Below, piece after piece: positions 1-47,119 of a stretch of 47,119 nucleotides of DNA. The notes below the pieces were generated by a model. The model was not told the origin of the DNA. It was given only the letters and a program-made list of their open reading frames with translations, and did no database searches. Every line of letters starts with the position of its first letter. The stretch's first letter is position 1. This DNA is from a virus (taxonomy: Duplodnaviria; Caudoviricetes). The stretch spans positions 1-47,119 of the IMG/VR virus record IMGVR_UViG_3300044267_003966; one strand, 5' to 3'. A program made the translations under genes and the position numbers.

Positions 1-139
1 TTTAGTAGCTGAATCAAAAGTAGTAAAAGTAGAAGGGCCTCCAACTTGCATTTTACCAGTATCATCTAACACTATATATAAAACAGCATCATTATTAGTG
101 CAGGCTATTTGAGCATCATTACTTGAAGATGCAAGGGTT
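1..139. repeat. Terminal direct repeat (circular assembly overlap), left copy
   Basis: 1-139 is identical to 46981-47119, and an ORF reads through the junction in frame. Confidence 0.97.
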
Positions 140-633
140 CCACCTCCAGTTATTTTCAAATCATCATCAATGCCAAATTTTAATGCAATCCCATCTCGTT
201 TGCTTCCTATATGAACATAGTAGTCAGGAAAAGTGCCTGCAATACCATACATTTGTAATACTTCTTGAGCTCCATAGCTAAATGTAGATTTTCCTGCCCC
301 TAAATTTCCATCATCAATACCTAGCTTAATGTTATCTCCAATAGTAACATCTTTTTTTATTGCAATTTTATTACCTGTTAAAGCTAAATTATCTCCTTCT
401 GCTTTTATAGATGGAGTATCGACATTAGGGTTGTTCAAATCAAACAAGGGGACAGAATAATACTTTCCCCCTGCAGCTCTAGCTTGTAAAACCATTCCTG
501 CTTCATCAGTGTGTGATATTCTTGTGTCAGCAGAACGACCAGAGTTAGACAATGATTCTCTGGCACTTGCCCTTCTAAGTCTTGAGCCTTTAGAAATATT
601 CAATCTGTTAATATCTCTTCTATCTGCAGCCAT
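1..633 (-). CDS. 5' part of an origin-spanning ~314 aa tail-associated/fibre-like protein (continues 46980..46669)
   Basis: ATG at 633 overlaps the nozzle-gene stop (TAATG). Reads MAADRRDINRLNISKG...VLYIVLDDTGKMQVGGPSTFTTFDSATK with no stop and joins the 46669 ORF in frame. Confidence 0.85.
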   Translation of the reverse strand, partial: MAADRRDINRLNISKGSRLRRASARESLSNSGRSADTRISHTDEAGMVLQARAAGGKYYSVPLFDLNNPNVDTPSIKAEGDNLALTGNKIAIKKDVTIGDNIKLGIDDGNLGAGKSTFSYGAQEVLQMYGIAGTFPDYYVHIGSKRDGIALKFGIDDDLKITGGGTLASSSNDAQIACTNNDAVLYIVLDDTGKMQVGGPSTFTTFDSATK

Positions 634-3317
634 TAGTTAACTTTTTTACCTCTATATACTACTGATATGTCGTTAATTGCAAATGTTTCATCTACAGTCC
701 CAGAGCTAGTAAACTTTAATTGAAAAGAATATATATTATTTACTTCACTTGAATCATTAGGCTCTAATACAGCAACTGCCCAAGCATCATCAGTATCAGC
801 TAAAGCATTGCTGCTAAAGTTGGTTCCATTTTTAAAAACTTTATCACATGTAGTAATACCATTTACATCAAATTTTACTTGTACATTAGGTATATCAGCA
901 CATTTATATGTAACATATACTTTGTAAATTTTCTTTCTTTGTGCAGGTTGACCAAAATCCATATCTTTTGTCAAAAGAACTACATTCCCTGAAGTTGTAT
1001 TATCTGCTGCTGCAGAGCTATATGATAAAAAATCTCCAAAAGCTGTTGTGTCATGATTTTCACCATTATCTGCATCAAACCACCATAGCATAGGAATACC
1101 ACTATCTACAGAAATAAAATTACTCCTAGTATCACTTGCCTCTGCATCTGGAAACATGCTATCATGGAATGTCCATGCATTAGTTTCTGTGTGGAGTATA
1201 TAAACATCACCAGCTGTACTAGCAGAACAATCTTTTAATACAATTATATTTTTACTCTTAGCATCATAACCAACAGAAGGCACAGTACCTAAAAAGGATG
1301 CCCATGTGTTTTGATCTATTTTTCCTTTAATAGTATTATTAACATTACTTCCATCGAATATCCAGCACCCTGTGTCATTAACCCACACTATACCTGTAGG
1401 CATTTTTGCTACTTGACTTCCATTAGATACTCCCATATTGTCATATTCTGCTTCTAAATACTGAGCATCATAATTTGCTACATTTATAATAAATAATTTA
1501 TTTCTTTTAAAGCAAAACAGCCTATCTCCATGTGATTCTAGATGTATAATATCATCACCATCATTTGAAGCTATATCTAAAAAATAATCTCTTGGGAATA
1601 CATCTGGCTTATCAAGAGGAGAGACCATTATACGATCAGGATAGTTTGTCTCGTTGTGCCTTACATTGCCTATGTAAGCTTGTCTGTTTATAACAACAGC
1701 TGTTTTATATTGCTCTGCATGTATAATATCGTCTGCAGGATATCCATTTATATCTTGGTATGTTAATGATGGTGGATTTTCAAACTCAAAAAATGCCCCA
1801 CTACCATCAGAAGGACAGCAGGCAACACCATCATCTTGAAAAGTATTTAATCCTACATCTCCCCATTCTGTATAATGTTTGTCAGTAAATTTCCTAACTC
1901 CATCTTTAAAGCTTATATCTACAAGATGCAGGTAATCACCTCCAAATGTATAAGGAGTTCCAATTGAAGTCCTATCTAATCTTCTTGCATATACTCTCAT
2001 TCCAACTATACGAGCATCAGGGCTAGACTGATCAGAAGTTCGATACCCTGTAGCTGGGAAATTATGAGCTCCATCATCTGATGTGTCCATTGTTCCATCA
2101 CTGTTTGCATCAGAAACTTTTCCAGTTCTAATATAAATTCTAAATTTAATTGTATCATTATCAAGTGCAGTTGCCACAGGAGTATTTGAATCAGTCCAAT
2201 CTGCGACCATAAACCCTCCAGTCATGTCTGCATCTATTCCTCCACCTGAATGTATTTCCCCATATTCTATTCTTTTAACAGGAGATTCAGCCCCAAAATC
2301 CATATCATAATAAACATAAGTATGATAAATAGCCCATATTCCAGTCCATGTACCCTTGGATGTATCAACATCATAACTAAAGCCAAGCCCTCCATTGTTC
2401 AATCTGTCAACTATAGCTATAGCCATATCAGTAACACCTAAATCTGTCGCAACAGGAGTTCCCTGACGATCTCTATTATTATCAAATCCATCATTTGTTC
2501 CATTTGCAGAAGGGGTTCTATGCATAATAATAGAGTTCCACCCTGTTTCTGTATCATTAGTTCCATCACTGTTTGCATCAGAAAGACCAACAGCAATTAG
2601 ATTTAAATTTCTAGTCTCTGAAGGGGGAGCTTTTATTTCTTGATCAGTTAAATACCACCCTGCAGCTAAAGTATAACTTGCTTCGTCAGAATGTCCTGTT
2701 AAAGCATTGCCACTTGCATTTCTAAAATAATTAACAGCTGGGCTGTAGTATAAGCATTTGTTAATATTTGCTGTACCATTTGTTCCTGCACTCACTCTAA
2801 GCCCATTACTAGAAAAGTAAAAAGCAGGATTGAGATCTCCACCTCCATCAGTAGAATTTCCACCTAAATCAATTGCTGTTTTACTTGTAGCAACTCCATT
2901 AATACCATCATCATTCCATTTATCTGGAGATTCAGGATCATATAAATAAAGAACATCATTTTGCACATAGTCTTGACACACCATAGCTAATACTGATGTA
3001 CCCCCTGCTATTTCATCATTTTGAAGGCTATAATCAGTTCTAAAAACAAATAATCCTTGCCCTGCAGCAATCTGTGTATTTGAACCCCCACTATTACCTC
3101 CAGCTGCATCTAAAAGAGATCCATATGTTGCATTAGGGTCTGCACCACCTACAATTGTAGCAGCACTTAAAGCTGATCCCCCCATCTTAATACCACCAAC
3201 AACAGATAAGTCTACACCAGTAGCAGTAACAAGCTGATTCTCAGCTATATCTCTCTGATTGGCTTTATTATTTATACCACCTTCAAAGTTGGCAATTCTA
3301 TAAATCGTTTTGGGCAT
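633..3317 (-). CDS. Tail nozzle / tail tubular protein B-like (podovirus), 894 aa
   Basis: N-terminal FEGGIN; beta-propeller-like C-half (DRIMVS..DKPDVFP, WIFDGS, VGYD); C-terminal LTKDMDFGQPAQRKKIYKVY; size and position fit. Confidence 0.7.
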   Translation of the reverse strand: MPKTIYRIANFEGGINNKANQRDIAENQLVTATGVDLSVVGGIKMGGSALSAATIVGGADPNATYGSLLDAAGGNSGGSNTQIAAGQGLFVFRTDYSLQNDEIAGGTSVLAMVCQDYVQNDVLYLYDPESPDKWNDDGINGVATSKTAIDLGGNSTDGGGDLNPAFYFSSNGLRVSAGTNGTANINKCLYYSPAVNYFRNASGNALTGHSDEASYTLAAGWYLTDQEIKAPPSETRNLNLIAVGLSDANSDGTNDTETGWNSIIMHRTPSANGTNDGFDNNRDRQGTPVATDLGVTDMAIAIVDRLNNGGLGFSYDVDTSKGTWTGIWAIYHTYVYYDMDFGAESPVKRIEYGEIHSGGGIDADMTGGFMVADWTDSNTPVATALDNDTIKFRIYIRTGKVSDANSDGTMDTSDDGAHNFPATGYRTSDQSSPDARIVGMRVYARRLDRTSIGTPYTFGGDYLHLVDISFKDGVRKFTDKHYTEWGDVGLNTFQDDGVACCPSDGSGAFFEFENPPSLTYQDINGYPADDIIHAEQYKTAVVINRQAYIGNVRHNETNYPDRIMVSPLDKPDVFPRDYFLDIASNDGDDIIHLESHGDRLFCFKRNKLFIINVANYDAQYLEAEYDNMGVSNGSQVAKMPTGIVWVNDTGCWIFDGSNVNNTIKGKIDQNTWASFLGTVPSVGYDAKSKNIIVLKDCSASTAGDVYILHTETNAWTFHDSMFPDAEASDTRSNFISVDSGIPMLWWFDADNGENHDTTAFGDFLSYSSAAADNTTSGNVVLLTKDMDFGQPAQRKKIYKVYVTYKCADIPNVQVKFDVNGITTCDKVFKNGTNFSSNALADTDDAWAVAVLEPNDSSEVNNIYSFQLKFTSSGTVDETFAINDISVVYRGKKVN

Positions 3318-3499
3318 TACTTGCTTTTAAGAATAGCATTCTTTAGTACTTCTTCAACACTATCCCAAACAGCATCCAAGACCTTGGCTTCTGTCTTCTC
3401 TCCAATGAAAGGAATGTCAATTGCCTTATTCATTTCCTCTATAAGTTTCTTTTTATTCTCTTCATTGAATAAGTAGTCTACTATCATTTTTTGTATCAT
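3317..3499 (-). CDS. Hypothetical protein, 60 aa
   Basis: Coupled ORF with start/stop overlaps; IDIPFIGEKTE motif. Confidence 0.75.
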   Translation of the reverse strand: MIQKMIVDYLFNEENKKKLIEEMNKAIDIPFIGEKTEAKVLDAVWDSVEEVLKNAILKSK

Positions 3500-3726
3500 A
3501 TCGTCTCATCTCCTATACTTTGTATTTTATCTTCACATATTTTACAGCTAACAAACTCTTTTGGAGGATGTGCCATTTTTTCTACTAAATCTAATCTTTT
3601 CTCAATTGAGCTAACCTTATAGTCAAGCTCATTATCATTTTCTACATATGACAATACTTTATCTAACTTGAATTGCTTGGCTATCATACTAATAACTTTA
3701 TTTATTAAAATACCCTGTAACATCAT
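3496..3726 (-). CDS. Hypothetical coiled-coil protein (possible lysis accessory)
   Basis: Coupled ORF; hydrophobic N-terminus, coiled coil, CxxC. Confidence 0.65.
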   Translation of the reverse strand: MMLQGILINKVISMIAKQFKLDKVLSYVENDNELDYKVSSIEKRLDLVEKMAHPPKEFVSCKICEDKIQSIGDETI

Positions 3727-3842
3727 TCCTCTACCTTGTCATCTAAATACATCTTTTCTACTTTCTTGAGAGCTCTTATTGCAAAAAATGAAAACAATAC
3801 TAACCCTAAAACCACAGTTCCTAATATTTGAAAGAATATCAT
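3723..3842 (-). CDS. Small single-TM membrane protein, 39 aa (not in ORF track)
   Basis: Hand translation MIFFQILGTVVLGLVLFSFFAIRALKKVEKMYLDDKVEE; fills the gap with TAATG/ATGA overlaps. Confidence 0.65.
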   Translation of the reverse strand: MIFFQILGTVVLGLVLFSFFAIRALKKVEKMYLDDKVEE

Positions 3843-4111
3843 TATCTGTCCCTATGTTCCTTTTTAAAGAGCTTTTTTAATATATGCTCTATACCCTCTA
3901 CATAACCCTTAAGTGCCTGAAAATCTAGCTGTGTGGCCTTTATTTGATCAATTAGCTTTATAACTATACCTTCCAATCGTTTAAATCTCTCATCTAGCTC
4001 TTCCATCAGCTCGTCTTGTATGAACTGATTTTGTTTCCAGATAAAATAACCAAATGCAGCTGCTACTGTCAATGGAATCCCAAACTGCTCTAAAAATGCA
4101 ATTGGTTCCAT
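3842..4111 (-). CDS. Putative holin (single TM plus coiled coil)
   Basis: FGIPLTVAAAFGYFIW TM segment followed by a coiled coil, BhlA-like architecture. Confidence 0.5.
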   Translation of the reverse strand: MEPIAFLEQFGIPLTVAAAFGYFIWKQNQFIQDELMEELDERFKRLEGIVIKLIDQIKATQLDFQALKGYVEGIEHILKKLFKKEHRDR

Positions 4112-4881
4112 TACTTACCAAATAAAGCACTTTTATTGCCAAATGTTTTTAAAGTATCTGCTTTTTGCTTAAGTCCCATTCTTAAGCCTGATTTAGAATC
4201 ATAATCCTCACTCATAATATAATCAATAAGGCCTTCAATCATCATTGCTTCTGTAGATCCTGTAAACTCAGATGGAGTTTCAGCATCAGGGCCAGTTCTT
4301 TCCAGTATATCAAAAATATTAACAGGCATACCCTTAGGGGTAGGCTCAACATCTACTACAGCAAGCTCCCCTGAATCAGGCAAGAAGGGAACAGGTGTTG
4401 CATCTCCACGACTTAGAGTGGCATTAGGAGACAACTCTAAAGCAGAAGTATTCCCAGTACCCTTCTGCAAGTATCTATCTAGCAGAGAATCTTCATTATT
4501 GAAAACCTCTCCTCCATACAAACCACTGTCATCTCTCATAAGGCTATCAATCTTTCTAGCTTCTTCCATCCATTGACCTTCAGTTGCTAAGAGTTTCATT
4601 AAATCAGCTATATTAAATTTAGAGCTATTTGCATCTTTTTGTGCAATTTGTGCAACTCCACCTTCTTGGTAACCCTCCACCATTCCATTTAAAAACTTAC
4701 TTTGTAAATACCCTTTATTGCCCATCTTTCCTCCATGTTTTTTTATATCTGGCACTTTCCCAGTCTCGTTCATCAGTTCAAGAGTATCATAGCCAATCTT
4801 TTGAGCAGAGTCTCTCTTTATAACAAACTCCCCTGGTGTCAGCATGGCTGGTACAGTATCAGTATTTTTCTTAGTTCCCAT
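4111..4881 (-). CDS. Putative internal virion protein with TDTVPAMLTPGEFV motif
   Basis: This motif and YQEGG occur in tape-measure/ejection-type phage proteins. Confidence 0.6.
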   Translation of the reverse strand: MGTKKNTDTVPAMLTPGEFVIKRDSAQKIGYDTLELMNETGKVPDIKKHGGKMGNKGYLQSKFLNGMVEGYQEGGVAQIAQKDANSSKFNIADLMKLLATEGQWMEEARKIDSLMRDDSGLYGGEVFNNEDSLLDRYLQKGTGNTSALELSPNATLSRGDATPVPFLPDSGELAVVDVEPTPKGMPVNIFDILERTGPDAETPSEFTGSTEAMMIEGLIDYIMSEDYDSKSGLRMGLKQKADTLKTFGNKSALFGK

Positions 4882-5659
4882 TAATTAATTCTCCCCACAG
4901 CGATGTCTTTCCATCTATTATTTGTATTATGTGCACTGTAAAATTTCCTTTATCATAAAAATCAACTATTGCAAATGCATGGCTCCAATTGTGTTGTCTT
5001 CCACCAAGCCAAGAGTTTTGCTCTTCTGTCATATCTTTTAAACATCCAATGCTCCATGCACTCTTAACTCCATCAAGATGAGTAACTGAACTCTGCTGCA
5101 GATCGTGATGATGTCCATACATAATATTGCATCCCAGACGAAGAAGATGATTCCTTGTATGCTGTATGCCAGCAAAATGGTGTCCATGATACATTGCTAG
5201 CTTTCCCAGCTTTAAGTACTTTCCCATTGGATAGTATTTGTAATTTCTTTCTTTTAGCTTTACACATTGTTTAAACCTATATTCCTTTAAGAATGGATGC
5301 TCTTCAACGAACCTGTTCATCCAATCATCATGATTGCCTTCAACCATGTATTTATTTTTACATTTTGCTTTATCAAGAGACTCATCAATCATATCCATCC
5401 CCTTATTGACATCTTCTATGTCCTGGTCAATAAATGGAAGTTGATATTCAAGTGGTGGCCTTTTCTTTCTTTTCCATTGCCAGTGAGAACAACCATGCCA
5501 CTCTCCAACATCTCCTAAATCAACATAAGTATCAGGCTTTACAATTTCTATTGTCCTCTTTAAGCAATTAATTGCAGGTATATCTGCAAGTGGAAAATGC
5601 TTATCAGGAGTGACAATAACTCTCTTTGTTACACCTTTGTCTTTCTTTCTTCTTTTCAA
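4871..5659 (-). CDS. Calcineurin-like metallophosphoesterase
   Basis: Motifs DxH (PDKH), GDxxE, GNHD, HGH, GHxH in canonical order. Confidence 0.9.
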   Translation of the reverse strand: MKRRKKDKGVTKRVIVTPDKHFPLADIPAINCLKRTIEIVKPDTYVDLGDVGEWHGCSHWQWKRKKRPPLEYQLPFIDQDIEDVNKGMDMIDESLDKAKCKNKYMVEGNHDDWMNRFVEEHPFLKEYRFKQCVKLKERNYKYYPMGKYLKLGKLAMYHGHHFAGIQHTRNHLLRLGCNIMYGHHHDLQQSSVTHLDGVKSAWSIGCLKDMTEEQNSWLGGRQHNWSHAFAIVDFYDKGNFTVHIIQIIDGKTSLWGELINGN

Positions 5660-5663
5660 AAAA

Positions 5664-5810
5664 CTAACTTAATTCTTTATATATTTTAATAATCATATAC
5701 ACTAAAGTAGCAATAGCAGCCATGGCACTGAAAAAAGGAGGAGCCCATTCTAGCCAACTAAAAGTTGACCCTGCAACACCAAGAGCTGCTGTTTTAAGAG
5801 TATCTTCCAT
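5664..5810 (-). CDS. Small holin-like membrane protein, 48 aa (not in ORF track)
   Basis: Hand translation MEDTLKTAALGVAGSTFSWLEWAPPFFSAMAAIATLVYMIIKIYKELS; AGGGAG upstream. Confidence 0.6.
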   Translation of the reverse strand: MEDTLKTAALGVAGSTFSWLEWAPPFFSAMAAIATLVYMIIKIYKELS

Positions 5811-6023
5811 CTATTTATCTCCCTTAGATGCTACTTCTTGATCTTTCATCTGTACTAAGACTTCAAGAGCTCCTTCAGCCTTTAGAGCAAGCTTATTAAA
5901 TTTATCAGCTTCACTTTTATATTGAGAAAGTTGTGCTTTTAAGTTTTCCATGACTTCATCATATGATAACTTTGGATTATCTATTTTTTCTTTTATATCT
6001 TTATATTCTTTTGTTTTTGACAT
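5811..6023 (-). CDS. Coiled-coil hypothetical protein (possible fibre chaperone)
   Basis: AGGAG RBS; heptad pattern. Confidence 0.7.
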   Translation of the reverse strand: MSKTKEYKDIKEKIDNPKLSYDEVMENLKAQLSQYKSEADKFNKLALKAEGALEVLVQMKDQEVASKGDK

Positions 6024-6035
6024 ACTTTCTCCTAT

Positions 6036-6710
6036 TTAAAAATTTGTTCCAAACCATAAGGGTTGTGGGTTCTCGTACATTATTACTAATTTTGGATCTC
6101 TACCAGTACCTGTATAAGCATCTGTATGGATTGTGCTATAATGTGTAGTGTTGTCACTAGGAGCACTATCATCATAGTCTATTTCCTTGATAACAGTAAC
6201 ACAAAACATGCCACTAGAACTCCCATCAGTGCCTGCTATACCTTTTAGATTGGTTAAAGCTTGATCATTTAATGTTATTGATGTGTACTCACCTGTTGCT
6301 GATGGAGTGTATTCAGCTGATAAAGCAATCATATCTTCATTACTATTTGATCCTCCTGATCCATACAGACAGCTATCAAAAGTACCAGTACTACCTAAAG
6401 ATCCAGTCGTGGAATGCTGGACAAGTCTATCTGCCCCTGATTTAGCAGTATACCATATACTAAAACTTGCACTCATTATTGCTGATCCATAAGGTAGAGC
6501 TCCCTTAACATCATAATTTGAAAAATATCTAGAACATCCATAAGTAACACTTCCTCTTGAAGATGCTTTGATACCATATATATTTGTAGTTGCAAGAGTT
6601 GTTATTATACCACTAGCAGATGCTTCCCTTGCATCAGCCCAGCTTGACTGATTATTAAGAGTGTGTCCTGCATCATAAGATGGGTATATAGTTTTGCTTT
6701 GATATGCCAT
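6036..6710 (-). CDS. Putative virion/tail-fibre accessory beta-sandwich protein
   Basis: S/T/G-rich; IMSASFSIW and RDPKLVIMY motifs resemble DNRLRE-type beta-sandwich ends. Confidence 0.55.
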   Translation of the reverse strand: MAYQSKTIYPSYDAGHTLNNQSSWADAREASASGIITTLATTNIYGIKASSRGSVTYGCSRYFSNYDVKGALPYGSAIMSASFSIWYTAKSGADRLVQHSTTGSLGSTGTFDSCLYGSGGSNSNEDMIALSAEYTPSATGEYTSITLNDQALTNLKGIAGTDGSSSGMFCVTVIKEIDYDDSAPSDNTTHYSTIHTDAYTGTGRDPKLVIMYENPQPLWFGTNF

Positions 6711-7270
6711 TAGATAGAAACCTTTGGCATGTAGTAGTTAGATGTTATATTTGTATAAGAATTTGAATCAGGGGTAACAGCTACCTGCTCAAACGATATA
6801 TTGCTAAATCCATGTTCATTAAATTCTTTTTCAAAATTATTCCAGAATGACACTTCTGCACCTGACTTAGCTTTAGCCTCTACAAATGCCTTAAAATTAA
6901 GCCAGCTATCATCATTAAAGGTATCTAAGAATATGCCATCATAAGTACTTAGACTATCTTTAACAGCCCACCAATCTCCCTCTACGATAGTAACATTAGA
7001 CTTTCCTGATGCCCAAGTATTTAATTTCTCAATAATCTGAGGGTGTATTTCTACTATTGTATGGCTATTAACACCTTGAGCTTGTATATAATCAGCACAC
7101 ATTCCCATACCAAATCCTATTTCTAAAATATCTCCTTTACTTTGACATATATACTCAGCTGTTTTTTCCATTATAGGGGCTTCCCAGCTCATCATAACTT
7201 CTATATTATCATAGCTTGTATCCACAATTTTTGTGTCGCTAAATGTTAATGTATGATCTTTATATGCCAT
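6710..7270 (-). CDS. Class I SAM-dependent methyltransferase, GAMT/Rmt2-like
   Basis: VMMSWEAPIM, ILEIGFGMG (motif I), HTIVEIHP, GDW, YDGIFLDTF. Confidence 0.85.
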   Translation of the reverse strand: MAYKDHTLTFSDTKIVDTSYDNIEVMMSWEAPIMEKTAEYICQSKGDILEIGFGMGMCADYIQAQGVNSHTIVEIHPQIIEKLNTWASGKSNVTIVEGDWWAVKDSLSTYDGIFLDTFNDDSWLNFKAFVEAKAKSGAEVSFWNNFEKEFNEHGFSNISFEQVAVTPDSNSYTNITSNYYMPKVSI

Positions 7271-9105
7271 TAACTAAAATCCAAAGCTGCATTGCCATAT
7301 AAAAATCCATTGTCCTGATCCCAATAAAAACTAATAATATCTACATCATTTGCTCCAGTAGATAGTGTAGGAGCACTTCCTCCTGGCCATAACACATCTT
7401 CACTCCCATCTGCAGTACTACCATCAGACTCTAAAGCATGCCAATTTGTTACTGTTCTACCTCCAGTGCCATCTTGCTTTAAAATTAAAGTAAAATTACC
7501 TGACTGTGCAGGCATTCTAAAATTGATAGTTGCAATATTATCTGCACCAAAAACTAAATAATGTTTATTTCCTGAAGTGTAAAAATTAACAGTTGTCGTA
7601 GTAGCATTAAATGTAGCAGTAGTTTGTTTAAATACTGCTGTTACAGCTGCACTTGAACTTCCAAATAAAAAAAGATTAGTATCTAGTGTTAATCCTATCT
7701 CTCCACCTGTAGACATTTGTATAGTATCTGCAGAAGATTCATGAATATATGTATGAGTACCTCCACCAAGAATTAATTTTCCTGTTGATGCAATTTTTAA
7801 ATCAGTACCATCAAATGTTAAATTAGCTTCTGCATTCATAGCATCAGTTCCAGTTGCTGTAACAATATAATTATCAGCACCATTTGCCATAAAGTCTGAA
7901 ACATCTACAGATAATTGCCCACTTGATGCATCTAAGCCTGTACTAGCAATTCCACTAACAAGGTCAGCAATAGATTCTTTTTTAGAAGCATTACTTCCAT
8001 CAGCATCTATAATAGCAATACTGTCATTTGCAACACTAACAGTAGCTGCAGATAATTCATTTAAATCTAAGGCGAATGTCCTAGAGGCTGCTCCATCAAA
8101 TGTCCCTCCAGCACTAATTCCATCTCCTGCTGTTAAAGCATTAGGAACTTTTAATACTGACAGGGTATCAGACGATAATTCTATGGTCGAAGTGTCAGCA
8201 GCATTTGTATTTAGCATTGTACCTTCAACTGAGTCAGCAGCTATAGTTAAAGCACCACCTGCTGCTATTGATGCATCGCCACTAACATTTCCAAATATAG
8301 CATCTTCAAAGTTAGAAGTAGTCATTTTTACAAGATTCCCAGAGTCTGATGTGTCTGAAAGAATCATTAAATCATCTTGTGCAAAATCTGTTATTGCAGT
8401 ACCTAGTGAGTCTCCATCTAGCTTATCCATGTCAATAGCTGCACCTGAAGCAATAGAAGCATTTACAACAGCATTAGAGGCTAGCTGGTCTGCACCAACT
8501 GCATCATCTCCAATCATTGCTTGCTCTACTGCATCGTTAGCTATAGTAATTGCTCCAGCACTATTTAAAGTTACATCGCCACTAATAGCAACAGGGTTGT
8601 AATTTGTCCCATCAGCAACAAGCACATATCCAGATGTATTTGTATTCATAAACAAATCATCGCCAGTGATAGTAAGATCACCACTAACTGCTAAGTTTCC
8701 AGTAACATTAGCATCTCCACCACTTGGAACAATTGTTAGATCTCCACCTGAACTAGTGTTAAATGTAGTAGCATTGCTGCCATCATAAGATAATTTTAAT
8801 TGATTGTCTGTAGCTTCTAATATTTCCAACTTGGAATCAGGATCACTAACATTTATTCCCACTCTATCAGTACTTCCATCAACAAACAGAGTATGAGTGT
8901 CATTATCCCCTTCAACCCTAAAATCCATTGCAGAGCCCTGCTCATTAAAAACAATGGTTCCTGTTGCTGACTCTGCAAATGATGCTACAGTTTGACTAGA
9001 AGAGTTTTGTATAATAAAGTTTTCACCAGAATCTATCTTTATAGTGGAATCAGCTGTTACTACTGCCTGATCTGCTTTTGTTTTTGCATCTAATGTCCAG
9101 CCCAT
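7270..9105 (-). CDS. Tail fibre protein, 611 aa
   Basis: DFRVEGD, VGINVSDP, SGD(V/A) repeats, AEANLTFDG; C-terminal LILKQDGTGGRTV..WPGGSAPTLSTGANDVDIISF fibre-tip domain. Confidence 0.85.
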   Translation of the reverse strand: MGWTLDAKTKADQAVVTADSTIKIDSGENFIIQNSSSQTVASFAESATGTIVFNEQGSAMDFRVEGDNDTHTLFVDGSTDRVGINVSDPDSKLEILEATDNQLKLSYDGSNATTFNTSSGGDLTIVPSGGDANVTGNLAVSGDLTITGDDLFMNTNTSGYVLVADGTNYNPVAISGDVTLNSAGAITIANDAVEQAMIGDDAVGADQLASNAVVNASIASGAAIDMDKLDGDSLGTAITDFAQDDLMILSDTSDSGNLVKMTTSNFEDAIFGNVSGDASIAAGGALTIAADSVEGTMLNTNAADTSTIELSSDTLSVLKVPNALTAGDGISAGGTFDGAASRTFALDLNELSAATVSVANDSIAIIDADGSNASKKESIADLVSGIASTGLDASSGQLSVDVSDFMANGADNYIVTATGTDAMNAEANLTFDGTDLKIASTGKLILGGGTHTYIHESSADTIQMSTGGEIGLTLDTNLFLFGSSSAAVTAVFKQTTATFNATTTTVNFYTSGNKHYLVFGADNIATINFRMPAQSGNFTLILKQDGTGGRTVTNWHALESDGSTADGSEDVLWPGGSAPTLSTGANDVDIISFYWDQDNGFLYGNAALDFS

Positions 9106-9115
9106 GTAATTTCCT

Positions 9116-9526
9116 TTATATTCTTGGTACTGTCATAGCTCTCACTCCAGATCTTCTTGAAGGGTATTTCTTGACAGCTGCAATAAATTGATTGTAATAA
9201 TATTGAGCTTTTTGCTCACTACCTTGTTGTTCAAATAACCTGTATTTTACATAATTAAGTAAAGCAGGATGCATACCACTATCAATTCCAGCTAAATCAA
9301 ATAAATCGCTTGTCCTTGTAGAGGATGTTGTTAAATTTTCAAATTTAGAATGAAAATGTATCCTTAGCCCTTTAGTGACACTTGAATCAACATAAGTATC
9401 ATACTCTCCTGATGTCAATCCATCTGTCGAATCATTAGAAGTGGCTTTTACAACTATACCTAATCTAGTATCATCGTTATACCATGCAAAATAATCATCA
9501 GGATATGTTCTTTTATTTGTTGCCAT
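9116..9526 (-). CDS. Head-tail adaptor-like protein (C-terminal half)
   Basis: GLRIHF and HPALLNYVKYRL..AQYYYNQF resemble the C-terminal helices of podovirus adaptors. Confidence 0.55.
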   Translation of the reverse strand: MATNKRTYPDDYFAWYNDDTRLGIVVKATSNDSTDGLTSGEYDTYVDSSVTKGLRIHFHSKFENLTTSSTRTSDLFDLAGIDSGMHPALLNYVKYRLFEQQGSEQKAQYYYNQFIAAVKKYPSRRSGVRAMTVPRI

Positions 9527-9534
9527 AAATTCTC

Positions 9535-9861
9535 CTAGTTAACTGTACTATTTGCACCATCTCCATCACTATCATCTGTATCAGTATCATCTTTACGAAG
9601 ATTATGAGCATCAACAAGTTTTGGTATTCTTACATATCTATTATTAGTATCTAGTATCTCTACTCTCATAATATCAATCATTCTATCAGCTAATTCATAA
9701 TATCTTTGTTTTGATGTTAATGTTTCTGTAGCTGATACTTGATAGTTTTGTTTAGTTGCTGCAATTTCATCTAGACCATCATTCATTAATTGAATAATCA
9801 ATCCTTCAGATTGTCTCCCCATTTGCATCTCTATCATATTTAAAAAGTTTTTAAGTGTCAT
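9535..9861 (-). CDS. Head-tail adaptor-like protein (N-terminal half)
   Basis: MTLKNFLNMIE..IIQLMNDGLDEIA..QRYYEL resembles the adaptor N-terminus. Confidence 0.55.
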   Translation of the reverse strand: MTLKNFLNMIEMQMGRQSEGLIIQLMNDGLDEIAATKQNYQVSATETLTSKQRYYELADRMIDIMRVEILDTNNRYVRIPKLVDAHNLRKDDTDTDDSDGDGANSTVN

Positions 9862-9870
9862 ATTAATCCT

Positions 9871-10371
9871 TTATGCATCTATATCATCTAGTATAGCACA
9901 AATAGTGCATCTAACAGTTCCTGTTGATGTGGCAGCATGTATATCAGCTGCATCAAGACCATCTTTAAATTTTAAAACAATAGCTTCATTTGCACCAATT
10001 TCTAACACATCCCCTGCAGATGCTGCATTACCTGCATCAAGACATACATAAACTTTAGCTGAAGTGGATGTACTTCCATCAGTAGTTCCACTGTTTTTTA
10101 AAAATAAAAATTTTACATGATCTCCAGTTGCTGTAGTGCCACTATCAGTGTATGAAGTCCCACTGGCTATTAAATCAGCACTTGTTCCAGTAATATCCCT
10201 GCTAGTTGAGTAAACCCATTTATCAGCATCATTTGCTTTCTCATATTCTAAGATACCTCCTAAAGTTGATTTTATATCATGATGGATAGCATCAACAGAA
10301 TCTGCATCGTTATCTGCTGCTATAGTTACTACAGGAGTCATTGATACTGCCCCTCTTGCTTTATCTGCCAT
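9871..10371 (-). CDS. Virion structural protein (hypothetical)
   Basis: Within the structural operon; D/T/A-rich beta protein; AGGAG RBS. Confidence 0.65.
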   Translation of the reverse strand: MADKARGAVSMTPVVTIAADNDADSVDAIHHDIKSTLGGILEYEKANDADKWVYSTSRDITGTSADLIASGTSYTDSGTTATGDHVKFLFLKNSGTTDGSTSTSAKVYVCLDAGNAASAGDVLEIGANEAIVLKFKDGLDAADIHAATSTGTVRCTICAILDDIDA

Positions 10372-10386
10372 TTCTTTCTCCTATTG

Positions 10387-11712
10387 TTAAGCTGGAGGTG
10401 CTGCTGCTGGACTTGCTCCACCACCACCCATAGCACCCATCGCTTCGTTAAAATCTGTTCTTAATATTTCTAATTGCTGACCAACCCACTGATACAAGGC
10501 AGTCTGTTTTTGTATTTTTGCATTAAAGTTTTGCAAGTCATTCCCAAACTTAGCCATATTAGATGAGTTTGATGTGCTTACTTTTTGAATTTCAGCTTGA
10601 TATTTCTGTAATGCAGTATCAAAATCAGCTCTATTTTTTTGCAAGTCATTTGTAAATCTAGCTGTCTCACTACTTATTTTTGCATTAAATGCAGATAAGT
10701 CTGAGTTTGTTTGAGATGTTGCTTTCCCTATTTCTTGAGTAAACTTTTGAGTTTCATTCTGCACTCTTTGTGTTTCTGCTCCTAACTGTTGACCATATCT
10801 TGATATTTTTTGAGAATATTCATCAACAGCTTCTCTATATACATTAGCAGCATTATTTACTTTAGCACTATACTCAGATATTTTGGCTTGTATCTTTTGC
10901 CCTCTAGCACCAGATAATTCAGAGTCTTCGTCATCTAAAGCTGTTTCCATTTCTGTAAAATCACTAGCAGTTTCAACGACTTGAGATATATATGTAAAAT
11001 CTGGCTCTGCTGGTAACGAAGGAGCAACAAAAGTAGGGAATGAAGGAACATTGCTTAAATCAATATCTGCAGGAACTGAAGGCATAATGATACCTGCAGG
11101 AGCAGTATATGTAGGCAATGATGTAGATATAGTCTCTATTACAGGGACTGATAAATCAGAAGGCAAATTAGAATTGATTTCTACTAGCTTTCTTTCACAC
11201 ACCCTTATACCAACATACAATATAACAATATGTCTTGTTTTTATAGGTAAATTAGGTACTTCAGTGGCACTTGTTATATCATAGTTATTACTACCACTAG
11301 CAGCAAAAGATTGATAGTTCCTGTATTTTATTTTAGCTCCATTACTATCAGGTGTTGGGATAACAGTTAATGCCCCATCTTCTATATACCATGCAGGGTC
11401 TGTTGCAGTAGCCTCTTCATAATACCCAGATGAAGCTGCATACTTATAAACACTATCTATAGGTATTTTTCTGCATTGAAAAGCATTTGTGCCATTGCTT
11501 CTAGTTACAAGTAAAATGTCGTCTTCAGATAAATTAACAGCAGAGAATGTACCTGTTGTTATTTCAGAAGTAGCTGACTGAGTTAAAGCTGAAGATGAAG
11601 GCAGGTTAGCAACAACCATTCTGTGGCCCTCAGTAAAAAAATCAGCAACAGCAGCATCGTCAGAAAAATCTATATTTGTTAGATTGTTAACTTGTTCTTT
11701 TAAACTCTCCAT
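10387..11712 (-). CDS. Adaptor/tail tubular A-like protein with long C-terminal coiled coil
   Basis: PAWYI..LTVIPTP..HIVILYV adaptor-like N-domain, Pro-rich linker, ~170 aa Q/A/S coiled coil. Confidence 0.55.
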   Translation of the reverse strand: MESLKEQVNNLTNIDFSDDAAVADFFTEGHRMVVANLPSSSALTQSATSEITTGTFSAVNLSEDDILLVTRSNGTNAFQCRKIPIDSVYKYAASSGYYEEATATDPAWYIEDGALTVIPTPDSNGAKIKYRNYQSFAASGSNNYDITSATEVPNLPIKTRHIVILYVGIRVCERKLVEINSNLPSDLSVPVIETISTSLPTYTAPAGIIMPSVPADIDLSNVPSFPTFVAPSLPAEPDFTYISQVVETASDFTEMETALDDEDSELSGARGQKIQAKISEYSAKVNNAANVYREAVDEYSQKISRYGQQLGAETQRVQNETQKFTQEIGKATSQTNSDLSAFNAKISSETARFTNDLQKNRADFDTALQKYQAEIQKVSTSNSSNMAKFGNDLQNFNAKIQKQTALYQWVGQQLEILRTDFNEAMGAMGGGGASPAAAPPA

Positions 11713-11906
11713 TATCTTCCTTTATTCCTGTCTGCTATATCTTGATCTATTGTAGTCTGGCTAAATTCAACTTGAGTCTGTCCTGACCATGTTTTTCTCA
11801 TATTGACATAATCAGCACAATAATTGCTTTTTAGTTCAACTTTATTTGTAGACTCTTCAATAGGAACTACTTCTTTTTTATTTTTATCGTATACAAAAAT
11901 AGCCAT
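11712..11906 (-). CDS. Hypothetical protein, 64 aa
   Basis: Coupled ORF in structural operon. Confidence 0.7.
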   Translation of the reverse strand: MAIFVYDKNKKEVVPIEESTNKVELKSNYCADYVNMRKTWSGQTQVEFSQTTIDQDIADRNKGR

Positions 11907-12154
11907 TATTTTTTCTCTTTTTTAACTTTGCCTCCATATCCATATCCTTGGATATTTTGACTTCTAAATAATGCATCTGCAATACCACCACTTGCAAATC
12001 CCTGCATGTCATCAGGAAGCATAGTGTTTTTCATGTCGACAACTCCACCTGCTTGATACCCTGATACTGCCTGCCCAGTTTCTTCTGCATATGCTTTAGC
12101 TTTTGCCTTACCTGCTTTATCATACGAAAATTCTTTCTTTCCTGCTTTTGGCAT
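11906..12154 (-). CDS. Small basic protein with three (Y/F)xxGG motifs
   Basis: GAGGAGG RBS; YQAGG, FASGG, YGYGG. Confidence 0.75.
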   Translation of the reverse strand: MPKAGKKEFSYDKAGKAKAKAYAEETGQAVSGYQAGGVVDMKNTMLPDDMQGFASGGIADALFRSQNIQGYGYGGKVKKEKK

Positions 12155-12181
12155 AATGCCTCCTCATTAAGTGTTTATCTA

Positions 12182-12391
12182 TTAATTGTCTTCTAACAAC
12201 ACTAATGTCATCACATGACTTCCATTGTTAATTGTTGTAGAAGTTATATTTAATTGAGTTGTAATGTCTGCTGTCCCAATATGTGTACTTACAAAATCTT
12301 GGACATCTTCAGCTAATTTGCCATCAGCATCGCCAGCATCACTCTTTAAACTATTTGTGTCGTGAATAAAAACTTTACATTGTATAGCCAT
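12182..12391 (-). CDS. Hypothetical protein, 69 aa
   Basis: GGAG RBS; structural operon. Confidence 0.7.
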   Translation of the reverse strand: MAIQCKVFIHDTNSLKSDAGDADGKLAEDVQDFVSTHIGTADITTQLNITSTTINNGSHVMTLVLLEDN

Positions 12392-12421
12392 TTATTTCTC
12401 CAGTTAATTGTTGAATTTTTA

Positions 12422-12466
12422 TGGGATTCGTGAGGAGCCTGTTATTGACTCCCCACACAGTTCCCA
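12422..12466 (-). other. Long interrupted hairpin downstream of capsid genes
   Basis: Minus strand TGGGA..GTGGGGAGT-loop-GCTCCTCAC..TCCCA; no 3' U-tract. Confidence 0.6.
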
Positions 12467-12493
12467 AAAACTGTTGTCTATAAAATAGACTAG

Positions 12494-12949
12494 TTAAGCA
12501 AGTTGTGCTCCATCATCTAGTTTTGTAGTCCCTTGTACAAAATAATTTGTACCATTAGACCATATATCAAATGTATCACCAACAGTATCAGTTGCATTAG
12601 GGAGTGTAATAGTTGTATGACCTGTGCTGCTTGGGCCATCAGTATTAGTATCAGTCTCTAATTCATTGATTTGAGATACAATTATATTTGTATCGTATGT
12701 TGTATTTTCTGTTATGATATAATCATTAGATGTGCAGTTTGTGCCAACAACAATCTTGCAGTACCATCCTGGAGGAACAGAAGCTATTGAGGGTAGAGTT
12801 ACTGTAAACCCTGCTGCGAGGTCAAGTGTAAACACTTTTCCACTATCATCTATATCTAAAGACTTGGCTGCTGTGATTGATTCGTAAGGCAACAAATCGT
12901 ATTGCTTGCCATAGTTACCACTACTTGAGTTTAATACATCACTTCTCAT
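12494..12949 (-). CDS. Capsid decoration/auxiliary protein (likely start MRSDVLN at 12949)
   Basis: Directly after MCP with GGAGG RBS; DSGKVFTL..FTVTLP motif. Confidence 0.65.
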   Translation of the reverse strand: MRSDVLNSSSGNYGKQYDLLPYESITAAKSLDIDDSGKVFTLDLAAGFTVTLPSIASVPPGWYCKIVVGTNCTSNDYIITENTTYDTNIIVSQINELETDTNTDGPSSTGHTTITLPNATDTVGDTFDIWSNGTNYFVQGTTKLDDGAQLA

Positions 12950-12950
12950 A

Positions 12951-14291
12951 TTAGATTGCCTCCACATTTATGACTGCATGACTTTCAGGAAGAGATATTT
13001 CAAGACCTGCTTCAGTCAATATCATATCTTTTCTTAAATCTTCATCAGCCTGTTGAACATTTGTTGTTATAGAGGTATCTCTATTAACACCATTTCCAAC
13101 AAGTGGCCTGTATGAAACATGATCAAGGTCAACAAAGCACATAAGTCCTGAAGAATTATTCCTGAACAATGGTTCTTTCACTAAAGAACAATCACCATGA
13201 ACAGTTTCAATTTTCATGATCTTATGACCAAATGCACCAGTGCTTCTTTCAAACACATATCTTTCTTCACCAGCCATTGAACCTGTAACAAATCCACCAA
13301 GCTTGTTAAAATGAGATATTACTGGAAGAGATGCCAAGCATAATTTATTGCTTGAACCACCCCTTGCAGGATCATACATCACTTCAAAAGCACCAAGTAG
13401 GTTATCATAGGTCATTTCACTTGTTGCCCATCCACCTAAATAAGGCTTATCTTCAGCATATGCAGCTAAAGCTCCACCACCAGTATTAGTACCATTTTGT
13501 AGTATATGGCCAACAATACCTTCAGTATATTGGATACCACCTTGAGAACCTCTCATTCCAAAAAGCATTGATCGTTCAATATCAACTTTATGCTCTCTTA
13601 GTTTAAGATTCCAAAGTCTCTGCCATTCATCAGCATAGCCTCTGTAAACAGTAGCTCTAGCTGTATTAGACATCTCACAAGCTGTTTTAAAGATCTGGGT
13701 ATATCCATAATCATTATCTAGCTCTTGAGACCATACATCTGGAGCACCAGAACCTTCTGCAAAAGAAGTTCCAATTACAACACAATCAGCATTATCATCA
13801 AGTGTTGTTGTTGCAGCACCAGCAGTAGCAGCAATTGTTGTAACACCTATCGTAGTATCAGAATCATTGTGTGTAACACTTTCTATCCTACCTGTTGCTC
13901 TAGTTACAGACTCTGTATCTGTGCCACCATCAAGGTTGACATTTTGTGCAAATTCAACAACCATGCCTTTGATTAGCCAGTTAACAGCTGCACCTCCAAC
14001 ATCTACAAGAACATTGGTAGACTGCCCTGGAACAGCCAGTGTCTGACCTCCATCGATTTTAAAGCTTCTATCTGTAATAGAAACTTTTGTTCTGTCTTCC
14101 AAGAACCTAAACTGTGAATCAGATGTAGGTACTTTTCCAACTTTTGATAAGTATACGAAAAATGGTGACTCTTCTGGGGCTAGATCAGCGACTCTATCAC
14201 TAAAATCATACAGTCTTCTTGATGGTATAGTACTATCAATGACTGCACCAGGAGTACCAAATTTCACTTGTCCACTATTATAAGTAGCCAT
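12951..14291 (-). CDS. Major capsid protein (HK97 fold, DUF5309/SU10-like)
   Basis: Follows scaffold; IGTSFAEGS, GYTQIFKT, REHKVDIERSMLFG, DMILTEAGLEI. Confidence 0.9.
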   Translation of the reverse strand: MATYNSGQVKFGTPGAVIDSTIPSRRLYDFSDRVADLAPEESPFFVYLSKVGKVPTSDSQFRFLEDRTKVSITDRSFKIDGGQTLAVPGQSTNVLVDVGGAAVNWLIKGMVVEFAQNVNLDGGTDTESVTRATGRIESVTHNDSDTTIGVTTIAATAGAATTTLDDNADCVVIGTSFAEGSGAPDVWSQELDNDYGYTQIFKTACEMSNTARATVYRGYADEWQRLWNLKLREHKVDIERSMLFGMRGSQGGIQYTEGIVGHILQNGTNTGGGALAAYAEDKPYLGGWATSEMTYDNLLGAFEVMYDPARGGSSNKLCLASLPVISHFNKLGGFVTGSMAGEERYVFERSTGAFGHKIMKIETVHGDCSLVKEPLFRNNSSGLMCFVDLDHVSYRPLVGNGVNRDTSITTNVQQADEDLRKDMILTEAGLEISLPESHAVINVEAI

Positions 14292-14321
14292 TTTTCTCTC
14301 CTATTGTATTTTAATTAACAA

Positions 14322-15065
14322 TTAAAGTACTTTATTTCTACTCCCTGCAGCTACTATACCATCCCACATCTTATCAGATTCGCTCTTTCTCTCTGGTTGT
14401 TGTCCTTGAAGAACACCAGCCTGTGGAGTAGATTGAATTTCCCTGACTTGATCTAAGTTAGCATTGTTAGCAGTTGCTGGTTCAGAAACAATAGATCGCC
14501 ACATTTTCAACACATTATCAATACCATAGCTAGCAGGGTGTCTATCTGCAAATTCTACAAAAGATGCTATTTCCTGTGGGTTTAAACCTCTCGCTGATAA
14601 ATCAGCTTGCAGTTTAGACATACCAGCAGTTTTTTGCATTTCTGCTTCCATTGCTCCTACTCTTTGCTGTACAGCACTATTAATCTGTTGAGCCTGTTGC
14701 TGTTCTCTGTACTTGTACGATTTAGATGAAGGGTCATTAAAGGCTTCCCATGGATCAAATTCATCAGCTGTTAACTGTATTTCTGGTTGGCCACTTGAAA
14801 CAGTATTAGGATTTGCAGCTTTTTCCTGCATAGCCTTTACTAAATCTGGTCGTGACTCCAAAAATTCACCCAGTTGTTTGTATTTATGCAGCTGTTGATT
14901 TTCAGCAGCAAGTTTGTCCTTTTCAGATTGAAAGTATTTTGCTGATTGTTCCCAATCTACAGGATTCTCGCTGGTTTGAGTCTCTACATCTTGCCCTACA
15001 CCATCAATGGGGTCACCTTGAAGATGTCCATCTACTTGTGTGTTGTTATTATCTTGAGTCATCAC
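14322..15065 (-). CDS. Capsid scaffolding protein
   Basis: Between portal and MCP; acidic N-terminus, Q-rich coiled coil, YFQSEKDK. Confidence 0.75.
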   Translation of the reverse strand: MMTQDNNNTQVDGHLQGDPIDGVGQDVETQTSENPVDWEQSAKYFQSEKDKLAAENQQLHKYKQLGEFLESRPDLVKAMQEKAANPNTVSSGQPEIQLTADEFDPWEAFNDPSSKSYKYREQQQAQQINSAVQQRVGAMEAEMQKTAGMSKLQADLSARGLNPQEIASFVEFADRHPASYGIDNVLKMWRSIVSEPATANNANLDQVREIQSTPQAGVLQGQQPERKSESDKMWDGIVAAGSRNKVL

Positions 15066-15102
15066 TTTCTCCTATTTTGTGCCATTTCTCAAAAAACTTG
15101 AG

Positions 15103-17097
15103 CTAACTACCTTTTTCCTGTAATTTCTCTTTTTCGAGTTTAACAGCATCATTGAATCGCCTTGCAGATATGACTTGTTCTGATTTTGATGACAATTCAT
15201 GTTCTTTAAGACGAGCTTTAAATTTCTCAACTTCAGTCCTTTTTCGTGATGCAACTTGCTCTCTTTCAGCAGTCTGAAGGTCTCCTGCAAGTTTCTTGAT
15301 CTGCTCTTGAGCTCCCTGAAGTTGTTGTTGTAATTGTGCAATTGCATCTGTTCTTTGCATGATACCCTCTTTATCAAATATTTCTGTCTTCTTGAGAGCT
15401 TCATGCTTATCAATAAGACCAGACTGATATGCCTGCATATAGATATCCCACTCACCCCATTTATTAGAAGGCATAGTAGAGTTACCTATAACACGAATAT
15501 CGAACTGACCTATAGTTATATCATTTTCAATAGTTTGTAATTCTTTTGTTTTATCATCATACATTTTTTTATTGACCATATATTCAGTGATATCATTATT
15601 AGGTTGTGCAATTCTGAATATTTTGTAATAATTGTAATGATTCTTAGATAAATTGTATATCACACGACCTAACCTCTTCAAACTTCCCTCTATATCCCTT
15701 AGTTTAGATTTAGATCGTCTTTGCCCAAAATCTTCCATCATCATAGTCCCAGATGAAGTTTTTGGTGCAGCCTCTGCATTTCCTTGCTGCATTTCAAAAA
15801 TACCCATATTTAAATCAATATATTTTTCAATCATTCGAGGTAATTCAATAATCGAGTTAGATAATTGTTGTGGTGCAGGAAAGTGAGGTTCCCCTAAAGA
15901 TGCATCATATTCTATTGTAGCATTAGGGTTGGCCCAATCCCTTTCAAGTTCTTCCATATCTTGAATTGAGCCTTGAGGTACGAGGAGTTTTAACCCTGAT
16001 GATGATTGGGCATGAGATGTAATAAGGGATACCATCTTATTGAGGAACCTCTGAAAATCTTTATTCTTCCTTACATCACTCATTGGATAAGGAGTATTTG
16101 TCCATATATTTGGAAGTGGTATTATTGGATAAATATCTGTATCTAAAATCCTCTCATATAAAACAACCTGCCCAACACTGCAACATAATTTTATTCTTGT
16201 TTGCAAGACTTCTACGAAATCAACAAGATTTTTATCCATCATTAATCTAAATTTATCATCTTGAAGTTTTATCTGCATTTCTGCATTAGTTATAATCTGT
16301 TCATCGCCAGTCTGTGTATTTAGCAATCTAAAATATGGCATTTTAACTTTTGAGTAATGCTCAAGTATTCTATATTTTTCCCCAGCAGAGTTGCCATAAT
16401 CATAATCTTTTACCACATCTGGAGTAAATGAGCCTTTACTTCTAACATTACTTGCTGCAGGATAGTCATCATCATCAGTCATGGTTTCTACTTCATCTAG
16501 CAGTAAAGTCCCCTCATCATCGATAGGCTCAGACAGTTTTGGGTATAAATCTTTTATTTGGCTTTTTGTGAGTATAGTTGATACTATCATAGATGAGGCA
16601 TCATCAAAATATCTATGCCTTGCATTAGGATCAACATAAACTCTAAAAGGATCTAAGTTTGTAAATTTTATCTCTCCTCTGCCATAATCAGCCTCAACAT
16701 CTGTATATGCATAAAAATATCCAAGACCAGTAACAGCATAATCATGAACTGCTTGCTTAAACATCTCATCTCCATCTGATACATCCCATATATACTCTAA
16801 TATAGTTTTCCATACCTTGGATAGCTTGACATCAGAGTCTTCTCTAGGGGCAGCACTAAATTTTGGAGGTTTAGAGGTAATAATGGCCTTAAACTGCTCA
16901 ATAGCAGAATATAGCCTATCAACTGGTGTGCTCGATTGATTTCTTGAATCTAGCTCATCTTGTTCACTGGGATCAAAATGATTCCCTAGATAAAAATCGA
17001 TATCCTCTCTAGCTTGAGTATCCCAGTCAGATCTAGCACTCTGCCATCGTCTGAACAGCTCTTGTGCTTCAATCGCTCTTTTATCCTTTTGAATCAT
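15103..17097 (-). CDS. Portal protein (P22-like with C-terminal coiled-coil barrel)
   Basis: Follows TerL; DIDFYLGNH, LDPFRVYVDP, YPIIP, Q-rich C-terminal coil. Confidence 0.9.
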   Translation of the reverse strand: MIQKDKRAIEAQELFRRWQSARSDWDTQAREDIDFYLGNHFDPSEQDELDSRNQSSTPVDRLYSAIEQFKAIITSKPPKFSAAPREDSDVKLSKVWKTILEYIWDVSDGDEMFKQAVHDYAVTGLGYFYAYTDVEADYGRGEIKFTNLDPFRVYVDPNARHRYFDDASSMIVSTILTKSQIKDLYPKLSEPIDDEGTLLLDEVETMTDDDDYPAASNVRSKGSFTPDVVKDYDYGNSAGEKYRILEHYSKVKMPYFRLLNTQTGDEQIITNAEMQIKLQDDKFRLMMDKNLVDFVEVLQTRIKLCCSVGQVVLYERILDTDIYPIIPLPNIWTNTPYPMSDVRKNKDFQRFLNKMVSLITSHAQSSSGLKLLVPQGSIQDMEELERDWANPNATIEYDASLGEPHFPAPQQLSNSIIELPRMIEKYIDLNMGIFEMQQGNAEAAPKTSSGTMMMEDFGQRRSKSKLRDIEGSLKRLGRVIYNLSKNHYNYYKIFRIAQPNNDITEYMVNKKMYDDKTKELQTIENDITIGQFDIRVIGNSTMPSNKWGEWDIYMQAYQSGLIDKHEALKKTEIFDKEGIMQRTDAIAQLQQQLQGAQEQIKKLAGDLQTAEREQVASRKRTEVEKFKARLKEHELSSKSEQVISARRFNDAVKLEKEKLQEKGS

Positions 17098-17103
17098 GGT
17101 CGT

Positions 17104-17132
17104 AATTTATAACATTTATTATTGTTATGCAA
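17104..17132 (-). promoter_or_regulatory. sigma70-type promoter for portal/capsid operon
   Basis: TTGCAT-N17-TAAATT, 6 nt before the portal ATG. Confidence 0.6.
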
Positions 17133-17133
17133 A

Positions 17134-18702
17134 TTATCTCCTAGCTCCAGTAATCCAGTTATAAACCTTTTTAGGTTTAAGCCAGTTACCTTTAGCATTT
17201 TTTTCTTTCTTTTTATTGGCTGCTTTAGGATTTCCTCTGGCAAACTGAGTCGATAGCCAGAAGGCATCGATACAGTCATCATGTGTGCCCTTAGGAAAAT
17301 CCAGCAGCTCACCTATTAATTCGTGCATATTCTTCTTTAAATGTACTGCACCAGCTTTAAACATGGGCTGCAAGCCTTCAAATAGCCTGTCTTTCTTTTT
17401 CTGGTTCCCATAGCCCTTAATGCCCTTTTCTATTCCAGGTAGAAATATTCCTTCTTTTTTACTTCGTTTGTGCACATAATCTCTTAACATCTCCTGATAT
17501 GATATTGTTTCTATGTTTATTCGTCTGATAGGGCTATATCGTTCAGCGATTTTAAATATCTCATCTGCACAGTCCATGGGTAACACTCTTTTTCTCCAGT
17601 ATTCAAGAATGTAGTAATCATTGTCCTTAGTAACCCCAATAACCATAATAACACTATAATCGTTCCTAGCACCAAGTGTAGAGGCAGGATCCACACCAAT
17701 GTAAATATTAATGTACTCAGTGTCTCCATTTTCAAATTTAATGTACCACGAATCACATTCTTCGTCAAATCTAGCATTTCCTGTATAAAAGTTTTCATTT
17801 ATGTCCTCCTCTGAAAATATTTGATCTTCAGGAGATTTAGCCTGATTCATGTATTCTTGGTAGAATTTAGCAGGAGTCCCTGAATCTATGTAAAATTGCT
17901 TTCTTTCTTCTAATTTGGTTAAAGGCCACCTACTAGGCCATAATGGAGTACCATCATCAAGGATAGCTTTGTAGGTAACAACATCCCAAGAAAACTCTTC
18001 ACCAGTCTTTTTTGCATCACTATGTCCCTTAACAATGCCATTCAAGAAGCTATCATAGTGAACAATCGTACCATTACACCATAAAAACCCATTTTTGTCG
18101 AAATCGATCGCTGGGTACACTGCAGCAGTAACCCAGTCCTTAATATGCCTTCTTGCATCAGGAGTCTTAGTATTCAGCTCAGATTCGAAGTCATCAAGGA
18201 TAATACCAGTATATCTGGTAGAAAACTGCTTTTTACCTCTCAATCTCTGGGCAGTACCCTTTGCTATCATTCTGCACCCATTTGTAAGGGTAAATTCAGT
18301 TTTTGTCCATTTATCGCCTTCAAGGTCGCCAAAATAGTAATGAATAGCTGGATTGTCGTAAATATGATTTTGTATCCAGGCCAAGTTGTCTTGAGCTTGA
18401 TCTTGAGCCTCACCAACCCATGCAATGAACTCAGGCCTTTCTTTTGTAGCAAATAAGAATCTATGCATGACAGCACAGGCTGCTAAAGTCGATTTTGCAT
18501 GATCTCTAGGCAAAACAAGAGCTAATTGCTGCTTTTCCTTATCTAAAAGGTGTTTGCCCATCTCATAGTGGAACTTAGGTGATTTTGTTGCTAAAAAGTC
18601 TTGAGGTGAAAATAGTTTGCCAAATGCTATTAAATCATTGTAAGCAAGATGAAGAATCTCTTCATTCTTCGAAATATTGCCATTTAGATTTAAATTAGCC
18701 AT
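17134..18702 (-). CDS. terL: Terminase large subunit
   Basis: Walker A-like LPRDHAKST, LRG, Walker B IILDDFE, GT coupling motif, YQEY, nuclease IGVDPA and HDDCIDA. Confidence 0.95.
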   Translation of the reverse strand: MANLNLNGNISKNEEILHLAYNDLIAFGKLFSPQDFLATKSPKFHYEMGKHLLDKEKQQLALVLPRDHAKSTLAACAVMHRFLFATKERPEFIAWVGEAQDQAQDNLAWIQNHIYDNPAIHYYFGDLEGDKWTKTEFTLTNGCRMIAKGTAQRLRGKKQFSTRYTGIILDDFESELNTKTPDARRHIKDWVTAAVYPAIDFDKNGFLWCNGTIVHYDSFLNGIVKGHSDAKKTGEEFSWDVVTYKAILDDGTPLWPSRWPLTKLEERKQFYIDSGTPAKFYQEYMNQAKSPEDQIFSEEDINENFYTGNARFDEECDSWYIKFENGDTEYINIYIGVDPASTLGARNDYSVIMVIGVTKDNDYYILEYWRKRVLPMDCADEIFKIAERYSPIRRINIETISYQEMLRDYVHKRSKKEGIFLPGIEKGIKGYGNQKKKDRLFEGLQPMFKAGAVHLKKNMHELIGELLDFPKGTHDDCIDAFWLSTQFARGNPKAANKKKEKNAKGNWLKPKKVYNWITGARR

Positions 18703-18719
18703 CTAGAAGTTTATTTAAT

Positions 18720-18896
18720 TTATTTTCCAGCCACTCGTAAACTATCCTCACTCCTTTGAATGAAAGGTTGTATATGCTTGTGATCAGCAAGACAGTGGGT
18801 TGGACAACTATATTGTATAATTTTTGCTTCATAAACTTTTTTAGACTCCCCAAGGGCTACAATCACACAAAATATGATTATTGCCCCCCAGTTCAT
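18720..18896 (-). CDS. Small membrane-anchored protein with CPxxCxxDHxH, 58 aa (not in ORF track)
   Basis: MNWGAIIIFCVIVALGESKKVYEAKIIQYSCPTHCLADHKH...; GGAGG RBS. Confidence 0.65.
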   Translation of the reverse strand: MNWGAIIIFCVIVALGESKKVYEAKIIQYSCPTHCLADHKHIQPFIQRSEDSLRVAGK

Positions 18897-18909
18897 CTAT
18901 CCCTCCATT

Positions 18910-19002
18910 TTAATTATTAAAAAATACGAACATTATCCCCATGATGACTTTATCAAGTATCCAAAGAAGGATAAGTATACTAAGTTTATTGCTTGAGCTC
19001 AA
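18910..19002 (-). CDS. Tiny hydrophobic protein (~30 aa) next to endolysin
   Basis: TTG start; SSSNKLSILILLWILDKVIMGIMFVFFNN. Confidence 0.4.
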   Translation of the reverse strand: MSSSNKLSILILLWILDKVIMGIMFVFFNN

Positions 19003-19378
19003 AGTGGGGTAGATCTTTGAAGCCTGTGTCTTTAACTTCTGTATTGTCATTCCAGTCTCCTCCCCACCTTATTGGTATATCTAGCATTGCAGCAATCCCT
19101 TTAACAAAACCAGCAAAGTAGTACATCCTATCTGTATCATCCCAATCGATAGGCCAAGGCACAACATCTACAGCCTTGCTTGGATTGGCATTATGTCTGC
19201 CTTTAGGAAACTTAACTTTAGATTTTCCCTCATCAAAGTATTTATTTTGTAGTTCCTCACCTCTATGCCCCTCTAGAACACTGCAATCAAATTGCTTTAT
19301 CACTTGATAAAACAGTTGCTGCAGGTCTTCATGACATGTTTCTAACTTACTCATTGATTTTTTACCAAACTTTGGCAT
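18986..19378 (-). CDS. Endolysin, peptidase M15C (L-Ala-D-Glu peptidase)
   Basis: EGHR, H..S.AVD, IRWGGDW, DLPHFEL. Confidence 0.92.
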   Translation of the reverse strand: MPKFGKKSMSKLETCHEDLQQLFYQVIKQFDCSVLEGHRGEELQNKYFDEGKSKVKFPKGRHNANPSKAVDVVPWPIDWDDTDRMYYFAGFVKGIAAMLDIPIRWGGDWNDNTEVKDTGFKDLPHFELKQ

Positions 19379-19608
19379 TATGCTTCTCCTTCTACTTTCA
19401 TTTCACCATAAATATTCGTAACAACATCATATAAATCGAAATGACTGTTGCAATGTGGACATACCCAGCCACAAAGTTCATCATTTTCATCTAACATACC
19501 AATTCTTTGAGATGTAATTTCATTTAGCCCTAAATTTCTTTTACAAATCGTGCAATTATCTTCATTTTTCTTCTTTTTCGCCATGTGCGAGTAATTTTGT
19601 TTCCCCAT
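19378..19608 (-). CDS. Zn-ribbon protein
   Basis: CTIC...CPHC. Confidence 0.65.
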   Translation of the reverse strand: MGKQNYSHMAKKKKNEDNCTICKRNLGLNEITSQRIGMLDENDELCGWVCPHCNSHFDLYDVVTNIYGEMKVEGEA

Positions 19609-20302
19609 TTTTAACCTCTTCTAGTTGTTTAGGTGAAAATCCAGCAAAAACTGTCAATTGCTCAGATTTCTTATCTTCTGTTTCAAATAAACCACTGATT
19701 TTAGATAGGCTTTCTAAAGACCTTAACTTATCTGAGTCTTTTTCAGCCAAATCAGCAATCGTCTTATACCTTTCAACTATCCAATCTGGAGTTACTCCCT
19801 GCTTTTCAAGAGTGGCGACAACTTCTTTTTTGATCATTTTCTGTACCTCTTTTGTTTTTAAGAGTTTAGATGTCTGTAATTTTATATACTTTTCACTTTC
19901 TGCATTTGGGCATGCTGCTTTGTAAGATTCTATTGGACTAAGCCCTGAAGCCATATACCTCGCAAATAGCATTTGCTTGTTTTCACTAAGGTTTTTAGGA
20001 GTTTCGCCAGAAAATGTAAATATATTCTGAGCCACACCATCTTCGCCCAACATCTTTTTTTTGCCAGTAACAATAAAAGTACCACATACTGTCCTTACAC
20101 ACAAAGGGTTCCTTGTCCCAAGCCCTTTTACTGTAAATCTTTTAAGGATCTGGCAAATGTACCCATCATCAGTATATGCCCAATCCCCCTCTTTTGCTTG
20201 CCTCCAACTATCAATGACAGTAGAAAGCCCTGTAAGTGCCTTAAATTCCTTAATATTGTCATATAAATAATGATCAATGCCTTTTATTGTTTTGATGTCC
20301 AT
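19562..20302 (-). CDS. terS: Terminase small subunit with N-terminal extra domain (likely start MDIKTIKG at 20302)
   Basis: QMLFARYMASG..ESYKAA..SKLLK HTH, DSDKLRSLESLSKISGLF; upstream of terL. Confidence 0.75.
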   Translation of the reverse strand: MDIKTIKGIDHYLYDNIKEFKALTGLSTVIDSWRQAKEGDWAYTDDGYICQILKRFTVKGLGTRNPLCVRTVCGTFIVTGKKKMLGEDGVAQNIFTFSGETPKNLSENKQMLFARYMASGLSPIESYKAACPNAESEKYIKLQTSKLLKTKEVQKMIKKEVVATLEKQGVTPDWIVERYKTIADLAEKDSDKLRSLESLSKISGLFETEDKKSEQLTVFAGFSPKQLEEVKNGETKLLAHGEKEEK

Positions 20303-20308
20303 ACTCGA

Positions 20309-20337
20309 AATATACAAAAAACTAGCAAAAATATCAA
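20309..20337 (-). promoter_or_regulatory. sigma70-type promoter for terS operon
   Basis: TTGATA-N17-TATATT, 6 nt before ATG at 20302. Confidence 0.6.
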
Positions 20338-20348
20338 ATTTTCCCCTA

Positions 20349-20448
20349 TTATAGCTATATATATTATAGCAATACTATTTATAGCTATATATATTATAGC
20401 AATACTAATATAGCAAAAAGAAAAACTATTAAGATAAAAAAAGAAAAA
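20349..20448. repeat. TATAGC array A (5 boxes, 15/15/15/14 bp spacing) plus A-tract
   Basis: TATAGC at 20350, 20365, 20380, 20395, 20409; exact 29-bp repeat at 20349-20377 and 20379-20407. Confidence 0.9.
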
Positions 20449-20615
20449 GTTTGAAAAAATTTTGAAAAATAAAATTTGAAAAAAATTAGCTTAGAATGAG
20501 TGAGAGTGTTTTTTTATGGGGGGTGCACGTTGAAAATGTCGTTTGACTTTTGTTATTAGGTTGAATTTATGAATATTTTTTTGGGTTAAATTTGGAGGGA
20601 TTATTTCGCAGGTAT

Positions 20616-20646
20616 AAAAAAAGCCACACCTTTTAAAATGTGGCTT
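20616..20646 (-). terminator. Rho-independent terminator of the leftward early operon
   Basis: AAGCCACA-loop-TGTGGCTT followed by a T-tract on the minus strand. Confidence 0.85.
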
Positions 20647-20671
20647 AATTTATCCCCTTATGGAGTTTATT

Positions 20672-20818
20672 TTAGTATTTAAATAACTTATAGTATTCTT
20701 TTATTTTATGATATGATAGTTTTTGTAATTCTATTCTATCCACATTATAAAAGCATGTAAAGTTAATTAGTTCGTTTATCATTTTACTTTTTTTGTTAGT
20801 GTTTACATTCGTATTCAT
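20672..20818 (-). CDS. Small early protein, 48 aa (not in ORF track)
   Basis: MNTNVNTNKKSKMINELINFTCFYNV...; GAGG RBS. Confidence 0.55.
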   Translation of the reverse strand: MNTNVNTNKKSKMINELINFTCFYNVDRIELQKLSYHKIKEYYKLFKY

Positions 20819-20859
20819 ATTACACCTCATTTTGTTTTAACTTATTATTTAACTTGGTT

Positions 20860-21231
20860 TTAGTTTAGTTCTTGTTTTATGTCTTCAATTATAGCTGTTG
20901 CAACTTCATTGTAATTTATTTGATTTAATGCATAACCAATTAAATCATTAGTAAAAGTTCCACCATCTTTTCTAGTATATTGATCTTCAGTCATTTCACT
21001 AGCTACAATTTGTAGTGTTTCAATCGCTATGGATATTATAAATCTTTTATTTATATTTTCTTTTATTCTATCATAAATATTATTATGTAAATACTGGTCA
21101 TTATCTAGCCACAATTTAAAACACCATGTTGGGTAATTAGTCCACCCATTATACTTATTTTCTTCTTTTATATCTTTTATTACTTCTTCTTTAAAGTTGT
21201 TATAAACTTGATTATTTTTATTTATTTTCAT
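20860..21231 (-). CDS. Early hypothetical protein (YNGWTNYPTW...LWLDND family)
   Basis: Recurrent phage motif; AAGGA RBS. Confidence 0.8.
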   Translation of the reverse strand: MKINKNNQVYNNFKEEVIKDIKEENKYNGWTNYPTWCFKLWLDNDQYLHNNIYDRIKENINKRFIISIAIETLQIVASEMTEDQYTRKDGGTFTNDLIGYALNQINYNEVATAIIEDIKQELN

Positions 21232-21264
21232 TGTTTTTAGATCCTTATTTTTATTTTATTATTG

Positions 21265-21555
21265 TTATTTAATTGGTTTTTTAAAACTGATTGTTATTAC
21301 TGGAATATAACTTTTTATTTTATCTATAAAACTAGGCCTATTTTTTAAAATAGATAGTTCTTTTTTTAGGTTTGTATTTTCTTCTTGTATATCTTTTATT
21401 ACTTGTTTTAGTTCGTATATTTTATCCTCATAAGGATTGGTTTCAAACCATCCAGATTGATATAAAGGTTTTTCTATATACTTACAAGCTTCATTAAAGC
21501 CTTTTTGATAATATTTTTGTTCTAATTGTGTTAAGTTTGAATTTTTCTTCTGCAT
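21265..21555 (-). CDS. Early hypothetical coiled-coil protein
   Basis: AAGGA RBS; leftward early operon. Confidence 0.75.
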   Translation of the reverse strand: MQKKNSNLTQLEQKYYQKGFNEACKYIEKPLYQSGWFETNPYEDKIYELKQVIKDIQEENTNLKKELSILKNRPSFIDKIKSYIPVITISFKKPIK

Positions 21556-21584
21556 CGTTTAATTCCTTATTTTTATTTTTGTTA

Positions 21585-21902
21585 TTAATGTATTGCTAGT
21601 ATTTCTTCTAAATCTACTATTTGTAAATTAATTAATCCATTATCCCCAGATATATTAATTTCATTATTTCCCCATAAATCGATACTAAAACTATTATGAA
21701 TTTCAATTTCCTTTATTTCTTCAATAAAAGATTTTAAAATATAATTACTATCATATGTTTCAAATGAATTTAAAAGATTATCTATATAATTTTCTACATA
21801 TACATTTAAAGCAAACCTTTCAATTCTTTTTAATATTGTTTTATTATCTTTTATAGATGTTTTGAAAATTATTTGATCTTTATCATTTAGTATTAATTTC
21901 AT
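21585..21902 (-). CDS. Early hypothetical protein
   Basis: AAGGAG RBS. Confidence 0.75.
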   Translation of the reverse strand: MKLILNDKDQIIFKTSIKDNKTILKRIERFALNVYVENYIDNLLNSFETYDSNYILKSFIEEIKEIEIHNSFSIDLWGNNEINISGDNGLINLQIVDLEEILAIH

Positions 21903-21927
21903 TTGGTTTTAACTCCTTATTTTATTT

Positions 21928-22110
21928 TTATATAAATATTATATTATTATTTATTGAATAATTTTCTTTTTTAATTGCTTCCATTGTATTTATAGCATCT
22001 TTTTTACAGTCTGTATAATATGTTTTATTTGCATCTATTACACCATTTAAAAACCATTGTACAACATATTCATTATCAATTTTTTTAATAGTTAATTTTA
22101 CTTTATTCAT
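21928..22110 (-). CDS. Early hypothetical protein
   Basis: First gene after the leftward promoter; EYVV..YYTDCKKDA. Confidence 0.75.
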   Translation of the reverse strand: MNKVKLTIKKIDNEYVVQWFLNGVIDANKTYYTDCKKDAINTMEAIKKENYSINNNIIFI

Positions 22111-22151
22111 AAATTTAAGTCCTTATTTTATTTTAATTAAATTCAATAATT

Positions 22152-22179
22152 AATTTAATACTTTTTTTATTAATGTCAA
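22152..22179 (-). promoter_or_regulatory. Leftward early sigma70 promoter
   Basis: TTGACA-N16-TAAATT. Confidence 0.75.
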
Positions 22180-22218
22180 TAAGTTTATTTATTTTTATTA
22201 TTTTTATTATTTTTATTA

Positions 22219-22247
22219 TTGACAACTTTTAAATATCAATTTAAATT
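22219..22247 (+). promoter_or_regulatory. Rightward early sigma70 promoter
   Basis: TTGACA-N17-TAAATT with AT-rich UP-like region. Confidence 0.8.
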
Positions 22248-22309
22248 AAGTATCAATTTTTAAGTAATTAAATAACTAATAAGCAATAACAAAAAAAGGA
22301 AGAAAATTT

Positions 22310-22549
22310 ATGAATAAAGCATATTTTATTTACTATTTTAAAAAGAATCATAGAGTACATAAAAACAAGCTATCTTATTTAGATTTAGTTAAGATGCTAG
22401 AATTAAATAAAAAGAACGATAAAAAAGGAGAACCATATATTAAGGCTCACACATATCAACTTCAATGGATGCAAGAATTTTTACTAAATAATAAAGAACT
22501 TCAAATCTTTAAATGTAATGTCTGTATAGATAATCAAGTAATATTATAA
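22310..22549 (+). CDS. Early hypothetical protein
   Basis: First ORF after the rightward promoter. Confidence 0.7.
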   Translation: MNKAYFIYYFKKNHRVHKNKLSYLDLVKMLELNKKNDKKGEPYIKAHTYQLQWMQEFLLNNKELQIFKCNVCIDNQVIL

Positions 22550-22570
22550 TAAATAATAAAAGGGGAGTTT

Positions 22571-23206
22571 ATGAATAAAAAAGAAATGTTGAAAATTATT
22601 GGGGGGATGTCTAAGACTTCTAAATTACCTTGTTCTAGCTTTAATTTATCTGCTTGGAGGTGTAATAATGGAAGCAAGTTAGCTAAAATTAAAGGCTCTG
22701 TATGTGATGGATGCTATGCAATGACTGGCTTTTATAATATGTTTAAAAAGAAGCATGAAGAAAACCATGATAGAAAATTAAACAATTATTACAAAGATAC
22801 AAATTTATGGGTTAACACTTTTTCAAGCTATTTAAATAAGTATGAAAAATCAAGCTATTTTAGGTGGTTTGATAGTGGGGATATACCTTCATATGATTTT
22901 TTACTAAACATCGTTAAAATAGCTAAAAAAACCCCAAATATTAAACATTGGCTACCTACCAAAGAATATAAACTAATCAATAAATTTTACAAGCAAGGTA
23001 ATTCAGTACCTTCCAATCTAGTTATTAGAGTATCAGCACCTATGATTGATACAGAAATAAATGGATATCCAAATACATCTTCAGTAACTAAAAATAGTAC
23101 AACAAATAGTATTGTATGCAATGCACCTAAACAAGATAACCAATGCAAAGATTGTAGATTATGTTGGAACAAAGATATCAAGAATATAGCCTATAAATAC
23201 CACTAA
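22571..23206 (+). CDS. Gp88-like (radical-SAM-related, Cys-rich) protein
   Basis: C..GSKLAKIKGSVCDGCYA, FRWFDSGD, HWLPTKE, NLVIRVS, C..CRLCW. Confidence 0.85.
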   Translation: MNKKEMLKIIGGMSKTSKLPCSSFNLSAWRCNNGSKLAKIKGSVCDGCYAMTGFYNMFKKKHEENHDRKLNNYYKDTNLWVNTFSSYLNKYEKSSYFRWFDSGDIPSYDFLLNIVKIAKKTPNIKHWLPTKEYKLINKFYKQGNSVPSNLVIRVSAPMIDTEINGYPNTSSVTKNSTTNSIVCNAPKQDNQCKDCRLCWNKDIKNIAYKYH

Positions 23207-23223
23207 ATAAGGGGATTAAAATA

Positions 23224-23391
23224 ATGAATAAAGAAATGAATGTTTTAACTAGTAGATCAAAATTAATAAATAATTGTGAATCGTGTAAAATGACAAAAGA
23301 ATCTTTTTCGGCTACACATTGTGATAAATGCTCAGATAGAATTGATACTTGGATTCTTCATTTTATGGAATTAGAACAAGGGGGTAAATAA
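23224..23391 (+). CDS. Small Zn-finger-like protein, 55 aa (not in ORF track)
   Basis: MNKEMNVLTSRSKLINNCESC..HCDKC.. Confidence 0.6.
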   Translation: MNKEMNVLTSRSKLINNCESCKMTKESFSATHCDKCSDRIDTWILHFMELEQGGK

Positions 23392-23634
23392 ATGAATGTT
23401 TTAACGAATAGATCAAAATTAATAAATATTTTATGTAATGCTATTAATGAAGGTAATAAAAGTCTAGAAAAAAAAGCTATAAAAATAATGGGAGAGCAGA
23501 ATAAAAAACTACTTTCAAATCATAATGGTATTAAAAAACATCAGAAATTTAAATCAGGATTAGAAGGTTTAAGTAATAAAGATCGATCTAGATTTTTAAA
23601 TAATAGAAGAAATCATTCAAACAATAATAAATAA
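23392..23634 (+). CDS. Basic hypothetical protein
   Basis: GGGGG RBS; N-terminus duplicated in the upstream ORF. Confidence 0.65.
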   Translation: MNVLTNRSKLINILCNAINEGNKSLEKKAIKIMGEQNKKLLSNHNGIKKHQKFKSGLEGLSNKDRSRFLNNRRNHSNNNK

Positions 23635-23652
23635 AAATTATAGGATTAAATA

Positions 23653-24519
23653 ATGTATAAAGAATGTAAAAAATGGAAAGGGTTTGAAGATATAGAAAAA
23701 ATAAAAAATTCTATTAAAGACAATACAAGACAAGTAATAATTAGAGGTACTGTATATAATGTAGAGAATGCCCCAAAATCATATATAAATCACTTTGCAG
23801 TATATAAGTCTGGTAAAGTTTTAAGAAGATGGATAGATAAATTATTTTACCATAATTATAGGTATACACAGAAAGGAGAAGAACTAAAAGAGAAGAAAAA
23901 AATTAGATATTGGGAAAATCCTCAAAAAGAACTAGACAAAAATAATAAATGGAGAAAATCCCCTAAAGGAATTAAATATTTTAACAAACTTTCAGAAGAA
24001 AAAAAGGCTATAACCTCTCAAAAGAAAAAAGATTTTTTAGCCTACAAAAATAGTACAAAAGGAATTGCTGATGCACTAGAAAAAAAGAAGATTATTACAG
24101 AGAAAAAAAGAATTGCAGACTTAGAGAGATACCACAAAAATCCAATCCCATTTAATTTAAAAAGATTATTACTGCATTGTGTTACTAATAATATTAATGG
24201 TAAGTCATGGAATAATAGTAATGAAATTATTAACTACAAAAAATGCATAAATAAGCTTAAAGACCTTGCAAAAATCAATAAAATGACAATCAAGGAAATA
24301 AAAAAGAAGGGTTACCATATAGATCATATTATACCTGTTGCATCGTATGATACAAACGATCCAAAGGAATTAAAAAAATGCTTCTCATATCATAATTTGC
24401 AATGGTTACCACCTAGAGAAAATATCCAAAAAAGCGATAAAATTATCAAAAGTTTAATTAAACCACTACCAACAAAGATATATCCAAAGTCTTGGAATAA
24501 TAAAATAATAGGAGAATAA
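23653..24519 (+). CDS. HNH endonuclease (possible free-standing homing endonuclease)
   Basis: HIDHIIP...CFSYHNLQWL...ENIQKSDK; Lys-rich N-terminus. Confidence 0.85.
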   Translation: MYKECKKWKGFEDIEKIKNSIKDNTRQVIIRGTVYNVENAPKSYINHFAVYKSGKVLRRWIDKLFYHNYRYTQKGEELKEKKKIRYWENPQKELDKNNKWRKSPKGIKYFNKLSEEKKAITSQKKKDFLAYKNSTKGIADALEKKKIITEKKRIADLERYHKNPIPFNLKRLLLHCVTNNINGKSWNNSNEIINYKKCINKLKDLAKINKMTIKEIKKKGYHIDHIIPVASYDTNDPKELKKCFSYHNLQWLPPRENIQKSDKIIKSLIKPLPTKIYPKSWNNKIIGE

Positions 24520-26276
24520 ATGAATCCAAAAATATATGTATTAATACTTAAAGATAAAGAATATTACCCTGAAGGAAAAGCACTAGGCATAGCATATGAA
24601 AAAGATATGGAAGAAATTATACATACAAACGATTTAGATGACCATGTATACCATTATGTATGGGAGAAAGAAATTGACCTAGAAAAGCTAAAAAAAGGCG
24701 ATAAAATAATGCTAGATGTTGAATTTGAAGTAATAGAAAATAAAGGGAGCATAGATGAATAAACAAGAGGAATGGAAAATAACAAAATTTTGGGATACTA
24801 TAATGCTTGATAATGGAGAATATGGAGAAGGATGGAATTATGAAGCTGGATACCACATAGGAGATGATGTTATATATGAAGATTATTTTGAAACTAGGAA
24901 AGAAGCTGAATTATATATTGAAAAAATGAAAAAGGAGATGAATAAATGAAAGTATATACAGTATATGCAGTATTTTACACTTATGAAAATAATCACGAGT
25001 TTGAAGCCATCACAACAGATTTTGATAAATGGCTAGATTCACACAACAGAAGAAGAAAGCAAGATGGTAATGAACCAGAAAATGAATATGATTTTACAAT
25101 ATACGAAGGTGAAATAAAAATAAAGGAGAATGAATAAATGAATAAGAAAATAGTAAACCAAATAGATAGACTTATAAAACATAATGAAACAATCCTAGAA
25201 GACTTATATGGAAAGTTCTTAGTGAAGGAAGATGGTATACATTTTATGGAAAGTGAACAATCTGCTTATGCTAGGTCAATTGGATGGGTAGATGCTTTAA
25301 GATGGGTATTAAATACTATGAAAAATGGTAGTCCAGTATCAGATAAACCATTAAACAATAGAGGAGATGGGTAAATGAAAAATTATTATGTAGAAGTTAA
25401 AGTAAAATGGGCGACATCTTTTGAAGCTAAAAACAAAAAAGAGTTTATAGAAAATCTAAAAGATCAATTTAAACAAGATTATAACATATGTCTAAGTGAT
25501 GATGAAATTGGAGATATACATACAAACAATAGAGGAGATGGGTAAATGAAAATAGATGAAATGAAGTATATGTGTGTTAATTGTGGTGGTGGTTTCAGCA
25601 GAGAAGATATGTGCTTTGATACTGACTATGATTGTGATTTCTGTCAAGATTGTTATGATCGTGCAATCAATAAAGAGGAGATGAGTAAATGAATATAACA
25701 AGCATAGGTATAACTCTAATATCAATACTAATAGCAATAGCACTTGTAGTAGCAATAGTATCAGCAATTTTATATATACTGATGGTTATTCACTCTTGGA
25801 TTGAAACTAAAAAATGGAGGTGGTAATATGAAAATAGATAAAAAGCTAGAAAAATTAAAAGAAGATATAAATAGTTACCATGATATAGTATCTGATTTAA
25901 GGGATGTATATAGTGATTTAAATGGTATTCTTGATTGTGAAGATGAGAGAGAGAATGATATATTGGAATCTGTTCTTGGGATTGTAGATGGGTTTGAAGA
26001 GTATATTTTTGAATCAGTAAATAAAATAGATAAAATAAAGGAGATGAATAAATGATGAAAGTAACCAATGTAAGATACTATACAACAAGAAGAGGTGTTG
26101 GATATGAAGCTACAACAGATACTGATAATACTATATGGAATGATGGTAGTGGTGGAGATACCTATCTAACAAACAAAGATGGTGGATATTATCATCAGTT
26201 CAATGGCCTTATGGGAATGGAATTAGAAAGCTATTTAGAATCTTTAATTGACAAATATGAGGGGGTTACAAGATGA
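24520..26276 (+). other. Array of tiny, translationally coupled early genes (24520-24762, 24755-24949, 24946-25137, 25138-25374, 25375-25545, 25546-25692, 25689-25826, 25828-26055, 26052-26276)
   Basis: Contiguous ORFs joined by AGGAG..TAAATG/ATGA junctions; three found by hand translation. Confidence 0.8.
25353..25552 (+). repeat. Exact 29-bp direct repeat flanking one 171-bp gene unit
   Basis: AAACAATAGAGGAGATGGGTAAATGAAAA at 25353-25381 and 25524-25552. Confidence 0.95.
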
Positions 26277-26503
26277 TAAAGAGAGGGACTACAATAATAG
26301 GCTCAGAGAATATAAGTTTATTCAGACTTATAACTCTTAAACATGCACTTAAACTTGAAACTTTAGGGATGAAGAAAAGAGGTAAGAGTGCATATGTTAT
26401 AGTAAAGGAAGAGTTCAATCTGAAAGGCAACAAGCAAAAAGTATATGAACAACTAGAAAACATAATCAATATAATTAAAGCTAATAATAAGGAGATTGAA
26501 TAA
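26273..26503 (+). CDS. Conserved-looking phage hypothetical protein
   Basis: LKHALKLETLGMK..GKSAY..LKGNKQKV. Confidence 0.75.
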   Translation: MIKRGTTIIGSENISLFRLITLKHALKLETLGMKKRGKSAYVIVKEEFNLKGNKQKVYEQLENIINIIKANNKEIE

Positions 26504-26976
26504 TGGGAATGGACTTATATGGACTTAAACCAATAGAACACATGAAAGCTACACCACTCATAAAGAAAGTCAAGAACAACTTTGATGAGTTCTTTAAGCT
26601 AGACAAGGGCGACCAAGATAAATACCTCAAAGAGAACAGAGAATATGAAAAAGTAAATATTGGAGCATACTTCAGAAACAATGTATGGTATTGGAGGCCT
26701 TTATGGAAATATGTGTGCAGAGTATGTAATCTATCTACTGATGTATATCAGCAGGGCAATAGGAATGAAGGGTACAAGGTAGATGAGATCACAGCTAAAG
26801 ATATTGCTGTAACTTTATTTTTACTACTAAAAAGAGGTGAAGTAGATAAGTATGCAGAAGAATATTTAAAAAATGCAGAGAAATGTGGAGATTCACCTGA
26901 ATATCCATTTGATGTGCAAAATGTTAGAGAGTTTGCAATATTCTGCAATGAAAGTGGAGGATTTACTATATGCTAA
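26503..26976 (+). CDS. Hypothetical protein (MGMDLYG...YFRNNVWYWRPLW...FCNESGGFTIC family)
   Basis: Recurrent phage early-gene motif pattern. Confidence 0.8.
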   Translation: MGMDLYGLKPIEHMKATPLIKKVKNNFDEFFKLDKGDQDKYLKENREYEKVNIGAYFRNNVWYWRPLWKYVCRVCNLSTDVYQQGNRNEGYKVDEITAKDIAVTLFLLLKRGEVDKYAEEYLKNAEKCGDSPEYPFDVQNVREFAIFCNESGGFTIC

Positions 26977-27226
26977 AAACTATTATGTTTAGAGTATCTG
27001 TATATATGTCATTGCTCTTTTTTTCTTTGCTGTGTTGGTACTATGTTATAGAGCTAGGTAATTGGATAGCAAAGAATTGGGGATATATAACATACAATTT
27101 AGGAGGTTTGTTCTAATTATGATAGATACTATAATATTTTCAATAGGTGTTTTTATTTTAGTATGTGCATTTATAGAAATAATCAGTCAAATAGGTAAAT
27201 AATAATAGTAATAATAAGGAGAAATT

Positions 27227-29163
27227 ATGAAGAAAGGACAAAAAGCAAGAGCAAGGGTTAATAAGGCCTACAATAATCATCAAACTTGCAATGAGTGTAA
27301 AGTATCAAAACCAATAAATAAAGTTACCAAGTCATCATTTGGTGATTGGGTATGCGATGTATGTTGGCCACTATTTGAAATGGAACAATCTTTCACAAAC
27401 TTACTTAGAGGAGGTAAATAATGAACCAAGAAATAGATGAGCCAATGCATGTCCCTCATACAGATGAAATAGAATGGTTTTTCAAGTTCAGAGGTGAACA
27501 TATGGGTGTTATGGACTCAACCAAAGAAGGTGCTTATGGGTTTCTTTATAGCACATATCAAAATGTTTCAGAGGCTGAACTAGATGATGCTTATAGAGGC
27601 AATTCACTAGATGATGAAGAAGAAAGGGTTATTGAACAAATGATAGATAAAAAGAGAGGTAAATAATATGAAAAAATGGTATATAGTTCAATATACAATA
27701 GACACAATTATCAAAGCTGATGATCCTTTGAATGCACTTGTTAATATACAAGAGATTGCATCAGAAGACTTAGGGTCTCGCATAGATGATATAGTATGGG
27801 AAGCTAGTAAAGAAGAAATCAAAGAATATGGTGCTGATTGGGGGGAAGAATAATGCTAATAGTACACGAATTAATCATGACCAAGATTGACGAAGAAACA
27901 GGAGATGAGATATTCTACAGCTATGAAGGTGATTGCAGTTGGATATGTGATATGATAAATGAAGATGATTGCAAACTAATAAAAGGAGAAGAATAAATGA
28001 AAAAATATAAAGTTGCAGTAGAAGAAACCTGTATTTATTACTACATTGTTGAAGCTAATGATGAGGACGAAGCTATGGATATATATTATGAAGTCGACCA
28101 TGTATCAACAAAACCTAAAGATGATGATATTTTATGGGTAGAGGAGGTAAAGAAGAAATCAAAGAATATGGGGAGGAAGGATAATGAGTGAATGGAATAA
28201 GTTGTTTGATATACTGCAAGTGCTAAACCCACAATCAGATGAATACTATAAAGGTGGTGAACTTCCTGCAGAAGAGCAATGGGATGATATATGTCATTAT
28301 ATGGATATACTTAAACAAGATAGAGTAAGTGCTGATGAAGATATATCAAGCATGATACGACTTCTTAGAGATATACATGATGGTAATACAGACACACCTA
28401 AAGAAGATATCAGAAAAGAGTTAATGAAGTATGGTATTGATTTAATTTATAATGAAAGTATAAAAAAGGAGGAATAATGAAAGAAGAATTATTTGTTAAA
28501 TCAAACTACCAGTATATTATAGAACTGAAAAAACAAGTAAAGGACTTGCAAAATCAGGTTAATGACTTGATGATAACTGTAAATAGAATAAACAAAGTGA
28601 TAATAGAAGGAGATCAAGATGATAAATAAAATAAGATGGTGGAATCTTAAAATTGAATGGGATAATGGTACTGAAGAATACATTGATGACATCCCTAACT
28701 ATGTAGCTAAACATGTTGATGAGTTTCTAAGTACAGTAGAGGATGAAAGGTATGAAGAAAAACAAGATAAGGAGAACAGTCAATGAAAAAAGATAATCAT
28801 GACTTTATAGCGAAAGAGTTAATGCCTCTTCCATCATATGATGCATTGTTTGGAGCATTACATAGTATGGCCTTACTTTTATCTGGAGTGATATCTGGGA
28901 AGCTTGAAATGACTGAAGATTTACTGCAAGAGGTAAAAGAAGTGCTAGAATTTGTGGATACAGTACAGTCGATGATGGAAACAGATAGGTTCTCAGAATT
29001 TCTTGATAAAGATAATGAAAGGTTCCACATGGAAGTGAGCGATGCTTGTCACGATCAGGGTGTTGATTATGAAAAGGCTAGAGCAATGATAAGAGCAAAC
29101 AGCGAGATAGGACAGAGAAGGTTTGATATGTCTGTCGAGAAAGCAGAAAAGAAAAAGAACTAA
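27227..29163 (+). other. Second run of small early genes (27227-27421 Zn finger, 27421-27666, 27668-27853, 27997-28191, 28184-28477, 28783-29163 and shorter ORFs between)
   Basis: Contiguous, mostly acidic plus-strand ORFs with AGGAG/GAGG RBS. Confidence 0.75.
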
Positions 29164-29172
29164 ATAAAAGGG

Positions 29173-29201
29173 TTGTTTAGTTACCAAATAAAAGTTATCT
29201 T
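29173..29201 (+). promoter_or_regulatory. Putative sigma70 promoter of the replication operon
   Basis: TTGTTT-N17-TATCTT in the gap before the RHH gene. Confidence 0.45.
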
Positions 29202-29249
29202 ATAGTGTGAGATTTATTCACATTGTAGTAAAAATAAGGAGAATCAACT

Positions 29250-29411
29250 ATGAACAAAGAAAAACAAAGAACATTTCTATTAAAAAATATTCCTGATACA
29301 GAATGGAAGAAGTTTAAGCTAATAACAATTGGAAGGGACTTAACTTTAAATGAGAATTTATTGAGACTCTTGACTGATTATGTTAAATTAAATTACTCAA
29401 AAAGATCATGA
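29250..29411 (+). CDS. Ribbon-helix-helix (Arc-like) regulator, 53 aa (not in ORF track)
   Basis: RTFLLKNIPDTEWKKFK..RDLTLNENLLRLLTDYV; AAGGAG RBS. Confidence 0.7.
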   Translation: MNKEKQRTFLLKNIPDTEWKKFKLITIGRDLTLNENLLRLLTDYVKLNYSKRS

Positions 29412-30202
29412 TGAAAATATCAAAAAAGATAGAAGAAATATATCATGATTTTATTGAATCTGAGAACGATAAGAATGTCGAGGAGAGATACTCAGGGAAA
29501 AAGCAGTACTATCATATTAGTGCTGTTGGGATGTGTAGTCGTAGGCTGTATTTTGAATCTATAGATCAAATTAAACCAACAAATAAACCAAATGAGAGAT
29601 CATCGAGAATAATGCGACTAGGAAGTTTAGTGCATGAAGATATTCAAAATGCCCTCTCTATATATAGCAATAATACTTATAGCAATAATACTTATAGCGA
29701 TGATATTTATAGCAAAGAAAAAAAATATTTAGATATAAAAAAAAGAAATCCAAAGCTATTTAGTATTGAAAGAGAGGTTATTGTTGACGACTTAAACATA
29801 AGAGGTTTTTATGATTTGGTTGTTCATAGCGAAGGGGTTCATTTGATTGACTTTAAAACTATTGCATCATGGCCTTACAAAAAAAAGTTTGGAAGAAATC
29901 CTGTAATGGATAATTCTAACCACCATGAGTTGCAAGTTGCTAGTTATGGATTAGGAGTTATCAAAGAATTTGGGAGGTTGGATAGTATGAGTCTATGTTA
30001 CTACAACAAAGACAATTCAAGGCTTAAATTTCATCCAATTTCAATGATGTATCTTGATCAGGCTAAGACTTACTGGGAGCAAATAAACGAAGAACATAAA
30101 CGAGGATTACCATCATTTAAAATGGGTACATCACCTAAGGCAGAATGGGTATGTAACTACTGCTCATTTGCTGATCATTGTGGTAGTCCTTACAAAAAAT
30201 AG
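29408..30202 (+). CDS. Cas4-like PD-(D/E)XK exonuclease
   Basis: SAVGMC..R, GSLVHE, E..RGFYD..LIDFKT, QVASY, C-terminal CNYCSFADHC (Fe-S-type Cys set). Confidence 0.9.
   Translation: MMKISKKIEEIYHDFIESENDKNVEERYSGKKQYYHISAVGMCSRRLYFESIDQIKPTNKPNERSSRIMRLGSLVHEDIQNALSIYSNNTYSNNTYSDDIYSKEKKYLDIKKRNPKLFSIEREVIVDDLNIRGFYDLVVHSEGVHLIDFKTIASWPYKKKFGRNPVMDNSNHHELQVASYGLGVIKEFGRLDSMSLCYYNKDNSRLKFHPISMMYLDQAKTYWEQINEEHKRGLPSFKMGTSPKAEWVCNYCSFADHCGSPYKK
29663..29748. repeat. TATAGC array B (4 boxes, 15 bp spacing) plus A-tract inside the exonuclease gene
   Basis: TATAGC at 29663, 29678, 29693, 29708; encodes YSNNT-YSNNT-YSDDI-YSKEKK. Confidence 0.9.
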
Positions 30203-30211
30203 AGGTATAAT

Positions 30212-30820
30212 ATGTCAATTAGAGCTGAATTAAAATTTAAGAATGGAGTTTTTATGTCTGCTTTAGAGAGGATAGGATATAAATCAGTTGCAGAGTATGG
30301 AAGAGAAACAGGAATTAGTTATAGCACTCTCATACCTTATGCTAATTTATATTCAGTACCACAAGACCCTAAAGTGAGAAAAAAAATGATTGAAACTTTA
30401 TTTGAAGATGAATATACATTATTCGTTCAATTTGAAGAAGTCATAGATGCAAAGAAAAAGATGCCTAAATTAACGAGAAGTATTCCAATAGATCAGTTTG
30501 TAGAACTAGGCAGTACAGAACTGTTAAAATTAGAATCTGATGATATAGTAGATGAATATATTGACGATGAGTCTTTAAAAGAAGATATTAAAGATTCAAT
30601 GTCCACTCTAAAAGATAGAGAGAGGCAGGTTCTGAAAATGTACTTTGGGTTGGAAGGGGAAAAGCCTCTAGATTTAAATGAAATAGCCAAGATATTTAAA
30701 TTAAAGAGAGAAAGGATTAGACAGATAAAAGAAAAAGCAATAAGAAGATTAAGGCATAAGTCAAGGTCTACTAATTTAAAAAAATATCCAGCCTCATATG
30801 TTATGATGGAAGATAGATAA
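30212..30820 (+). CDS. HTH plus sigma70 region-4 protein (no region 2)
   Basis: C-terminal LKDRERQVLKMYFGL..LNEIAKIF..RERIRQIKEKAIRRLRH; N-terminal SVAEYGRETGISYSTL HTH. Confidence 0.85.
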   Translation: MSIRAELKFKNGVFMSALERIGYKSVAEYGRETGISYSTLIPYANLYSVPQDPKVRKKMIETLFEDEYTLFVQFEEVIDAKKKMPKLTRSIPIDQFVELGSTELLKLESDDIVDEYIDDESLKEDIKDSMSTLKDRERQVLKMYFGLEGEKPLDLNEIAKIFKLKRERIRQIKEKAIRRLRHKSRSTNLKKYPASYVMMEDR

Positions 30821-30846
30821 AAAAATAAAAAATAAGGAGAAATGAG

Positions 30847-31239
30847 ATGAACATGAGAGATTTATTCAACAAGTATTCATTCCTTTCTAAAAGTGAAGGG
30901 GTGGACTTTTGGAAGTGTCATAACAGCTACATATTAACTCATGATGCTGTTACTAAGATAGCAAACTATGAACAGATAGAAATGGTAAGCATAGAGTCTA
31001 TTTTAAGCACTGATACAAATGTTAGATTCCTGATAACTATGAAGGATAGAAAAGGAAAGCAAGTAACAACAGTTGGCGAGGCAAGTAAGATAAATTGTAA
31101 GAATGTATACTATGGAGCAATGGCTGAGAAGAGGGGCATAGATAGAGCAGTCCTTAAATTAATTAATGCCTATGAGTATGGTGTATATTCAGAAGTAGAA
31201 GCAGATGATTTTAAAAATACAACAGAGGAGAAAAAATAA
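30847..31239 (+). CDS. Putative ssDNA-annealing/recombination protein
   Basis: GEAS..N..YYGAMAEKRGIDRAVLKL..VYSEVEADDF; between exonuclease and SSB. Confidence 0.55.
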   Translation: MNMRDLFNKYSFLSKSEGVDFWKCHNSYILTHDAVTKIANYEQIEMVSIESILSTDTNVRFLITMKDRKGKQVTTVGEASKINCKNVYYGAMAEKRGIDRAVLKLINAYEYGVYSEVEADDFKNTTEEKK

Positions 31240-31859
31240 TGAATGAACAAATGTTAAACGATGCAATAAATACACCAAGTGTCAATAAAGAAGGAAAATC
31301 TAAATATCCTGAATGGATTCCAATGGTAGAAGGTGAGCATTTTGGCCATATAGTTAAAGCTGATACCAGGAAAGTAACATGGGAGAAAGAAGGCATTGAT
31401 TATGAAGCTACAGTGTATAATTTCTTTGTAGAGATATCACCTGAAAATGCACAAAATAAATTTACCTACCAAAAAGATGGTGTAGATCAACATGTAGATG
31501 GTTCATCTTATGCAGGGAAGAAGATAAAAGCTAAAGGTATCTTTAGAATAACAAAACCTACTAATGATGCTAATGCACAATACATAAGATTTTGTGATGA
31601 TCTAGGCCTTTCACTTACAGATAAAAAGGCAATTGTTGATGGGAAGGAAGTTATGATAAAAGAGTTGCCTGAATTGACTACTGACTTTATGGAAGGTAAA
31701 CCTGTAATTGCTGTCATTAAGGAAGGAAAACCTTGGACTAACAAAGATGGAGATCAGAAAAAAGGTTGGGAAGTTAAGTTTATTAAGGCATGGACTAATG
31801 GTAAACAAAAACAAGTTGTTGCTGAGAAACCTGTCAGCGATGACGATCTTCCTTTTTAA
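31239..31859 (+). CDS. Single-stranded DNA-binding protein
   Basis: Acidic C-terminal tip DDDLPF; OB-like beta content. Confidence 0.75.
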   Translation: MNEQMLNDAINTPSVNKEGKSKYPEWIPMVEGEHFGHIVKADTRKVTWEKEGIDYEATVYNFFVEISPENAQNKFTYQKDGVDQHVDGSSYAGKKIKAKGIFRITKPTNDANAQYIRFCDDLGLSLTDKKAIVDGKEVMIKELPELTTDFMEGKPVIAVIKEGKPWTNKDGDQKKGWEVKFIKAWTNGKQKQVVAEKPVSDDDLPF

Positions 31860-31993
31860 TGAAAGCTAAAGTGACACCAATCAAGGCAATGTTTATAAGG
31901 CTCTTGGTTCACCTTTTTAAGAGAAATCCTATAAAGGTTGCTAAGATGTTTAAAATATCAAGAGCCACAATATATAGGCACTTAAAGAAATAA
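31859..31993 (+). CDS. Small HTH protein, 44 aa (not in ORF track)
   Basis: KVAKMFKISRATIYRHLK, resolvase-type HTH; TAATG coupling to SSB. Confidence 0.75.
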   Translation: MKAKVTPIKAMFIRLLVHLFKRNPIKVAKMFKISRATIYRHLKK

Positions 31994-32167
31994 TGCAGAC
32001 AAACAAACAGCACATCAGCACATTACAGCTAGGAGCTTCGTGTGTAATGATGAACAACATAAACAATTAGCACTTTATTAAGTGCTTTTTGCAAGGGATT
32101 AGAATTGAGTGGCTGAAAGTTGCACTAGGTTTCGGTTGAGACAGCATAAAAACTTCAGTCTGCATTA
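31991..32167 (+). ncRNA. Candidate structured RNA 1
   Basis: 10-bp closing stem TAATGCAGAC/GTCTGCATTA enclosing at least three hairpins. Confidence 0.5.
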
Positions 32168-32188
32168 GATTTGATGATGTATAGGGAA

Positions 32189-32286
32189 ATGCTAGGGTAT
32201 GTAGGTTTTAGAGTCTGGTTAACTCTATGGTCTTTATTCATGACCATCCTTATTTCCTGCTTGCTGAGGAATCAGCACCCTAGCAT
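32189..32286 (+). ncRNA. Candidate structured RNA 2
   Basis: 10-bp closing stem ATGCTAGGGT/ACCCTAGCAT, nested multi-branch fold, GGAA tetraloop hairpin. Confidence 0.55.
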
Positions 32287-32301
32287 AAATTTAGGAGGAG
32301 T

Positions 32302-32490
32302 ATGAGAAAGCCAGGACAAGTAACATATAAAGATAGAGTTAAAAATATCAGAGAGTGTAACATATGCAGTAAAAAAGAAACTGAAGTTGAGTTTTATTTG
32401 AGATATAGAACAATATGCAAGAAGTGTCATAACAATCAATCTAAAAATAGGTATGCAAAGAATAAAAAGAAAATGAGGGGGTATTGGTAA
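32302..32490 (+). CDS. Zn-finger basic protein
   Basis: CNIC...EFY...CKKC; AGGAGG RBS. Confidence 0.75.
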   Translation: MRKPGQVTYKDRVKNIRECNICSKKETEVEFYLRYRTICKKCHNNQSKNRYAKNKKKMRGYW

Positions 32491-32795
32491 TGAAGCATGA
32501 GGTTATGTGTAAAAGGATAGAAAGTATATTTATGCAAGTCTTAAAGACTCACAAAGAGGGGCAGAAAGAGTATGCAAGAAATACTGATGATGTCTTTGCT
32601 AACTTTAAAAGGGTTGCTGACTTTGCTGATATCAGTAAAGAAAAAGCTGCTTTAACATATCTTATTAAGCATATAGATGGTATATCTGCTTATGTTAATG
32701 GCCACAGATCTCAAAGGGAAGGTGTTAGAGGCAGGCTAACTGATGCTATTACCTATCTATGCATACTCTGGGGGATGTTTGATGAAGTCGAATAA
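32484..32795 (+). CDS. Nucleotide-modification-associated domain (DUF1599/MazG-like) protein
   Basis: KEYA..DVFANF, YLIKH, GRLTDAITYLCIL. Confidence 0.65.
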   Translation: MVMKHEVMCKRIESIFMQVLKTHKEGQKEYARNTDDVFANFKRVADFADISKEKAALTYLIKHIDGISAYVNGHRSQREGVRGRLTDAITYLCILWGMFDEVE

Positions 32796-33042
32796 ACTTA
32801 AAGATATGATATGCGAGTATAACGAAGAATCTTTACTTGCTGATGGATTTGATGATGCTGTTATAGGTATGGTAGATGGTTTTGCCGAAAACCCTGTTGT
32901 TTTATATGATAAGGATAAATGTATAGAAATACTTTGTAAAGAGATGCCTATAGAGGAAGCAGTTGAATATTTTAATTTTAATATAATGGGAGCATATGTA
33001 GGAGAGAATACACCTAAATTTGCTGTCTTATTTAACAAATAA
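32782..33042 (+). CDS. Conserved phage hypothetical protein
   Basis: LLADGFDDAVIG..EEAVEYFNFNIMGAYVGENTP. Confidence 0.8.
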   Translation: MKSNKLKDMICEYNEESLLADGFDDAVIGMVDGFAENPVVLYDKDKCIEILCKEMPIEEAVEYFNFNIMGAYVGENTPKFAVLFNK

Positions 33043-33044
33043 AC

Positions 33045-33113
33045 TATGGGTAGTTCATCAAGCCAAAAATCTTCCTTAATTACACCTAAAGATAAAAAGG
33101 TGTTCTACCCATA
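33045..33113 (+). ncRNA. Candidate structured element 3
   Basis: 9-bp stem TATGGGTAG/CTACCCATA enclosing an ACACCT/AGGTGT hairpin. Confidence 0.4.
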
Positions 33114-33121
33114 AAGATTTA

Positions 33122-33634
33122 ATGAAAAAAACACCAGAACAAAAAATAAAGGAGTATTTTAATATGGATTATCAACAATCGTTTTCAGAAAGGATAAAGC
33201 TGTCCCCTGCAGAAGATCAGCTTGAGATTCACTACAACTCAAAACCTAATACTAAAATTCATAAATTTGGATTTGATGCAACAAATGATAGACTACCTGC
33301 AAAGTTTTTCTTTAAAATAAATCCATTTATAAGGAATAGGCCTGACTATATAGCAATAGATAAAAAGGCTTACTTTTTAGAAGCTAAAGGTTGCAGGGAT
33401 ATTGCTAAATTTAAAATTGATGATTTGAAGTCTTATGCTAAGTGGAGTGAGTTTATGCCTCTTAGTTTTTTTGTCTTCAGTACAACATTTCAGAAAACTG
33501 TACAATTCTCAATTCATCAGTTGAGAACATTGATATCAAAAAAAGATTATAAAATTGAAAGGTATGATGATAATAATAAAGAATATTATCCTGTTCCATT
33601 TAAAGATTTATTAGCACTTAACAAGTTAAAATAA
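33122..33634 (+). CDS. PD-(D/E)XK-family nuclease-like protein
   Basis: RPDYIA....FLEAKG. Confidence 0.65.
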   Translation: MKKTPEQKIKEYFNMDYQQSFSERIKLSPAEDQLEIHYNSKPNTKIHKFGFDATNDRLPAKFFFKINPFIRNRPDYIAIDKKAYFLEAKGCRDIAKFKIDDLKSYAKWSEFMPLSFFVFSTTFQKTVQFSIHQLRTLISKKDYKIERYDDNNKEYYPVPFKDLLALNKLK

Positions 33635-33644
33635 AGGAGGCAGT

Positions 33645-34765
33645 ATGGGAAGAGCCATAGATATGGAAAATGCAATAGATAGATTAGGAAGAGAACTCGA
33701 AGGTTTAAAGAGGACTCTTAATGAGATATTGGTGGCTGTTGGGGATAAAAAGAAATCTAATCCCAAACCAACCAAGAAACAAAAAACAGTCATGCAAGAG
33801 CAAAGGGAATCTTCGATAGATAAGAATCCACAAGGTACTACAGATTAACAAACATATGATATATAAGGGGAAAGTTAATGCTTTTAAATGTGTGCGATGT
33901 AATGATTATAAGCATAAATCCCCTATGTATCTATGGATTGGTGTGATCACGAAGGAGGAGTTAGGTAGTGTGTGTCAAAAATGTGCTATAACTGAAGTTT
34001 TTGGAGGTAACTATCGAAATAATAAAAAATATCAACAATGGAGGACAGATAATGGCAAAACCTAAGAGGCCAAAACCTACAAATAAAGACTTTGAGATTG
34101 CTCTTGTTAATATTATGAAGAGATTAAATGAGATCGAATATAAATTTAATGCTTTTGACAATCTTTTCGGCTTATATTTAGAATGGAAAAAAGAAACTAA
34201 AAAGTTTCATAACTATGTGCAAGTCAAGGCCAAAAGAAGCATAGAGAAGTCAAAAAGTGAAAAGTGAGCTAAGAATTATTTTTCTTGCAGAAGATGGGAA
34301 ACCTTTTTTTACAGAAGAGGAGGCCATTATGCATGAAAACAAATCACAACAAAACGAAAAAGAGGTAGATATGACTGTAGTCGATCTAATAAAAAAGGTA
34401 ATTGAAGATAATAATTGGGGTATATACTATAAATCAAAACCAATACAAAACCTTCAAGTACAAGATGGTGTTCCTCTCTTAAGGGTTAATGAAGTTGATC
34501 TTGCTACTGTTTCTGACGAGCTAAGTAAAGCACTTAACGAACTGGAAAATAAATTATGCAAGATACAGGAACATTCGCAAGCAAGTTCGAAACAAGAGAA
34601 GAGTTAGATGACTGGATTTTAAGGTTTTACGAAGATCGTATTGAGTTTTACCTTAAATTTTTAGGAAGAAGGACATCTAACAATGTTGTTGTTACTCACA
34701 AAGTGATCAAAAAGACAATGGAAAGGTATTTACAACTCTTGTCAAAAAAAAATATAGTACTTTAA
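33645..34765 (+). other. Run of small hypothetical genes (33645-33848, 33856-34065 Zn finger, 34052-34267, 34257-34607, 34556-34765)
   Basis: Contiguous plus-strand ORFs ahead of dnaB. Confidence 0.7.
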
Positions 34766-34793
34766 AAAACCAAACCACAAATAAGGAGATATC

Positions 34794-36146
34794 ATGAATA
34801 CAATTTTACCATACGATAACAATTTAGAGGATATGGTATTAGGGACACTTATCCATAATCCTGGACATATTGATATAATTTCTGAATATATTGCTAATGA
34901 TAATGTATTTAATACCACTAGAGCTAAACATCTTTGGCATCTTTTAAATAAACTTAAATTAAATGGTGAGCATATAGACCTTATAACTGTTTGTTCCCAT
35001 CTCACACAAGAACATCAAAGATATGGACTTAATAAGATATATATTGTTGATATTACTACTGACACCTGTCTAAAGGAGCAATCAACTGTATATGCTAGAA
35101 GAATGTATGAGCATTATCTTTTAAGAGAAGTTATTGTAAAGACTCAAAATATACAGCAAATGGCTAAAGAGAATAAATCTGAAACATTCGATGTTTTAAA
35201 TTCCACACATAATTTAATTGGTAGGTTGATAGAGCTAAAGCCTGATAAAAAGTTTGATATAGAATCTGAAGTAATGGAAGCTATTGAATCTATTACAAGC
35301 ACAGAATCTAAATTAGTTAGAACAGACTATCCTGATATAGACAGATTTTCAGGTGGTTTAACGAGAGGGGAGATAACTATTATTGGTGGTAGGCCAGGAC
35401 ATGGAAAATCCACATTTCTTATAAATCTTCTATCTCACTTCTTAGGATCAGGGCAAAGAGTATTGCTTTTTAATAGAGAGTTGACAAATGTAGAGGTATT
35501 AAAAAAGATAATAACACTAGAAAGCCAGAAGCTGTCATACACTAATGTAAGGAAAGGGGTTTATGATGATGTATCTATTAAAGAGTTGGAGAGAGTTAAA
35601 ACCTTAATAACTAAGAAATATAGTGAAGAAAACTTTAAAATGTTTGATAATATAAGGGATTTACCTAAAACTATTAATGAAATTAAGAAATTTAAGCCTG
35701 ATGTGGTATTAGATGATTATATACAGTTGGTTAATTTAGGCACAAGAGATGACTCAAGGTTAGATCGAAGGCTTCAATTAGAAAAACTTGTATCAGATTA
35801 TAAGTGGGCATTAAAAGAAACTAAATGTGTTGGGGTTTTAGCTTCACAGTTAAATAGAGCATTAGAGACAAGAGGAGATGCAAGGCCTAGATTGTCTGAC
35901 TTAGCTGAGAGTGGAGCAATAGAACAGATTGCAGAGAATGTTTTCTTTGTTTATTATAAATATAAAACATCAGGTAGGCCTGAGGACAGAAAAGACATAA
36001 TGATAATAGCATCTAAAGTTAGATATGGGGATTCAGGTGATGTTATGTTGAAATATGATGGTGATCATGTTATTATGTATGATCCTAGAGGTATTGTGCC
36101 TGACAGACTAGTCAAGGAGGTTGAAAATGAAAAACTCCCATTCTAA
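34794..36146 (+). CDS. dnaB: Replicative DnaB-like helicase
   Basis: DnaB N-domain (EDMVLGTLI, IDLITV), Walker A GGRPGHGKS, DDYIQL, SQLNR..E.R, PRLSDLAESGAIEQ. Confidence 0.95.
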   Translation: MNTILPYDNNLEDMVLGTLIHNPGHIDIISEYIANDNVFNTTRAKHLWHLLNKLKLNGEHIDLITVCSHLTQEHQRYGLNKIYIVDITTDTCLKEQSTVYARRMYEHYLLREVIVKTQNIQQMAKENKSETFDVLNSTHNLIGRLIELKPDKKFDIESEVMEAIESITSTESKLVRTDYPDIDRFSGGLTRGEITIIGGRPGHGKSTFLINLLSHFLGSGQRVLLFNRELTNVEVLKKIITLESQKLSYTNVRKGVYDDVSIKELERVKTLITKKYSEENFKMFDNIRDLPKTINEIKKFKPDVVLDDYIQLVNLGTRDDSRLDRRLQLEKLVSDYKWALKETKCVGVLASQLNRALETRGDARPRLSDLAESGAIEQIAENVFFVYYKYKTSGRPEDRKDIMIIASKVRYGDSGDVMLKYDGDHVIMYDPRGIVPDRLVKEVENEKLPF

Positions 36147-36591
36147 GGTATTTGTAGGGATAGATCCAGGAAAAAGTGGAGCAATTACTGTACTTCAAGG
36201 GAATAAAATTAAATCATATAAATGTCCAGATAATACAATAGATATGGCTGTTTTGTTTGGTATAGGAATGAAAGGCTCTACACTTAATACAGTTGTGGGG
36301 ATAGAGAAGGTATGGGCATTTCCTACTGATGCTAAATCAAGAGCATTTGCCTTTGGAATGAATTATGGTATGTGGCATGGAATTGCAGGGTCTTTTGAGG
36401 TTAAAATGAAAGAAATAACTCCAAGAGAGTGGATGTCTCACTTTGAAGTACCTAAAAAACTAACAAAAACACATCGTAAACGATGGATTAAAGAAAAAGC
36501 GATGTCAATGTACCCTAAGATTAAAGTAACTCTTTATAATTCAGATTCTATATTGATAGCTAGGTACTTACAGGATACAATTACTTCTTAA
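36127..36591 (+). CDS. RuvC-like Holliday junction resolvase
   Basis: VGIDPGKSGA, IEKV, FAFGMNYG, ITPREW, DSILIA. Confidence 0.88.
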   Translation: MKNSHSKVFVGIDPGKSGAITVLQGNKIKSYKCPDNTIDMAVLFGIGMKGSTLNTVVGIEKVWAFPTDAKSRAFAFGMNYGMWHGIAGSFEVKMKEITPREWMSHFEVPKKLTKTHRKRWIKEKAMSMYPKIKVTLYNSDSILIARYLQDTITS

Positions 36592-39500
36592 AGTGGTCTT
36601 GATATAACTTCTTAAAGTTCTTTTGCATATATTGGTAGGTATAAGGCATATAGCTGTCGTACATTTCTTTCCATTTCCTTTCACCTGCCTTCATGTCTTT
36701 TATAATGTTTTTCCAGTTGTCAGGCTCTGCTTGTTTTAGCCATAAAATTTTATCTATAGCTCTTCTAATTTTACCATCAGACACCTTTCTGTAATTTTTT
36801 TCTATTAAAAATTGAGCAGGGTTTAAGCTCTTAAGTACTCTCTCAAGTCCTTTTTCTGCCTTTTTGAATGCTTCAGCTTCAGTGGTAACTTTACCTTGAT
36901 CTACACTATCATGGTAATAATAAGTAGCATACCCCATTAAAGATGTTAAATATGCTTTAGCAAAAGCATCTTTATCTCCTTTAACAAAAGCTGGCAATAA
37001 CATATCTCTGTATAAATCTTTTTCTGTTCTTGCATAATCACCACCAGCACCTATATAAACATTCTTTGCCTTCCTGTAAGTCCTTTCAAGCTGATTAAAT
37101 CTTTTATCATCCATAATCATTCTGTTAGAAGCTAACCCTTGATTTGCAACTTTTTGAAGGTTCCTGTAAAGGCCAGTAGTAGTTTTTGCCATTTCGTCAA
37201 AAGTTTGATACCCTGTTCGTGTATTATTGTTATAGTCTAATAAAAGTTTACCAATACTTGATGCATTATCAAGTTGTACAGGCATAACAAACTCAGTAAA
37301 AGAAACACCATAAGGGTTTGCTAAAGAAGAAGCTATACCTAAAAACTCCCCTTTATATGCAAGAGTTTTAAGCCTATCATCCCAGTCTTGTGCTTCAGGT
37401 TTAGGTGTCCCAAGAAGTCCACTATAAACTCCCATTAAAGCCTCTGCTGTCATATAACTTCCAAGCATATACATTGCAGGCCTTAAAAGTTCACCATTCT
37501 CAATAGCTAACTTTGTATTACTAATTGCATTTGCAGTTGCTGCATAAGCCATTCTCTTATAAAGAAGTGCAGGTTTTGTGTTTTCATTTCCTGCCCATAA
37601 AGGCATAAACAAGTCCATAGCAGAGCCTTGTGTTTTGATGTGAGCCATAGAGTTCATTTTTTGATATAATGCTTTTAATGACCTTTCAACTTCTATCTTT
37701 TGCTTTTTTGTTGCGAAGTCTACATCAGATGCCCCATTCAAACCATACTTTTTAAGCATAGCCATTTCATTATCAGATACCTCATAAAACTTTTCAAGTC
37801 TATTGGTAGATTTTTTATACTTTCTAGTAGAAGGGTCTAAGGATAAGTTTTTAACAAGCCTTTCTTGCTCAACCATTGATATTAATACACTGGAATATCT
37901 ATTTAAGTTTTCAGATGGTTTCATCCCTCCAAAAGCAAAAGCAAAGTCTGTTACAGATTTAACTTTACCTGTAACACCTTCATCATAAATCCTTGTACCA
38001 ATATCCAAAGCATTTGTTTTTCTTACTATTTCCTTATTATCTCTAGACATGGATTTGGTTACAGCTCCAAGGAAGTCCCTCATTCTATATGTAGCCATAT
38101 TCATAGTTGTGCCCATAAGAACATTCTTTAGTCCTGGCATCATTAACCCTGAAAGTCCTAATTTAGCAGTGATAGCTGTTCCTGCAGCAATAGCTCTAGC
38201 ACTAACACCCTGTTCAGGCACTATTTCTAAACCTAAGTCTCTTTTTAGAGCAGTGTCTATATATCTAGACATCTTGCCACTTATTTGATTGTTTTGCTTT
38301 ATCTTTTGAATAAATGCATCATATTGAGCTCCTGTAGATAATCCTGGAAGCTTTGCAAACTCAGGGAAATGTTCAAGGGTAGCAAGATACTTAGCCATAC
38401 CTGTAGAATACTTGCCCATCAATACATCAAAGTCAGACTCATATGTTTTTATTTTAGTGCCATCAGGCCCTTCTAAATATTCAGGAAACTTAATAGACCT
38501 GTTTAAAAGTGACCTGTTAAAAGCTTGAGGAGTGCCATAGTATGATTGAGTTTCTATCTGAGATTTAACTTGATACTCAGCTTTTTCTTTAAACTCCCCA
38601 ATTTGTTTGTTCGTAGGATCGCCATATTTTTCTTTAGCCATTTTTAAAGCAATTTTTTCAGCCTTCTCGTCAATGACTTTTTGCATCTTCTTGTGATTTA
38701 AATCTAAAAGACCTTTAGCTTCTTTTGTGAGGATACGATTAACATAAGTTCCTGGCTGCTGAAATTCTATAAAGTTTTCTTTTATCCATGCTTCAGCAGA
38801 AGCTTCTGAATCAGATATTTTATAAACGATGTCAATTAATTCTTTTCTAGAATAATCATACATATCATTAACTGCCTGTACAAACTTACCTTCATCTGTC
38901 TCTAAATTAACAATTCTTTTTTCAGGTTTTGTTTCTGCAGGGTTTTTGTAAGCCTTGTTAATAAACCTTTGACCTTCATTTCTAATATCAAGAGGAAGGC
39001 TTGGGTCTTTAATAACTTCAGGGTCAATAAATTTTACTTTATTGCTAAATGATTTAAACTTTTTCCCCCCAAGTTCCTTTCTAATATTATAAATAGCATT
39101 ATTTACAAACCCAATATGCCCTTGTTCAGATGCAGTCCTATTTATAAGAGTGTTAGAAAGTTTTTTGCTGTACTTCTTGACAACCTCAAATACTGGCAAA
39201 GAAGTCATTTTAGCTCCCTCTACAATCTTACCTGCTGTTTCATCTCCAGTAAAAGATCCTATAAACTGCCTAAACATACTCTTGTTCTCGCCTACTTCAT
39301 CTTTCAAAATATATTTATCTAAAATTCTAGTTTTTTCATTTGTATTTATAGGATCCAAGCTTTTTACAAATGATTGATATTGCTTAATTTGTACATCAGA
39401 TGCATCAAATACATTTCCTGTCTCTACTCCCAAGCTTTTCAATATTTGAGCCTTAGGTTCTTCTTTTATATTAACTTCAGGTTTTTTTCTTATATTCTCT

Positions 39501-41647
39501 GCATCTACATAAGATTGAAACCAGTCAATAGTATTAGCTTTAGACTTTAATTTAACTTTGTCTACATTTTTTATATTAGATAAAGTATTAGATACTTGCA
39601 CTAATTTATCAGTATATCCAGGCTCTGTTAATTTGGTCTTTAGGAATGTAAAATCACTTCCAGCTCCTGGAGACAATTTAACAACATCTTTTAATATTTT
39701 TTTCCTTGAACTTCTTTTTATACCAAGGTCATCTAGAAGAGTATTATATTGATTAAAAACATTGTCATAAATTTGCTCAGGACTCCCTTTAATATCAGCA
39801 ACAGTCCTAGAGTTATCAATGATAGGCTCTTCTATACCCAGCTCTAACTGTTCACTTTTAGGTTGCTGCTTGTCAGCTTCGAAATCTTTTTTATTAATAT
39901 CATAAATTCTTTTTAAGTCATTCATTTTATCAAGGTCTTCAGTCAACACTTCATTAAGCCTATTAACATTGTCATAAATGTCTTTCTTTTCAGGATTAGT
40001 TAAAGTTCTATCTCTATAAGCCTCAAAATGATTAAACAATTCTCCTTTGTATACATCTGGTTTATCATCCTTACCTTTAACTATGCTAACATCAAGAAGC
40101 ATGTCGCTAAAAGTTTTATTGGTAGCATTCAATACGAGTGGAGTAAGCTCTGCAACTTCTGATATAATTTTTAAATCCTCTGCATCTCTCTTGTCTAAAT
40201 TTTCACCTTTATTTTCTTTTTTAAATATTTCAAGTTTCCTTTTAGGTACATCTATTTGACTTGTCAGTTGATTTAAACGAGTAAAGTTATTGTATATTTC
40301 TGACAAGCCTTTAGATTTTTTTGAATCATCAAGATTGCCAACCAATAGCTCATCCAATGCTTGCTTGTTTGTAACATTACCCTCTTCCTGTATTTTAGCA
40401 GAAACATTCTCTCTAGCTTTATTGATTCTCTGGCTTTCTCTAGAATCTAAGCCTTTCCTGCTTCCTTCTGATATCGCTTTCAAGCTTGATTGTATGCCAT
40501 CAGCATCATCATTAATAGTTAAATCATCTTTTGGTTTGCTATCTGAGCTTTTCTTTTTATATCCATATCCAAGAGACCTCATACCACCTATAACAAAAAA
40601 GTTTTGTAATGCATTCTTTTTGTAGTTTTCCCAGTTTAATTCCTCACCCATAAGAGGTAAATCAATAGCTGAAAATACACCTGCCTCTACAGCCACTTGA
40701 CTGGCAGGGTTAGTGGCATACTGAACAGCCAAGTCTTTAAATTTCTGAGATTCTGATGTTAAATTCTTTAATTTAGATTTAGCATACCATTGTCCCATTG
40801 TACCCTGAACAGCACCACCAGATATAGCCCCTGCAATTAACCCAGAAGTTCCTGCTTTGGTAGCCTCTGAAGCAACACTCCAATAATCAAACTCATCTTG
40901 TTCGCCATTTCTCATTCTTGTTGACTGTTGTGCTAAACTTCCAAGTGCTCCACCTGCTGCACCATATGTACCTAAACTTACACCCTCAACAACACCTGCA
41001 GTGGCTATAGTTTCTCCACTAAATTTTCCAGCTCTTGCTAATTGATGTGCCATTGCACCTTTATTAGCTGCTTTTGAAGTTGCTCTTGCTGCAACATTCT
41101 CTAGAGCTTGTGTTCTCATATACTTATCTACAGCCTTCTTTCCAAGTAACTTAGTGGCTGCAGTTTTCCCTAAAATATTCCCTGTAAAAAGCAATCCTAT
41201 ATCAACAGGATTGAGAAGGCCTACAGCAAATTGCCCTGCCTGCTCAAATATCCCAGATTCTTCTGTCATATCTACATCGTATTTAGGTTTGCCATACATA
41301 GCCTGATGTAATAAACCAGCAGATGAATTATTGAAAGCTTTTTTAGCAAAATCACTATCGCTAAAAGTAGCTGCACTTAAACCACTAAATGTAGACACTA
41401 AGTCTTTTAAGTAGCCAGGAGATGTATCATAATCATTAGGAGAGTCTTCAGGCTTACTGTACATAGACTCTTGTGTGGACTTCACTGGGTTGAAAGACTT
41501 GTACTCAGGCATTGAAGGGTCTTTCACTCTAACAGTATTGTAAATATCTTCTTCACTTAACCCTTCATATACTTCTTTAGGGTAGTTTCGTTTAAACCAG
41601 TCAGACACTTTCGATTGGTATTCTAATTGCTGTTTATATATAGACAT
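36581..41647 (-). CDS. Large internal virion (ejection) protein, 1688 aa
   Basis: Largest gene, last in a run of four; G/A-rich hydrophobic segments; position analogous to T7 gp16. Confidence 0.65.
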   Translation of the reverse strand: MSIYKQQLEYQSKVSDWFKRNYPKEVYEGLSEEDIYNTVRVKDPSMPEYKSFNPVKSTQESMYSKPEDSPNDYDTSPGYLKDLVSTFSGLSAATFSDSDFAKKAFNNSSAGLLHQAMYGKPKYDVDMTEESGIFEQAGQFAVGLLNPVDIGLLFTGNILGKTAATKLLGKKAVDKYMRTQALENVAARATSKAANKGAMAHQLARAGKFSGETIATAGVVEGVSLGTYGAAGGALGSLAQQSTRMRNGEQDEFDYWSVASEATKAGTSGLIAGAISGGAVQGTMGQWYAKSKLKNLTSESQKFKDLAVQYATNPASQVAVEAGVFSAIDLPLMGEELNWENYKKNALQNFFVIGGMRSLGYGYKKKSSDSKPKDDLTINDDADGIQSSLKAISEGSRKGLDSRESQRINKARENVSAKIQEEGNVTNKQALDELLVGNLDDSKKSKGLSEIYNNFTRLNQLTSQIDVPKRKLEIFKKENKGENLDKRDAEDLKIISEVAELTPLVLNATNKTFSDMLLDVSIVKGKDDKPDVYKGELFNHFEAYRDRTLTNPEKKDIYDNVNRLNEVLTEDLDKMNDLKRIYDINKKDFEADKQQPKSEQLELGIEEPIIDNSRTVADIKGSPEQIYDNVFNQYNTLLDDLGIKRSSRKKILKDVVKLSPGAGSDFTFLKTKLTEPGYTDKLVQVSNTLSNIKNVDKVKLKSKANTIDWFQSYVDAENIRKKPEVNIKEEPKAQILKSLGVETGNVFDASDVQIKQYQSFVKSLDPINTNEKTRILDKYILKDEVGENKSMFRQFIGSFTGDETAGKIVEGAKMTSLPVFEVVKKYSKKLSNTLINRTASEQGHIGFVNNAIYNIRKELGGKKFKSFSNKVKFIDPEVIKDPSLPLDIRNEGQRFINKAYKNPAETKPEKRIVNLETDEGKFVQAVNDMYDYSRKELIDIVYKISDSEASAEAWIKENFIEFQQPGTYVNRILTKEAKGLLDLNHKKMQKVIDEKAEKIALKMAKEKYGDPTNKQIGEFKEKAEYQVKSQIETQSYYGTPQAFNRSLLNRSIKFPEYLEGPDGTKIKTYESDFDVLMGKYSTGMAKYLATLEHFPEFAKLPGLSTGAQYDAFIQKIKQNNQISGKMSRYIDTALKRDLGLEIVPEQGVSARAIAAGTAITAKLGLSGLMMPGLKNVLMGTTMNMATYRMRDFLGAVTKSMSRDNKEIVRKTNALDIGTRIYDEGVTGKVKSVTDFAFAFGGMKPSENLNRYSSVLISMVEQERLVKNLSLDPSTRKYKKSTNRLEKFYEVSDNEMAMLKKYGLNGASDVDFATKKQKIEVERSLKALYQKMNSMAHIKTQGSAMDLFMPLWAGNENTKPALLYKRMAYAATANAISNTKLAIENGELLRPAMYMLGSYMTAEALMGVYSGLLGTPKPEAQDWDDRLKTLAYKGEFLGIASSLANPYGVSFTEFVMPVQLDNASSIGKLLLDYNNNTRTGYQTFDEMAKTTTGLYRNLQKVANQGLASNRMIMDDKRFNQLERTYRKAKNVYIGAGGDYARTEKDLYRDMLLPAFVKGDKDAFAKAYLTSLMGYATYYYHDSVDQGKVTTEAEAFKKAEKGLERVLKSLNPAQFLIEKNYRKVSDGKIRRAIDKILWLKQAEPDNWKNIIKDMKAGERKWKEMYDSYMPYTYQYMQKNFKKLYQDHFKK

Positions 41648-44595
41648 TATTTATATCCTAAACTTTTTAAATAAGCATTAGGAGATGTAAAGTTGCTATC
41701 TGGGGACAATACTGTATTTATCCATTTTATTAAACTTTTTTCTCCTCCAGCTTTCTTCTGGGCAGCGAATTGTTCTTTTAAATCATTTAATGCCTGTCCT
41801 TTTGTTTTAGGCGATGATGGAGATGTGTCCACTTCTTCATTGGCCATATCCTTTTCAATTTTTTTAAGAGAATCTGGGTTTTCCTCTCTTGCCCAAGCAA
41901 TAATCTCTTCAGCAATTTCAGGAACTTCATTCATCAAACTATATATTTCATATCCTGTCAAAGCAAGTCCTATACCTCCTGCTAAAGTTGAAATTCCTTC
42001 AGGAGCAACAGCTCCAACTGTTGATGCAGTCCATTGTGTCATTAATCGTTTAGCTACCCCTGGCCCTAATTTTTTTGCAACAACCTTAGCTAATCTACTT
42101 CTTAGCTTAGGGCTTGTTATTGCCTTCCAAGCATTGTCACTTATCAATCGTATTCCCTTGTTTATTGCAGCATTTCCAGCAGTTGCTGCTATGAACCCTG
42201 CTGCCATTTTTTCACCAGTAGAGAAGTCTAAATAATCACCCATCTGCCACCCTAATACCCCAAGACCAGCAGGAGCTATTTTATGTCCTAATTTTGCAGT
42301 AATAGTAGCTAAATCTTGAATAGTATAGCCAGCATTTTTTAAAGTAGGCCCTATTATTGATTTTATTTTTGACAAGTTCCATACATCTTGATTTCTAATT
42401 AACCTTTCTAAGACATCATCTGGCATATCAGCAAATTCTTTTATACTTTTTAATCTATTTATAGATTTTTTGACTAATTCCTCTCTTTTATTATTAATAG
42501 TCCTGTAATTATCTATACTACCTTTAACATCTAAATCAGCTATTTCCCATGTTTTTGTATCTGGATTCCATATTTTATCACCAACCATTGGAGGTGAGCC
42601 TTCTGGGCTAGCAAAAAGCTTTGGATGTCCCTTTTTAAAGTTTTTAAGCTCATCAGAAACATCAGCAAATTCTTTTAAAACAGATTGCATTTCTCCATCT
42701 TTCATTAAAAGATTAATTTGATTTCCATCTAATTTTACTACATTTTGTAAATAATCTATTGATTGTTGATTTAATTTCATTATACCTGGAAGTTTTTCTA
42801 CAACCTTTTTTCCTCCCATGTATACACCAACTCCAGCTGCCCCAACTTTAGTTAAATCACCTGCAAAATCTCCAATGCTAGAATATCCTCCCTCTCCACT
42901 ATCTCCAAATGCATCTTCGCCTAAGTCTTCATCATTTGAATTTACTTCTAAATCTTGACTTGAATTAACCCATGCCTCAATGTTATCTTCAGAAGTATTG
43001 TTGATAGCATTAACAATTCCTGTCACATCTTGATCTGCATCTTGATTGTCTAGTATATTGTCCATTATGGTAGCAACCTCTCCTTCTATTGCTGGTGGTG
43101 GTGTTGGCTTATCTTCATCTAAAATTTGATCTTCACTCAACCTGATTGATACACCAGTCCAGGCTTTATGCTTGTCATTTAATTTTGCCATTAAGCCTTT
43201 ATTGGCTCTCACTTCCTCAGCATAACTCTTTCTTAGCTCTACTATGTCTGTAAAAGGAGATTGCTCAGAAGTTTGACCTTCATTTATAGATTCCAATAAT
43301 TGATCAAAAAGGAGATTATTTTCTTGATCAGAAGGGTTAGCTATTTTTCTATCTAAAATATTAATTTGATTTTGCCTATTTAAAACCTGATTTTGGTAAT
43401 ATTCGTATGTTCTTTTAGCTTCTCCTGATTTTTCTTGTTTTACTTGGTTGTAAATCTCTAGGTCTCCTCCCATAATAAGACCTAGCTCTTCATCACTTAT
43501 AAAATCATCATTAACGACAGACTGGATTCCAACATTAAGCCTGCCTATATGTCTATCTAACTCAGCTATCAACTCTTTATCAGTCTTACTGCCCATATTA
43601 TATTTAAAGCCTAAACCTTCCCCCTCACTAAGAGCATCTTTTATATTTTGTGCTTTCATCTTTTGATCTATAAGAGCCATCATTTGATTTTCGTATTTAT
43701 TTTTTGAGGTTGTAATGCCAGTTTTTTTCTGATTAACTTCTATATCTTGAACTAAGGCTTTCATCCCTGCAGCCTCATCTTCAAATATTGCAAAACCCTT
43801 GCTATCAGTACCTTTGAAGCTATCCCCCCACCATTCAATTCCTACCTCATCAGATGGAGGTTTAAGGTTTCCAGGATTATTATTTCTAAATGATTTAGAG
43901 CCTTCAGGCATATCTGCCCTTGAGTGCCCTGGTGGAAACCATCCTTCGTGTTGCTTGATAAACCTAGCAAGATCTTCTTTATTAAGGTCAGCTAAAGAAG
44001 TATTTGACGAAACTCCAAGATTTGAAGATAAAAAATCTATATAATTTGTAGTATCATTTTCTGAGTATGGAGCAAATTTCTCCATATAACTTTTTAATGT
44101 ATGACTTCCCTTGCCTGTACCCTCTTCTATATCCATCAAATTATTTAAAACACCTTTAAATTCCTCTCCAGAATCCATAGAAATTATATCTGTACTGTAA
44201 AAATCATTTAATCCAGACATAGCATTTGTGTAAGTACTTATTTCATCTCTTTTTTTATTTAATGTATTTTCTAAACCCATTGCTACATCCATCATTTCAG
44301 GATCATCTTTCACTTTATTAAGTAAGCTTGTCATTCTTTGATTGTAAGCAGTAAGTCCCTTGTTATCAACTACATTGCCAGCCATTTTTATTAAGTTGTT
44401 GGCTTGATCAGTAAAATTAACTCTCCTTTCTCTTTTAAGGGAAGGGACACTACCAATGATTGATTGAGTTATATCACCTGCTAATTCCCACCCACTGGGG
44501 ACAAATTCAGTCTGACCTACAAGCCTCTTTCTTTCTGAGGCTTCAGACATTGCATCTCTTTCTGCCCTTTTTAGTAAAGTAAATATATCTGCCAT
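41647..44595 (-). CDS. Internal virion protein with muramidase-like (RNNNPGN) domain, 982 aa
   Basis: FAPYSENDT, HEG, RNNNPGNL, GFAIF; hydrophobic G/A-rich C-terminal helices. Confidence 0.7.
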   Translation of the reverse strand: MADIFTLLKRAERDAMSEASERKRLVGQTEFVPSGWELAGDITQSIIGSVPSLKRERRVNFTDQANNLIKMAGNVVDNKGLTAYNQRMTSLLNKVKDDPEMMDVAMGLENTLNKKRDEISTYTNAMSGLNDFYSTDIISMDSGEEFKGVLNNLMDIEEGTGKGSHTLKSYMEKFAPYSENDTTNYIDFLSSNLGVSSNTSLADLNKEDLARFIKQHEGWFPPGHSRADMPEGSKSFRNNNPGNLKPPSDEVGIEWWGDSFKGTDSKGFAIFEDEAAGMKALVQDIEVNQKKTGITTSKNKYENQMMALIDQKMKAQNIKDALSEGEGLGFKYNMGSKTDKELIAELDRHIGRLNVGIQSVVNDDFISDEELGLIMGGDLEIYNQVKQEKSGEAKRTYEYYQNQVLNRQNQINILDRKIANPSDQENNLLFDQLLESINEGQTSEQSPFTDIVELRKSYAEEVRANKGLMAKLNDKHKAWTGVSIRLSEDQILDEDKPTPPPAIEGEVATIMDNILDNQDADQDVTGIVNAINNTSEDNIEAWVNSSQDLEVNSNDEDLGEDAFGDSGEGGYSSIGDFAGDLTKVGAAGVGVYMGGKKVVEKLPGIMKLNQQSIDYLQNVVKLDGNQINLLMKDGEMQSVLKEFADVSDELKNFKKGHPKLFASPEGSPPMVGDKIWNPDTKTWEIADLDVKGSIDNYRTINNKREELVKKSINRLKSIKEFADMPDDVLERLIRNQDVWNLSKIKSIIGPTLKNAGYTIQDLATITAKLGHKIAPAGLGVLGWQMGDYLDFSTGEKMAAGFIAATAGNAAINKGIRLISDNAWKAITSPKLRSRLAKVVAKKLGPGVAKRLMTQWTASTVGAVAPEGISTLAGGIGLALTGYEIYSLMNEVPEIAEEIIAWAREENPDSLKKIEKDMANEEVDTSPSSPKTKGQALNDLKEQFAAQKKAGGEKSLIKWINTVLSPDSNFTSPNAYLKSLGYK

Positions 44596-44662
44596 ATTTT
44601 TCCTTTTTTAAATTATTTTAGTAGTCAGTTTCTTGCACTGTTCTGCCTTAAGCATTCACTGT

Positions 44663-45823
44663 TTATGAGCCAGATTGGGTTTTAGTTACCTGCCAATGAC
44701 CATCCCCTGTTGAGCCTATCCATTTAGCCTTAATATTCCAATTTTTGGTATTGTATCCTACATTATTTCTAACTTCGCCAACTGTTTGTGCAGTGAAATT
44801 CACCTCTTCCCCTTCAAATCCTTTCCATAAAGGAATAAAAGCAGAATCTTCACCCATATAACCAGTAACTCCTACAACTCCTCCAGGAGTAGGGGTAGTG
44901 TGAACAAGCCATTTACCATCAGAACTTGCATCTGTTCTCATCCTTAAATCCATATTATCACTAATCTTTGATCGAGCCCATTTAGAATCAAGATAATCTT
45001 GCTGGTTAGCATAACCCATAGGAACATCACCCTGAAGTCCTTTCTCTTCATCCATTCTAATTACTTGTAAAGCATTGTTATACTCTGACTCACTTATTTG
45101 ACCTAGATCATATAGCTTCTTCATCTCAGATGCTATGCTATACTCTTTTTGAGCTGCAAGTGTATCTTTAGCAAGCCCAAACTGTTTTTGTGCAAGACCT
45201 GTCTCAAATTCTCTTTGAGATTCGCTAATTCCCTGTCTATAGCCAGCCCTTCTTCTTCCACTGACAAGGCCTTGACCTTTAAAAGCTTGTTCGTCTGATG
45301 CTGTTAAACCTTCCAATATAGTGCCTCTCTGCTCCTGCCCTAAAGCCCCTACATCAAACCCATACTGTGTCTGCAATTGCTGCTCTTTTGTAGGATCATA
45401 TAGATTGATATTACTTTGAGTCTTACGAATCAAGTCATCACTAAAACCTAATCGTGTTAAATAATCAGCAACATCTGTTCTGGTTTCAGGATTAAATCCA
45501 GCACTTGAAGTATCAAAACCAAATCCTGTATCACCTCCAATACCTTGATCCATAACAGTAGCTGTTGCTCCCTCTCCTAACTGACCTGCTGTTATTTCAG
45601 TTTCAGAGGTAGAGCCTTGTTCACCATATACAATAGATTGAGCTCCAGGAACCTCAGATCCAGGAGTTATCATTCCAGTTTGACCTATAAGACCCATCGC
45701 TATTGTTTGAAACTCTTGATGCTTTTCTTGTGGAAGGTCTGGGTGCTGTTCAAGAAGTAGCTGAACATCATTAATACTGAATTGTCCATCTTCATTTACA
45801 TCATAAAATTTTAAAGTAGCCAT
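44663..45823 (-). CDS. Putative internal virion protein with N-terminal dockerin/EF-hand-like motif
   Basis: YDVNEDGQFSINDVQLLL; Q/G-rich helical middle. Confidence 0.6.
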   Translation of the reverse strand: MATLKFYDVNEDGQFSINDVQLLLEQHPDLPQEKHQEFQTIAMGLIGQTGMITPGSEVPGAQSIVYGEQGSTSETEITAGQLGEGATATVMDQGIGGDTGFGFDTSSAGFNPETRTDVADYLTRLGFSDDLIRKTQSNINLYDPTKEQQLQTQYGFDVGALGQEQRGTILEGLTASDEQAFKGQGLVSGRRRAGYRQGISESQREFETGLAQKQFGLAKDTLAAQKEYSIASEMKKLYDLGQISESEYNNALQVIRMDEEKGLQGDVPMGYANQQDYLDSKWARSKISDNMDLRMRTDASSDGKWLVHTTPTPGGVVGVTGYMGEDSAFIPLWKGFEGEEVNFTAQTVGEVRNNVGYNTKNWNIKAKWIGSTGDGHWQVTKTQSGS

Positions 45824-45834
45824 TTAATTCCCAT

Positions 45835-46587
45835 TTAAATTAATTTATAAAAATTCTCATCCTCTTTAGCTCTATCTCTTCCATCTTTAACAGGTATTGG
45901 AACAACACCACCCTGCTGGAAATTGAATTGTATTGGAGAAAATTTATTTAAGGGTTGTTGGGGTGCTCCCACAAAATTAAAATCAGACAAAGAGCTTACT
46001 TCTCCACCACCAACACCTAAATTAATTGGAGAACTTTCATTAGGATTTATTTGAAAAAATTGTGAAGAATCAGGACTTGAACCTCCAAGCCAGTCTGCCC
46101 CTTTAGTGTAAGCTCCTGCTCCTGCAGTAAGTGCTGATGCCAAGGCTCCAAATCTTTGAGATCTCTCAATGTCATCATAAAACTCTTCCGATCCCCCTAT
46201 TGTTTTAGCATATTCCTCTGGATCGAAGCTACCATAACCAATATCTCCTTCTTGACCTCTTTCGCCTTGAAGTCCCTCAAGGATGCTCGTTTCAGATTCA
46301 GGGCCATATCCTAATAAGTCTTTTCCAACACTCTCAGTAAGCTGAGATCCTATATAACTACCCACTCCTGCCTTTAAAGCTAATGCTAGAATACCTGCAC
46401 CTGGAACAATAAAATTTAATAATTGAGTAGCTCCAAGACCTGCAAGTGGTGAGAATGTCTTCAAAAATCCACCAAATCTGCTTTTCTTTTTAGCTTGCCT
46501 TTCAGAAGCTTCCTGTACAGCCTTTATCTGTTTTTCTCTTGCTGTTTTAAATTTACTTGCTAATAAATAATCTAAGGTTGATGCCAT
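45835..46587 (-). CDS. Putative ejection/pilot protein with TM-like segments
   Basis: LLNFIVPGAGILALALKAGVGSYIG, FGALASALTAGAG; FQQGG. Confidence 0.6.
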   Translation of the reverse strand: MASTLDYLLASKFKTAREKQIKAVQEASERQAKKKSRFGGFLKTFSPLAGLGATQLLNFIVPGAGILALALKAGVGSYIGSQLTESVGKDLLGYGPESETSILEGLQGERGQEGDIGYGSFDPEEYAKTIGGSEEFYDDIERSQRFGALASALTAGAGAYTKGADWLGGSSPDSSQFFQINPNESSPINLGVGGGEVSSLSDFNFVGAPQQPLNKFSPIQFNFQQGGVVPIPVKDGRDRAKEDENFYKLI

Positions 46588-46629
46588 ATTATACTCTCTT
46601 ATGTATATTTGTTAATGTTTCTTCTCTGT

Positions 46630-46658
46630 AATTTAATAAATTCATTTGTAATTTCCAA
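46630..46658 (-). promoter_or_regulatory. sigma70-type promoter for the ejection-protein operon
   Basis: TTGGAA-N17-TAAATT. Confidence 0.55.
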
Positions 46659-46668
46659 TTTTATGTAG

Positions 46669-46980
46669 CTATTCAGGATTCTTTTCTATAACACAATCTG
46701 GAAGACTGTCTGTTAGACACCATACACAAATAGATAATTTACCATAACCTGATTCGTAATTTTCCCATTCTAGTGCAAAATCTCTTCCACATCTCTGGCA
46801 GTGAGGGTCAGCAGCTCCAATAGTTGTTGTAGTCCCACTACCTCCTTTTCCCTTTAAAGCTCCAAGCTCTGTATATAAAGCATAAGCATTAGAAGGGGTT
46901 CCTGATGGGGCAGTGCCATTACCAATATAAAGATTTTCAACAGAAGATGAATCAAATGTGCTTGTCCCTATTCCTACTGA
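46669..46980 (-). CDS. 3' part of the origin-spanning tail-associated protein
   Basis: VGIGTST fibre-type motif and C-terminal HCxxC...CxxC; same frame as 1..633 after circularisation. Confidence 0.85.
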   Translation of the reverse strand, partial: SVGIGTSTFDSSSVENLYIGNGTAPSGTPSNAYALYTELGALKGKGGSGTTTTIGAADPHCQRCGRDFALEWENYESGYGKLSICVWCLTDSLPDCVIEKNPE

Positions 46981-47119
46981 TTTAGTAGCTGAATCAAAAG
47001 TAGTAAAAGTAGAAGGGCCTCCAACTTGCATTTTACCAGTATCATCTAACACTATATATAAAACAGCATCATTATTAGTGCAGGCTATTTGAGCATCATT
47101 ACTTGAAGATGCAAGGGTT
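46981..47119. repeat. Terminal direct repeat (circular assembly overlap), right copy
   Basis: Identical to 1-139. Confidence 0.97.

Follow-up and report, generated by a model that had tools for sequence, protein, structure and literature searches.

Most work on the small RNAs of phages comes from a handful of laboratory hosts. The described RNAs closest to the element reported here are C4 of phages P1 and P7 (RF01695) and c4-2 (RF02944), which resemble it in size, phage origin, and paired ends (accessible part of PMC5320573). In the same part of that source, RNase P excises C4 from a longer transcript, and C4 acts through two loops, one of which occludes a ribosome-binding site; RNase P release and two-loop recognition also appear in the accessible part of PMC12197685. 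RsaE, as described in the available portion of PMC6158497, displays unpaired anti-Shine-Dalgarno (anti-SD) motifs, one in a loop and one between stems. The STAXI motif (RF01728) is a pseudoknot repeated near ssb and other DNA-handling genes (PMC2864571, as far as accessible).

The element to be compared with these RNAs, cassette 2, is a 98-nt fold located in the window, i.e., the whole 47,119-nt stretch of DNA analyzed here, which is a complete virus record with direct terminal repeats and a GC content of 33.6%. For cassette 2, as for C4 in the partly accessible sources above, release from a longer transcript is predicted, as are two unpaired candidate recognition sites, one facing a ribosome-binding site. 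It differs from C4 in having five helices and a nested junction, whereas C4 consists of three stem-loops with a′ and b′ loops, and in lacking a 5′ GG at the closing helix and a 3′ CCA; neither an antirepressor nor a matching target pair was identified, and cassette 2 lies in a replication module. The RF01695 and RF02944 models matched none of five records at E ≤ 10, and a C4-type test for targets among the phages' own messages gave matches in two of seven records and none in five, several of the records being incomplete. Cassette 2 shares with RsaE/RoxS a segment, UCCUU, that is predicted to be unpaired and complementary to Shine-Dalgarno (SD) regions. In contrast to RsaE/RoxS, which are chromosomal RNAs of Firmicutes with duplicated CCCCUU, it is phage-borne, lacks CCCCUU, combines UCCUU with an anti-start loop, and has neither an identified promoter or terminator of its own nor an Rfam match. 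Cassette 2 may work like C4 or RsaE while being, on these comparisons, a member of neither family.

In the searched literature, represented mostly by records short of the full text, neither of the two motifs reported here is described, and PMC5737381 is unrelated in its accessible part. According to its accessible part, PMC10690425 reports 8495 candidate RNAs from IMG/VR; the motif terms are absent from its searched supplements, and since its alignments and one table lay outside the search, either motif may be an unnamed entry.

Fold and conservation of cassette 2

Cassette 2 and its flanking genes comprise the following features.

31239..31859, plus strand: SSB-like gene, 206 aa, with an acidic DDDLPF tail
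31859..31993, plus strand: HTH open reading frame (ORF), 44 aa, its stop codon overlapping the first arm of cassette 1 (see below)
32189..32286, plus strand: cassette 2, the flagged element, defined by folding and homologue alignment
32189-32198/32277-32286, plus strand: closing helix P1, 10 bp
32201-32205/32256-32260, plus strand: inner helix P2, from the fold
32209-32227, plus strand: hairpin A, from the fold
32215..32221, plus strand: loop A, CUGGUUA, invariant among the four five-helix homologues and beginning with a YUNR motif
32228-32246, plus strand: hairpin B, from the fold
32233..32241, plus strand: loop B, YUUAUUCAU, the reverse complement of AUG AAU AAR
32247..32255, plus strand: junction strand UCCUUAUUU, the reverse complement of an AAAUAAGGA Shine-Dalgarno region
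32263-32276, plus strand: side hairpin, abutting the 3′ strand of P1
32302..32490, plus strand: Cys-rich ORF, 62 aa, directly 3′ of the element, with a weak match to the N terminus of an HNH family

The element is single-copy in the window and lies in a 308-nt gap of a recombination-replication module, between the SSB-like gene and the HTH ORF on the 5′ side and the Cys-rich ORF on the 3′ side. Three features make the 206-aa protein probably SSB-like, namely, the acidic tail, the position, and a DUF669 lead present in 13% of one cluster; the protein has no Pfam, PHROG, or PDB match and no solved relative by sequence. The HTH matches of the 44-aa ORF are weak and below the Pfam cutoffs, and homologues of this ORF lie 5′ of the slot described below in most related loci; the gene located 3′ of cassette 2 varies among homologues. 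In seven loci (L168, L169, L171, L173, L178, L180, and L182), the HTH frame extends back over the SSB-like stop codon, which we attribute to an overlap rather than to a frameshift because an AUG occurs within the acidic-tail codons (L168 and L173).

Elsewhere, the window encodes a terminase, a portal protein, a major head protein, an endolysin, a PD-(D/E)XK exonuclease, DnaB, and a resolvase. The terminase displays less than 60% identity to all 814 matching phage records (25 to 27.5% in the 15 listed). Parts of the region from 31200 to 33200 were present in 20 of the 24 listed sequencing runs, all 20 from seawater or marine plankton, and ten of these runs are possible sources of the DNA. In place of the sigma-70 region 4 gene (30212-30820), L003 has an unrelated 72-aa ORF, and in two DNA runs read joints bypass this gene, pointing to a variable slot. 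The exonuclease contains a short imperfect NNTYS peptide repeat at about 29665-29700 (two copies in the window and four in L003), and a short, imperfect, duplicated AT-rich block is located at about 20340-20410, 5′ of the small terminase gene. Six small genes (22110-25138) flank a divergent AT-rich gap (22111-22309, 11% GC); all begin with AUGAAUAA, and several have AAAUAAGGA-like SD regions.

The first-pass annotation of this DNA had proposed a perfect 10-bp closing helix, an inner helix, two hairpins, and a side hairpin within 98 nt, and all five were recovered at the proposed place. They form both the minimum-energy and the centroid fold (−35.8 kcal/mol; z = −4.33; none of 200 shuffles as stable), in agreement with the folding z-score check suggested at that stage, and cassette 2 has the lowest energy among 3359 plus-strand 98-nt windows sampled at a step of 14. 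The gap had been described as GC enriched, and it is (39.1% for the whole gap and 41.8% for the element versus 33.6% for the genome). The two hairpins had been drawn as TAGAGT/ACTCTA and ATGGTC/GACCAT, each of 6 bp; both hairpins exist, but they share A32227, so that only one can have 6 bp at a time. UGGUUA of loop A (32216-32221) could instead pair with UGACCA (32241-32246) on the 3′ side of hairpin B. The stack of P1 on the abutting 5-bp side hairpin resembles the top half of a tRNA, without a T loop or CCA, and this geometry is suggestive of RNase P release at the base of the closing helix.

Folding energy cannot designate the transcribed strand, since the minus strand folds about equally well (z = −4.74). 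The plus strand is favored by the presence of three G-U and no A-C combinations in 117 aligned cells, together with the direction of the flanking genes. The first-pass annotation had argued for the same strand from a G-U pair and a GNRA loop; the former argument holds, but the GNRA loop is absent in two of four homologues. The side loop is GGAA in the window, GACG in L003, GUGA in L139, and ACUU in L020, indicating that GNRA is not required. Loop A, which begins with what we take to be a U-turn motif, is predicted to be unpaired with a probability of 0.95 to 0.98, loop B with 0.96 to 0.99, and UCCUU with 0.87 to 0.99 (six homologues for UCCUU). The spacing between CAU and UCCUU is 5 to 8 nt.

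Three homologues (L003, L139, and L020) retain all five helices. L003, whose SSB-like protein is 81% identical to that of the window, keeps the block with one two-sided change in the side hairpin and replacement of the P2 G-U by A-U. L020 was found by synteny rather than by motif; its SSB-like protein is only 36% identical, and its 98-nt element, located after the HTH stop codon, adopts the same five-helix fold (z = −3.72), rewrites most of the helices, and keeps all three unpaired segments. A model built from three close sequences scored L020 at E = 6e-7 (78 sources). The L139 variant was added by a metagenome scan and retrieved by the conserved unpaired motifs, so it is not independent for their conservation. 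Pairing is retained in 116 of the 117 aligned cells of these four sequences, with two-sided changes in 15 of the 30 pairs. None of 500 shuffles and none of the slid controls reached this count, which leans on one distant sequence aligned by fitting to the model and is inflated by register slips in hairpins A and B. The covariation proposed as a check among homologues 3′ of the SSB-like gene was thus observed. The segments CUGGUUA, YUUAUUCAU, and UCCUUAU are kept unpaired in all four sequences, and there is no conserved peptide over the element on either strand. The cassette 2 fold is real and conserved.

The loop pattern used in the searches led to three true elements among 20 viral loci and five among 32 metagenome loci. 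Among 80 loci of the neighboring 130-aa gene, only the window's own copy, that of L003, and L020 were syntenic. Model R1 gave four matches in 78 sources, and 47 module X loci (see below) yielded no credible match; annotated phage records provided only five short matches attributable to chance. Despite an apparent relatedness, L220 and L221 were left out of the count because of the possible pairing of their GGUUA. A joint alignment of the inner domains was of too poor quality to be modeled.

The proposal that the element is neither a tRNA nor a recognized ribozyme also held: ARAGORN found no tRNA or tmRNA gene, and the side loop is of 4 nt and variable, versus 7 nt for a T loop. The Rfam search gave no gathering hit for the whole window, only chance matches for 31800-32500 and L192, and nothing at E ≤ 1 in eight cassette loci. 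Among Rfam ribozyme models, the only match was a chance Hatchet match inside the HTH ORF (14.9 bits versus a cutoff of 51). A tmRNA tag, group II domain 5, a group I core, twister, and pistol were considered and rejected because they are not conserved in L003 or lack key pairs. A type I toxin-antitoxin system was also rejected, since the minus-strand AUG AAU AAR frames vary in frame and length (window, L003, L020, and L199) and are not hydrophobic. Covariation, the lack of Rfam and tRNA matches, and the lack of a conserved peptide together support the view of the element as an uncataloged structured phage RNA.

Cassette 1, module X, and a recurrent genomic slot

The element as first delimited is real, but the conserved noncoding block reaches 31991 and includes a further cassette that had been missed.

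31991..32167, plus strand: cassette 1, not flagged earlier, with a perfect 10-bp closing helix (31991-32000/32158-32167)
32108..32157, plus strand: module X, a predicted H-type pseudoknot within cassette 1
32108-32113 with 32122-32126, plus strand: stem 1 of module X, with one bulged G
32114-32121 with 32151-32157, plus strand: stem 2 of module X, with one bulged A
32129-32142, plus strand: optional hairpin inserted in module X, whose connector is A-rich
33045..33113, plus strand: third helix-closed element, in a later gap, with a 9-bp closing helix and an interior containing UUCAU and UCCUUA

Cassettes 1 and 2 are arranged in tandem behind the SSB-like gene and the small HTH gene. The interior of cassette 1 consists of variable hairpins (32005-32102) followed by the pseudoknot module; its closing repeat is identical in L003 and L139, whereas the enclosed 32005-32102 segment differs. 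The flagged 98 nt form a unit of their own, since L020 lacks cassette 1. L222 has the cassette 1 interior of the window within another closing helix and between other flanking genes, and G008 contains three consecutive helix-closed cassettes separated by AU-rich spacers, two arrangements suggesting that interiors have been exchanged between phages. The gap holding the third element (33045-33113) is absent in L003. A first pattern for cassette 1 matched 13 loci, and the matches were real only in the two phages already known.

A scan for the SSB family retrieved 40 loci, of which 28, many of them close kin, remained after removal of five duplicates, one truncated locus, and six weak C-terminal matches. 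In 25 of these 28 loci, no more than 25 nt separate the HTH or SSB stop codon from the start of a helix of at least 9 bp (with at most two G-U pairs); the number expected from shuffles is 2.2. The interiors differ, ranging from plain hairpins to 190-nt multibranch folds, and Rfam gave no gathering hit in 20 SSB-family loci.

Since this long helix is the sole feature common to the slot, and several relatives have only a plain hairpin, the cassettes might act in cis within the mRNA without ever being free RNAs, either as processing or stabilizing structures (sites of the RNase III or P type) or as a switch at the ribosome-binding site of the next gene. The SD site of that gene lies about 6 nt behind P1, and the downstream start ties for first rank among candidate targets in G005. 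The corresponding start ranks only 24th of 136 in the window, 23rd of 120 in G002, and 41st of 135 in G001, the downstream genes differ among homologues, and invariant loop letters would be needless for a cleavage or stability signal. We consider a purely cis-acting role unlikely, even though module X is found on the coding strand in all of its 41 distinct contexts, as this role would predict.

Other cassette types were observed in related loci. A recurrent cassette with a GAGAGAG/CUCUCUC closing helix is present in L151, L207, L212, and L221 (G008, about 45640-45745), with a common 5′ interior and a variable insert. Cassettes of another family, marked by CGCUUC and UCCGCA segments, occur in L151-L157, L212, and L237; that of L155 is nested at the insert position of module X. 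In L172, L177, L179, and L181, long hairpins with a conserved apical UGUAAUGUCAA...AGUUUAG directly follow the SSB-like stop codon, with no HTH ORF. GGAG in or near hairpin loops recurs in cassette 1-type interiors (window 32015-32050, L139, L161, L191, L195, and L218); these hairpins presumably are CsrA-site-like or SD-like.

The module X pattern, with one free position per side, matched 49 viral loci (L190-L238). The free pair is Watson-Crick in all 49, all four forms being represented, in comparison to 2 of the 13 chance matches found in bacterial and archaeal genomes; a host lead drawn from 13 bacterial-genome matches was abandoned, as these look like chance. In the second stem, three positions left unconstrained pair in 37, 37, and 29 of 37 distinct contexts, and none of 2000 shuffles scored as high. 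Since the two stems cross, an H-type pseudoknot is predicted. Module X is apparently virus-restricted, judging from its distribution among the genomes scanned, and is present in one copy per record in the nine records checked; the invariance of its core is partly built into the search pattern.

The preQ1-I riboswitch (RF00522) is likewise a compact H-type pseudoknot with an A-rich connector. In comparison to this topologically similar RNA, module X has a longer second stem, is buried in a cassette, and precedes varied genes; the preQ1-I model did not match module X in five records or L192, its weak matches elsewhere remaining below the cutoff. STAXI is repeated two- to threefold in Enterobacteriales, whereas module X is single, and the STAXI model matched none of five records.

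Cleavage of the operon message by a new self-cleaving ribozyme in one cassette could also be considered, since the predicted pseudoknot of module X is compact, bulged, and strongly conserved. Small ribozymes are associated with phage recombination genes, an association that our literature search did not retrieve. No ribozyme family matches, and the conserved letters of cassette 2 are located in separate loops rather than in a junction core, which makes this the least probable of the alternatives. Scarcely more credible is a single-stranded DNA fold used as a replication or priming signal beside the SSB-like gene. The recombination-replication setting, the lack of an identified polymerase or primase among 39 window proteins scanned, and the consideration of such a role for the SSB-associated STAXI motif (accessible part of PMC2864571) are consistent with it. 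G-U changes are tolerated, however, several cassettes occur in tandem, and the interiors of relatives differ widely. Moreover, module X is oriented with the coding strand throughout, and no more than 11 of its 41 contexts have an SSB-like tail in the 600 nt upstream.

Possible antisense activity of cassette 2

The conserved unpaired letters of cassette 2 are complementary to AUG and AAGGA, and among the possible functions they point most to an antisense regulator. Our preferred reading, to which we assign a probability of about 0.4, is that cassette 2 is a processed trans-acting antisense RNA in which the CAU loop and the UCCUU linker pair with the start codon and the SD site of a message. This RNA would likely be transcribed within the phage replication operon. 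A free RNA would need to be processed, since the region 31700-32500 has no identified sigma-70 promoter and the single plus-strand terminator-like site is located inside the SSB-like gene, with none in the gap. Host nucleases would probably release it, cutting either in the flanks, which are AU-rich, or at the base of the stack formed by P1 and the side hairpin. Loop B, the candidate anti-start-codon seed, would then pair with the AUG of the target mRNA and the junction UCCUU, the candidate anti-SD seed, with its SD site; pairing at both sites would block translation in trans, and loop A could provide a third contact. The implied target starts have the form AAUAAGGA-N5-9-AUGAAUAAR and would more likely belong to a host or competitor mRNA than to the phage itself.

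Cousins of the module retain parts of this arrangement. In L199, whose module directly follows an unrelated SSB-type gene, loop B is unchanged but carried by another stem, and UCCUU keeps its place. L206 and L229, whose minimum-energy structures fold differently, combine other CAU-ending loops with UCCUU; L194 is similar but has CUAU instead of CAU. Hairpin A is absent in all four, and L199, L206, and L229 were selected with CAU and CCUU in mind. A scan based on shape only, in 194 redundant sources, gave 104 matches, of which nine had a CAU loop, all nine with a CCU linker; two shuffled sets (75 and 77 matches) contained none with both. These nine matches represent only four groups and had been seen before the shape was drawn. 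Among 21 slot cassettes, unpaired CAU was mildly more common than in shuffles (10 versus 5.7), and anti-SD letters were not enriched in the other slot cassettes (4 of 21 versus 7.1 expected).

Searches for targets were mostly unsuccessful. Within 2 points of the maximum, 11 possible starts of the window match its own module, one of them perfectly (22110, minus strand), and six do so in G002, compared to zero to four in eight other records. The modules of G001, G005, G006, G007, and G008 match none of their own starts within this limit. Starts with AUGAAUAA are not clearly enriched (6 of 136 in the window, 1 of 135 in G001, 3 of 119 in G002, and 1 of 39 in G005, for a background of 41 of 1658). 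Nested co-folding, which cannot model two-loop kissing, did not rank the best-matching starts first, and no partner of loop A was found near a matching start. RNA run X20 contains a small share of words from the window; its single exact contig (31363-31519) lies in the SSB-like gene, and the absence of a contig over cassette 2 in this one run is evidence neither way. The five of seven records that have no match of their own, together with the weak AUGAAUAA and co-folding results, contribute to the probability assigned above.

The largely failed target searches are better accommodated if the cassettes are protein- or ligand-binding decoys, whose conserved loops or pocket would present a shape, such as the pocket of the pseudoknot or a 7-nt loop resembling an anticodon, to a toxin, a nuclease or RNA-binding protein of the host, or a signal molecule. 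The core of module X, identical with its two bulges over the 49 viral loci, has no obvious antisense reading, interiors appear to be swapped between cassettes and gene contexts, and loop A is invariant whereas loop B varies, all of which argue for decoys. We nevertheless regard this explanation as rather doubtful: no ligand or protein was identified, ARAGORN finds no tRNA, and cassette 2 carries anti-AUG and anti-SD segments at a fitting distance.

RNA cassettes of marine phages

Cassette 2, which is not cataloged in Rfam, belongs to a larger group of exchangeable RNA cassettes found in marine phages. The locus yields two uncataloged RNA motifs with real covariation, both modules being of less than 100 nt, and a recurrent genomic slot in which marine phages keep exchangeable structured RNAs. 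A more speculative view, which we think unlikely to hold in all its parts, is that a large set of uncultured marine phages possesses an RNA toolkit of arrayed helix-closed cassettes cut from the replication message, with interiors shuffled between phages like moron genes, comprising a module that clamps start codons and SD sites of selected host messages through retargetable loops and a virus-restricted pseudoknot that binds a host defense protein or signal molecule. If cassettes were decoys, the pseudoknot would be a candidate RNA counter-defense. If the antisense reading of cassette 2 is true, these phages would clamp translation starts at two points through loops that can be retargeted.
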